Shown: positions 1 to 64,000 of the stretch, piece after piece
Layout: the number at the start of each line of letters is the position of its first letter
Numbering within the stretch: position 1 is the first letter of the stretch
Assembly (NCBI RefSeq): GCF_006345805.1
Contig: NC_043009.1
Coordinates: forward strand, 64,542,001-64,606,000
Direction of reading: 5' to 3'
Length of the DNA: 64,000 bases
DNA from: Octopus sinensis
Lineage: Eukaryota
Made by a program: the position numbers and the translations under genes
Notes under the pieces: model-generated
What the model was told of the DNA's origin: nothing
Seen by the model: the letters and a program-made list of their open reading frames with translations, nothing else
The model's database searches: none

Positions 1-294
1 TGAGTGAAACCAGCCAGAACAATGTGGTGTATGAGGTGTGGTGGAGGGTGGGGTGGGGAGGGAAGAGATGTAGGTACTTATTTGGCAACCTTTCAAACAT
101 CGGCGAACGGCAATAGGAATGGTGTGTGCTTATTGTTGTACTTTCTAACATATATTATGTTACGAGTTTACAGATAACATCCATTGTTTTCGAACAACAG
201 CTTTTTATAGCTCAGCCTCTGTGGTCGGATCGATATTTACACACACACACGCACACAACGACACAGACACACCGACACAGACAACCGCGTACAT

Positions 295-297
295 ACG

Positions 298-330
<33 letters not shown>

Positions 331-428
331 TGTGTGTGGATATATGTATATATGAACATATATGTTCATGTATGTGTATATATATATATAGATATATATG
401 CTTTATATATATATGCTATATATATATG

Positions 429-468
<40 letters not shown>

Positions 469-689
469 TTTATATATATATGCTTTATATATATATGCTA
501 TATATATATGCTATATATATATATGCTATATATATATATAATATATATATATATTATATATATATATATATACTATATATATATTATATATATATAGAGA
601 GAGAGTGAAAAAGAGGGGGAGCGAGTAACAGATCATAGCTAGGTAAATAGAAGTAATATATATGTAATATATGTGCGTGTATGTATATA

Positions 690-752
<63 letters not shown>

Positions 753-972
753 ATATATAGATAGATAGATAGAACATATATATGGATGTATATATATAAA
801 TGTCTATCTATCCATCTGTCTTTCTACCAGTTACTCTGGCGGGTACCTTGTGTTCAGCAGAACTCACTCCACTTTGCAATCAGGTTTCAGTTAAAGGCGA
901 TTGAACAGTGAGGCTTTATAATCAACTGCAATTGAATTAGATTAACTTAAAACACAGAGTGGAAGAGGTCGA

Positions 973-1058
<86 letters not shown>

Positions 1059-1079
1059 GATAGATAGATAGATAGATAG

Positions 1080-1130
<51 letters not shown>

Positions 1131-1138
1131 CAGATAGG

Positions 1139-1222
<84 letters not shown>

Positions 1223-1265
1223 CAGAAAGACAGATACACAGACAAACCGACAAGCAGACAGACAG
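295..1265. repeat. Cluster of (TG)n, (TA)n and (GATA)n microsatellites; dozens more across the window
   Basis: Read directly. Confidence 0.95.
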
Positions 1266-2031
1266 CTAGAATGACAGACAAAGAGACAGACAGGCCAACA
1301 GACTGACGGATACATGTATTTCGATATGTGTGGGGGTGTTTGTAGTCTCCTGACTATTTGTACATGCACAAAGCATAATTTTTGGTTCCTAAAAATACTG
1401 CACGTGGTAGGAATGCCTCCCCAAACACACACACAACACACACACAACACACACACAACACACACACGCACGTACGCAGTCACACACTGAAACAGATGTG
1501 TTGTGGGTGGTCTCCGTATTTGTACGCAAACTTTTGACACAAGAGGCACCACATATACACACAAAGCATACATACAGATACAAGTGCATAGACACACACA
1601 GAGACTACGTACTTCCATAAATATAAAAGATTAGCATAACTGCATAACATTATTGAATGTTTGCGCTCCTCTAGAAAAGAAATCAAAAGCTGGCTTGAAA
1701 AACCGATGAATGAGTCGAAATATCAGGTGTAAATCAATATCAAATAGTACAGGTGAGTTTGCAGACTAGATAGGGTTTCAGTTTACAATGTACTAATAGA
1801 AATAGGTGATAGCAATTTAATTAGTTGGTGATAATGGAAATTATAATATAGATGAAGCCGGCTCTCACTATCGGTGCCCAATAATACAAATCGGTGAAAT
1901 GCAGAAATTAGAAATACACTCTTGAGAATTTCTGTGGTTCGCGTGAGTCTGCACCTATATGCACAGGTTGATTAATTACAGCCGTATATCTGTCCATATA
2001 TTTATTATTTATAACCATCGATGTATTTACA

Positions 2032-2080
<49 letters not shown>

Positions 2081-2092
2081 CCTCTCTCTCTC

Positions 2093-2127
<35 letters not shown>

Positions 2128-2129
<2 letters not shown>

Positions 2130-2545
2130 TTTCTCTTTTACTCTTTTACTTGTTTCAGTCGTTTGACTGCGGCCATGCTGGAGCACCGCCTTTAGTCGAG
2201 CAAATCGACCCCGGGACTTATTCTTTGTAAGCCCAGTACTTATTCTATCGGTCTCTTTTGCCGAACCGCTAAGTGACGGGGACGTAAACACACCAGCATC
2301 GGTTGTCAAGCAATGCTAGGGGGACAAACACAGACACACAAACACACACATATATACATATATATATATATATATATAACATATATACGACAGGCTTCTT
2401 TCAGTTTCCGTCTACCAAATCCATTCACAAGGCATTGGTCGGCTCGGGGCTATAGCAGAAGACACTTGCCCAAGATGCCACGCAGTGGGACTGAACCCGG
2501 AACCATGTGGCTGGTTAGCAAGCTACTTACCACACAGCCACTCCC
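2128..2545 (-). mobile_element. SINE family A (tRNA-derived head, internal microsatellite, LINE-like tail). Other copies: 11905-12280(-), 17770-18165(-), 28860-29185(-), 31405-31690(-), 35735-36010, 36830-37275(-), 47890-48140(+), 50375-50775(+), 52793-53116(-), 54055-54465(+), 54672-55185(+)
   Basis: Head (A)GGCGCAGGAGTGGCTGTGTGG..GGTTCAGTCCC (A/B boxes); tail GCGGTGCTCCAGCATGGCCGCAGTC..GACTGAAACAAGTAAAAGAG. Confidence 0.9.
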
Positions 2546-2819
2546 CATATATATATATATATATATTTTTTTTTTTTAATCCAAACGGGAAAACAAAAAA
2601 ACAACAACAGTGGAACAATTACAGTATTATTATTAATAGGCGCTCAGGAAATATGGAAGCAGGAAGGTATGACGTTTCGAGCGGAGCTCTTCGTCGGAAA
2701 CATAAAGAAGGAAGAGAGAGGAAAGAAAGATCCCAAAGTGGGCAAAGGAGATGGAGAAAAAAAACGACTGGTGTTTACGAAGTACACCCCACACTACACA
2801 CACACACACACACCCACAC

Positions 2820-2881
<62 letters not shown>

Positions 2882-3004
2882 AATACACAAGCATCTATAC
2901 ATATATATAAGCATATATGTGAAAATAAGCAACAAGGATATCCAAGGTAGTGTAGTACGATTGTTTCGTGCTACTTCATTTTATTAAACACTGGCATGCA
3001 GCAT

Positions 3005-3780
3005 TGACAGGAAGAGTAGCCTTTCCTGAATTTGTGATAGATACATTACATCCCACCTAGAAGGATATGCCTTCGCTATCCACCAACAAGAGATAGCTAT
3101 TAAATACCAGATAAACAAGAGGAACCAAAATACCAGATAAATAAGAGGAACCAAAAATCCCCTAGATCTCCATATTATGATAAAAATGTCGGCTCTGCTC
3201 TACCGGTGTGAAATATATCACCCACATCATCAGCAGTTGTCCCATAATTCCTACGAGATAGTACCCGTCTTGCGGGCATGATGCAGTTGGAAACCCTATT
3301 TGCAATGCTATCCGAAGGAATGACTGTCCTGACGTGTACATCAGAGAATGTGAGAACCAGCAGGTATTCACACCTTTGGAAACATGGAATAGTGGTTGAA
3401 CACTCCAGTAAAAACACCAAATAGGTTCAGACATAACAAGGACCTCGTATTGTTCTGAGACCTGGAACAAAAGTCCTGCATTGTTGTAGAGGTCAGCTGC
3501 CCAGCGGATGTGAATGTACAATCAAAATGTCCAGGAAAAAGAGAAGATTATTTTGAATAAATGCGGAACTCTTACAACTCTTGTACCCTGACTATAAATT
3601 CTCATTTGTACTTAACGTCACGGGTGCTTTGGGTTGTGTACCAACAAATTCGCACAAAAACCTAGAAATACTCGGTTTCACAGAAAAACACCATAAGAAG
3701 CTGAGACAGATTCTCCAAATACAATCTATGAGTGGCAGAGTGAAGGTTTGTAAAACATTCCAAAAATTCTCCATCTGAGA
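3005..3780 (+). mobile_element. R4/Dong-clade non-LTR retrotransposon, 3' fragment (CCHC plus restriction-like endonuclease), decayed
   Basis: Broken frames give SHLEGYAFAIHQQEI, CRLCSTG..THIISSCP, RHDAVG, SCIVVEVSCPADVN, LYPDYKF..GALG. Confidence 0.8.
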
Positions 3781-4157
3781 TTTTTATGTGAATAGATGCA
3801 CCCGTTTGGTTGTTATGCATCGACAGTTCAACCAACGCACCAACTCAACCACATGCATACAAACACCGGGAACTCTCTTAACTCGAAAGCGTTGATGCTT
3901 TGTTAGCGACCGGTTTGAACTTAAACAAAAATCATACGTATAGGTGTACGCTTGTAGGCTAAACTTCTCCCAATCAGCACATCAGTTGGTCATAATCTGA
4001 CAATGTGTTTATCTCGTCGTATGTTTGTTTCGTCAGTGGTTTTTTTTTTTTTCATTGTTGCACGTCGTCAGTTGCATCGCTTTCTCTGCTCACGAATTTT
4101 TTTGATAAATAAGCAAAAAACAGGTCATCAAAGAAACTCTTACGACGTAAATGACTT

Positions 4158-4188
<31 letters not shown>

Positions 4189-4324
4189 ATAATAATAACA
4201 GTAATAATAATAATACAAACTATTAGATGCATTCAAATATTCAAATCAAATTTTTATTCTGAGAAATATTTTATCCGAGAAACTGTTTTAAGACATGTTA
4301 GGTGTACTATATAAGTACAATCAC

Positions 4325-4368
<44 letters not shown>

Positions 4369-5136
4369 AAAATACACTATTATCTTGATAATGTCATTAG
4401 ATTTCCTTTTAACCCTATTTTCAGCTTCTAGATTTTTCTCGCGTCTCCCACCTTCCTCATCTTCTTACAGACATATATACATATATATGCATGTGTGTGT
4501 GTGTGTGTGTGTATCTTTGAATGTATATATATATATATGTGTGTGTGTATGTGTGTGTATGTGTGTGTGTGTGTGTGTGTGTGCATGTCTCACCAGATTT
4601 GTTGTTATTTGACATATTTGATGTTATAACCATTAAATATTTTATAATTAATTTCATTATTGCGTTTACTTCAGACAGCATCTCGGTTTCGTTTGTTATA
4701 TGTAGATTCTTGTTTTAATATTATACTTTATTCTCAAATTGGGGCACATTTATTTATATCATACTTGCTGCGCATTGCAATAAACCGCATTCTGTATAAC
4801 TGCCCATAGTTTTGAACTTCGTTTTTAAATAGCTTACACGTTCGATCCAAGACTCAAGAAACTGACGTATTCAGTCAACGTTTAAATGTTTCAGAGCGAA
4901 TTTTAGTTCAATATTTACCATTGTCGAAAAACACTGTATTTTTTTATGTATAAGTCAAACTTTCAGACCAAAATTTATTGTAAAGAAAAGGGTAGGTCGA
5001 CTTCTACACCAAGACGATTTTGAAGGACAAAAAGTTCCATGTGAAGTACAGCAAGATTAGGAGAGATAGTGACGATATTTGAATGTTTACAACACATGTT
5101 TACGCTATATACTACATCGAGTATATAGGCGGCGAG

Positions 5137-5358
5137 AGCTGGCAGAAACGTTAGCACGCCGGGAGAAATGCTTAACTGTATTTCGTCTGCCGCTACGTTC
5201 TGAGTTCAAATTCCACCGAGGTCGACTTTGCCTTTCATCCTTTCAGGGTCGATAAATTAAGTACCAGTTACGCACTAGGATCGATGTAATCGACTTAATC
5301 CGTTTGTCTGTCCTTGTTTGTCCTCTCTGTGTTTAGCCCCTTGTGGGTAATAAAGAAA
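5137..5358 (+). mobile_element. SINE family B monomer. Other copies: 7566-7790(+), 8225-8540(-), 18870-19210(-), 37436-37620(+), 45812-46045(-), 62145-62760(+, several), 63690-63850(+)
   Basis: GGCGAGCTGGCAGAAACG (A box)..GAGTTCAAATTCC (B box)..GCCTTTCATCCTTTCGGGGTCGATAAATTAAGTACC core. Confidence 0.9.
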
Positions 5359-6049
5359 CAGCTATACACTACGTCGATTTTTATGCTGGAAAATACGGTA
5401 AATACTTGCAGACACTTAAACTCCGATCACACAATAATTATTCAGTCCACCTGTTTGTTCTTTTTGCTGTCAAAATTTATAAAATAAATCTTCAAAAAAT
5501 TTCTTTTGCTTTTATGGTTTAGCCACAATCAGTTCTGATCGAGCAGACGTCTGATTAATACCGTCCACCCAAGACCAAATCTTTTTCCCCTTTTTTTGTG
5601 TGTCTGATATTGTGTTTTACTCAAGCTTAGCTTATCTGATGTTACGGTGTGATTTGAGAGAAATATGGCGGTTATTTTTTAGCATGGTGAAGGACCACAT
5701 ACAGACTCACTCGCTGTCTTGAACTGTTGTTCTTGTATTTTTTTATTTTTGTTTCTTACCTTCAGGTGAAACTTGAGTTAATAGGTTTATGATGAAATGC
5801 ATTTCAGTTGTTTTCCTATATGCAGCGAACACAGAACCAAATTATTTAATGCCCGTATTCTAAGACGGTAGTGTGGGATTTGAGAAATGATTCCCTATTA
5901 TTTGTAGTAGGTCAAGCGACCACATAGAGATTCCCTTTTTGATTTGTTCTTTAAGAAGTGTTCGCCTTGGTTTTTCTATGATGTGGAAATATTTTTGTAG
6001 TTGTTAGTAAGTTCCAGAAAGACTTGTTGAAAAACTGAGAAACATCACT

Positions 6050-6535
6050 AATTTTACGTCTTCTTTTTCTTCAGACTCGGTGCATCAATGGCGACATTCA
6101 AGATGTTTTTCCTTGTGAATTGTTCGAGTATTAATTGTTTCTCCCAACAGGTGGAGCAACAACTTTCGAGGATTCTTCTTGATCGAAGTGTGGAGACGAG
6201 TTTTGTACCACGGATTATCTGTTTTCTGAAATATATTCTGTAATTCTTCATCTGATTGATTATTCTTGATCCGACAAAATACCAGATTTGTGAGCAATAG
6301 ACTCATTAACAGTTATTCCTAAGAAACGATTAATGATATACAAAGTCTCAATATGATATTAGTAAGCAGCAGACAGATGTGAATGGCACTGAAATGTAGC
6401 AATGGTCGAACTTCATGTTCTGGAATATATTTTTGTGTGAGGTTGGGCAAACTAAGATGTTTCCTTGAGAGAAAATTGTTCCCGTAGCAGTTGACAAAAA
6501 CCATATAACAGTTAAGATCAATACACAAAAACTGC
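6050..6535. repeat. Unclassified dispersed repeat; 6300-6535 recurs inverted at 22962-23195
   Basis: Direct comparison shows high identity over about 230 bp. Confidence 0.8.
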
Positions 6536-6716
6536 TCAACGAGTCCAAACTATTCTACGGTCATGGATGGCTGTGTTTAGCATAGATGTTTGTGTCTTTC
6601 TGTGTGTTTGTGTTTCTGCTTGTGTGTGTAGAACTGTGCGTGTGTGTAAATCAGTCGATTTTTTGAACGACAGTATATCACAACGGATGTTTAGATAAAT
6701 ATAAAAAGGGCCAGGG

Positions 6717-6766
<50 letters not shown>

Positions 6767-6875
6767 AATGCGTGGAAAGGTGAGAGTGAGAAAATGCACG
6801 CCTGATTTTCTTACGAATGTGGGGTTTTTGTGAATGCATAGTAGTAAATATATATGCAAAAATTATATGTGGATA

Positions 6876-6923
<48 letters not shown>

Positions 6924-7302
6924 ACATTTATATATATATAATGTATATATATTATATATATATATGTATGTATGTATATGTATATATATGTATATATATA
7001 TGTATACATATATATATGTATATATGTATATATAATAATGCGTGTATGTACATATATCATAGAGATATATATAGATACGTATATTAAATAAATATATATA
7101 TATAATACATACATACATATATATATATACATACCTAGATGTATATATATATATTTATATATATATATAATTAATATAAATATAAAAGAACGATATTATT
7201 TCTATAAATAATAACGTTAGTGTCCGCGAGCATATAGCCCTATGCCTATACGGCTGTATGCTGGCAGCCACTCACGTTATTACTTTTAGAAATAATATCA
7301 TT

Positions 7303-7399
<97 letters not shown>

Positions 7400-8759
7400 A
7401 ATATTACATCTTACAAACGGCCAGCAAAATCAGGATCCAAACAAGGCGAGTTAAGGCCACGTTTACCTGCAAAAACAAAGTGAAAAATGAATATCAGTGG
7501 AAATATTATTGCCCTCGATATTTGCAAACGTTTAATATTTGTATACATTAAAATTTGTCTGCTTATAAGGCAGTGATCTGGCAGAATCGTTACTGCGCCG
7601 GGTAAAATACTTAGCGGTAGTTCATCCGTCTTAACGTTCTGAGTTCAAATCCCTCCGAGGCTGACTTTGCCTTTCATCCTTTCGGGATCAATGAAATAAT
7701 TACCAGTTGATCACCGTGGTCGATGTAATCGGCTTTACCCCTCCCCTGAAATTGCTGGCCTCGTGCCAAATTTTGAAGCCAATATTTATCTGCTTGTAAT
7801 ATTGTTTGATAAAAAAAAAATATTTGTCAACCGTCATATTGATAAAAACATTTACCTGTTAGCAATATCGTGGATGAAAATATTTATTTACATAAACTTA
7901 TTGATGAAAATATTGCTGATTAAGTTATTCTTCGACATTTGATATGTATTAGTGAATATTTATTTATAAGTAATATTTTTCATAAAAAACATTTTCATGT
8001 AAAATTGTTGTTGAAAATATTTCTGAATATTCAAATTTGCTCACAGCAATTTACGTAGGTACGTAATATAAAATATCGTTCATAGACATATTTCTCAATA
8101 CACATTGTTTTCCATAAAATATTTACTTACATAAATTATTAACAGAAATGCTTATTGTTGTGTCTGTTGTGTCAGTATTTTTAATACAAATGTTCATCAC
8201 TAAATAATAAAATTCTCATGCGTAAAGGACGAAAGGGCCTCGGCGGAATTTGAACGCAGAACGTAAAGACGGACGAAATTCTTCTAATCGTTTCGCTTGG
8301 TCAGCTAATGAACCAACCAGCTCGCCGACCTACCACAACGAAATATAGACTTCAAATTTCGGCTCAAGGCCAGCAATGGATAAGTCGATTACATCGACCT
8401 TAGTGTCCAACTGGTATTTATTTCTATCGACCCAGAATGTACGAAAAGCAAAGCCAGCGTTTGAACTCAGAACGTAAAGGCAGACAAAATGCCACTAAGC
8501 ATTTTGGCCAGCATACTAACAATTCTACCTACTCACCGCCCTACCGCAGCGAAGTATTGATGATAAATATATTTACTTTCATGCAATACTGTTAACAAAA
8601 TATTCATCAATATTTACTGATAAAAATGTTTATCCTGGTTATTTCAATATGTTCTTATCTACAGATAATATTATTCTTGCTCTACGTGTACACTATATTG
8701 GCAATTAATTATACGTTTTAATAATTTTTCGTGTCATTGCATTCAATATATTAGCCGCC

Positions 8760-9020
8760 ACTTAAATATATATTCTTCCTGCATCTCCAATACATTGCAG
8801 CCAAATCTCCAACTAATACCACAATACCGTTTCTCGCGAACGGAACTCAGTATTGAATACCTTAAACAGTGTAGACCTAGACACGCTTTTCCTTTATCAA
8901 TGTCGTCTAACTTCATACAGAGATCATATACTGCCACAGAGTATTAGATACCCACTACTGTTCTATGCTATGGCGTAATCTATGAATGCCTCACTAAAAT
9001 GCTACCGAAACAGCTGTAGT
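8760..9020 (-). mobile_element. Possible decayed CR1/L2-type RT fragment
   Basis: KLDDIDKGKACL followed by frameshifted text resembling LDFSKAFDTV..GI.G. Confidence 0.3.
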
Positions 9021-9034
9021 GAATTTTAACGCTT

Positions 9035-9103
<69 letters not shown>

Positions 9104-9570
9104 CGCACATACAAACACGCACATACATAAGGATCTCCCGTCGTTAAACGACGCATGGGCGTTAGGCAATTTATTACCGAACAACCACACGGATGATTTG
9201 CTTATAGCGATCAAATGTTTGTGTTGCACATAAGCCCACTCCCTCCATCAATTCAACATTATCTGTACAGGTGCACCATGTGCCACATGTCAGATGACGA
9301 AATGATCTCAGAACAACTGCTACTTTTACCAATCCATGAGACACCATAAAACAGTGGTTATATGTCACTGACCTACAAAGTCTCCAATATTACGATTTTA
9401 GTCTTTAAATTCAAAATCTCTTAGGTATTCGACTTATATTTAGGTACTATTTTCGTTTTAGAGCTTAAAGAATTTTGTTTTGGTATATTGGTTCTAGAGA
9501 TATAAGCAATATGATGTTTCATGTAATTGCCAGCGAGATTTTGTGTCTTGGTTAGGGTTTCTACACTTGC

Positions 9571-9659
<89 letters not shown>

Positions 9660-10133
9660 TTGCCATAATCTATGATTGCTCTTGTTCATTCCAAAACCTT
9701 GTCTGACCTAACGAGGTCTGTAATAACAGGAGTTACAACCATGACAGTCCCGTCTTTTTGTGGATACCTAATAGTTGTGGATACCTAATAGTTTTTTCGC
9801 TTAATTGCTTAGCCAGAAACTGGATAGCAATCTCTATTAACACCTTTCAGTGCCTCACTAAATGTTCCAGGGATCAGGACCCTGGCACAAATATTTGTAA
9901 CAAAGTAAACCCTCGTAAACACGTCTAAGGTCCCATTTGTGATAATTACACCAGGCTCCAGAATAAGTCTATCCCCCCCCCCACACACACACACATACGC
10001 ACCTATCAAGATGGTAGACTGTGACTTTTGGCAGATTTGGCTTCTATTTATATTGGCCGAACGACAGCTTAGGAACTTTGTCGTTGACTTGTGATTTATA
10101 TTACCGCTAACATTTTTGTTTTTATTGTACCAT

Positions 10134-10370
10134 ATATATATTTCTTTATTACCTACAAGGGGCTAAACACTCAGGGGACAAACAAGGACAGACAAACGGA
10201 TTAAGTCGATTAAATCGACCCCAGTGCGTAACTGGTACTTAATTTATCGACCCCGAAAGGATGAAAGGCAAAGTCGACCTCGGTGGAATTTGAACTCAGA
10301 ACGTAACGGCAGACGAAATACGGTAACGCATTTCGCCCGGCGTACTAACGTTTCTGCCAGCTCGCCACCC
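10134..10370 (-). mobile_element. SINE family B, 29 nt into the intron after the mucin exon donor
   Basis: Full head-to-tail copy; 12-bp TSD TTATTGTACCAT at 10122-10133 and 10371-10382. Confidence 0.92.
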
Positions 10371-10399
10371 TTATTGTACCATTATATAAACACACTTAC

Positions 10400-11288
10400 A
10401 GCTTGGTGCAGCATTTCCGCTGCCTGTGCCTTGAGTGAAATCCTTGGTCATTCCTGTTTTACCTATCTGAGCACTGGTTGAGACGTCGTAGTCTGTTTGT
10501 TCGTTTGACACTGATTGAAAGTCAGTCGAAAACATGGTCACTGTTTCCGTTGAAACTTCACTGCTGTTGCTTACCGTCGTTTCTTCGGTGTTCTGGTCTT
10601 GGGTAAAATATGAGCTGTTTTCGTTGTTGGTTGACGTGAAGAGGGGACTCGCAGTTGAGCTTCCGTTGTTTGAACTGAAACTTGATTCTGAAATCGGTGA
10701 ACTTCTTGCAGTAACGGTACCAGATATTACGTCTGTGATTCCGGCAGATTTTGTTGTGTCTGATGTATTTGATAAGTGTGTGGTTGATTCTGCTCTGGCG
10801 TTTACATTTGTAGATAAACTATTTGATGATGACCGTTGATTAATTGTTGTCATTGAGAACGAAATGTCAGAGGCAGCTGAAGTCTGTTTATTGTTTGTTG
10901 TAGAGGCTGAACTGTGATCCATCAAAGTTGACTTTTCACTCGTCGCTGATGTCTTTGCATTTCCTGTTGCATAGGTGACGCCACTTGCACCTGTTGTTTC
11001 TCCTCGTGTCACGGCTGTTGAATCCAAAAGAGTGCTTATCAACGTCGATTTCCCGCTTGCTGAGATCTTTGTACTTCCTGTCGAATACGCATCACTACTT
11101 CCGCTGCTTTTTGCGGATGTTGAATCTGAAATGGTACTCGTCAAGGTTGATTTCCCGCCTGTTGCCGAGATCTTTGTACTTCCGGTCGAAGAAATCTGAT
11201 TGCCACCTGTCGTTGTTTCTTTACTTGTTGTTGCTGCTGCTGCTGTTGTTGTTGTTGCTGTTAGTGCTGGTAGTCCGGCTGCTTTTAT

Positions 11289-11338
<50 letters not shown>

Positions 11339-11614
11339 CTGTTGTTGCTGCTGCTTTTGTTGCTGCTGCTGCTGTTGCCGCTGTTGCTGTTGCTGCTGCT
11401 GTTGTTGCTGCTGCTGCTGTTGTTGTTACTGCTGCTTTTGCTGCTGCTTTTGCTGCTGCTGCTGCATTTGTTGCTGCTGTTGTTTTTGCTGCTGCTGTTG
11501 TTGCTGTTGTTGCTGCTGCTTTTGTTGCTGCTGCTGTTTTTGCTGCTGCTGTTGTTGTTGCTGCAGAAATCTTTCCAAATATGCAAATAAGGGTTGTAAC
11601 CAACACAAGGGTCA
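10400..11614 (-). CDS. Internal coding exon (405 codons) of a probably secreted or membrane mucin-like Ala/Thr/Ser-rich glycoprotein
   Basis: Lies in the 414-aa ORF 10371-11615. Acceptor tttcttattttctaatttctttcag|TGACC and donor CCAAGCT|gtaagt; both phase 1; length 1215 = 3x405. Begins xTLVLVTTLICIFGKISA (signal-peptide-like), then an A/T/K tract, then about 290 non-repetitive S/T-rich codons with no stop and with N-x-S/T sequons. Confidence 0.85.
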
Positions 11615-11714
11615 CTGAAAGAAATTAGAAAATAAGAAATAAAGATTAAAATTAAAATTTTAAACATGTATTACATGTGTTACCATTATTATTATTGTTG
11701 ATGTTGTTGTTGTT

Positions 11715-11864
11715 AGGCGGCGAGCTGGCAGAAACGTTAGCACGTCGGGCGAAATGCTTGCTACGTTCTGAGTTCAAATTCCGCCGAGGTCGACTTTGCC
11801 TTTCATCCATTCTGGGTCGATAAATTAAGTACCAGTTACGCACTGGGGTCGATATAATCGACTT
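11715..11864 (+). mobile_element. SINE family B, 100 nt upstream of the mucin exon acceptor, inverted relative to 10134-10370
   Basis: Head plus core with a deletion of about 20 nt. Confidence 0.92.
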
Positions 11865-12293
11865 GTATTTTAAATTTTGACTGCTGTATTCCAAAATGCA
11901 GTCTCTCTCTTTACTCTTTTACTTGTTTCAGTCATTTGACTGCGGCCATGCTGGAGCACCGCCTCTAGTCGAGCAAATCTTTGCGAGCCTAGTACTTATT
12001 CTATTGGACTCTTTTGGCGAACTGCTAAGTTACGGGGACGTAAACAGACCAGTATCGGTTGTCAAGCAATGTTGGAGGGGGGACAAACACAGACACACAA
12101 ACATATACATACACACATACAAATATATACATACATATGTATGATGAGCTTCTTTCAGTTTCCGTCTACCAAATCCACTCACAAGGCTTTTGTCGGCCCG
12201 AGGTGTCACGCAGTGGGACTGAACCAAGAACAATGGGGTTGGTAAGCAAGCTACTTACCACACAGCCGCTCCTGCGCCTAAGGATAGAAAGAC

Positions 12294-12411
12294 GTTTACA
12301 GCACCTAGGTTTCCCAAGCGGTCACCCATCTAAGTACTAACTAGGCTCGACTTTGCTTAACTTCGGTGATCGGACGAGAAGCGGTGTTTTCAAAGTGATA
12401 TGGTTATAAAG
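12294..12411 (-). pseudogene. 5S rRNA pseudogene (full length, about 118 nt)
   Basis: Minus strand reads CATATCACTTTGAAAACACCGCTTCTCGTCCGATCACCGAAGTTAAGCAAAGTCGAGCCTAGTTAGTACTTAGATGGGTGACCGCTTGGGAAACCTAGGTGCTGTAAAC, a recognisable metazoan 5S. Shows CpG-type decay at the 5' end and a box C substitution; single copy, not an array. Confidence 0.9.
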
Positions 12412-12561
12412 TCATCAATCTTATTTTTATTTATTAAATTTTTTTTGTTCTATCAAGTCTTCCTTGTTACTTTAACATCCCGTTGAGAATATTATAATTA
12501 AGTCTTACTTTTTTTATTGTTGTTTTTTTTTTTTTTCATGTAACACCTTTTTAAATATTAA

Positions 12562-14066
12562 CCCTTTTACAGCGGAAATCAGATACATCCACTCAAAATT
12601 TCACTGCTCTTAACTGCGGAAAGCAAGAACATCCTTCCTGATGAAGTCTACCTTCGACGTTTTGCCTTCACCGGCCAATTTAGTCCGACTAATGAATGTA
12701 GGTGCGGAGAGAAAGCGACAGTGAGACATGTTCTGTCAAACAACAGGCTAGAACTAGATAGATATACATGGCGTCACAATCAAGTCTTCGGTGTCATAAG
12801 CGCAGCACTCAAGGAGAAGATCGAGGGATATAATAAGGGAGAGTTCCTAAAAGTGGAAAAGCGCGGAAGGATATACTTCCAGAGGGATGGAAAAGGACAT
12901 AAGACCAGGCCCCCAAACAAAAGTATAGGAGGCAGACGAAAGATGGAAGGGATGCAGGGAGCTGGCCACGGATCTGGAAAGACTGTTAATATTTCCACTC
13001 ATAAAAACAAGAAAAAGACCGGACTTAATCCTATGGAACACAGAAAGAAAAATTGGTGTAATGGGAAAAGAACATCGCTGATGCAGAGCAACGGAAGGAG
13101 AAGAGGTATGAGAGATTAATTGGAGAGTAAGGGGAACAGGGGTGGACTGTCGTAATGGCGGCTAGAGGCTTTCTTGGAATGAAAATGGTGATGTTATTTA
13201 AAAGAAGGTTTGCATTTTCGAACTCAGAGCTGAGAAAAGTAATAAGGAGGATACAGGAGGCAGTCGAAAAAGCCAGCTTCCATATATGGCTGAAACGAGA
13301 AGACCCGAAATGGCTCGGAAGCCATATCATGCCGACTGGGAAATAGCGTCGTTAGGCGAGACTGGCTGAGCCAAGGGAGCGATCTCGTTCATTGCGCGCT
13401 CTCCTCCCCGCTAGTTCGAAGGTTTGTACCACAAGACAGCTAGTCGGCTCTGGCTGCTGGAACTGAAACTAACACGACGCTGTTGGAAGGTAGGTTTAGA
13501 GAGGGCGCGGGCCTAAACTACGTGTCCTTCTCCTCCATTGGTCAGTTGAAGCTTAGATAGTGTCACGTGACAGTTAGCTGGTGCTGACTGCTGGAGCCTA
13601 CCGGTGAGTATTTAAAAGGAAATTTGGCAGGATGGTCATTCGCTCTCTGCCATTTGTTGATGCTGCATCAGAGAAACCAAAGAACAAAATGTCAAAAAAA
13701 AAAACAAAGGAGAAAGGAAAAACCCACTCAACACCAGAGCTGAAGGGACCTCCGAAAGCAAGGGAGGGGCACCATATCGAAAACGGTAGAGGAGTAGGGG
13801 CCGAAAACAGACGTGGTTCCTCCTGATGATGTCTTTGGCCACTGGATCCTATAAAGGAGATGTTGAGGTAGCGAACCACGAAACGTGGTTGGAATTCATA
13901 GCAATCTATTTTTTGTTGAGGAATATCATGTTTGAAGCTACCTTTTGAGGAGATCTGTCAAGTTTATTGAGGCAACGGGACCAGCAGAAAATACCAATTC
14001 TATTTTTGTTGGATATTTATCATCCTTGCCGGAATAATCATGAAATTTAATTTCGCAGTTAAAGGG
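12562..14066. mobile_element. piggyBac-like non-autonomous TIR element (TTAA TSD) enclosing the HERO fragment
   Basis: Left end TTAA|CCCTTTTACAGCGGAAAT; right end (reverse complement) TTAA|CCCTTTAACTGCG-AAAT; no transposase seen. Confidence 0.65.
12685..13346 (+). mobile_element. HERO-like RLE-clade retrotransposon 3' fragment
   Basis: CRCGEKATVRHVLS..RYTWRHNQV, RKRPDLILW, ARGF, IQEAVEKASFHIWLKREDPKW; contains deletions and a stop. Confidence 0.75.
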
Positions 14067-14169
14067 TTAACATAATGCATCTTTAATATTCCCTCCTGAC
14101 TTGCGTGTTATATTCCGTCTAGTTCTCGATTCCTAATTATTTGTAAACCTGTATTTGGTCTAATCCTTT

Positions 14170-14760
14170 TATCTGTATGCCATCATTATATGATATTAGT
14201 AATCCTAATTAATTTTTCTCTCTTTCAGGTTGCCTTGACGCAGTTTCCTAATCCGAATCTCACATCATTTCCTCCAGTAAATCCGCGTATTGACATTCTC
14301 ATTTCGTACTTCGACAAATGACTATTGATTATCCTTTCATAACGTTTGCAACCGATTCCAGTCTACTTGAACACACAAATTACTGGTATTAGAGCGCCAG
14401 ACAGTAAAACGAGTAGGAAGAGGATGTTATCTTGAAAAGTCCCTCTTCTAACTGTGAGTTAGCATTTATAATTCTCTCTTTTGTTTGCCATGAGGCCTTT
14501 GATATACCAGCTGCTTATTGTTAAGGCTACTTTCCTCATGGCTAATGTTCCCAGAATCTACTCGTAGTGACCATAGTCATTGGATATCTGTGAGTGAATC
14601 ATGTCTTACTTAAACACCTATTTCTCCTCCTATAAATTTATGCCACATCCCCTGTCTGGTATTTAATGCTTGACAAATGACCCTAATTCCTGTTGGCATA
14701 GCCAGTTGTTATTGTTTAACCCGTGGTCATCTTTGATCGAGTAAACCTATGATGAAAAGC
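14170..14760 (-). mobile_element. R4/Dong-type RT fragment, heavily decayed
   Basis: Minus frame RRGTFQDNILFLLVLLSGALIP..INSHL..FGLGNCVKAT*KREK resembles RRGIFQGDSLSPLLF..INHLLYMDD..FGLDKC. Confidence 0.6.
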
Positions 14761-14914
14761 ATTAACATAACATTACCCTGAATACATTATTCTGAGTAAT
14801 ATACATATTAGGGTGTGGTGTGATTTAAATTTTGCTATTATATCTAGCAAGTTAAGCCATCACATAAAAATTGCCCGACTGGAATCGATTCCAACATATA
14901 TATATTATTGGTGT

Positions 14915-15300
14915 GGAAGCGCAATGGCCCAGCGGTTAGGGCAGCGGACTCGCGGTCGTAGGATCGTAGTTACGATTCCCAGACCGGGCTTTGTGAGTGT
15001 TTATTGAGTGTAAAAACACCTAAAGCTCCATGAAGCTCTAGCAAGGGCTGGTGGCGAACCCTGCAGTACTTTTTCACCACAACTTTCTCTCACTCTTTCT
15101 TCCTGTTTCTGCTGTACCTGTATTTCAAAGGGGCCAACCTTGTCACACTGTGTGTCACGCTGAATCTCCCCGAGAACTACGTTAAAGGTGTACGTGTCTG
15201 CGGAGTTCTCAGCCAGTGGCACGTTAATTTCACAGGCAGACTGTTCCGTCGATCAGATCAACTGGAAACCTCGTCGTCGTAAACGACGGAGAGCCACGAT
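14915..15300 (+). mobile_element. SINE family C (tRNA-like head). Related copies: 21980-22260(+), 27967-28195(+), 43470-43690(-), 61255-61500(-)
   Basis: GCGCAATGGCCCAGCGGTTAGGGCAGCGGACTCGC..GATTCCC head; shared TGTACCTGTATTTCAAAGG..TCACGCTGAATCTCCC body. Confidence 0.75.
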
Positions 15301-16089
15301 GATATTGGTATTATATTTATCGATACGAAACGGATGAAAAAAAAATAAATAAATCGGCTGGAGCAGAATTGAACTCGGTTTATTTAAAGACGAAACTAAG
15401 CGCCTCCTTGAAGCCGACACTCTCGAATTTCTGCCAGCTGATCAGCCAACACAGGGAAGTAATATTGATTAAAATATTGCTGATATTCCGTTGACAATAG
15501 AGGTGGAATCTCACGTACGGGGTATTGGTAGGGACAAACTTGATCGATGACACGTACTTTCACACATGCACGCATGCGCATTCATTCACACACGCGTACG
15601 CACGCGCAATATTTATTATTTTACTTGTGTCGGTCTTTGGATCGCGGCGATGTATGGGACACCATCTTAAAAATCATGTTATTATCAGTTTTCGTTTCTG
15701 TTTTGGGATTTATTCCATATTAGCAATTTATTGAACCGCGAAACGAGAAGCAAAATGGCTTCTAGACCCTAAACACAAACATAAATCTTGACACAAACAC
15801 GCTAACATGGGGCAAGGACAACAACCTTATCCCTAAATACTGATCTGAATTAAAGGTTGTTTCAATGATATAGTCTGAGATACGTCATGTCTGAAGATCA
15901 AGAGCATCTCGGCTATGCCTGTGCGAATGAATTGATATTGGACTGAAGAGTGATACCAACACCACCAACACCTCCAACAACAACAATAACAACAACCACA
16001 TCTCTAATTAACCGCATTAATTAAGACTTCTGTCATTAAAAAAATGTAGAGAAGTGTAGACGCAAAAGTAGCCAAGCGAATATGGTTAT

Positions 16090-16720
16090 ATCAATCAGAT
16101 ATCGTTCAACATCGTTGGCCACAATGCGCCTCCATTATCCCCTTGACTGCGCCTTTCTTATCCATCTGTACCCGAATCTTTTTTGCTATGTCATCTTCAT
16201 ATCATCTAGAGTCAATCCAAGTGGCCTCTTCCGATCCCTTGGATATTACTCGACAACTGCACAGATCCACACGTTGTATACGAGCCTTCCCTCATATCCT
16301 GCCCAGGGGTATTTGTGTTGTAGGTATTCTACAATCACAATTTTCACTCTAATCGTTTTCGAATTACTTTGGATAAGCATTCATTATAATACTTCTGGCA
16401 TAGATCTTTTCCGTGGCTCTCTGTGTCATAACCAATCGCTGTTCTTCGTTCTCCGTGGTCACTTGTGTCTAAGAATGCTATTGCAAAGATTGGAGAGCAG
16501 GCCCTTGTCTATCAGTACTTCAAACACATTCTTCATCCAGGTAAACGCCTGCTCTTCTCCGCGTGAGATTTCAACGTTCGTATTTCGGCAAATATTTCCT
16601 GTGTATCCGACATACGCACCAACAAATATTTCGTTTACAGATTTTTCAGAAGAATCTCCAACACCCGTTCAGAACCGTTGTTTTTGAGAGGTGTCTAATA
16701 CTGAGGAGGCAATAAATAGT
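16090..16720 (-). mobile_element. RTE-clade LINE 3' fragment, decayed
   Basis: Minus frames QRLVMTQRATEK, KYPWAGY, PRDRKRPLG, WIRKAQSR match the RTE C-terminal pattern (TQRAMER, KWQWAGH, RGRP, AQDR). Confidence 0.55.
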
Positions 16721-16839
16721 TCTGAAACGTCCCTTAACGTAAGTGTGATGGTTATACACATCGCATAAAAGAAATTATCACGAAAAGCCTTTCTCATTTT
16801 CGACTCTACAAAGAAACATGAAAGGAATAAATGCATACA

Positions 16840-17640
<801 letters not shown>

Positions 17641-17942
17641 ATATGTATATATATGTATGTATATATAGATACATATATGTCTGTACAAGCACTTAAACAT
17701 ATATATTGATACACACACACAAGAGCACACACACACACACGCACACACACACACATATCTATATATATATATTTAGTCGAACACATTGACCCCAGGACTT
17801 ATCTTTTAAGCCTAATACTTATTCTATCGATCTCTTTTTTTGCCAAACCACCAGGTTTTGGGGACAAAAACATACCGACACCGGTTGTCAAGTGGTGATG
17901 GGGGGCTTCAAACAGAGACACAAAGACACACACACACATAAC

Positions 17943-18008
<66 letters not shown>

Positions 18009-20033
18009 ATTCCGTCTACCAAATCCATTCACAAGGCTTGGTCGACCCAAGGCTATTGTAAAATACACGTTGCCCAAGGTACCATGCAGTAGGATTGAAC
18101 CCGGAACCGGAACCGTGGCTGAGTGATAGAAAGCATGCTTCTTATCACTCAGCCACGCCTGTGCCTACATAGCTATGTATATGTATGTGTCTGTGTGTGT
18201 ATATAAAAGTATATATATATATATATATAGAATATATATATATATGGGTGTGTGTGATTGTGTATAGAAGAATATATTAATAAAAAGAATTCCAACCTTG
18301 TCTGATTTTCACGTTTTATTTACAATCTTATAATGATATATTATAAGATAATATATTATAATTGAATAAAATAAAATGAAATAGTAGAATGTTAAATATT
18401 CATTCTGATTGAACTAGTACTTTCATGCATTGAATTCTGCAATCTTCGGGTTCATGTAGTAGTGTTGACAGTCATGCTTCACAATTTTTGACTGTAGCAA
18501 GATGATTGATTCTGTGCTATAAATACAGCTGGGTAGGCTCCAGAGTGCTAGGTTTTGCAAACTGTATTCTGACCAATCAGTGTGTAGTATCACTCAATTA
18601 CTTAAGCTGATTGGTTGGTTGAGCTGATTGGTTTAGGCGTCACGCTTTGTTGGACATGCCGCCTCCGATACTATCAGCACCAGTACCATCACCACCACCT
18701 CTACCGCAACCACTTCCACCATTATCAACTAGACATCCACCTACCACCTCCACCACCTCCATTACTACTACCTCCATTTCCACAACCACCACCATCACCA
18801 CCACAATCACCGCCGCCCCCATGAGAATACTTTTCAAAATCTTGCCTTATTTCTTAAGATAACACGAGCAATTTTCGTGGGAGTATTGGTCGATTGCTAC
18901 GAGCCCAGTACTTGATGGTCCTTTATCTTATCGACCCCGTGAAAGATTAAAAGCAAGTTTAATTGCGGTATGGTAGGAATTTAGAACGTAAAGAGCCAGA
19001 AGACTTGTTGAATGGCATTTTTACCCGTTCGCCATGAAAACATTTTTGGCTTTCTGCTTATAGGCACAAAGCCTAAAATTTTGGGGAAAAGGGTTGTTGT
19101 TCAACTGGGGTTTATTCTATTGACTCTGAAAATATGAAGCAAAATCTCAGCGGCATTTGTGCTCAGGACGTAAAACCAGAAGAAATGTCGCTAAGCATTT
19201 TGTATGATGCATTTACGATTCCGCCATCTTAACATCAAGGTTTATAGCTAAAACCAAAGCAAGACTGTTCGTTGCTCTTCATTAAGGTCCCTATTTTATA
19301 ACTGGTTTTGTCACAGGGAGAAGGTGAAAGTACACGGTCCTTTTCATGCATAGTAGAAGGAAGAAAAGAGGCTATTGTCAGACTAGAAACCTAGATTGAT
19401 TGCAATAGTCTGGACTGTTAAAGTGAAGACCCAGGTGTAGTTAAATTACGACTAAATTTAGTCTTTCACAGTTTTCAGCCTCTAATTTAGTCGACCCGGG
19501 GTTATGGAAAAAGACAGTTGTCCAAAGTGCAGCTTAATGACATCGAACCTGAAAACACATCCTTGGGAATATAACATCTTAACTACACAACAATCCCTGC
19601 ACCCGTCATTATTTCTTATCTATTATGACCGGAAAAAAATGCAATTCGGATTAGATGCATTGTTGTCCCTCATTTATAACTCTAATCTGATTGATAAAAG
19701 CATGAACGGTATACTTTTCTCATATTTTCCCTATGAGTTTTGTAATATTGTAACCGTGTAATGCAGGTGCAGAGGTAAGATATCAAACCACTTGGGTTCA
19801 CACTGCGCTTAAAGTAGACAATTAAGCACTTCATGAAAATTATGGTTCAGTTTTCCCGTCGTCTGATGTTCGACTGAGGTGTTGTATGTTACAGAAGAAA
19901 GAAGTATTGACACATCTACTTCAGAGATACACACTTAGAAATTACTTTTGTGTGTGATAACAAAAATGCATATCAAATTTGTGGCTTTCAAAACGATCCA
20001 ACATTCATGAACAAACAGTGTATTAATCTTATG

Positions 20034-20065
<32 letters not shown>

Positions 20066-20087
20066 CATGCATACATACATACATACA

Positions 20088-20119
<32 letters not shown>

Positions 20120-20192
20120 CATACATACATACATCATACATACATACATACATACATACATACATACATACATGCATGCATACATACATACA

Positions 20193-20226
<34 letters not shown>

Positions 20227-20282
20227 CACACAGGCATACATACATACATACATACATACATACATACATACATACATACATG

Positions 20283-20314
<32 letters not shown>

Positions 20315-20478
20315 CACACAGGCATACATACATACATACATACATACATACATACATACATGAATGCATGCATACATACATACATACATACATACACACA
20401 TACATACATACATACATACATACATACATACATACATACATACATGCATGCATACATACATACATGCATACATACATA

Positions 20479-21130
20479 CGAAGTCTTATCAATAAGTATC
20501 TCAACTGTTGTCATAGTAACGAAACCAAAGCACGCAGATTGAAGCCACTTGGCACAGATTGACCTTGAATGCTGCTGTGCATGCACACCAAGTTTTAATA
20601 ATCTAGCTCACTTCCGCTGCTCACAGCAATGCTTGGAAGGAACGTGCGTAGAGTGTGATCGTCACATTGACCATGACAAAGAAAGTTGTCATGGAGAGAC
20701 ACCAGTACAGAGACCTGCGCAAATTTGCAGAGAGTGTATGGAGAGGAGTGTATGAGCCGCATTGAAGTGTACGAGGGGTTCAGACGTTTCCAACGTGTAC
20801 GTAAATATGTCGATATTGACGAACGTTCTGAGAGACCCGCAGCCAGAAGAACTGAGAAAAACATCGCAGATGTGAGTGCAACTGTGAGGGGAAATCGTCG
20901 AACCACACCCGTGAGTTATCAGATTATACATCCTCTGATAACTCACGGGTGTGGTTCGACGATTTCCCCTCACAGCTGCACTCACATCTGCGATGTTTTT
21001 CTCAGTTCTTCTGGCTGCGGGTCTCTCAGAACGTTCGTCAGCTGACCAAAAAGACACTCGGGTTTCAGTTGCACACGATCTCCTTAACGATGGAAACTTT
21101 TTGAACACTTTGCGTTGACCTCCTTGTGCC
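20479..21130 (+). mobile_element. mariner remnant (5' TIR plus HTH region) with internal fold-back
   Basis: TA|CGAAGTCTTATCAATAAGTATC terminus; TETCANLQRVYGEECMSRIEVYEGFRRF..DIDERSERP..RTEKN..VRGNRRTT is the mariner transposase N-terminus. Confidence 0.8.
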
Positions 21131-21335
21131 CATCTCAATACAAGAAAACATTCCTACACGCGCACTGACTTCCGCCCCATCTTCGTTCTTAAATTTTATC
21201 TGGCACTTACCCCCTTATCCTGATTCTTTCTCATTCAAACATTTTTTACTTTTACACTCTCCACTTCTATATTTTTCTTCTGATGAAGGATTAATATCCG
21301 AAGCGTCATGACACTTTCCATTGCTTGTATTGTTG
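21130..21335 (+). mobile_element. Penelope-like element 3' end / pseudo-LTR with degenerate hammerhead motif
   Basis: Pyrimidine-rich tail, then CTGATGA A GGA ttaata TCC GAA(G)CGTC at 21280-21308. Confidence 0.45.
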
Positions 21336-22269
21336 TTGATGGTCGTAGCCGTCGTGATAGTACCGGTAGTACTGGTGTAATTACTACCCAAATCATTTTT
21401 GATATAGAAATCTATTGACAGATTCCTTCAAACAGCCAATTTCCATTACATTTTTTTTTACCCAACACTACATTGCTTCTAAATTGTTACTGTTTTAAGA
21501 CACTACAGTAAGCTATGAGAGAGACTTCAACTGTTATTTCTAGAAGATCGACCGACAACGTAGAACGTTCTTCATTTTATTGATATATTAAAGCTGTCGC
21601 AAATACAACAAAGCAGACATGGATTTAGAGAAAGTGAAGATTATGTGACCAAATGGTGCAGTTGTTACCACTTACCCACATCCTTTATTCTGAGTCAATA
21701 AGCAACATTTGAGGTGTAGCAATCAATAAATGGTGCTTAAACATTTGTCTTTGTGTTTTGCTTGTTTGCTTTCTTTATAAAATAGTAATCAATGGTTTCA
21801 TTCTCAGCAAGAACAACCATATTAACATGTCTGGTACTTTAGGAATGTCACCATTCTGACATCTGGGATATTTACTTTCCTTTTCCGATAGCAGCCACAT
21901 TCCTACTTCCTTACCGACAAATACCCGGACACTTTTCACCACTTCGCTGTTTTTCTAACTAATTAATTACAATTAGTGAAGGGGCGTGGCTTAGTGGTTA
22001 GGGTATTCGGTTCACAATCCTAAGTTCGTGAGTTCGATACTTTGCGGTGCTTGAGTGTCCTTGAGCAACATGCTTTATTTTCACGTTGCTCCAGTCCACT
22101 CAGCCGGCAAAAATGAGTTGTACCTGTATTTCAAAGGGCCGGCCATGTCACGTTCTATGTCACGCTGAATCTCCCTCATTTAGGGTACACGTTGTCCGTG
22201 GAGTACTCAACCACTTTCATGTTAATTTCACAAGCAGGCTGTTCCGTTGATCGGAACCACAGGAACACC

Positions 22270-22960
22270 ACTCTAGGCACAAGGCCCAAAATTTTTGAGG
22301 GGGCCAGCCGGTTAGATCGACCCCAGTACGCAACTGGTACTTAATTTATCGACCCCGAAAGGATCAAAGCAAAGTCGACCTCGGCGGAATTTGAACTCAG
22401 AACGTAACGGCAGACGAAATACCTATTTCTTTACTACCCACAGGTGGCTAAACCCAGAGGGGACAAACAAGCACAGACAAACGGATTAAGTTGATTACAT
22501 CGACCCCAGTTCGTAACTGGTACTTATTAAATCGAACCCCGAAAGGATGACCTCGGTGGAATTTGAACTCAGAACGTAACAGCAGACAAAATACCGCGGG
22601 CATTTTGCCCGGCGTGCTAACGATTCTGCCAGCTCGCCGGCTTTATAAATATAAATATACTTTTCTAATCTACGCACAAGGCTTGAAATTTTGGGGGAGA
22701 GGCCCAGTCGATTACATAGATCCTAGTATGCAACTGATGCTTACATTTTATCGACCCCGAAGGATGAAAGGCAAAGTCGACCTCGGCGGAATTTGAACTT
22801 AGAATATAACGGCAGACGAAATACCTATTTCTTTACTACCCACAAGGGGCTAAACAAAGAGAGGACAAAGAAGGACAGACAAACGGATTAAGTCGATTAC
22901 ATCGACCCCAGTGCGTAACTGGTAATTAATTTATCGACCCCGAAAGGATGAAAGGTAAAC
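22270..22960 (-). mobile_element. Two SINE family B multimers with two tail types; same layout at 36040-36435(+) and 49232-49630(-)
   Basis: Units joined at GAAATA|GGTATTTC; distal unit ends in ..AAATTT..GGCCTTGTGCCTAGAGTAG. Confidence 0.85.
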
Positions 22961-23805
22961 TGTTATATGGTTTTTGTCAACTGCTACGGGAACAATTTTC
23001 TCTCAAGGAAACATCTTAGTTTGCCCAACCTCACACAAAAATATATTCCAGAACATTAAGTTCGACCATTGCTACATTTCAATACCATTCACATCAGTCT
23101 GCTGCTTACTAATATCATATTGAGAGTTTGTAAATCATTAATCGTTTCTTAGGAATCATTGTTAATGAGTCTATTAACTCACAGCCTTAATAAATACAAA
23201 TATTAGCACAATTTTAAAGCCATTTACTGAAAGTTTAGCAAGAATAACAAACATGGCCGGAGTGAGAGAGACGAGTATCGAAAGCTCGGTGCATGAGTCT
23301 GCTTTGAATATGGCAGCTCAAAAGATTTAAGCGAAATCTGAGAGCGGGCACCGGTCAATGGCAAGGGCATGATCCGTTATTTGCGTAGCTGTTGCAAATC
23401 TAAGAAACCCCATCACTCACAAACCCACTCACTTATCGATGGTATCAGCTTTCTTCTACTAAGATTCTATATGTGCACGTATGTATGTATGTATGTATGT
23501 ATGTATGTATGTATGTCTGTATGTATGTATGTATGCATGCATGTATGTATGCATGTATGTATGTATGTATGTATGTATGTATGTATGTATGTATGTATGT
23601 ATGTATGTATGTATGTATGTATGTATGTGGAGCAATGTGTACAAAGAAACTTAAGCTCAGTTCAAATACGTTTCATAATATATTTGAACTTGTCTTAAGT
23701 TTGTATGGTTTCCTTCACTGTTTCCTTTACAGGTTCAACTATCTTTAAAACATACTTGAACAAGTATTAAGTTTATAATACATATATTTTATGCGTGTGT
23801 ACGTG

Positions 23806-23851
<46 letters not shown>

Positions 23852-24102
23852 TCTCTTCTCTCTTCTCTCTCTCTCTCTCTGTATATCTATAAGAACTCAA
23901 AGCGCTTGCACATCTACAAAAGCAAAGCCCACACACATTATGTGAAATCTCCTCCCAAGGGCTAGCGTCTTTCTACTTTCTAAAAAGGTTCTCTTCTCAA
24001 TCTTAACCCAGTGAGAAAAAATCTTCTCTCCATATATATATATTTCGTTTTGGGATTTGGTTTGCAAGATTCTTTATATGAGTTCGTGTGTTGAAGCATA
24101 TT

Positions 24103-24410
24103 CTGTTGTGTCTGGGGAGAGTCATTCTCTTTTAGTGCCTTATTATTTAACACACTCACCGGTAAAATTTCCACTTATTTCTTATTTTTTATTTTCTAAA
24201 ATTTTTGTTGCGTCTTGCAACCTTTTCAATAATCTTTTCAATAGACTTTTCAATAGTCTTGCAACCTTTTCAATAGTCAACACAATTGAAAAGGTTGCAA
24301 GACGCAACGAAAATTTTAGAAAATAAAAAAAGAAATAAGTGGAAATTTTACCGGTGAGTGTGTTAAATAATAAGGCACTAAAACAGAATGACTCTCCCCA
24401 GACACAACAG
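24103..24410. mobile_element. Fold-back MITE-like palindrome
   Basis: Arms 24103-24230 and 24285-24410 are near-perfect complements; spacer has CTTTTCAATA repeats. Confidence 0.85.
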
Positions 24411-24431
24411 TATTATATAATTATATATATG

Positions 24432-24478
<47 letters not shown>

Positions 24479-24489
24479 ATATATATATA

Positions 24490-24551
<62 letters not shown>

Positions 24552-24552
24552 G

Positions 24553-27500
24553 TCCCTGACGCGAGACAGAGGTCCCTCCCTCAGGGAGAACAAAAACAAA
24601 AACAAAAAGTTAAAAGAAGGGAAAAAAGCGCACTGACCACTACTGAAAGACGGTATGCAGATGTGGTGCGCGGAAACCCAACAGGTGGCCAGCTTCACCC
24701 AGATGTGAGAAAGGCGGCAGCTGAACAGCAGTCTTTTTTGTGCATGGCACAAAAAATTGTTCAGCAGCTGACCTGGCTACAAGCACAAAGCTGGAACTAC
24801 CACCACATAAGGCCACCTCCAACAGATGCAGGATGGCCACCACAGACACCAACACCAACACACACACCACAAAAATATTTCTACTGAATGTAGGAGGGCT
24901 GCTGCGCGGAAACTGTAAAAAGAAAATTTCATTCCTGAGAGACCTTGTGACATGCAATCAAGCTATATGCATGGCACTCACAGAAACGCATCTTGAACCC
25001 GATATAGGTGATGCAGAAATACACATGCCGCAATATGCAGTCATACGCACAGATAGAAAAGGGAGGAGCCATGGTGGAGTTGCAATGTACATCCGAGATG
25101 ACCTCACGCCCCAGGTCCTGCTGTCATATTCAAACTCAGTATGTGAAAACAAATTGTACACATAAGACAACTGAATATCGTCATATGCACTACATATCGC
25201 CCACCAGACGCCCCAAAACACTCAGGCATGTTTGAAGACTGCCTAACAAAAATAGGAGAAGTCCTCACCAACCTTGAACAGCACAACAGTGTATTCTTCA
25301 TGGGTGACTTTAACCTCCCCAATGTGGAATGGCCTGGGGGGCAGATGCTCCCAGGGATGACACACCATCAGCAGGCACAGGTGGAGTCCCTGCTCCATCT
25401 CACAAATACCTCTTTCATGGAGCAAATAGTTCTGCAACCAACAAGGGCAGATAATATACTGGATCTCTGCTTTACAAACAATATGGATATTATCCATAAT
25501 GTTAATGTGATGCCGACAATGATCTCGGATCACAACATAATAGAGCTGTCTATGTATGGAACAAAAGCCCCCGCAGACAACACAGCCTATACGAAGCACC
25601 CACCATCTCTCCAACTTAAACTTTCATAAAGCCAACTGGAAGTCGATTGAGAAAGAGATCCTCAAACAGGATTGGCCTGAATGTCTCTCCACACGGACAT
25701 AAACATGAAACACAAACACTTCATGTCCATAATACAAGCCATATGTGACAATATGTCCCATGTGCAGGGCCAGCACACACAAGAATAAAAACAGGATCCC
25801 TAGAGAAAGGAGGATTCTTATGAGACGACGGACAAGGATTGCAAACCGCCTGAGCAAGCACACCAAAAGTGGTGAGAAGTCTCGGCTCGAAAGAATGCTA
25901 ATGGAAACTGAGAAAAGTCTACATCAGTCCCATGAAAAGGAGAGAGCAGATAAAGAAGCTTGGGTAATAGAAAATATAAAATCAAACCCTAAAGCTTTCT
26001 TTAAGTTTGCCAAAGAGACAGCCACAGTGCACCAGAGAATAGGACCTCTCTTCCAAAAAGATGGCTCTCTCACAGGAATCCCACGAGGATAAGTGAAATA
26101 CTGAACGAACAGTTCCAAAGTGTGTTCACTACACCTCTAGGACACAGGCAAGTAAACAACCCAGAAGAATTCTTTGCCACTTACCAGCGGCCAAAGAGAC
26201 AAAAATTGAGTACATCAACATCGAAGAAGATGATATCACACTAGCCATTGATGAGATTGACACAAACTCAGCTGCTGGACCTGATGGATTCCCAGCGATC
26301 CTTCTCAAATCGTGCAAACGAGCCCTTGCAAAACCGCTACAGCTTCTTTTTCAGAGCTTTCTTGCAAGTGGTAAGCTCCCAGTCAAACTGAAAGAGGGGG
26401 TAATATGCCCTATCCATAAGGGAGGTAGCAGAGCAGATGCTAAAAATTATAGGCCTATCTCTCTGACCTCACACATCAGCAAAGTCATGGAACGAATAGT
26501 CCGTAAGAAACTAATCATGTTCCTTGAAGAAAATGACTTACTGTCTGACACCCAGCATGGATTTCGACCAGGTAGAGCTGCCTAACACAGCTCCTGCAGC
26601 ACTATGACTGGGTGTTGAAACAGCTACTAAATGGCTCAAATGTGGATGTAATATATCTTGACTTTGCAAAAGCCTTTGATAAAGTCGACCATGGTATGAT
26701 CTGTCATAAACTGCGTGGTCTCGGCATAGGCGGGAAACTTGGAGAGTGGCTGCACAACTTCCTAAAAGACAGAAAACAGGCAGTTGTGAGCAATGGAGCC
26801 ACCTCCAGGGAAACGCAAATAACAAGCGGTGTCCCACAGGGCACTGTCTTGGGGCCACTGATGTTCATAGTGGCCCTTTCAGACATGCCTTCAGTTGCTA
26901 CGATGACCACCCTTGCTAGCTATGCAGATGACACAAAGGTCTCCCACGCAATACAGAACCCTGAAAATATTGCGCATCTGCAACATGAGCTGGACACAAT
27001 ATACAGGTGGGCTGAGGACAACAACATGCAGTTTAATGCAGGTAAGTTCCAGGCCCTGCGCTACTGGCACACAAAGGTAAATGACGTGAAGACTGGATAC
27101 ACTGGCCCAGGAAGAATTGCAATCCCTGAGTCAAAATCAGTGCGTGACCTGGGCATTTACATGAGCAATGATGCATCTTTCCAAATGCATATTGCTAATC
27201 TGGTGATAAAATGCAGACGGCTAGCTGGATGGATTCTCCGAACTTTCAGAACAAGAGAGAAGGAGACACTGATGGTCCTATGGAAAACATTTGTCCTCAG
27301 CCGCTTGGACTACTGCTCCCAACTTTGTCACCACACAATATAAAAAAAACAGCAGAACTCGAAGCAACTCAGAGAAGCTACACAAAGAAAATCGTCTCAA
27401 TGCAAAATGTCAGCTACTGGGAAAGACTGAAGGTATTAAACCTCTTCTCCCTGGAGCGGAGGCGGAGAGATATGCAGTAATATACATCTGGAAAATCCTG

Positions 27501-27908
27501 GAGGGTCTTATCCCAAACTTTGGCATTCAAAGTTACTCCAACCGCAGAACGGGGCGCCGCTGCGTGGTGCCAAGGATTCCAACATCACCATCAAAATACA
27601 GGTCCAGATACTGCAACAGCTTGGGTTTCAGAGGACCACAGCTTTTCAACATCCTCCCTAAATGCCTGAGAGACTTACATGGTGTGGATGTGGGTTTCTT
27701 TAAAACTAAACTGGATCTCTTCTTGTTGGAAGTCCCAGATGAACCTACCTCACGACAGGAGACGCGGATGCAGGCAGCAGCATCGAACTCCCTTGTTGAT
27801 CAAGTGCCACGTATCAGAGGTGGATTCACAAACTAGTGTGGCTCATTCAGCGGTGGTGCCCCAGCATGGCCGCGGCCTTCGGGCTAAAACATTTTTAAGG
27901 ATTTAAGG

Positions 27909-27910
<2 letters not shown>
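24553..27910 (+). mobile_element. CR1/L2-group LINE: ORF1 end plus near-complete ORF2 (APE endonuclease and RT) with several frameshifts
   Basis: LLNVGGL..ALTETHL..RTDRKGRSHGGVAMYI, MGDFNLP, DNILDLCFTN, SDHNII, YRPISLTS, YLDFAKAFDKVDH, GVPQGTVLGP, YADDTK; 3' hairpin and (ATTTAAGG) tail; (TA)n on both sides. Confidence 0.95.
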
Positions 27911-27953
<43 letters not shown>

Positions 27954-28266
27954 ATGTATATATATATGGAGGCGTAATGGTTAAGGCAGTGGGCTCGCGA
28001 ACGGAGGATCGCGTTTTCGATTCCCAGAGCTTTGTGTGTGTTTATTGAGCGAAAACACTTAAAAGCTCCACGAGGCTCCGGCAGGGAGTGGTGGCGACCC
28101 CTGTTGTACTCTTTCACCCCAACATTCTCTCACTCTTTCTTCCTGTTTCTTGAGTAACGCTACGATGGACTGGCGTCCCGTCCAGCTGGGAGGAACATAT
28201 ATATATTCGAATTTCATCAAAATTGCAGATGAGGGTTATTTCCCTCTTTACACACCCTAAAAAAAT

Positions 28267-28330
28267 TGTAATCGTGCCACATGTAATCGTGTCACATGTA
28301 ATCGTGTCACATGTAATCGTGCCACATGTA
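28267..28330. repeat. Minisatellite, 4 x 15 bp (TGTAATCGTGYCACA)
   Basis: Read directly. Confidence 0.9.
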
Positions 28331-28677
28331 TCCCATACTACTGATTTTTATGCACAGATTCCAAAATTCCAGAGTTATTGAACCTGTTAAAAAGATTTTG
28401 CTCCTAAAAAATGAATGTCATGGAGCTTTAAAATGTGAGAGTTAAGGCCCCTGTTGGGGGTGGGCATCTTAATGTCAACCAGAGAAGTTGAATTGTTGGG
28501 AATATTTTTAACTGGGGTCTTATATCTATTGTTTGAATTTCTTTGAAATAGGAAATATATGTTCACTGGGTTTGTAAAAGAGAGCAAAGCTACAGGAAAC
28601 CAAAAGACGAATGCTCACAATAAGCAGTCAGTTACCCTACCCTAGTCGTTACTTGAAGTACCGGTTCAAGAACTATG

Positions 28678-28721
<44 letters not shown>

Positions 28722-29421
28722 ATGAGTGTGTGTGTGTGTGTGTGTGTGTATACATATATGTATACACACACACACATACACAAACATACACACACACACA
28801 CAAAGATAAATTTATAGATACAACTGAGTGGGCAAACAAAAATATGAGACACTTCGTGGTGCTTTTTTATATTTTGATGAGCCTGGTACTTATTCTATCA
28901 GTTTCTTCTTGTGAAACCAGTAAGTTATGGGGATGTAAATAAACGAACACCAGTTGTGAAGCAGTGATGAGGGAGAAACATGAAGACACACACATAGACT
29001 TACATATATTCATACATATACATACAATTGATTTCTTTCTGTTTGTCTACAAAATCCACTGACCAGGCTTTGGTCGGTCTGAGGCTATAGCAGAAGACAC
29101 ATGCCAAGTTACCACACAGTGGGACTGAACTGTGGACCATGTGTTTTGGAACCAAGTTTGTTACCACACAGCCACACCTGCACCTATGTATATGTGTGTG
29201 TGGGGGGATGGGGTGGATCGGTGGGTGTGTGTGTGTATGGGTGTATATATGTATGCATGTATATATATGTATATATATGTGTACATATTACATGTACATC
29301 TATATATACATCTAGACATACATGTTTACATATACATGTATATCTATAAAAATACATCTATACATATAAATGTATACATATACAGCTATACATATACATG
29401 TATACATATACATCTATTTAT

Positions 29422-29467
<46 letters not shown>

Positions 29468-29529
29468 CCATATACATACAATAGAGAGATGCATTTGTTT
29501 CACTTTTAACACGTAATACTGAAATAGTA

Positions 29530-29937
29530 GAGAAGATGTGATATTGCTGTGGCCTCGCTCTAGGCAAGAAGTTAAACATTTTTTTGCCCATGATACTACA
29601 TGGACTCAAAGTAAGGCATGTGTAAAATTTGAATGAAATTGGTTGTGTCGTCCTCAAGTTTTAGGGATTGACACAGACAGACAGACAGACATTCTCAGTT
29701 GTGTAGTTCGCAAGTTTTAGGGATTCATATTGGAGAAGATATGATATTGCTATGGGCTCGCCCTAGGCAAGAAGTTAAAACATTTTTTTGCCCATGACAC
29801 TCCTTGAACCCTAAGTAAGGAATGTGTAAAATTTGAATGAAATTGGTTGTGTAGTTCTCAAGTTTTACGGATTCACACAGACAGACAGACAGGCAGACAC
29901 ACATTCTCAGTTTTATATATATATATATATATATAGA
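29530..29937 (-). mobile_element. Non-autonomous Helitron-like 5' portion with internal duplication
   Basis: A|TCTATATAT..AAAACTGAGAATGT, (CTGT)n, AACTACACAACCAATTTCATTCAAATTTT, typical of Helitron-derived short elements. Confidence 0.65.
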
Positions 29938-29966
29938 TTATTAATTATTATTATTATTATTATTAT

Positions 29967-30521
29967 TGAGTGAGAGGGCAGTGCATGCCATCAAAGTGAC
30001 ACTGGGGTAAAATATACGAAGCCCAATATACCCATCATGACCACCTGTCTGATAAGGGTACACCAGGCACATGCATCACAACCATATGTGCGCGACATGG
30101 TGATCTCATATCAAGATAAACAGCACATGACCTTGCAGGTGGGGCCCAGTTAGAATTTTCTTCAGGTTGAGTAGCCCATCCCGCTCAAAAGGTCCCTGAA
30201 TAAGGGTTGTTTAAGGATGTTGAAAGAACCACCCATGTTTCCAGAGGTGAATTATTCAAACCCCAAAGAATCCCTCTCAACACATGGCTATGATGCTCCC
30301 CCACTACTTCTGCTCGTGATCAGAGATGCACATATCGTCAGCCACTAAGGGACATGCTCAACTGGTTAAGATCAAACAACTGACAAGCAAATCTGTGGTA
30401 TTGAGCAGAATATTTGCTGTGGCCCATCTTTTATACCAAGACAAAACAATGTACATGATAACACTTCCAATCAGTTAAGATCAGAAGCCATGAGAGCCAC
30501 TGCCTGGTACTGCATCAGGGC

Positions 30522-30525
<4 letters not shown>
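29967..30525. mobile_element. Unclassified 559-bp non-coding element, copy 1, inside (ATT)n
   Basis: Same ends as, and high similarity to, the inverted copy at 56260-56818. Confidence 0.85.
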
Positions 30526-30559
<34 letters not shown>

Positions 30560-30576
30560 TATTATTATTATTATTA

Positions 30577-30614
<38 letters not shown>

Positions 30615-31314
30615 TATTATTATTAACTTAATAATTGTTCAAGTATGTTTTCAAGATAGTGAAGGAAACCATACGAACTTAAGATAAGTTCAAATATATT
30701 CTCAAACATATTTCAACTGATCTTAAGTTTCTTGCAGACATTGCTCCACTTCTTTGCGGCATGTCAGCCACGATGCACATTCACTAAAGAGTATTTACTG
30801 GTTTGCGATGGAGGAGATGTCTCTCTCTTTGCATGCGGTGTCGTAATGTTCGAAGTGCATCCATCAGTCCAATAAAAGGTGCTCTGAACTGCCTGTGGTG
30901 CATTGACTCCATGGCAATCTGCAGGGAAAAGACTTTACACGTTCAACTATGAATCATCTTGTATATCTTGCTTCATTGCTTCACGCATGCGTCAATAAGC
31001 AACTGGAAAAGATGTATTCCTGAAGTTAGAAGGTAGTAAGATGGTCCTATGCAGGACTACCACCTTACGTTGGCAAATAGGTTTTACTATAAAGTGCAGT
31101 TAATACTTAGATCTCATTCAGCGATTTGATACTAGTTGTTCTACTCATTACGAAAACAATGACTGAATATCACTTCTATATTTACATACTGTGAATAGGG
31201 TCGAGTAGGCTGCTATCTCTAGCTGGCGGTTGTCCAGCACCGATACGGGAAATTACTCAGAAACAATTGGTCTGTTGGTACTGCTAGTGGCTAGTGGGGA
31301 ACAGTACGCTCTCT

Positions 31315-31388
<74 letters not shown>

Positions 31389-31689
31389 TCTCTCTCTGAT
31401 ATATATATATTCTTTTATTCCTTTATTCTTTTACTTGTTTCATTCATTTTGACTGCGGCAATGCTGGAACACCACCTTAATAGATATTTTAGTTGGAGAA
31501 ATTGACCCCAAGACTTATTGTTTGTAAGTCTAGTACTTGTTCTATCGGTCCCTTTTGTCGAACCGCTAAGTTACGGGGACGTGAGCACACCAACAGTGAT
31601 GCTGGGGAGAGAAGCACAGACACAAAGACACGCACACACGTAACATACATATACATATATATCATATATATACATATATATATATATGT

Positions 31690-31890
31690 TTTTCTAATGC
31701 TCGTTGCTTAGTTTTTCCTGGAGGGCTGGCCGGTTCTAGTAATCTCAAGATTAATCAGCCGAAATTACTACGATGATCTGGTTCTTGACTGAAGACTGAG
31801 GGCTTCGAATGTCCTGTCTGTGTTTGTTGTATCGTCTTCTAAGTTTTTATGCGTTCTTGTCTCAGTTTGTATTTTTCTACATATCATAAT
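31690..31890 (+). repeat. Partial copy of the 50857-51836 element
   Basis: Matches 51643-51836. Confidence 0.8.
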
Positions 31891-32098
31891 ATATATATAT
31901 ATATTAATAAATATAAGGGTAGCAAAAAATTTGGTTTACCAAAGTGTCGAAACTATGCATAGTCCAAAGATGATAAGGATAAATGTTTTTATTTCTCCTT
32001 TGGTTTCAGTATTACAACTATTTCTGGTGAGTCGAATGGCCTATCAGGGCCATTCCTTAATATTGTTGATATATATATATACAGAGACACACACACAA

Positions 32099-32167
<69 letters not shown>

Positions 32168-32554
32168 ACACACACATTTATATTAATCAAAGGACATACT
32201 GAGTATGTCTACCCGCTGGAAATAACAGTCAAAACTCTTATTTAAACCACTGAATGATATATAGGTACGTTGAATGATTTTCTTGACCTGTTTACTCGTG
32301 TACTGTTTGTTGACTTCTGTACTTACTATCAGTTTGACTGCTATTTTCAGGAGGTAGACATACTCAGTATGTCCTTTGATTAATATAAATTTTAATCCTT
32401 CAGCTATTTAATGTTCTTTTTGGGCGGGGGTGATGGGAGCCAGCAATCGCCAATATTTTTAATTCTGTTATTATCAATTTTCTTGTGTTACCCAAGATAA
32501 TAACAGAGTTAATAATATCTTCGCAAATACTCACTCCTGAACTATTTGCTCCTT

Positions 32555-32681
<127 letters not shown>

Positions 32682-32857
32682 ATTATATAATATATATATA
32701 TATATATTATATATAGATATATATATATATATATATACTACCCCCCTATATATAGATATATATATACGACGGGCTTCTTTCCGTGAGAAATCCACTCACA
32801 GGTGTTGTAGACAACAAATAGATGTATTAGTATAACGCTCGAGAAGTGAAAAAAAGT

Positions 32858-32893
32858 CTTTAACGTTTCGAGCCTACGCTCTTCCACAGAAAG
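32858..32893 (-). ncRNA. Minimal type-I hammerhead-ribozyme-like motif (A6U core variant) in a probable Penelope pseudo-LTR (about 32790-32970)
   Basis: cttt CTGTGGA A GAGC gtag GCTC GAAA CG TT aaag: 4-bp stem I, 4-bp stem II, palindromic ACGT stem III. Confidence 0.55.
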
Positions 32894-33334
32894 GAACACA
32901 GAACGAAACAAGGAGAGAAAATAAAGAGAGAAAATAAAGAATGTGTAGTGGCTAGCGATCTATCATTGCGTATGTATGTATGTATGTATGTATGTATGTA
33001 TGTATGTATATGTGCAGATTTATATGTTTTGTTTTATGTATATGTATTCTCATACATATAGTCGCATATCTAGACATGTTCCTATATATTTAAGTGATAA
33101 ACTTCTGGAAAGTTTTTACAGAATTTTACAGATCCAGAGATAGATTGGATCTGCAGTCTTCGAATTAGCTTTCTCCTTCCTGGTTTTGGGAAGCATAATT
33201 TCTCAAGATTAGTATTTAGGTAGTGTGTTACATATCCTAGGGTCCCAATAATTACAGCTATAAATCTAAACTTGTATGTATGTATGTATGTATGTATGTA
33301 TGTATGTATGTATGTATGTATGTATCTATGTATG

Positions 33335-34054
33335 TTCAGCTGGGTATCTGGAACTGCTAGGTTTTATTTCAAAGCCCTTACCAGAAATGGTTTCAAAAGA
33401 CATACGTAGCACATAGTCAACGGCAATGATGAAGAGAAATGGGGCGAGTGTGTCTCCCTGCAATATTTCGGCTTTGATTGAGAAAGATGATGTTTCCCCA
33501 TCAGGGGTTAAGATGGTTGAAGACGTATCTGTGTAGAGGACCTTGATGGCAGTATGATTTTGTCTGGAATTCCATAGAACTTAAGGATTCCAAATCTAAA
33601 TAGAGATTTGAAACTTAAAATCTTCAAAGACATAGTCAGACCAATTCTACTATATGGCTCAGAAACCTGGACGTTATCAAAGAAGCTTGAGAGGCGGTTG
33701 GATGGAACTTACACTCGCTTCCTTATGAGAGCTCAAAATCTCTCGTGGAAGCGTCATCCAACCAAAGTACAAATATAAGGGAAACTACCACCTGTGTCAT
33801 CTCTTGTGAAAAGTAGAAGAGTCCAGTTTGCTGGACATTGTTGTAGAGCTGAAAACGAGGTAATTTCTACTCTTCTCCTCTGGAAGCCATCTGCTCGCGA
33901 TACCAGAGGGCGCACACTCTCCTACCTTGATGTAATCTCCAGGGATACCGGCATCCAGCAACAGGACCTCCGTAATGCTATGATGGACCATGAAGTCTGG
34001 CGTAACAAAGTAAATTCCATTGTATCGACCACGGTCGAACAATGATGATGATGA

Positions 34055-34056
<2 letters not shown>
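33335..34056. mobile_element. RTE/RTEX-type LINE copy with inverted 5' segment
   Basis: 33335-33594 minus strand: ILKFYGIPDK..ILQGDTLAPFLFIIAVDYVLR. 33595-34056 plus strand: ILLYGSETWT..QFAGHCCR..RGRTLSY, then a (GAT)n tail. Confidence 0.85.
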
Positions 34057-34105
<49 letters not shown>

Positions 34106-34459
34106 ATGTATGTATGTATGTATGTATCTTGCAGATGATATCATATCACTGTTTGCAAATGATAGGTATATCATAACTTATCTTTTTCCATCTTGAAACC
34201 TAAATGTATTTTAAGTCTAATCTTATATGACAGGATTAAATAGAAATTTGTGAAATAAATCAATTTCATTGACTGAATATATCAGTTACTAAATTCATGC
34301 ACATATGTGCACGCCCACACATGTACACTTGTGCGTTTGCATCTGTTTGCATCTTGGGTGTAGAAATAGCTGCACGACTGTTACAGTTCAGTTTCCGGCT
34401 CCACGTAGATTACCATCGTCCACTCTGCTTCCAGTTTAGTGGTCAAACAACTATTATAC

Positions 34460-34514
34460 TTATGACTTGCAGAATCAATAAAGAAGAAATCGCTAGAAGC
34501 ACAAGTTTCACCAT
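34460..34514 (-). CDS. Candidate first coding exon with signal-peptide-like MVKLVLLAISSLLILQVI
   Basis: aaacaATG context, hydrophobic 18-mer, possible phase-1 donor A|gtataa (weak). Same strand and phase as the 10400-11614 exon; the link is unproven. Confidence 0.25.
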
Positions 34515-34587
34515 TGTTTGGAACTGTGCGTTGAGTGTTGTTCATCAAGGAACGCATTACAATGTTTAAGAAAGAACTAATGTTTAG

Positions 34588-34624
34588 AACTGGTAGAATT
34601 GGGTAAATGGCGAGGCGTTTTATA
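34588..34624 (-). promoter_or_regulatory. Candidate TATA box plus initiator-like motif
   Basis: TATAAAA at 34624-34618 and CCAGTT 30-35 nt downstream on the minus strand, about 75 nt upstream of the candidate ATG. Confidence 0.2.
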
Positions 34625-35537
34625 AGTATTTTGAGAAGGAATGGAGAGAAAACAACTAACTGATAAAGAAGGGTTAGAAACAAGAAAAAGGGAGAGACAA
34701 AAAGAAAAAAATATTGATTATAGGGGGAAAGAAGAGTGAGAAGAAAATTTAAGACAGAAAAACAGGAGCAAACAGAAAAGAAAGGAAGGTTAGGTTGGAG
34801 AACCATAAAAGAGATAAATAACAATATATAAAGAAGTTGATAACGTGAAATGAATATATAAATGGATTAATAAATAGACACACCCAAGAGATAAGCAAAA
34901 CAAGGAGAAAGAAAAGAAGGCGAAGTCAGAGAGTGCAGGCGAGAGAGGAAGAGGATAGAGATTATTATAAAACAAGGAGAATGTTCCAGAATTGTGAATG
35001 AGTTAACATATGAATTTAATTCAAAACCAAAACAGATTGAAAAATGAAAGTGATATAGATATCCACTTTATACAGCTCAACCGAGTAGCGCTCTGATAGA
35101 GCTTCAGGGATACAAAATTAAGGAGAGGAGAAACCAAATTCAAAGACCGATGTATATATTTATTCAATCCATATCAACGAAGTTCTCAATGGTATACAAT
35201 GTGCATACATTGATGCATTCATCTATATGATATATAAAAAAGTTCTAAGAATTTACAAATACATACATATACGCGAAAATTTATGAATATATAAAAATTC
35301 ATACACATAAAAATTTACAAACGCATAAAAATTCATAAATGTAAATGTATAAAAAAAAGTTTAAGTCCATAAATGCACTTGCGAAGTCCGAATGAAAAGG
35401 ATGATGAAGCGGGTGATAGCTGATTAATAAGGGGTCTGAAACATGTTTAAAGTCTATGTATAACATCTTACGGCCGTTTCAAAAAGATATAGGTTGCTAT
35501 GGGCGAGCTAACTCCAATATAAATATATATATATGTA

Positions 35538-35608
<71 letters not shown>

Positions 35609-35674
35609 TGCATATATATATATGCATATATAATATATATATATATTATATATATATATATATGCATATATATA

Positions 35675-35733
<59 letters not shown>

Positions 35734-37072
35734 GTGTGTGTGCCCGTAACTTAGCGGTATGGCAAAAAAGTCCGGTAGAATAAGTACCAGACTTAATAAG
35801 TCCTGGGGTCGATCTGTTCGATCAAAAGGCGCTGCTCCTGCATAGCCGCACATACATGTTAAAGGAATAAAAGAACGTATATATATATGATACGACGAGC
35901 TTCCAAACAGTTTCCGTTTACTAAAGTCACTCACAAGATATTGGTCAGCCTGAGTAAGTTACTTAGTATGCCGCGCACTGGAATTGAACTCAGAAACCAC
36001 ATGTCTGCACCTACGTTGGACTAATATTTAAACGCTCTCAGGCGGTGAGCTGGCTGAAACGTTAGCACGCCGGGCGAAATGCGTAGCCGTATTTCGTCTA
36101 CCGTTACGTTCTGAGTTCAAATTCCGTCGAGGTCGACTTTGCCTTTCAACCTTTCGGGGTCGATTAAATAAGTACCAGTTACGCACTGGGGTCGATATAA
36201 TCGACTTAATCCGTTTGTCTGTCCTTGTTTGTCTTCTCTGTGTTTAGCCCCTTGTGGGTAGTAAAGAAATAGGTACATCGTCTGCCGTTACGTTCTGAGT
36301 TCATATTCAGGCGAGGTCAATTTTGCTTTTCATCCTTTCGGGGTCGATTAAATAAGTACCAGTTACGCACTGGGGTCAATGTAATCGACTGGCTCCGTTC
36401 CCCAAAACATTTCGGGCCTTGTGCTTAGAGTATAAAAGAATATTTAAACGCACAACGCAAGAATTTTTACCATTGGTATTCCGTATCTGTGAGAGCAGTC
36501 ACAACCACCGAGCATATATAAATATTTTCCGTACTTTATCTAAACACAGGAACCTCGTGTTTGTTTCTTAAGGAAGCGTTCACATTAGGAATGAGAGAGA
36601 TGCTTATATCAGAAATGTGGATAGAATTTATTTTCACGATCTTTATATCTATGAAACTGTTCAGCAATGTCTGTCATTATGAATATATCATGAAAATAAA
36701 TCGCGTAGATCATGTGATCATTCTTGTAGCTTATTTTCCACATTTTCCTCCTAAAATTCCACAGATATGGGTCCGAGGAGAGAACCTAGAACTACATCGC
36801 CCCGCCTGAGTGTATTATTTTAATCTTTTTATTTATTTTTTTATTGTTTTAGTCATTTGACTGCGGCCATGCTGGAGCACAGCCTTAAAGAGTGTTAGTC
36901 GAAGAAATCGACCCCAGGAATTATTCTTTGTAAGCCTACTACTTATTCTATCGGTCTGTTTTGCCGAATCGCTAAGTTACGGGAACATAAACACACCAGC
37001 ATCGGTTGTCAAGTGATGGTGCGTGGAGGGGGACAAAAACAGACACGCACACACACACACACAAACACAAAT

Positions 37073-37107
<35 letters not shown>

Positions 37108-38211
37108 AATGCACACACACACATACGACGGGCTTCTTCCGCCTTCCGTCTACCAAATTCACTGACATGGCTTTGATTGACTCGAGGCTACAGTAGAAGA
37201 CACTTACCCAAGGGACAAAACCCGGAATCATGTGGGTGGGAAGCAAGCTTCTTACTATACCGCCACACCTGCGCCCATATTGATTACCTATCGACAGCGT
37301 CCGTATTGATTACCTATGGACAGCGGAAAGGAAATCAAATTATGTAGGTCAACAGAAAGGTCTTCGTAACTGAGAACAACAGGTGTCTTTAAAGCATGAT
37401 TTGTGTACGCGTTGTCCAATATTCTATTTACAGTTTAAGGCACCGAGCTGCCAGAGTCGTTGGCACGCCGGACAAAATTCATGGCAACATTTCCTCCGTC
37501 TTTACGCTCTGGGTTCAAATTCCGCTGAGGTCGACTTTCAGGGTCGATAAAACATGTACCAGTTCGATGTAATTGACTTACCCCCGAAATCACTGGCATT
37601 GTGCTAAAATTTGAAACCAATTCTATGTTCTCTGTTTCCGTTTCTGTGAAATTAGTGAAAGGATTTTGAATATCTGTGATTTCCCTGCAGAATTTCAAGA
37701 AATTCCTCTCATGGTTATATATAGCGTCTCCATCTCATAAATACTTTGGTTTTTCAATACGTGGGCTTATTGATTTGCAAGACTATAGGTAGGTTATTGG
37801 ATTGGTCCGTCTTAACGGTATCATAAATACACGCAGATCTAAACGTTCTTTCCATGTGATGCTAGGAGGGCAATGCGCATGCGTCTTCTTTAAACGGTTG
37901 CAGTTTATTTTTGAAAATGAGATCGCGGAAGTGTCGAAATGTCAGACGTCGTGGATTTAGCAACGTTATTGTTTCGACCCAAACATGAAAAGCAAATAAG
38001 AATAATCGTTAATAAAGAGATCAAACGTGAAAATAGTTGCGCTTTTAATAAAAGGTTTGAAGAAAAAGCTGTTCTCTACATAATTACCCCCTCCCCCCAC
38101 GCACACACTCGCAGGCACACATGCACACACTCATATATTTATGCAACTATCACACACGCATACCCATTTTATACATATATGTGTGTATATGTGTGCGTGT
38201 GTGTGTGTACC

Positions 38212-38675
38212 GTTTCCTTCAGTCTACAGAATTCATATTTTTCCGTCCAAATGATTCTGAAGACTACCGAATAAAGGATAATCAGATGGAACAATCTCCG
38301 GTAAATGTGGTGAGTAGGGCATCGTTTCCTATTCGAACTGCTCCAGCCTTTGGAATGTCTTCTTTGCAGTATGTGGCCGAGCATCATCCTGATGGAAAAA
38401 CACCTTTCGTCTTGAAACCAAAGATGGTAGTTTTTCTTCTAGCATTGATCTAAGTCGCTCAAACTGCTCACAGTAGATCTCCGTTATCGTTTAATTTCGG
38501 TTTAAAAGTTCAAAGTAAACTAAACCTTTCATATCCCACCAAACAGATAACAACACCTTACGTAGGTGAAGACCTTCTTTAGCCTGGGGTGCCGTTGTTT
38601 CTCTTTTTCCTGCCCACTGTCTTCGGCGCTTGACATTTTTATAGAGAACCCATTTCACGTCACCAGTCACGATAT
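38212..38675 (-). mobile_element. mariner transposase DD34D catalytic-domain fragment (pseudogene)
   Basis: IVTGDVKWVLYKN, KVLLSVWWDMKGLVYFELL, FFHQDDARPHTAK, PYSPHLP..PSDYPLF. Confidence 0.9.
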
Positions 38676-38928
38676 ATATATGATATATATATATATATAT
38701 AATATATATATATTATATATATATATATAGTGTGGTGTGTGTGTGGTGTGTGGTGTGTGTGTGTGTAGATACATACATATATATATATATATATAATATA
38801 TGTATATATATATATATGTGTATATATATATATGTTATGTATATATGTATATATATATGTATATGTATATATGTATATATATGTATATATATATATACAC
38901 ATTCATACATATATATATATATATATTA

Positions 38929-38962
<34 letters not shown>

Positions 38963-38992
38963 CTATATAATATATTATATAATATATATATA

Positions 38993-39027
<35 letters not shown>

Positions 39028-39117
39028 TTGAGATGAATATGGTACTTAAGTTGAGGCACCAGAATTTAGTACAGTATTATCCATACAATTTCAAAAATAA
39101 GGTGATTAAAATCGAAA

Positions 39118-39471
39118 TAAGCAACAAGGATATCTAGAGGTAATGCAGTTCGATCGTTTCAAGCAACTCCATTTAATTGAACAATGCAATCATTACATTA
39201 ATTTAAATGCAGAACAATTCTCAGCTGCATAAAGACAATTTAATTAAATCAAAACAGATGGACACATTAGTATAATTTTACCTAAAATCTCCAAGAAGTT
39301 AAGGAGATAGACAAAGAACATGATGTTGTTTTCACTTCAGTTTAGAAGCTACTAAGGTATGCAGCTGAGGATTGCTCTGAATTTAAATTGATGTAATGAT
39401 TGCATTTTTCAATTAAATGGAGTTGATGGAAACAATCGTACTGCATTACCTCTGGATATCCTTATTGCTTA
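39118..39471. mobile_element. Fold-back MITE-like element
   Basis: About 114-bp imperfect inverted arms (39118-39231 and 39358-39471); related single arm at about 2925-2990. Confidence 0.8.
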
Positions 39472-39484
39472 TGTTTATATATAT

Positions 39485-40400
39485 ATATATAATTTACAGA
39501 AAAACAAAAGAGGAAGACAGGTGTATAACTAACAAGCGGGTGTATTAGTTTGATGCTCGAGAAGGTGAGAAAGTCTTTTACGCCGGAAGGCTCGGAGAAT
39601 GGTGCGTTGGAGGGGCAGGCTGGACGGGTGGTAGGTGAAGGGAAACAGAAGACAGGCAACGGTGGGGCGCATGCGAGGAGAGAGAGAGAGAGCAGAGGCA
39701 CGGTCCATGGAACATGCTCTGGCAAGGGCGGTGTGGATAGTGGTGAGGGAAGCTTCACAAAGGATGAAGTTGCGAGCCACGAGTTGAGACAGTCTCAAAG
39801 ACATGGTTGTCAATGCAGAGCCTGGGCAGACGTAGGAGTAGGGGAGGTAGAGATTGGTGTGGGTAGGGTGGGAGGAGGAGAAGTTGAAATATGAGTCTGA
39901 GTCGGTGTGTTTTTAGTGGTGTAGTGAGAGCAGAGTTGTGTATGTTGACCGAAATGTCGAGAAAGGCGACGGAAGTGTTGGAAATGGCGCAGGAGTATTT
40001 CGAGGGCAGGAGGGAAGGATTGGACAAAAGAGAGGAAGAAGTCCAGTTGTTCGCAGGAGGGCGAGGTCACACCGATAGAGTCATCAACATAACGACCGTA
40101 TAGTTCGGGAGTGGGACCAGTGAATCTTGAAAATATTTGGACTTCGAAGTAGCCAACGAACAGGTTCGATTAGTCGGGGCCCATTCTCGTTCCCATGCCC
40201 AATCCCTAGAAATATTGGTAAAACTCCCCCACGAACGAGAAGCAGTTGAGTCAGAGAATAAGTTCGGAAAGACGAAGACGTGTAGAAGTTTTAGGTTGGG
40301 GGTTGGGTCGAAGGTCTAGGAAGTGTTTCAGAGCAAGAAGTCCTTCGTTGTGTGGGATCACCGTATATAAACTCTTGATATCAAGAGTGAAGAGAAGATT
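39485..40400 (-). mobile_element. Penelope-like element RT fragment
   Basis: Frameshifted GMGTRMGP..NLFVGYFE..PELYGRYVDD..SFHP..ISNTSVAFLDISV..FTYHP, typical of PLE RT and thumb. Confidence 0.85.
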
Positions 40401-40501
40401 AGAGGGGCGAGGAGAGATATATTATGTATATGTATCTATGTATCTATGTATGCTTCTATGTATCTATGTATCTATATAAAGTATATCATAATACCACAAT
40501 A

Positions 40502-40867
40502 TCTCTTATATAATGTCCGTTCTGTGTGTGTGGGGCGCTTTTAAGATTTCGGGCATCCTCCATCTGATTGCGCTCAAATTTGATATGCAGATACCGACGG
40601 TATCAGGGCGTGCATAAGTCTCGAAAAGATTACAAAAATCGATACCAGGTGAGAACGCGATCGATAAAGCCGTGGGAAATCATTTTTCTTTGGAATAGAA
40701 AAAAAATCTATCTTTATTTCTTCTTTTGCTGGTGTCTCAAATTTAGGTTAAATCAGTGTTTCTCAAAGGAGAGGCCTATGGAACGGTCGGACAAGTTGTT
40801 TTGAGAAAATTTGGTTTAAATGTTTGACAATTCAGCACCGTCCATTGGACGGGTCACGTTTTTCTCG
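40502..40867 (+). mobile_element. Complete non-autonomous Helitron-like element (366 bp)
   Basis: A|TC start; subterminal hairpin CCGTCC-att-GGACGG at 40838-40852; 11 nt later a CTCG|T end (CTRR variant). Confidence 0.65.
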
Positions 40868-41818
40868 TTTTATATAATAATATAATATCAATCCAAATCC
40901 TTTTATAAACAATACCAAACTCATGATTTTTTAAAAGAAAACTACAAACGTCAACACTTCGATTTTTATTGAACCTATGCAGTGTGACTCATCGATCTAG
41001 TATTATCTAGGAACATTTGTCTGTGAATTCTAAAATAGCACAAAACTAACCTTATATACAAAGAATTATAATCAGTCACAAGAAAACTCCAATACGAATT
41101 GTTACCTGACTACGACACATCTGTTTACTTATTTCTTTTCACGCCTGACTGAGCACTAAACAATAATAACATTCCCCTATCGTACCAGAACAGTTGTTTC
41201 CACCATCCGTTTCACTTAACCCACGCCTTGCAAGCACATACTTTTTTCTTAGCCTTCTCCATTTCTTTCTTCCTACACAAACATTTCCACTGACAACCTA
41301 CATTTAATTCCTATTCATATTACTCCACCCAAAATAAGCCATAGACTAATGACGGCTGCTAAGCCGAAATTTCCTTGTAAAAATGAATATTTATGTGTGT
41401 ATACATGTATGCATGTGCTTATATAAGTATATGTATTCAGACATCCCCTATATATATACATATATGCATACATTTATATGTATATATGTATATATGTATG
41501 TATGTATTTATTATATATATATATATAGTGTGTGTGTGTATAAATTAGAGAAGAACCACCATGTAACAATTCAACAATGATATAATTAAATCATAATATA
41601 TAGAAAAAATTAAATATACGATAAAACATATACCTACAATTAAGTAAAGTACAAAATAAGAAATAAATAGTATATAATTAGTAAAAAGACTATACGTGTT
41701 TCGTGGCTATATTTTCAAACTGATGACAGTAATATCAATTCAATTTAAATATAGTCACTCATCAGGTCCAAGATAAATATGTTAATATATATATATATGG
41801 AGAGAGAGAGAGAGATAG

Positions 41819-41878
<60 letters not shown>

Positions 41879-42301
41879 GCTTCAAGAGGATTTTAACCTA
41901 GTCTACATATTTATATGTAAAGCGTTGCTATTATGTTAAAATGTCGTATGTCCACGTTTCTTTTCTTTTGTTTTTTTTTTCAATATTTAATTTTGCTTGC
42001 AATAGCCGCTTCTTTTGGTCAAACTATCGTTTCTGCAGCTGCTTCAGATGCCAAGATATGAAGATTGTCAAAACGAAGTACAACAGTTTAGCATTACTCA
42101 GAAGTATAGTAAGTCCCACACACGACAGTTATGTTAAAATACTTCTGACAGAAAATAGCATTTATGCGGGGACAAACGATTTTATTGTTGTTAAGCTGAA
42201 ACTGTTGATAATATAAAAAGAAATGGAATGGTGAAACTATTTTTTCGTTTTCTCGACAAGCGATGTTTTTGGACTTACGACACTTTTACACAATAGCAAC
42301 G

Positions 42302-42332
<31 letters not shown>

Positions 42333-42624
42333 TGTATGTATGTATGTATGCATGTATGTATGTATGTATGTATGTATGTATGTATGAATGTATGTATGTA
42401 CGCATGTATGTATGTATGTATGTATGTATGTATGTATGTATGTATGTATGTATGTATGTATGTATGTATGTATGTATGGCTATTACCAGTAAAGGTTTTA
42501 GTTGACAATTTTGTACAAGACATTGAAGATCTTTAGCTGGGCTAAAAAGTCACATTCATTCACAGCACCAGTAACAGATAAGCTTCGTGCAGTGGCCATA
42601 CTCGATAACGAGGGGGCAGCCATA

Positions 42625-42679
<55 letters not shown>

Positions 42680-42701
42680 ATATATATATAGATAGATAGA
42701 T

Positions 42702-42732
<31 letters not shown>

Positions 42733-42758
42733 ACAGGCAGACAGACAAACAGACAGTT

Positions 42759-42856
<98 letters not shown>

Positions 42857-42925
42857 TACATATATGTACCTATGTTAACACCATCTTTAAACAAACATAA
42901 TCCAGATATGCAAAATATATATAAA

Positions 42926-43363
42926 AAGTCAGGATATAATATGTACTAGTTTGCTTGAAAGAAAAATAAAACTTCAAAACCACATATCTCTCACCATATG
43001 TAAACATGCAAGGGGAATGTCTCAAATACATTTAGAAAAACGGTTCTTCCAGTTTGTAAACCTACAAACAGGAGGTACATATCCTAGTATCAAATGCGCA
43101 CGGAAAGGTAAATGTATTTTTAAAAAAACTGTTTGCGCAGTAAGCCTTGCTCATGAGCTTTAAGTGTCAATTCGACACAGATTGTGAAATCAATTGATTC
43201 GGAGATATCTATCCTCCTCTTTGCAGATTTACAAACTGGAAGAACCGTTTTTCTAAATGTATTTGCTACATTCTCCGTGCATGTTTACATATAGTGAAAG
43301 ATACGTGGTTTTGGAGAGTTTTATTCTTCTTTCAAGCAAACGGCACATATTGCACCCTGACTT
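42926..43363. mobile_element. Fold-back MITE-like element
   Basis: About 158-bp imperfect inverted arms (42926-43083 and 43204-43363). Confidence 0.8.
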
Positions 43364-43699
43364 ACATGTATATATATATATACGCACACACAATGGTAGT
43401 CTCTCGTAGACTGAGAAAGACTGTTCTGCCATTTCTAGCTGAACGACCTCTGACACAAACGATTTGTTCAGAGTGATCAAATGTCTGTGCTGTTCAGTAG
43501 CTCAGTGCCGCCATCAAATCGACATTTCTTGAACAGGTGCACGACGTGCTGCACATCAGGTGTCGAAGTCGTCGCACAGCAACGTGGGATGAAGTGTTTT
43601 GCGCAAGAGCACAACGCACCATCCAGGGCACAACTTGAAACTACGGACTCGCGATGGTCAGTGCAACATCCGAACCGCTTGGCCATACACCCTCACAGA

Positions 43700-44443
43700 T
43701 AAACATATACATACATGCATATACACATACATACATACATACATGCATGCATGCATACATACATACATACGTACATACATACATACATGCATATACACAT
43801 ACATACGTACATACATACATACATGCATGCATACATGCATACATACATACATACATATATATGTACGTACGTACGTAAGAGCATAGGTACATACATACGT
43901 ACATGCATGCATGCATGCATGCATACATACACACATACATGCATGCATGCATGCATACATACATACATACATACATACATACCTACATACATACATGCAT
44001 GCATGCATACATACATACATACATACATACATACATACATACATGCATGCATGCATACATACACACATACATGCATGCATGCATGCATACATACATACAT
44101 ACATACATACCTACATACATACATGCATGCATGCATACATACATACATACATACATACATACATACATGCATGCATGCATGCATGCATACATACACACAT
44201 ACATTCATACATACATACATACATACATACATACATACATACATGCATGCATGCATGCATGCATACATACATACATACATTCATACATACATTCATACAT
44301 ACATACATACATACATACATACATACATGCATGCATGCATGCATACATGCATACATGCATACATACATGCATGCATGCATGCATGCATACATACATACAT
44401 ACATACATTCATACATACATACATACATACATACATACATACA

Positions 44444-44478
<35 letters not shown>
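43700..44478. repeat. Compound (TACA)n/(TGCA)n array; similar arrays at 20035-20478, 23478-23628, 42302-42477, 63060-63550
   Basis: Read directly; source of the MYVC/HTYI ORFs. Confidence 0.98.
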
Positions 44479-44886
44479 TGTCCTGGTTATCACTTTAAAC
44501 TGCCTCTGATAGTGGAGCCCTAATTCGGGATTCCTGGAATTCGAAGACTGAAACCCCCACTTTAGCCTATATTGTTCTTATCTCAACTCTGCCTCGGTGT
44601 AATAGTAGCTACCAATGTCTAAGCTATTGATTAATCAGCATGTAAATATGAACCTCAGGAAGTAAGGGGCTCTAAGCTGTTGTCATAGCAACCTTCTAGA
44701 AGAAGGACACTCTAATGCAAAGCCTGTAGGTTCACATGATTTCAGGTCATCTCGCATCGATTTATCACTAGGTACGAACCACGTAGCCTCAGAGACTGTT
44801 ACTCATGTTGTACAAGCGTTTCTCATTATAATCCAATGATATACAGGTGTGTTTTTATCGAGGGCTTATTTGTCATTTATCATTTC

Positions 44887-45670
44887 TATTTCTTTATTGC
44901 CCACAAGGGGCTAAACATAGAGGGGACAAACAAGGACAGACAAAGTGATTAAGCCGATTATATCGACACCAGTGCGTAACTGGTACTTAAATTATTGACC
45001 CCGAAAGGATGAAAGGTAAAGTCGACCTCGGCGGAATTTGAACTCAGAACGTAACGGCAGACGAAATACCCATTTCTTTACTGTCCACAAGGGGCTACAC
45101 ACAGAGGGGACAAACAAGGACAGACAAACGGTTAAGTCGATTACATCGACCCCAGTGCGTAACTGGTACTTTTATTTATCGACCCCGAAAGAATGAAAGG
45201 CAAAGTCGACCTCGGCGGAATTTGAACTCAGAACGTAAAGACAGCCGAAATACCCATTTTTTTACTATCCACAAGGGGCTACACACAGAGGGGACAAACA
45301 AGGACAGACAAACGGATTAAGTCGATTACATCGACCCCAGTGCATAACTGGTACTTAATTTATCGACCCCGAAAGAATGAAAGGCTAAGTCGACCTCGGC
45401 AGAATTTGAACTCGGAACGTAGCGGCAGACGAAATACCTATTTCTTTATTACCCACAAGGGGCTAAACACAGAGGGGACAAACAAGGACAGACATAGGTA
45501 TTAAGTCGATTACATCGACCCCAGTGCATAACTGGTACTTAATTTATCGACCCCGAAAGAATGAAAGGCTAAGTCAACTTCGGCGGAATTTGAACTCGGA
45601 ACGTAGCGGCAGACGAAATAACGCTAAGTATTTCGCCCGGCGTGCTAACGTTTCTGCCAGCTCGCCGCCT
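44887..45670 (-). mobile_element. SINE family B concatemer: one head plus four tandem units of about 184 bp
   Basis: Units start at about 44887, 45071, 45254 and 45439; single A-box head at 45621-45670. Confidence 0.92.
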
Positions 45671-46583
45671 TTGTCAATTATCATTCCATCTACTAAACGT
45701 CCAGCACAATGAAACTGTGATGACGTTTACCGATCTAATCAGCTGGAAACGCACAGGTACGAGGCAGTGTAATTGAATAGTCGTCCGAGAGGTCATGGCC
45801 GGAAAATCAGAAATACCTATTTCTTTATTACCCACAAGGGGCTAAACATAGAGGGAACAAACAAGGACAGACATAGGTATTAAGTCGATTACATCGACCC
45901 CAGTGCGTAACTGGTACTTAATTTATCGACCCCGAAAGGATGAAAGGCAAAGTCGACCTCGGCGGAATTTGAACTCACAACGTAACGGCAGATGAAATAC
46001 CTCTATGCATTTCGCCCGACGTGCTAACGTTTCTGCCAGCTACCGTTGACGAAGATAAATCAGAAGCCGCCTACAATTTCCTATGAAGATGGAACCACCA
46101 TAATAAATGTATGTATGAAGAGCAACGAGGCTCACCTGAAGCATTGCGTTATAAGAAAGCAGAGGAATGCAGTAACGAATTATTATAACCCAGAAATCGC
46201 TGTGTTTCCTTATGGTAACTTCTGGTTCGTTAAAAAATTCGTTACTGCTCTCCTTTGTCGAGGGGAAATGGGTCATTTACCCGAAATATGCAAGCAGTAA
46301 ATAAGTCATTAACTCTTTCCCAGCACGCACTATTTCTTGTCTATTGCCTTTGTCGCTCATTCGAGTTTATGGACAATGTGTAAATAGTTGCGCCTATTTA
46401 TGTGTGTTCAGGTGTATCTGCGAATTTTGTGCACCATACGAAGAAGATTATTTTCCCGCTCAACGAGCTTCCGATAGCTCTTATCAGACATTGGTATGCG
46501 TGTTGTGTATGCGTGTGTGTATGTGCGTAAATATGAACGTGCGTTTGTAAATCTGTATCTACTACCCTTTAAATACATACTAC

Positions 46584-46629
<46 letters not shown>

Positions 46630-46648
46630 TATATTAATACATACATAT

Positions 46649-46748
46649 NNNNNNNNNNNNNNNNNNNNNNNNNNNNNNNNNNNNNNNNNNNNNNNNNNNN
46701 NNNNNNNNNNNNNNNNNNNNNNNNNNNNNNNNNNNNNNNNNNNNNNNN
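46649..46748. other. Assembly gap (100 N)
   Basis: Run of N next to a (TA)n tract. Confidence 1.
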
Positions 46749-46949
46749 AAAGAATTGTGTTTAAGAGTGACCCACATAATGTCGGAATTGTTTTAGATAA
46801 TAGCACAAAGAAATATTGTCGTCAAAGGAACCCTAATTAGAAGTTAGTATATATTAATAAATTCTTCAGCCACTTCCGTACTTGAAGATTTTAGTAAACA
46901 ATATCAGTCTTCTTAAATCAAGCATATCTCTATTGGTGATAAGCATCAC

Positions 46950-47185
46950 ATATTTCTTTACTACCCACAAGGGGCCAAACACAGAAAGGACAAACAAGGA
47001 CAGACAAACGGATTAAGTCGGTTACATAGACCCCAGTGCGTAACTGGTACTTGTTTAATCGACCCCCGAAAGGATGAAAGGCAAAGTGGACCTCGGTGGA
47101 ATTTGAACTCAGAACGTAACGGCAGACTAAATACCGCTAAGCAGTTCGCCCGGCGTGCTAACGTTTCTGCCAGCTCGCCGCCTTT
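46950..47185 (-). mobile_element. SINE family B monomer with 19-bp TSD
   Basis: TATTGGTGATAAGCATCAC at 46931-46949 and 47186-47204. Confidence 0.92.
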
Positions 47186-47356
47186 TATTGGTGATAAGCA
47201 TCACCTTTTAACAAAGTTAATCATAGCTGTAATTAGCAATGTCTAAAAGTTAATATCCGACATTAAAAAAAAGTAGATAGAGAAACTAGTACAGCAACAG
47301 TAAGGCCGTCATTTAACCAACTTAAATGTAACCGTGTTGAGATCGATTGAAGAGAG

Positions 47357-47445
47357 ATAACCAGGTCAAAATAACCAGGTCAAAATAGCCAGGTCAAAAT
47401 AGCCATGTCAAAATAACCAGGTCAGAATAGCCAGGTCAGAATAAC
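47357..47445. repeat. Minisatellite, 6 x 14 bp (ATARCCAGGTCARA)
   Basis: Read directly; no spacers. Confidence 0.9.
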
Positions 47446-48829
47446 GCGTTCCCTTAACACAACGAATCAAACGTGTGAATGCACGCTATCTGAAAGAGAA
47501 GTTGTTCTCTGTGGAGAAAAGGGAACAGCGATTAGCATATTCAAGTTCGAATCTGTCGGAATGATATCAGAATCAATTTGCCATTGTTTTTATTCTCGCT
47601 TTTCTCCATCTATGTAATTAATATATTATCGGTTTGGCAGACATATCAGCAGACACCAGCAAAGAATTTGCTTGCAGATTTCTATAAACAAGAATTAAAC
47701 TTCATGCTTCGATTCATTGATTCGTGGGTATCTTCGCCTGCAACCAGATCGAAACATGTTGAGTCTCGAAGTCTTCTTATACATATATATTTATATTGAT
47801 TAAAGTCAGAAGAATACTCACAAAATATAAAATTACACCATCTAATGATATATATGTATATGTATACACATACACACACACACATACACATATACACACA
47901 CATACATACATACATACATGTATGACTGTGTTTGGTCCTCGCCACTTCTACTACCGCTTGGTAACCGGTGTTGGTGTGTTTATGCCCCTGTAACTGAACG
48001 GTTCGACAAAAGAAACCGATACAGTAAGTACCAGTTATTTGAAAAAAAGAATAGGCACGAGATGTCGATTCGCTTAACAAATTTTTTAAGGCGGTGCTCC
48101 AGCATGGCCGGTGTCAAATGATTGAAACAATTAAGAACAAAAAACCTAAAGGATTGAAAATTGGTTAAAATTGTCTGTCTGTCTGTCTATTCTTTTAACT
48201 GTTTAGTCAAGGAGAGGAAGTCAATGTCCATAACCCTTAATGTGTGTTTGTGTGTATGTGTGTGTGTGTGTGTGTGTGTGCGTGCGTTTGTTTGTGTGAG
48301 TCTGTGTCTGTGCGTGTATACATATATATAATATAAATATAAATATAAATATATGCTTATATATATATATATGAATACACATGCGTGTACATGTGCATAT
48401 GTGTGTGTTTGTGTGTGTGTGGTGTGTGTGTGTGTGTGTGTGTGGTGTGAGCACATCTGTATATATATATATATATATTTTTATATATGTGCAACTTTGT
48501 ATGGGGTTTTGCATGCGCATATGTGTGTTGTGTGTGTGTGTGTGTGTGTGTATTTGTTTTGCTTTTCGCGAATGTGACATTTTGTGATTGTGTTCGAGTG
48601 CAAATAAAGAAATGACACAAATTTACAAAGGGAAGTTCACAGTAAGAAATGTTGACAAGAGAAGACATATGCTTACGCACGCATACACACGCGCACACAA
48701 ACGCGCACGCACACATACACACGACCCCTCACCACCACCATCACCACGGCCCTTACACGCATGCAAATGGCGTCTGTATGCGTATATTGCTACGTGCGTA
48801 GACGTACCACGACAGTTAGTCACCAAGTA

Positions 48830-49110
48830 AAACTTCATCCAAACAGCTATGTTTGAGATCAAACATACACGCCACCCCATTCAGAAACCACCAACGGATA
48901 CCTACCCGACAGTCTCCTCTAAGCCCTATACTCCCTAGCCCTCTTCTCCGTCTTATTATAAGGACCCTTCCTTCTGTGCATCTCCCGTCACAAAAGTATA
49001 ACTGCCACACCCTTTCTTCCTACTTCCCTCTGCTGATCTCTGACTCACTTCCTCCAGAGTCTAGAACAACACTTTCTATCCATTCATTTCCTACTCAGGA
49101 CTAAAAACTT
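48830..49110 (+). mobile_element. Possible Penelope-like linker fragment
   Basis: C/T-rich coding-like text similar in style to the 39.5-kb PLE; weak. Confidence 0.25.
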
Positions 49111-49124
49111 CCCTGTACAATACA

Positions 49125-49794
49125 GTGATTGTCAAACGGGGTTCCCTATGGCCCTTGTGGGTCCGCATAAGATTTTATTGTTAAAATTTATGTGCAGTAA
49201 ATTCCTTATATTTCTACAATACACAAAATATCCTTTTCTACTCTAGGCACAAGGCCCGAAATTTTGGGGGAGAGGGGCAGACGATTAGATCGACCTCAAT
49301 CCGCAACTGGTACTTGATTTATCGGGCCCGAAAAGATGAAAGGCAAAGTCGACCTCGGCGGAATTTGAACTCGGAACGTAGCGGCTGACGAAATACCTAT
49401 TTCTTTATTGTCCACAAGGGGCTAAACATAGAGGGGACAAACAAGTACAGACAAACGGATTAAGTCGATTACATTGACCCCAGTGAGTCACTGGTACTTA
49501 ATTTATCGATCCCGAAAGGATGAAAGGTAAATTCCACCTCGGCGGAATTTGAACTCAAAATGCAGCGGCAGACGAAATACCGCTAAGCCTTTCGCCCGGC
49601 GTGCTAACGTTTCTGCCAGCTCACCGCCTTAGAACAGAAAGATATTGTAACAATGTTTTTTTTATATAATTCCTACTAATATTTAATGATAAAAATATAA
49701 TGGAATTTTTTAAACACTGAATGGTTATGAGGGTCCACCTGAGCAAAATAGAGATCAAAGAGGTCTATAGGTAAAAAAATGGTTGGGAACCATT
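49125..49794. mobile_element. Possible hAT-type MITE interrupted by a SINE dimer
   Basis: Left end CAGTGATTGTCAAAC; right end (reverse complement) AATGGTTCCCAACC; resembles CAGTGGTTCCCAAC-type TIRs. Confidence 0.35.
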
Positions 49795-50518
49795 AATCTG
49801 TTTCCTCCTCGGGACTGAAAACTTTCCGATACTGCTACTGAGATCACACATGAGACCCCAGCGAGAATTCGCATTAAGCATTATTAGTGGAAAAACACCT
49901 AATTATATTCTGTTCTCGCTGTATAAAATACCGGCACACCTCAGCTTACGTCGATAATTGGTTTCAAGTCATGATTAATTCTAAAACAGTTGTAACATGA
50001 AAAGAAACACCTTAAAAATTTGTTAGCTCATATCTGCTTTGTTAAATGGCGTGTACGTTTTCATATGGATTTCATTTAATTTTCCGCCTCAATGTTGGTT
50101 TTTAGGTATTTCGAACAAATTTTTATGCATTTAACGGTGTTTGCTGAGACGGATGTGAAGTCGGATAAATCGACTGAAGTTGAAATAAATTTTGTTCCAA
50201 TAATTTCCACGTAAAGTTGAATATGTCATAATTGGAAACGACGTAAGGTGAGGCATGCCTGTATGGACAGTCAGATACATGGATTTTATCTCGCCTCTAA
50301 ACGACAGATAAACTCAGTCAACTTATTCACCGAACGGTGTCTCTCAACGAAAAAACAAACAAACAAAAAAAAAAAACAGAGTGGCTGTATGGTAAGTAGC
50401 TTGCCACGCTGTGTGATTGAACCCAGAACCATGTGGGCAAGTGTCTTCCGCTATGGCCTCGGTGTGACCGAAGCCTTGTGAGTGGATTTGGCAGACGGAA
50501 ACTGAAAGAAGCCCGTCG

Positions 50519-50582
<64 letters not shown>

Positions 50583-50856
50583 TATAATTATATATATGTG
50601 TGTGTGTGTGTGTGTGCGTGTATGTTTGTGTGTTTGTGTTTGTCTCCACTATCATCGCCTGACAACCGATGTTGGTGTGTTTACGTCCCCATAACTTAGC
50701 GATTTGTTCGCCTAAAAGCGGTGCTCCAGTATGGCCGCAGTCAAATGACTGAAACAAATAAAAGAATAAAAAAGAATAAATATACATATACATACATACA
50801 TATACATACATATATAAATATATATATATATATATTATTTATATATATATATATTC

Positions 50857-51833
50857 AGCCGAAATTACTACGATGATCCGGTTCTTGACTGAAGACTGAG
50901 GGTTTCGAATGTCCTGTCCGTGTTTATTGTATCGTCTTCTTGAGTATACGTTCTTGTCCATGTTGTATTTTTCTACATACCTTAACATATATTCCAGGCG
51001 CCACGTACCCTCTTAACATTAATGTGAGCACGTATCTTAATAACTGGTACGACTCTTTGTTTGTCTCTCTCTCTCTCTCACTTTTACTTGATCTGTCCCC
51101 TTCTCTCTCTACTCATCCTCTTTTTCTCTTCTCTTTCCTCTGATTCTTTGGTCTAATCTTCCACTACCCTCCTATTTCTTTGTCTCGCTCTGCACTCACA
51201 GGTCGCTCTTCGACACCCATCCCTTCTCCTCTCTGATTCCTTCTTTCTCTCTCTTCTCTCTCTTTTTTGCGTTTGTCCCTCCTCTCTCTCTCTCCTCTCT
51301 CTCTCCTCTCTTGCTTCTCTTTCTTTTCTTTCTCTCTCTTCTCTGTCACGTGACTGCTGGCCGAAATCTGCCTTTCAGCTTCTGACCAGCGTCGTGTTAA
51401 CATCGTTGTTTTCGTCCGCCGCTATAGGCATCGCCGATAAGGCTCCTTCCTTGCGCCAGAGACAAAATTTGTTTGCTTGTTATCAGTCGTAAGACACTTG
51501 TTGTTTTCACCGTTAATGCTTCTCTATTTCATGTTTCTGTATTCCATTATTTTTTGTTTTTTTATATTCGTCCCTTTTGCTGTCCTGGGTCCGTATGCAT
51601 TCGATCCTTCTTCCAGGAAATCTACGCTCCCAGCTTAGTTTTTCTAATGCTCGTTGCTTAGTTTTTCTTGGAGGGCTGGCCGTGATCTAGTAATCTCAAG
51701 ATTAATCAGCCGAAATTACTACGATGATCCGGTTCTTGACTGAAGACTGAGGGTTTCGAATGTCCTGTCCGTGTTTATTGTATCGTCTTCTTGAGTTATA
51801 CGTTCTTGTCCATGTTGTATTTTTCTACATACC

Positions 51834-51836
<3 letters not shown>
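50857..51836 (+). mobile_element. Non-coding element with about 135-bp terminal direct repeats (pseudo-LTR-like)
   Basis: 50857-50990 nearly identical to 51706-51836; (TA)n flanks; third partial copy at about 31690-31890. Confidence 0.75.
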
Positions 51837-51901
<65 letters not shown>

Positions 51902-52099
51902 ATGTATATGTATTGGTATATGTGTATTATACGTTATGAGGCTGTTAAATAATGTTCCATACTCTTATATGATATTTGCATTATATATCATGCAGCTATT
52001 GCATAAAAGCTACCTGCTTACAGAATACGTAATCACGGTTTTTTTTTGATGATTCGGTAATTTTGTTTATAGAAGAACTCGAAGGGTTAAAACCAGTAA

Positions 52100-53420
52100 C
52101 ACATTCTCTGATAAGTTTAGCTCAAACACCTGGCTTACCTCAGTGAAGTGTAATAGCTCCAACCTGATTTATTTTATTAATGACATTGCTGATACATTTG
52201 TTTCTTCTAAGCTGACTTAATCAATGCTGACGTTGTTATGTTTATTATCACTGGTACCTCTATCGCTGGTATCATACAGTAAACACAACCATGACTTATA
52301 TCGTATATTCAGATTGGGTTTCTCTGTGGAACATGCACTTTAATTACCCTTAAACTGTTGGGTTTTTTTTTTTTTTCTAAATCAGGTGGACTGCTAGAAA
52401 GCATAACGTTCTTGAATTCCCTTGTTACATTTGCAAACGATATCAAGCAACCGCGATTTTAACTAACTGCTGTCATCAAATTTAATGGCCGCGTTGATCA
52501 TGTGTTCAAAACAGTTCCACCTCACCTGTTTTTACTCCACCGGATATCGTATTACCTGCCTGATGAAGCTGTACTCCAACAAGCATACAAAAAGTACATC
52601 GTCTCCCACTTTCAGTTTGCCTCAACAGCTTGGGCTGTCGTAAATTTATCTCAAAGAGTTCGTTTTGAGAAATTTCAAAGGCGAGTTATAAGAACAAGCC
52701 TAAACTATTCTCCCTGTCAAATCCGTATATCTGTTGATTATATCAGACTATATTTATCTTCTCTTCATGTTCGAAGGAATTTTGCATTGTTACTCTTTTA
52801 CTCTTTTACTTGTTTCAGTCTTTTGACTGCGGCCATGCTGGAGCACCGACCCCAGGACTTATTCTTTGTAAACCTAGTACTTATTCTATCGGTCTCTTTT
52901 ACCGAACCGCTAAGTTACGAGGACAAACACGCACACATATAAATACATATATACGACAGGCTTCTTTCAGTTTCCGTCTACCAAATCCACTCACAAGGCT
53001 TTGGTTGGCCCGAGGCTATAGCAGAAGACACTTGCCCAAGGTGCCACGCAGTGGGACTGAACCCGGGACCATGTGGTTGGTTAGCAAGCTACTTACCACA
53101 CAGCCACTCCTACGCCTATCTTCTCTTTATGTTCGAAGGAATTTTGCATTGTTATGCATATAAACTATCCCATTGCTTCAGTTTAGAATGTTGCATCAGT
53201 TCTGCCCTCCTAAAATAAGAGCTACACATCATAAACTCAGCCCATCCTTTGTATACGTTACCCTACTCTGCGGACAATGGCTGAACATCGCTCCTTTTTG
53301 GTACTGAACTATTTAACTGTGTTGCCCTCCAAGGAATGTAACACTCCCGGTAAATTCTAAATTTATTTGTGGTTTATCTTGAACGCATGCTAACACTATT
53401 TTTGTTTTCTAGAAAGAGGA
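52100..53420 (+). mobile_element. Old L2/CR1-type RT fragment split by a SINE
   Basis: FINDIADTF..; LQQAYKKYIVSHFQFASTAWA..RFEKFQRRVIR pattern; interrupted at 52793-53116. Confidence 0.55.
52793..53116 (-). mobile_element. SINE family A copy with 38-bp target-site duplication
   Basis: 52755-52792 equals 53117-53154 with one mismatch. Confidence 0.9.
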
Positions 53421-54834
53421 GCCAATAGTAATTAGCAGTACACATTGCATTCAAATATGGACCATTTCTGTACAGAAAAGAAATCCTTTTCGTTTTTATT
53501 CGTCAATTATTAGGTCAAATAATTCTCCCAATTAAGTAACATAATAAGGGAGGATGAGCATTTAACGCAGCCCAACCTGTGTTAAGTTCTAGTTATAATT
53601 ACAAGAATAAATGAAGGGTTGTGTCTGTCACGATAGGAAGATTCGCGAATTAAATATCTTGGGTTATTTTTGTCGTTTAGCTATAATAATTTTGGGTTTC
53701 AAGTTCAAATTCTCCTAAGGTCGGTATAGCTGCTCATCGTCCCCGGGTTGTTAAAATAACCGCCAGTAAAATATTAGAGTCGACTTAATCGTCTGAGTTG
53801 CCTTCCCACTGATATTTGAGACCCTGTGTCAATATTGGCCGCCATCTTTATTACAATTTGCTCATTTAATATCTTGTACTTCATCCTCTCTGCTCGTAAA
53901 TAACCTCTTTCCAAAACCCTCGAAGATGCACCAGATGCGTGGCCCCACGATTTCTGATGATGCATCAAGGTAACCAGATACTTATAACGTTATCAAAGTT
54001 GCAGTCCATTGTTTTGAACTTCAGAAAATGTCTGATCAGTTGTTGGAACATCGGGCATAGCTGTGTGGTAAAGAGCATACTTCCCGAGCACATAGTTCTG
54101 GGTTCAGTCCCACTGCATGGCACCTTGGGCAATTGTCTTCTACTATAGCCTTGTGAGTGGATATCATAGACAGAAACTGAAAGAATCCCGTCGTATATAT
54201 ATATTTATATATATATATGTGTGTGTGTGTGTATGTGTATCTATATGTATGTGTCTTTGTTCTGTGTTTGTCCCCTACCACCGTTTAACAAACGGTGTTG
54301 GTGTGTTTACGTTCTCGTAACTTAGTGGTTCATCAAAAGACGCCGATAGAATAAGTGCTAGTCTTTAAGAAATAAGAACTGGGGTCGATTCATTCGACTA
54401 AAAATATTTCAAGGTCGTGTCCCAGTATGGTCGCAATCTAATGACTGTAACCAGTAGACGATGAAAGATAAATAGAATTAAAAACAAAAACAAAAACATA
54501 GGCAAGGACTGAAGTGGAATCCATATTGAGTACTGCTTACATACCTGAGGCGGAGCTGGTGATAATTTTACAAGGATCCGATATCACATTAAAAATATAG
54601 TCACCCAGTGATTGTTAATTCACTGACCAATATCAAGTCTACGTCGGCCAGAACTCACTCTGTAGTTATATAGGCGCAGGAGCGGCTGTGTGGTAAGTAG
54701 CTTGATTACTAGCCACATGGTGCCAGGTTCAGTCCCACTGCGTGGTACCTTGAGCAAGTGTCTTCTATTATAGCCTTGGGCCGACCAAAGCCTTGTGAGT
54801 GGATTTAGTAGACGGAAACTGAAAGAAGCCTGTC

Positions 54835-54917
<83 letters not shown>

Positions 54918-55234
54918 TATATATATATGTATGTATGTATGTTGTGTGTGTGTGTGTGTGTGTGCATGTGCATGTATGTATATGTCTGTGTGTCTGTGTT
55001 TGTTCCCACCACCATCGCAACCGATGTTGGTGTATTTACGTCCCCGTAATTTAGCAGTTCGGCTAAAGAGACCGATAGGATAAGTACTAGGCTTACAAAG
55101 AATAAGTCCTGTGGTCGATTTGTTCGACTAAAGGCAGTGCTCCAGTATGGCCGCAGCCAAATGACTTAAACAAAAAATAAAGAATGTATGGGAAGTTGGT
55201 TTAACTAAAAGTATTTTTTCTTTATTTCTATATT

Positions 55235-55610
55235 TCTTTATCTAGTTTCAGCTCACGAGCTGTGGCCATGCTGGGGCACCGCTATTTGGTGTTGCTACAT
55301 GATTTTACTTCACGAATGCTTTTTAACAATTGCCACTTGGTGCATGAGAGAGTTCGATGCAGCTGCCCTCATTTGCATCTCCTGCCGTGAAGTTGGTTCA
55401 TCTGGGACACCTGACAAGAAGAGATCCAGTTTTATTTTAAAGACATCTGCATCCACCCCATGCAGGTCTCTCAGGTTCTTCGGGAGGATATTGAACAGCT
55501 GTGAGCCTTTGAAGCCCAGGCTATCACAGTATCTTGTCCTACATCTTGATGGCAAATATGGAGTCCTTGGCACCACGCAGTGGCGTCCAGTTCTGGCATT
55601 TGTGTAACTC
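55235..55610 (-). mobile_element. 3' fragment of a related CR1/L2-group LINE
   Basis: RTRYCDSLGFKGSQLFNILPKNLRDLHGVDADVFKIKLDLFL closely matches the end of ORF 27291-27836; same 3' tail motif. Confidence 0.9.
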
Positions 55611-55887
55611 TCGATGCGAAAGTTTGTATATTGATAGAAAACTAGTGGCTACCATGCAGTTAATCTTTCTGTGGAGAGACTAACGTTATGGTCAGCTACT
55701 GGCCTCTGTAGAGACTAGTTACGTTTTTGCGGGCCGTTGTATAATGCGTTTTTTAAAACCCAAGACGTCCATAAGAGATGTTATCGCTGGACGAATACTG
55801 CAGCAACTTGCCTTTCAACGATGTATTTACATGAAATATGACGCAGAGAAGACTGCTTTAATTTAATATGCTTCTATTACATAGAAC

Positions 55888-55932
<45 letters not shown>

Positions 55933-56185
55933 ATAATAATAATAATAATAATAATGTGTACATATATACATAAATACATGCGTTCACACACATACAGACA
56001 CAAACACAGACACAGACACAGACACCCACCCACACACACACCCACACCCACACCCACACACCCACACACGCACAAGTGCAGCCATTCGGAACACTTTTCA
56101 CGTGTAGTCCAACCGCATCAACCTCACCTATCTAGACGGGTGAATGGAATTGCAAAGGTCAAACGTGTTGCTACTTCTTCCTTAA

Positions 56186-56236
<51 letters not shown>

Positions 56237-56259
56237 GTAATAATAATAATAATAATAAT

Positions 56260-56818
56260 AAATGCCCTGATGCAGTACCAGGCAGTGGCTCACATGGCTT
56301 CTGATCTTAACTGATTGGAAGTGTTATCATGTACATTGTTTTGTCTTGGTATAAAAGATGGGCTACAGCAAATATTCTGCTCAATACCACAGGTTTGCTT
56401 GTCAGTTGTTTGACCTTAACCAGTTGAGCATGTCCCTTAGTGGCTGACGATATGTGCATTTCTGATCACGAGCAGAAGTAGTGGGGGAGCATCATAGCCA
56501 TGTGTTGAGAGGAATTCTTTGGGGTTTTAATAATTCACCTTTGAAAACATGGGTGTCTCGTTCATCATCCTTAAACGACTCTTATTCAGGGACCTTTTGA
56601 GCGAGATGGGTTACTCAACCAGTAGAAAATTCTAACTGGGCCCCACCTGCAAGGTCATGTGCTGTTTGTCTTGATATGAGATCACCATGTCGCGCACATA
56701 TGGTTGTGATGCATGTGCCTGGTGTACCCTTATCAGACGGGTTGTCATGATGGGTATACTGGGCTTCGTATATTTTACCCCAGGGTCACTTTGATGGCAT
56801 GCACTGCTCTTTCACTCA
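56260..56818. mobile_element. Unclassified 559-bp non-coding element, copy 2, inside (TAA)n
   Basis: Reverse complement of 29967-30525. Confidence 0.85.
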
Positions 56819-56830
56819 ATAATAATAATA

Positions 56831-56886
<56 letters not shown>

Positions 56887-57547
56887 TAATCGTTTGTTAA
56901 GGAGAAAAAAAATTTCTTCCTTTTAGTAATGAACCTGTCTTCGAGAGATTAATTCTCTTGCAATTTTCTTCAGCTTTACTTTGGGAGTCACTTCACAGTT
57001 CCAGTTCGATGTTTTGATCTCTTTCTCAAACTATGAAGGGCTTTTAATTAAGAAGCTCTCCGTACAATATTCATAAGTATACTCAATATACTTATTCGCT
57101 TCTAAGCAGTGAAATCTTCGTAAACAAGATCGAGCTGCGCTCTCTTAAGGACGCCCAGTCAGTATTTTTATTTATAGTTCCCACAACGATAAATATAGAA
57201 AACAACAAACATTTTTGAGTACGGAAGCCATTAATTTTTGCTATTTACAAAAGTTTCCCAAGACTTCTACTAAAGATCCATCCCATAATCTTTCCTCCAA
57301 CGTACACGCTTTCCCTCCCACTGTTAAACCTTTCCTCCTACTCACTTCAATCATACTGGGGTGATTATAGACGAGGGACAACTGGTGCAATTCTGTTTTG
57401 CCAGCCCATCCTCTTCAACAGGGCATGGACGAACCAGGGAGGAAAGACAATTCGCTATTATTGATGTTAATAACCATGATTATGATGTTGATGATAACGA
57501 TGTCAATGACGACGATGACGACAACATGACGACGACGACGACGATGT

Positions 57548-57898
57548 AGAAGAAGAAGAAGAAGAAGAAGAAGAAGAAGGAGAAGAAGAAGAAAAAAGAA
57601 GAAGAGAAGAAGAAGAAGAAGAAGAAGAAGAAGAAGAAGAGAAGAAGAGAATAGGAGGGGAAGAAGAAGAAAAAGAAGAGAATAGGAGGGGAAGAAGAAG
57701 AAGAAGAAGAAGAAGGAGGAGGAGAAGAAGAAGAAGAAGAAGAAGAAGAGAATAGGAGGGGAAGAAGAAGAAGAAGAAGAAGAGAATAGGAGGGGAAGAA
57801 GAAGAAGAAGAAGAAGAAGAAGGAGAAGAAGAAGAAGAAGAAGAGAGAAGAAGAGAGGAGAAGAAGAAGAAGAAGAAGAAGAAGAAGAAGAAGAAGGG
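57548..57898 (+). repeat. (GAA)n purine tract with repeated GAATAGGAGGGG inserts
   Basis: Read directly. Confidence 0.95.
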
Positions 57899-58321
57899 AC
57901 ATTGTGACAAACGACGATGTTAATTGTTGAGATGGCGAAATCTGAATTTCTTCCCTCCTCACCCCCCCACTCCACCGTTCGCCTCTCCATTTATGACATC
58001 ACAGTTAATATGATAATGACCTCTTAATGACAGTTTAAAACCTATTCGAGTTAAATACAAAAACAAACGCCTCAACTGATTTCTTTTTACGAACTAAAAG
58101 ATACTTTTGTCGTTCCAGACCAAACGTAAGCTTTCGTAGAAGATGGCCACAGTATTATGCCTCAAACCCAAAGCGTTTCAAAATCGGATCACATGCCTTT
58201 TTTATGTGATTAAGAATTTAGTGTACTTCTGTAGTGAACATCAGTAGAGCACCAGAGTACGCCAAACAAAGAACCATTTCCATTAGTCACCGAAGGATCT
58301 TCTACGCGCTAAGTCCGTATC

Positions 58322-58446
58322 AGGACAATTACCCACCTTGGTCAATTACTCCCTCTCCAATATATTATGGAGTTTTAACTCATCGTCTGTTGTCCTCATG
58401 GGTCCTCGAGGGTTATTGTCCATGGGGGGGGGGGGGTAAATGTCCT
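58322..58446. mobile_element. Tiny TIR element
   Basis: AGGACAATTACCC ... GGGTAAATGTCCT. Confidence 0.45.
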
Positions 58447-58499
58447 AGATTCCACTAAGTCTGCTGTAAAGACCAGCTAACTTACTTTCAAATCAGATC

Positions 58500-60870
58500 C
58501 TGCCTTTAAAAAAAGCGAAGGACATATTTGATAATGTTGCTCTGGATACAATATGTCTGATTGAAAGAAAGGATAGTCACGAAGCTGACATTTTATAGAA
58601 ACCAATTGATATGTATGTTCAAAAGGACTTTGGAAGGTCAGACTGATATACCAATTTGCTACAGCAGGGACAAATCTTGTTGCCAAATCACCGAGATGGC
58701 AAGAAAATACAGGCCCATTGCTTGCCTATACATTATGTACAGTCTGTACACAAGTTGCCTCAACCAATTCCTCCAGGACCATTGTGAGTCGAACAACATT
58801 GTGACTGATGAGCAGGTTGGTGGAAAGTAGGGAGTGTAGAGATGTGCCGAACAACTTTTAATAAACAAAGCTGTACAGTTTGAAGTAAGATAACAACATA
58901 CACACCTTGTGACAATATGGCTTAACTATAAGAAGGCATACGACTCTCTCCCTCATTCATGGCTGGTGAATTGCTTACATCTGGCAAAGGTACCCACTAC
59001 CTTAATTACTGCTATAGAGAGACTCACAAAGACATGGACAACAATTCTTACCCTTACAACTGAGAACGGAATAATTGTTTCTGAGGGTATAGGCATTTCA
59101 AAGGGAATATTCCAGGAAGATAGTCTTTCTGTACTTCTTTTAATTTTAGCACTGAATCCATTATCGTTCCTACTGCAGAAAAGAAATGGTTACATGCTAG
59201 GTTCTTCAACTGCTAGAAATATCAATGTAACTCATAATTTCTTTGTACACAACCTGAAGTCGTCTTTTATGCTATAAGTGTTAACAATGCCAAAAAAAAA
59301 AAAATTAATAAAATAAACAACTGGAATTAACAACATTTTCTGCTGATATAGGCATGGAATCTGGCCAAAAGAAATGTTAATATTTGGTTATAGAACGAAA
59401 AAAGTCAGTCCTCCAAGCCCAAAACCTGTGAATCAACAGCCTCTATCTCTCCTGTTTCATACAAAGAATGTTACAAGTACCTAGGCATAGGCGAAAATGT
59501 ATCATATAAAGACACTGTGAATAACGATAGAGTGACCCGAGAATATTACACCAGCCTTAGGAAAATAGAACAATCGAAACTTTCCTCTCGAAACAAAACA
59601 ATATCCCACAATGCATTTGTAGTACCAGTGCTGATCCCACCATTTGATATATTTGATTGGTCTGTAGAGGAAATCCATTCCGTAGATTTCAAATCCCGCA
59701 AAATCCTGACTACAACTGGGAACTTCCGCAGAAACAGTGATGTTGACAGGCTCTACATAAGAAGAAATGAAAGTGGTAGAGGCCCCGAGATCAGTGCAGA
59801 CGGCCTTCGAATGCTAAACAACAGGAACAAGAATAAATATATAAATGCAGCGCTGAAAAGTGAAGTGTGCAACAGTGTACGAGTTGGCAGTGAACTCCTC
59901 AAGAAACACTCTCTTCCTGATGATTTCCTATACAGCCCCAAAACAGTTGGGCTCTCTTACCCCAGAGAAGACCTGGATGGAAAGCACTCAGCATACAAGA
60001 AAAAAAAGACTACGCACGGGTATGTTGCCCGGAAGCTTGAAGAGGACAGTAGAATTGACACGAAGCGCAGCCTTTCTTGGACACAAGACCACTGTATCAC
60101 ATCACACTTTGAGGGCTATGCGTTTGCAATCCAATCCAGGAAATACCTGGTAAACAAAAGAAACGGTGACGCTCTTGTAATCCCAAGGTACAACCACATG
60201 TGTAGGCTACGTCATGTTTCTGTGGAAGACATCACGCATGTGATTAACAGCTGTCTTAAAATGACGTCACGGTACTGCCTTCCTATGCAGCACAACATTG
60301 TTGCTAAAACAATTTACAATGCCACCCGCAAAAACGACTGTCCTGAAATAAACTTAGAAAATCCCTCTGTTATGGAAATACATTAATAAATACCAAACTC
60401 AAGAAATACTGGTGGAATATTCTCATCAAAACCTCTGTCAAATGTAAACATAACAGGCCGGGTATTGTTGTTTGGGACAGAGGCGCAAATTTATGTACCA
60501 TCATAGAGGTCAGCTGCCCTGCAGATATAAATATCTCTTTGAGAATCAAAAGAAAAGGAGGATATCTATGGACAACTGCTTCGAAACCTCCAGCTTATCT
60601 ATCCAGACTATGAATTCATATTCATAGTCCAATAATAATTGAAGCACTAGGTTTTGTTAGTAAATGCTTAAAGGAGAATCTGGATAAACTGGGATTTTCA
60701 GAACGAGAAACTGAGCGGCTGATTCATACATTACAAGTGCAATCTGTGAGTGGAACAGTAAAAATATGCAAGACTTTTCTAAAGTTCCAAATGTGAATTT
60801 GTGTTAAAGATATTTCGAAGATGGGCCTTGTATCTGTGTAGGAAACCGGCCCCCTCCTCAGTGGAAGATT
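58500..60870 (+). mobile_element. R4/Dong-clade non-LTR retrotransposon (RT, CCHC, RLE), 5'-truncated and frameshifted
   Basis: WLNYKKAYDSLPHSWL, GIFQEDSLS, decayed catalytic FVHN (for FMDD), RLYIRRNESGRG, SHFEGYAFAIQ, IEVSCPAD; 3' UTR hairpin gggcc..ggccc. Confidence 0.88.
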
Positions 60871-63800
60871 TATAATAATTAAAAAAATAGAAGAAACACA
60901 TACATACATGTGTGTGTGTGTGTGCATGTATTGATGTTTGTCCTTCTGCCATTTTTGGTGTGTGCGTATTTGTATGGGAATCCATCTTATACTACAGACA
61001 TAAAGTATGCATTACGCAAGAAGTATAAGATTTTAGCTGTCTAAAGACATGCACTGAGAACATTTTTAAAAATGCCTTTCCTTCCAACGTTTTTGTCGGA
61101 AAAAATAGTGAGATTATCTAAACCGGTTTCGATCCGTTTGGCACTCGATTCCAAAATCTAGTTCTCCACATCTGTCCACTGAAAAATATAACTTCATAAC
61201 TATGTATATAAGTCTATCGTATAGTGATTACGTGATCGACCAAACTATCGGATGTTACACTTCGCTGGTCACGATGTGCTTTGCATCGTTGTTAGCTTTC
61301 AAATGCTGCCACTCCACAGGCCAACGTTCTCTCCGATGGGAAGATTAGTCCATCTCAGGGATAATCAGTTACAGCTGAATCGAGTGGGGCAAAGTGAAAT
61401 GAAGTGTTTTGATCAAGAACACAACGCGCCACTCAGTCTGGGAATCGAACACACGACCTAGTGATCGTGAGTGCAACTCCCTAATCAGCAGGCTACGCAC
61501 CTTCAGGTATAGGTACACTAACATACATAGGTGTGTATGAATGTATATATGCATGCAGGTATGTGGTTATGTATGTTATTTTAAATGTGAAACTTCCGGT
61601 TTCGTCAATTTAGATTTGGGTGCAAATGAGAAGTTTTGATTATCACATTTTGCACACTAAACAACGAGCAATCTCTTTGAAAGGCGACACTGATTTTCTC
61701 TTTATTACCATTCTTAAGGCTTTTAGAGTTACAGAGGTGGTTCTATTGTTAATGAGGCTTATTTCAGACGTGGTTCTTACGAGGTATAAACCTGTCGCCT
61801 TAATTCTTTTGCCCTTTCCCATCTTTCGGCTATATTTGTGTTATCTGACGTACGCACGGCTTAATGTCTTCGTCTTGCCTGGTAAATATCTTGGTAAGTG
61901 GTTAGTCGGCATGTTTCTTTGCATTTCTGTTTTGTTTTTCTTAAGTAAGGAGAATATTTTTTGTTTACTTTTGTGGTATCGCTAGCGAGTTGTGCTTCTC
62001 TTGGCGTTGTTGCACATATATGTCTAGACTGATTATGAATTATTTATATACTGGCTCCAACTGAGTTAGACCATTGCATCTATCTTGTCTTTATATATAA
62101 AGGATGCATATATCAATCTTTCCGATTAATACTATTATTGATAAGGCGACGAGCCGGCAGAACCGTAAGCAAGCCGGAGAAATTGCTTATTGGCATTTCG
62201 TCCGTCTTTATGTTCTAAGCTCAAATTCAGCCAAGGCTAACTTTGCCTTTCATTTTTTCGGGGTCAATAAAATAAGTACCAGTTGCCGGCCTTGTGCCAA
62301 AATTTGAAAACAATATCATTATCGATAAGACAGCAAACTGGCAGAATCGAAAGCGCGTCGGACAAATTGCTTATCGGCATTTCGTACCTCTTTACTCTGA
62401 TTTCAAATTCCGCCGAGGTCGACTTTGTCTTTCATTCTTTCGGGGTCGATAAAATAAGTACCAAGTGGACACTAGGATCGATGTAATCGATTTACCCCCC
62501 TCCCCAGACTTGCAGGTGTTGTGCTAAAATTTGAAACCGATATTATTGATGTCAATATGGCAGCGAACTAGCAGAATCGTAAGCGCGTCGGACAAATTGC
62601 TTAGAGGAAAATTCCGGCTTTACGTTCTGAATTCCAATTCTGTCTTAGCTTACTTTACCTTTCGTTCTTTCGGGATCGATAAACTAAGCCTCTGTTGAGC
62701 ACTGTAGGTGATGTAATCGACTGACCCCTTCTCCCCGAAAACTTTAGTCCTACGCCAATAGGCATCGTTGATATTTTTTCTGCTATAGAAATTAGACAAC
62801 ATTTTAGAACGAATCTGGTGGCCTGACACGTTCAAGCGCTTGCATAAATCCGTATAAGGTAGCTGTCAACTCGTAGACAAGTATGGTCGTTGATGGCAAA
62901 TTGTCTTATCCTAGATATTAAAGATAATGGCTGTCAGCAATGCCTTGTACATAGGTAGATAGACAAATAAATAGATACTTATGTATACACGTGCATACGT
63001 AATTATGCGCATGCGCATGCGCACATATGCAAATAGTTCTGTATACACAAAAATGGTTTGTGCAAACATACGTATGTACATATATGCGTTCATATAATAC
63101 ATACATACATGCATACATACATACATGCATGCATACATACATACATACATGCATACATACATACATGTATACATACATACATACATACATGTCAGCATGC
63201 ATGCGTACATACATGCATACGTACATACATACATATGCTTATATATATATATACATGTATACATACATACATACATGAATACATACATGCATACATACAT
63301 ACATGCATACATACATACATGAATACATACATACATGAATACATACATACATGCATACATACATGCATACATATTTGCATACATACATACATAATACATG
63401 CATACATGCATACATGCATGAATACATATGTACATACATACATACATACATACATGCATACATACATACATGCATACATACATGCATACATACATACATA
63501 CATACATGCATACATACATGCATACATACATACATACATACATACATTTATGCATAATATGCGGACACAATCGAAAAAGACATCAGCAAAAAATATCGAA
63601 AACGAAACCCTGTCTGTATTTTATACAAATCTTATCGACGATAACCTAACTTATTGATTTCTAATGTAGATAAAAAGCAAAGCGGTTCGCTGGCAGAATC
63701 GGTAGCATGCTGGATGAAATGCTTAGCAGCCTTCTGTCTGTGTCTATGTTCTGAGTTCGAATTCCGCCAAGGTCGACTTTCCCTTTCATTCCTTTCGGGG

Positions 63801-63930
63801 TTCATAAAATAATTACCAGTTGAGAACTGGGTTGAATGCAATCGACTTATCTCCCTTGCTGCATAAATGCTTGTAACTTACTAACTTCCTACACTCGGAT
63901 CTCTGGAAAGTACTTGCCTATTGCTATCTG

Positions 63931-63983
<53 letters not shown>

Positions 63984-64000
63984 ATATATATATATCTACC

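What the first reader, a model, noticed from the sequence alone, without database searches (positions are those of the whole stretch)
10134..11864. Stop-free 3n exon tightly bracketed by inverted SINEs: candidate circRNA with an endless (rolling-circle) ORF
Seen: the 1,215-nt exon is phase 1/1, divisible by 3 and has no in-frame stop. Opposite-orientation family B SINEs lie 29 nt past the donor and 100 nt before the acceptor and could pair over about 150 nt. Joining donor to acceptor gives ..AGC T|TG ACC.. (Leu-Thr), keeps the frame, re-creates the hydrophobic signal-like segment, and the circle has four in-frame ATGs. Known: flanking inverted SINEs (Alu) drive back-splicing, long single exons circularise readily, and stop-free 3n circles can be translated in rolling fashion. 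Inference: the locus could make a circRNA encoding a repetitive mucin polymer; the SINE duplex could also be an ADAR substrate or promote skipping of this symmetric exon. Caveat: SINE density is high, so inverted neighbours can arise by chance.
Basis: partly seen in the sequence, partly recalled or inferred. Interest (0 to 1): 0.75.

Follow-up and report, generated by a model that had tools for sequence, protein, structure and literature searches.

The report
Octopus exon flanked by inverted SINEs
A real, long, stop-free coding exon of an orphan serine/threonine-rich Octopus sinensis gene sits between two opposite-facing SINE copies that could pair as RNA, but nothing shows that it forms a circular RNA, and the "endless" reading frame is automatic for any exon of this type.

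Summary
The sequence observations all hold. The exon at 10400-11614 (minus strand) is 1,215 nt (3n), has no in-frame stop and has four in-frame ATGs. It lies between GTAAGT and a strong polypyrimidine-CAG. Opposite-orientation copies of one SINE family lie 29 nt and 100 nt away and pair over about 143 bp, also in a fold of a 5-kb model pre-mRNA.

The window is Octopus sinensis CM016871.1:64542001-64606000. NCBI annotates part of the exon as XP_029644250.1. That model confirms the donor, its phase and a terminal exon at 7466-7411. It starts at the first internal ATG (10922), so the acceptor and the 5' 57% of the exon are unsupported by any public protein. Coding periodicity continues upstream of that ATG with no ATG available, which argues for an upstream exon.

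- A stop-free 3n circle follows automatically from any phase-symmetric coding exon.
- Inverted SINE pairs are very common in octopus.
- The only octopus survey found 296 low-level circRNAs on this assembly and attributes the scarcity to ADAR.

The most likely outcome is ordinary linear splicing with an ADAR-edited intronic duplex, and at most minor back-splicing. The protein is proline-poor and matches no Pfam family, so "mucin" is a loose label.

The parts
10400..11614 (-). Candidate internal coding exon, 1,215 nt, phase 1 at the donor (annotated) and phase 1 at the acceptor (inferred). It encodes a hydrophobic start, an Ala/Thr/Lys triplet-repeat tract and a Ser/Thr-rich tract with in-frame units of about 34-38 aa.
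10398..10399 (-). GT of the 5' splice site (AGCT|gtaagt). It is used in NCBI model XP_029644250.1, where T|GT forms the Cys codon with the terminal exon.
11615..11646 (-). Putative 3' splice site: AG at 11616-11615, preceded by a 30-nt tract with 83% pyrimidines and a ctaat branch-like motif. It is not covered by any annotation.
11574..11612 (-). Hydrophobic segment TLVLVTTLICIFG (Kyte-Doolittle mean 2.43), followed by KISA|A. It reads like the core and cleavage region of a signal peptide whose Met and charged start would lie in an upstream exon.
   Evidence: the signal-peptide reading is an inference
11225..11564 (-). Imperfect triplet repeat (GCA/ACA/AAA on the coding strand) encoding the Ala/Thr/Lys tract. 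It has only 2.9% T, so its openness carries little weight.
10920..10922 (-). ATG used as the start codon by NCBI model XP_029644250.1 (192 aa). It is the first in-frame ATG of the exon.
10134..10370 (-). Full-length SINE copy (element sense on the minus strand, the same as the gene) in the downstream intron, ending 29 nt from the donor.
10122..10133 (.). Target-site duplication TTATTGTACCAT, left copy.
10371..10382 (.). Target-site duplication TTATTGTACCAT, right copy.
11715..11864 (+). Second copy of the same SINE family (element sense on the plus strand, antisense to the gene), 100 nt upstream of the putative acceptor. It has an 18-nt internal deletion, lacks the last ~68 nt and has no detectable target-site duplication.
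7467..10399 (-). Annotated intron (2,933 nt) between this exon and the terminal coding exon. It also holds SINE copies at 8365-8541 and 7575-7735, which pair with each other in the model fold (131 bp).
7411..7466 (-). Terminal coding exon (..GT AAA CGT .. TTG TAA) encoding C-KRGLNSPCLDPDFAGRL, with the stop at 7413-7411.
12509..12539 (-). Weak candidate for the missing first coding exon: ATG + MKKKKNNNKK + A|, donor gtaaga. It would make an ATG with the exon's TG. It lies in a poly-A tract and is one of 14 pattern matches in 28 kb.
   Evidence: speculative

Best explanation
This is an ordinary phase-symmetric coding exon of a lineage-specific, low-complexity gene of Octopus sinensis (the locus of XP_029644250.1). 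The product is probably secreted and is rich in Ser, Thr and Ala. The two flanks of the exon each acquired a copy of one abundant SINE family, in opposite orientations. The downstream copy is a clean retroposition with a target-site duplication. The upstream copy is truncated.

Shown: the exon, the donor, the terminal exon, the two SINEs and their complementarity.

Inferred: the exon is internal and a short upstream exon supplies the Met. In that case both SINEs lie in one pre-mRNA and can form a duplex of about 143 bp that loops out the 1.35-kb exon segment.

Inferred from published octopus data: the main outcome is normal linear splicing, with the intronic duplex hyper-edited and unwound by ADAR. 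Back-splicing is at most a minor by-product. The endless frame is an automatic result of exon symmetry, not a designed feature.
For: Exon reality:
- Only one of three frames is open, and the ORF is bounded within 3 and 9 codons of the splice motifs.
- 0 of 2,000 shuffles reach the observed open length, and the period-3 signal is 18.8.
- Internal repeat spacings of 102, 105 and 114 nt are all multiples of 3.

Donor, phase and terminal exon: XP_029644250.1 is 100% identical and maps to 10922-10400 plus 7466-7411.

Internal status:
- The 99 codons upstream of the annotated ATG are open only in this frame (0, 4 and 3 stops in the three frames).
- Their period-3 signal (10.1) equals that of the annotated CDS (9.7).
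- No in-frame ATG exists between the TAA at 11627-11625 and position 10922, so an upstream exon must supply the start.

Duplex: -271 kcal/mol, with 143 bp kept in the minimum-energy folds of 1.8 and 5.07 kb.

Ordinariness:
- This family has 19 loci covering 6.6% of the window.
- SINEs make up 11.6% of the O. vulgaris genome (PMC13282606).
- Octopus has an exceptionally high fraction of loci forming long dsRNA and over a million hyper-edited sites (PMC5625713).
- Editing is mostly in introns and 3'UTRs, and circRNAs are few and low (PMC9699675).
Against: - No RNA evidence of any kind was available here.
- The acceptor at 11614 and the first 231 codons appear in no predicted protein in the public collections.
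- No convincing upstream exon was found.
- A 143-bp duplex lying 30 and 100 nt from the splice sites is the geometry that, in mammalian minigenes (my own knowledge, not tested here), is enough to drive circularisation. Back-splicing could therefore be more than minor in a tissue with low ADAR.
Confidence: 0.55

Rival explanations
1. The SINE duplex drives back-splicing of the exon into a 1,215-nt circRNA at a meaningful level. Ribosomes start at one of the four ATGs and go round the stop-free circle, making a concatemeric Ser/Thr-rich protein.
For: - All the sequence prerequisites are present: 3n length, no stop, four ATGs and a frame-preserving junction.
- The cross-exon duplex is the strongest and closest pairing.
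- Translation of endless ORFs on circles is documented in transfection assays, running from 1.5 to more than 5 rounds (PMC11724312).
Against: - The prerequisites are automatic for any symmetric coding exon.
- The exon's internal status is unproven.
- Octopus circRNAs are scarce and low, which the authors attribute to ADAR.
- No initiation element could be tested, and the ATG contexts are unremarkable.
- The hydrophobic segment is 13 residues and would be internal, 175 or more residues after any start, so secretion as a mucin polymer does not follow.
- My estimates: a detectable circle about 0.15; meaningful rolling translation about 0.02.
Confidence: 0.12
2. The NCBI model is essentially right. 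Transcription starts inside or just upstream of this exon, downstream of the 11715-11864 SINE, and translation starts at ATG 10922. The exon is then a first exon, the upstream SINE is not in the RNA, no duplex forms and no back-splicing is possible.
For: - XP_029644250.1 begins at 10922 and its name does not mark it as partial.
- No public protein contains the exon's first 231 codons.
- No credible upstream exon was found.
- The triplet-repeat third is nearly stop-free by composition alone.
Against: - The coding-type periodicity and the single open frame continue for 99 non-repeat codons upstream of 10922.
- The repeat units straddle the annotated start.
- The frame opens exactly at a strong polypyrimidine-AG and begins with a hydrophobic stretch typical of a signal peptide.
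- Read mapping through a 340-nt triplet repeat is a plausible reason for a truncated model (my inference).
Confidence: 0.25
3. This is not a functional gene at all. The ORF is a decaying minisatellite or triplet-repeat tract with a spurious gene model.
For: - It is an orphan: one protein in 1.84 billion representatives, with no Pfam family.
- The composition is of very low complexity.
- A third of the exon is a triplet repeat.
Against: - 273 non-repeat codons are open in one frame only, with 0 of 2,000 shuffles matching.
- Consensus splice motifs lie at both ORF ends.
- The NCBI model splices the exon in frame to a distinct terminal exon with a stop codon.
Confidence: 0.07

Closest known systems
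Exons circularised through flanking inverted Alu or other SINE repeats in mammals (the inverted-Alu type of circRNA biogenesis)
   Same: Opposite-orientation copies of one SINE family lie in the two flanks, close to the splice sites. The exon is a long single exon. Cross-exon pairing is stronger than the within-intron alternatives.
   Different: No back-splice evidence exists. The upstream splice site is unverified. The host is an octopus, where circRNAs are reported as few and low. The upstream repeat is a truncated 150-nt copy.
circRNAs with an endless ORF translated in rolling-circle fashion (for example circNFIB and synthetic circles; review PMC11724312)
   Same: The circle length is a multiple of 3, there is no in-frame stop, and in-frame AUGs are present.
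   Different: In the known cases the circle and the product were detected experimentally. Here only the arithmetic is met, and it is met by every phase-symmetric coding exon.
ADAR hyper-editing substrates formed by inverted repeats in one pre-mRNA (Porath et al. 2017, PMC5625713)
   Same: A long, nearly perfect intramolecular duplex (103 nt at 96% plus 42 nt at 93%) formed by two SINE copies 1.35 kb apart. The species group is one with exceptionally high hyper-editing.
   Different: Editing was not observed here. It also requires that both arms are transcribed together, which is unproven.
Secreted mucin-like or Ser/Thr-rich low-complexity proteins
   Same: Ser+Thr is 39% overall and 44% in the C-terminal tract, with tandem in-frame repeat units and a signal-peptide-like hydrophobic start.
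   Different: Proline is only 1%. There is no Pfam domain and no homologue anywhere. The NCBI name "serine-rich adhesin for platelets-like" most likely reflects composition only.

Membership tests
Inverted-repeat-driven circRNA exon | A functional 5' splice site downstream of the exon | tested here: met
   AGCT|gtaagt is used in XP_029644250.1 and joins in phase 1 to the exon at 7466.
Inverted-repeat-driven circRNA exon | A functional 3' splice site upstream, meaning the exon is not the first exon | tested here: inconclusive
   A strong polypyrimidine-CAG sits at the ORF opening, and coding signal runs upstream of the annotated ATG. No annotation or public protein covers it.
Inverted-repeat-driven circRNA exon | Reverse-complementary sequences in both flanking introns, with cross-exon pairing favoured over within-intron pairing | tested here: met
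   103 nt at 96% plus 42 nt at 93%. The duplex is -271 kcal/mol, against -202 and -182 for the competitors within the modelled pre-mRNA. 143 bp are kept in the 5-kb minimum-energy fold.
Inverted-repeat-driven circRNA exon | Back-splice junction reads or an RNase R-resistant product | not testable with these tools
   No octopus RNA data are reachable. The junction 21-mer is absent from the window DNA, so it would be a specific probe.
circRNA with an endless ORF under rolling translation | Circle length divisible by 3, no in-frame stop, an in-frame AUG | tested here: met
   1,215 nt, 0 stops over two laps, 4 ATGs. This holds only if the acceptor is as proposed, and it is automatic for a symmetric coding exon.
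circRNA with an endless ORF under rolling translation | Evidence of cap-independent initiation and of the concatemeric product | not testable with these tools
   This needs polysome or ribosome profiling, or mass spectrometry.
ADAR hyper-editing substrate | A long, nearly perfect duplex between inverted repeats | tested here: met
ADAR hyper-editing substrate | Both arms in one transcript, and clustered A-to-G mismatches in RNA | not testable with these tools
   This depends on the transcription start site and on RNA-seq.
Mucin (Pro/Thr/Ser domain protein) | Ser/Thr-rich tandem repeats | tested here: met
   T 22.8%, S 16.6%, repeat units spaced 102-114 nt.
Mucin (Pro/Thr/Ser domain protein) | Proline-rich composition, or recognised mucin-associated domains | tested here: not met
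   P 1.0%; no Pfam family at E<=1.
SINE (short non-autonomous retroposon) | Many dispersed copies and target-site duplications | tested here: met
   19 loci in 64 kb. A 12-nt target-site duplication flanks 10134-10370; none was found for 11715-11864.
SINE (short non-autonomous retroposon) | A head derived from a Pol III RNA (tRNA, 5S or 7SL) | tested here: inconclusive
   There is no ARAGORN or Rfam hit on either copy. A B-box-like GAGTTCAAATTCC is seen by eye.

The most novel reading that the evidence does not exclude
In some octopus tissue with low ADAR activity, the SINE duplex makes this exon a major circRNA. Rolling translation of the circle then yields a concatemer of 405-residue Ser/Thr/Ala-rich units punctuated by short hydrophobic segments. 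That would be a SINE-created, lineage-specific way of producing a very large repetitive glycoprotein from a 1.2-kb template.
Probability: 0.02. Interest if true: 0.7.

Novelty: new member of a known kind. Interest (0 to 1): 0.18.

Why it matters
If a circle were made and translated, it would be the first invertebrate case of a SINE-driven circRNA with an endless ORF giving a repetitive secreted-type protein. It would also show that young SINE insertions can create such products.

As it stands, the locus is mainly useful in three ways:
- It is a clean, specific test case. The back-splice 21-mer is unique in the window, there are two defined SINE arms, and the downstream insertion is clearly bounded by a target-site duplication. 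It can be used to ask how the abundant inverted SINE pairs of octopus introns divide between ADAR editing and back-splicing.
- It flags XP_029644250.1 as probably truncated at its 5' end.
- It is a reminder that a stop-free 3n circle carries no information for a phase-symmetric coding exon.

Tried and rejected
1. Homology for the whole exon found nothing, because the candidate list was saturated by low-complexity words. The non-repeat part found only XP_029644250.1. The first 45 residues found nothing. The result is no orthologue, no paralogue and no transcript-derived protein to confirm the acceptor.

2. Pfam gave no family.

3. tblastn of the hydrophobic start, the Ser/Thr tract and the terminal exon against the window found no paralogue.

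4. A pattern search for a first coding exon (ATG, 0-25 codons, phase 1, GT[AG]AG) over 28 kb upstream gave 14 matches. Only 12539-12509 (MKKKKNNNKK) is suggestive. It lies in a poly-A tract and cannot be validated.

5. Rfam and ARAGORN on the SINE copies gave no tRNA-like hit.

6. The held supplement text of the octopus circRNA survey (PMC9699675) contains no circRNA coordinates. This gene's stop-codon coordinate is absent from the held tables, which are partly truncated. A search for the accession in the literature found nothing.

7. I did not scan the metagenome, prokaryote or viral collections for the back-splice junction. They hold no octopus RNA, so a negative result would mean nothing.

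8. I considered within-intron pairing as a competitor that would block circularisation, and rejected it. In the 5-kb fold, the two other downstream copies pair with each other and leave the cross-exon duplex intact.

Full report
**Where the window comes from.** A protein search with the non-repeat part of the exon returned one protein, P0001 = XP_029644250.1, "serine-rich adhesin for platelets-like [Octopus sinensis]", 192 aa and 100% identical. Its encoding contig is CM016871.1 of assembly GCA_006345805.1. The fetched locus matches the window base for base over 20,922 nt. Window coordinate p therefore equals CM016871.1 position 64542000 + p, and the gene lies on the minus strand.

**Check of the observation.**
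- The segment 10400..11614 (minus) is 1,215 nt.
- The frame starting at the third base has no stop, while the other two frames have 16 and 11.
- Two laps of the circle stay open, and the join reads ..GNAAPS-L-TLVLVTTLICI.. .
- There are four in-frame ATGs, at 10922, 10853, 10535 and 10451.
- The genomic open frame runs from 11624 to the stop at 10373-10371. That is 3 codons beyond the proposed acceptor and 9 beyond the donor.
- The acceptor is a CAG preceded by 30 nt with 83% pyrimidines, and the donor is GTAAGT.
- The SINE at 10134-10370 is flanked by the 12-nt duplication TTATTGTACCAT.
- The second copy is at 11715-11864.
- The distances to the donor and acceptor are 29 and 100 nt.
- The arms are 103 nt at 96% and 42 nt at 93%, separated by an 18-20-nt deletion in the upstream copy.

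**Is the exon real?** Yes, very probably.
- In the 821-nt non-repeat part, 0 of 2,000 dinucleotide shuffles reach the observed 273 open codons. The period-3 signal is 18.8 times background, against a shuffle maximum of 4.8.
- Internal repeat units are spaced 102, 105 and 114 nt, all multiples of three.
- The triplet-repeat third (11225-11564) has only 2.9% T on the coding strand. It has a 25% chance of being open in a given frame, so it adds little.
- The NCBI protein maps to 10922-10400. It continues as T|GT AAA CGT .. TAA in a terminal exon at 7466-7411, behind a ..tttttgcag acceptor.

**Is the exon internal?** This is the weak point.
- The NCBI coding sequence starts at the first in-frame ATG of the exon. 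Nothing in 5.8 billion protein clusters or 1.84 billion representatives contains the 231 codons upstream of it.
- Against the NCBI start: the 99 non-repeat codons just upstream of that ATG are open only in this frame (0, 4 and 3 stops). Their period-3 signal (10.1) equals that of the annotated part (9.7).
- The repeat units straddle the annotated start.
- There is no in-frame ATG between the TAA at 11627-11625 and 10922.
- If those codons are translated, the start must come from an upstream exon spliced to 11614.
- The exon then begins with TLVLVTTLICIFG-KISA. I read this as the core and cleavage region of a signal peptide, which is an inference.
- A pattern search gave one suggestive but unverifiable first exon at 12539-12509 (MKKKKNNNKK, then A|TG).

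**The SINE pair.**
- This family has 19 loci covering 6.6% of the window.
- The downstream copy is full length and lies in the sense orientation of the gene. The upstream copy is antisense, carries an internal deletion, lacks its last ~68 nt and has no target-site duplication.
- As RNA, the two pair with -271 kcal/mol.
- Minimum-energy folds of 10100-11900, and of a 5,074-nt model pre-mRNA (12540 to 7467), both keep 143 bp between them.
- The two further copies in the downstream intron (8365-8541 and 7575-7735) pair with each other over 131 bp and do not compete.
- The geometry is therefore favourable for looping out the exon, provided the upstream copy is transcribed.

**Chance.** With SINE copies placed at random at the window's density, a 1,215-nt segment is bracketed within 100 nt on both sides by inverted copies in about 4 of 10,000 trials. 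That is rare for a single exon. With my rough estimate of a couple of hundred thousand exons, tens of cases per genome are expected. There is no sign of selection for the arrangement.

**What it most likely does.**
- The endless frame carries no information. Any coding exon with the same phase at both ends has a length divisible by three and no in-frame stop, so its circle is open by construction.
- What matters is whether a circle is made and translated.
- The one octopus survey used total RNA from 18 tissues mapped on this same assembly. It reports 296 high-confidence circRNAs among 25,335 genes, at overall low levels, with most seen in a single tissue. It attributes the scarcity to ADAR melting intronic duplexes (PMC9699675).
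- Octopus has over a million hyper-edited sites and an exceptionally high fraction of loci able to form long, nearly perfect dsRNA, mostly from inverted repeats (PMC5625713).
- SINEs make up 11.6% of the O. vulgaris genome (PMC13282606).
- The best-supported mechanism is therefore linear splicing of exon to terminal exon, with the intronic duplex edited and unwound by ADAR and back-splicing a minor side reaction.
- Rolling translation of endless ORFs is documented mainly in transfection assays (PMC11724312). That review also notes that first exons cannot circularise.
- A circle-encoded product would start at an internal Met and meet the 13-residue hydrophobic stretch only after 175 or more residues. 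A secreted mucin polymer does not follow.

**Naming the protein.** It has T 22.8%, A 20.8%, S 16.6% and P 1.0%. It has no Pfam family and no relative anywhere. It is an orphan low-complexity protein. "Mucin-like" is a loose label, and the NCBI name most likely reflects composition only.

**Verdict.**
- The interpretation cannot be tested here and is, on priors, unlikely in its strong form.
- My estimates are: a detectable circle about 0.15, and meaningful rolling translation about 0.02.
- The arrangement is a new instance of a well-known kind, an exon flanked by inverted SINEs.
- The decisive data are public RNA-seq mapped on this very assembly.

Noticed in passing
window 12293-12411 (-), with 11896-12283 (-): A full-length 5S rRNA match (97.8 bits, model positions 1-120) is the only one in the window. 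It runs without a T-run terminator straight into a copy of another abundant SINE family, one that I read by eye as having a tRNA-like head. It could be a 5S pseudogene next to a SINE, a chimeric retrocopy or a 5S-headed SINE. It would lie in the putative upstream intron of the gene.
   Followed up: partly
window 44887-45670; also 22306-22959 and 49279-49629: The same SINE family as at the exon forms head-to-tail arrays here, with about four units of ~184 nt at 44887-45670 and partial-plus-full dimers elsewhere. The element seems to amplify as a tandem, satellite-like repeat as well as by dispersal.
   Followed up: partly
window 10920-11219 (-): The NCBI model XP_029644250.1 probably starts too far downstream. 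Coding periodicity and the single open frame continue at least 99 codons upstream of its ATG.
   Followed up: yes
window 11221-11667 (-): An alternative-frame ORF of 148 aa starts at an ATG inside the putative intron. It opens with a hydrophobic stretch (MFKILILIFISYFLISFS) and runs through the triplet repeat as Ser/Asn-rich sequence. It is probably a by-product of AT-rich intron sequence plus a T-poor repeat.
   Followed up: no
window 24740-27836 (+) and 58909-60386 (+): Broken ORFs that look like a LINE. By eye there is a reverse-transcriptase-like YADD motif in the ORF at 26612-27343. They were not searched.
   Followed up: no
window about 46550-46750: A run of unknown bases, seen as a string of X in an ORF translation. 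This is an assembly gap.
   Followed up: no
window 19935-20586, 43641-44523, 62911-63657, 16818-17709: Microsatellite or minisatellite tracts (of the CATA/CATG and similar type) give long spurious ORFs on both strands, such as MYVCMYVC.. and IHTYIHTY... They show how easily ORF length alone misleads in this genome.
   Followed up: no
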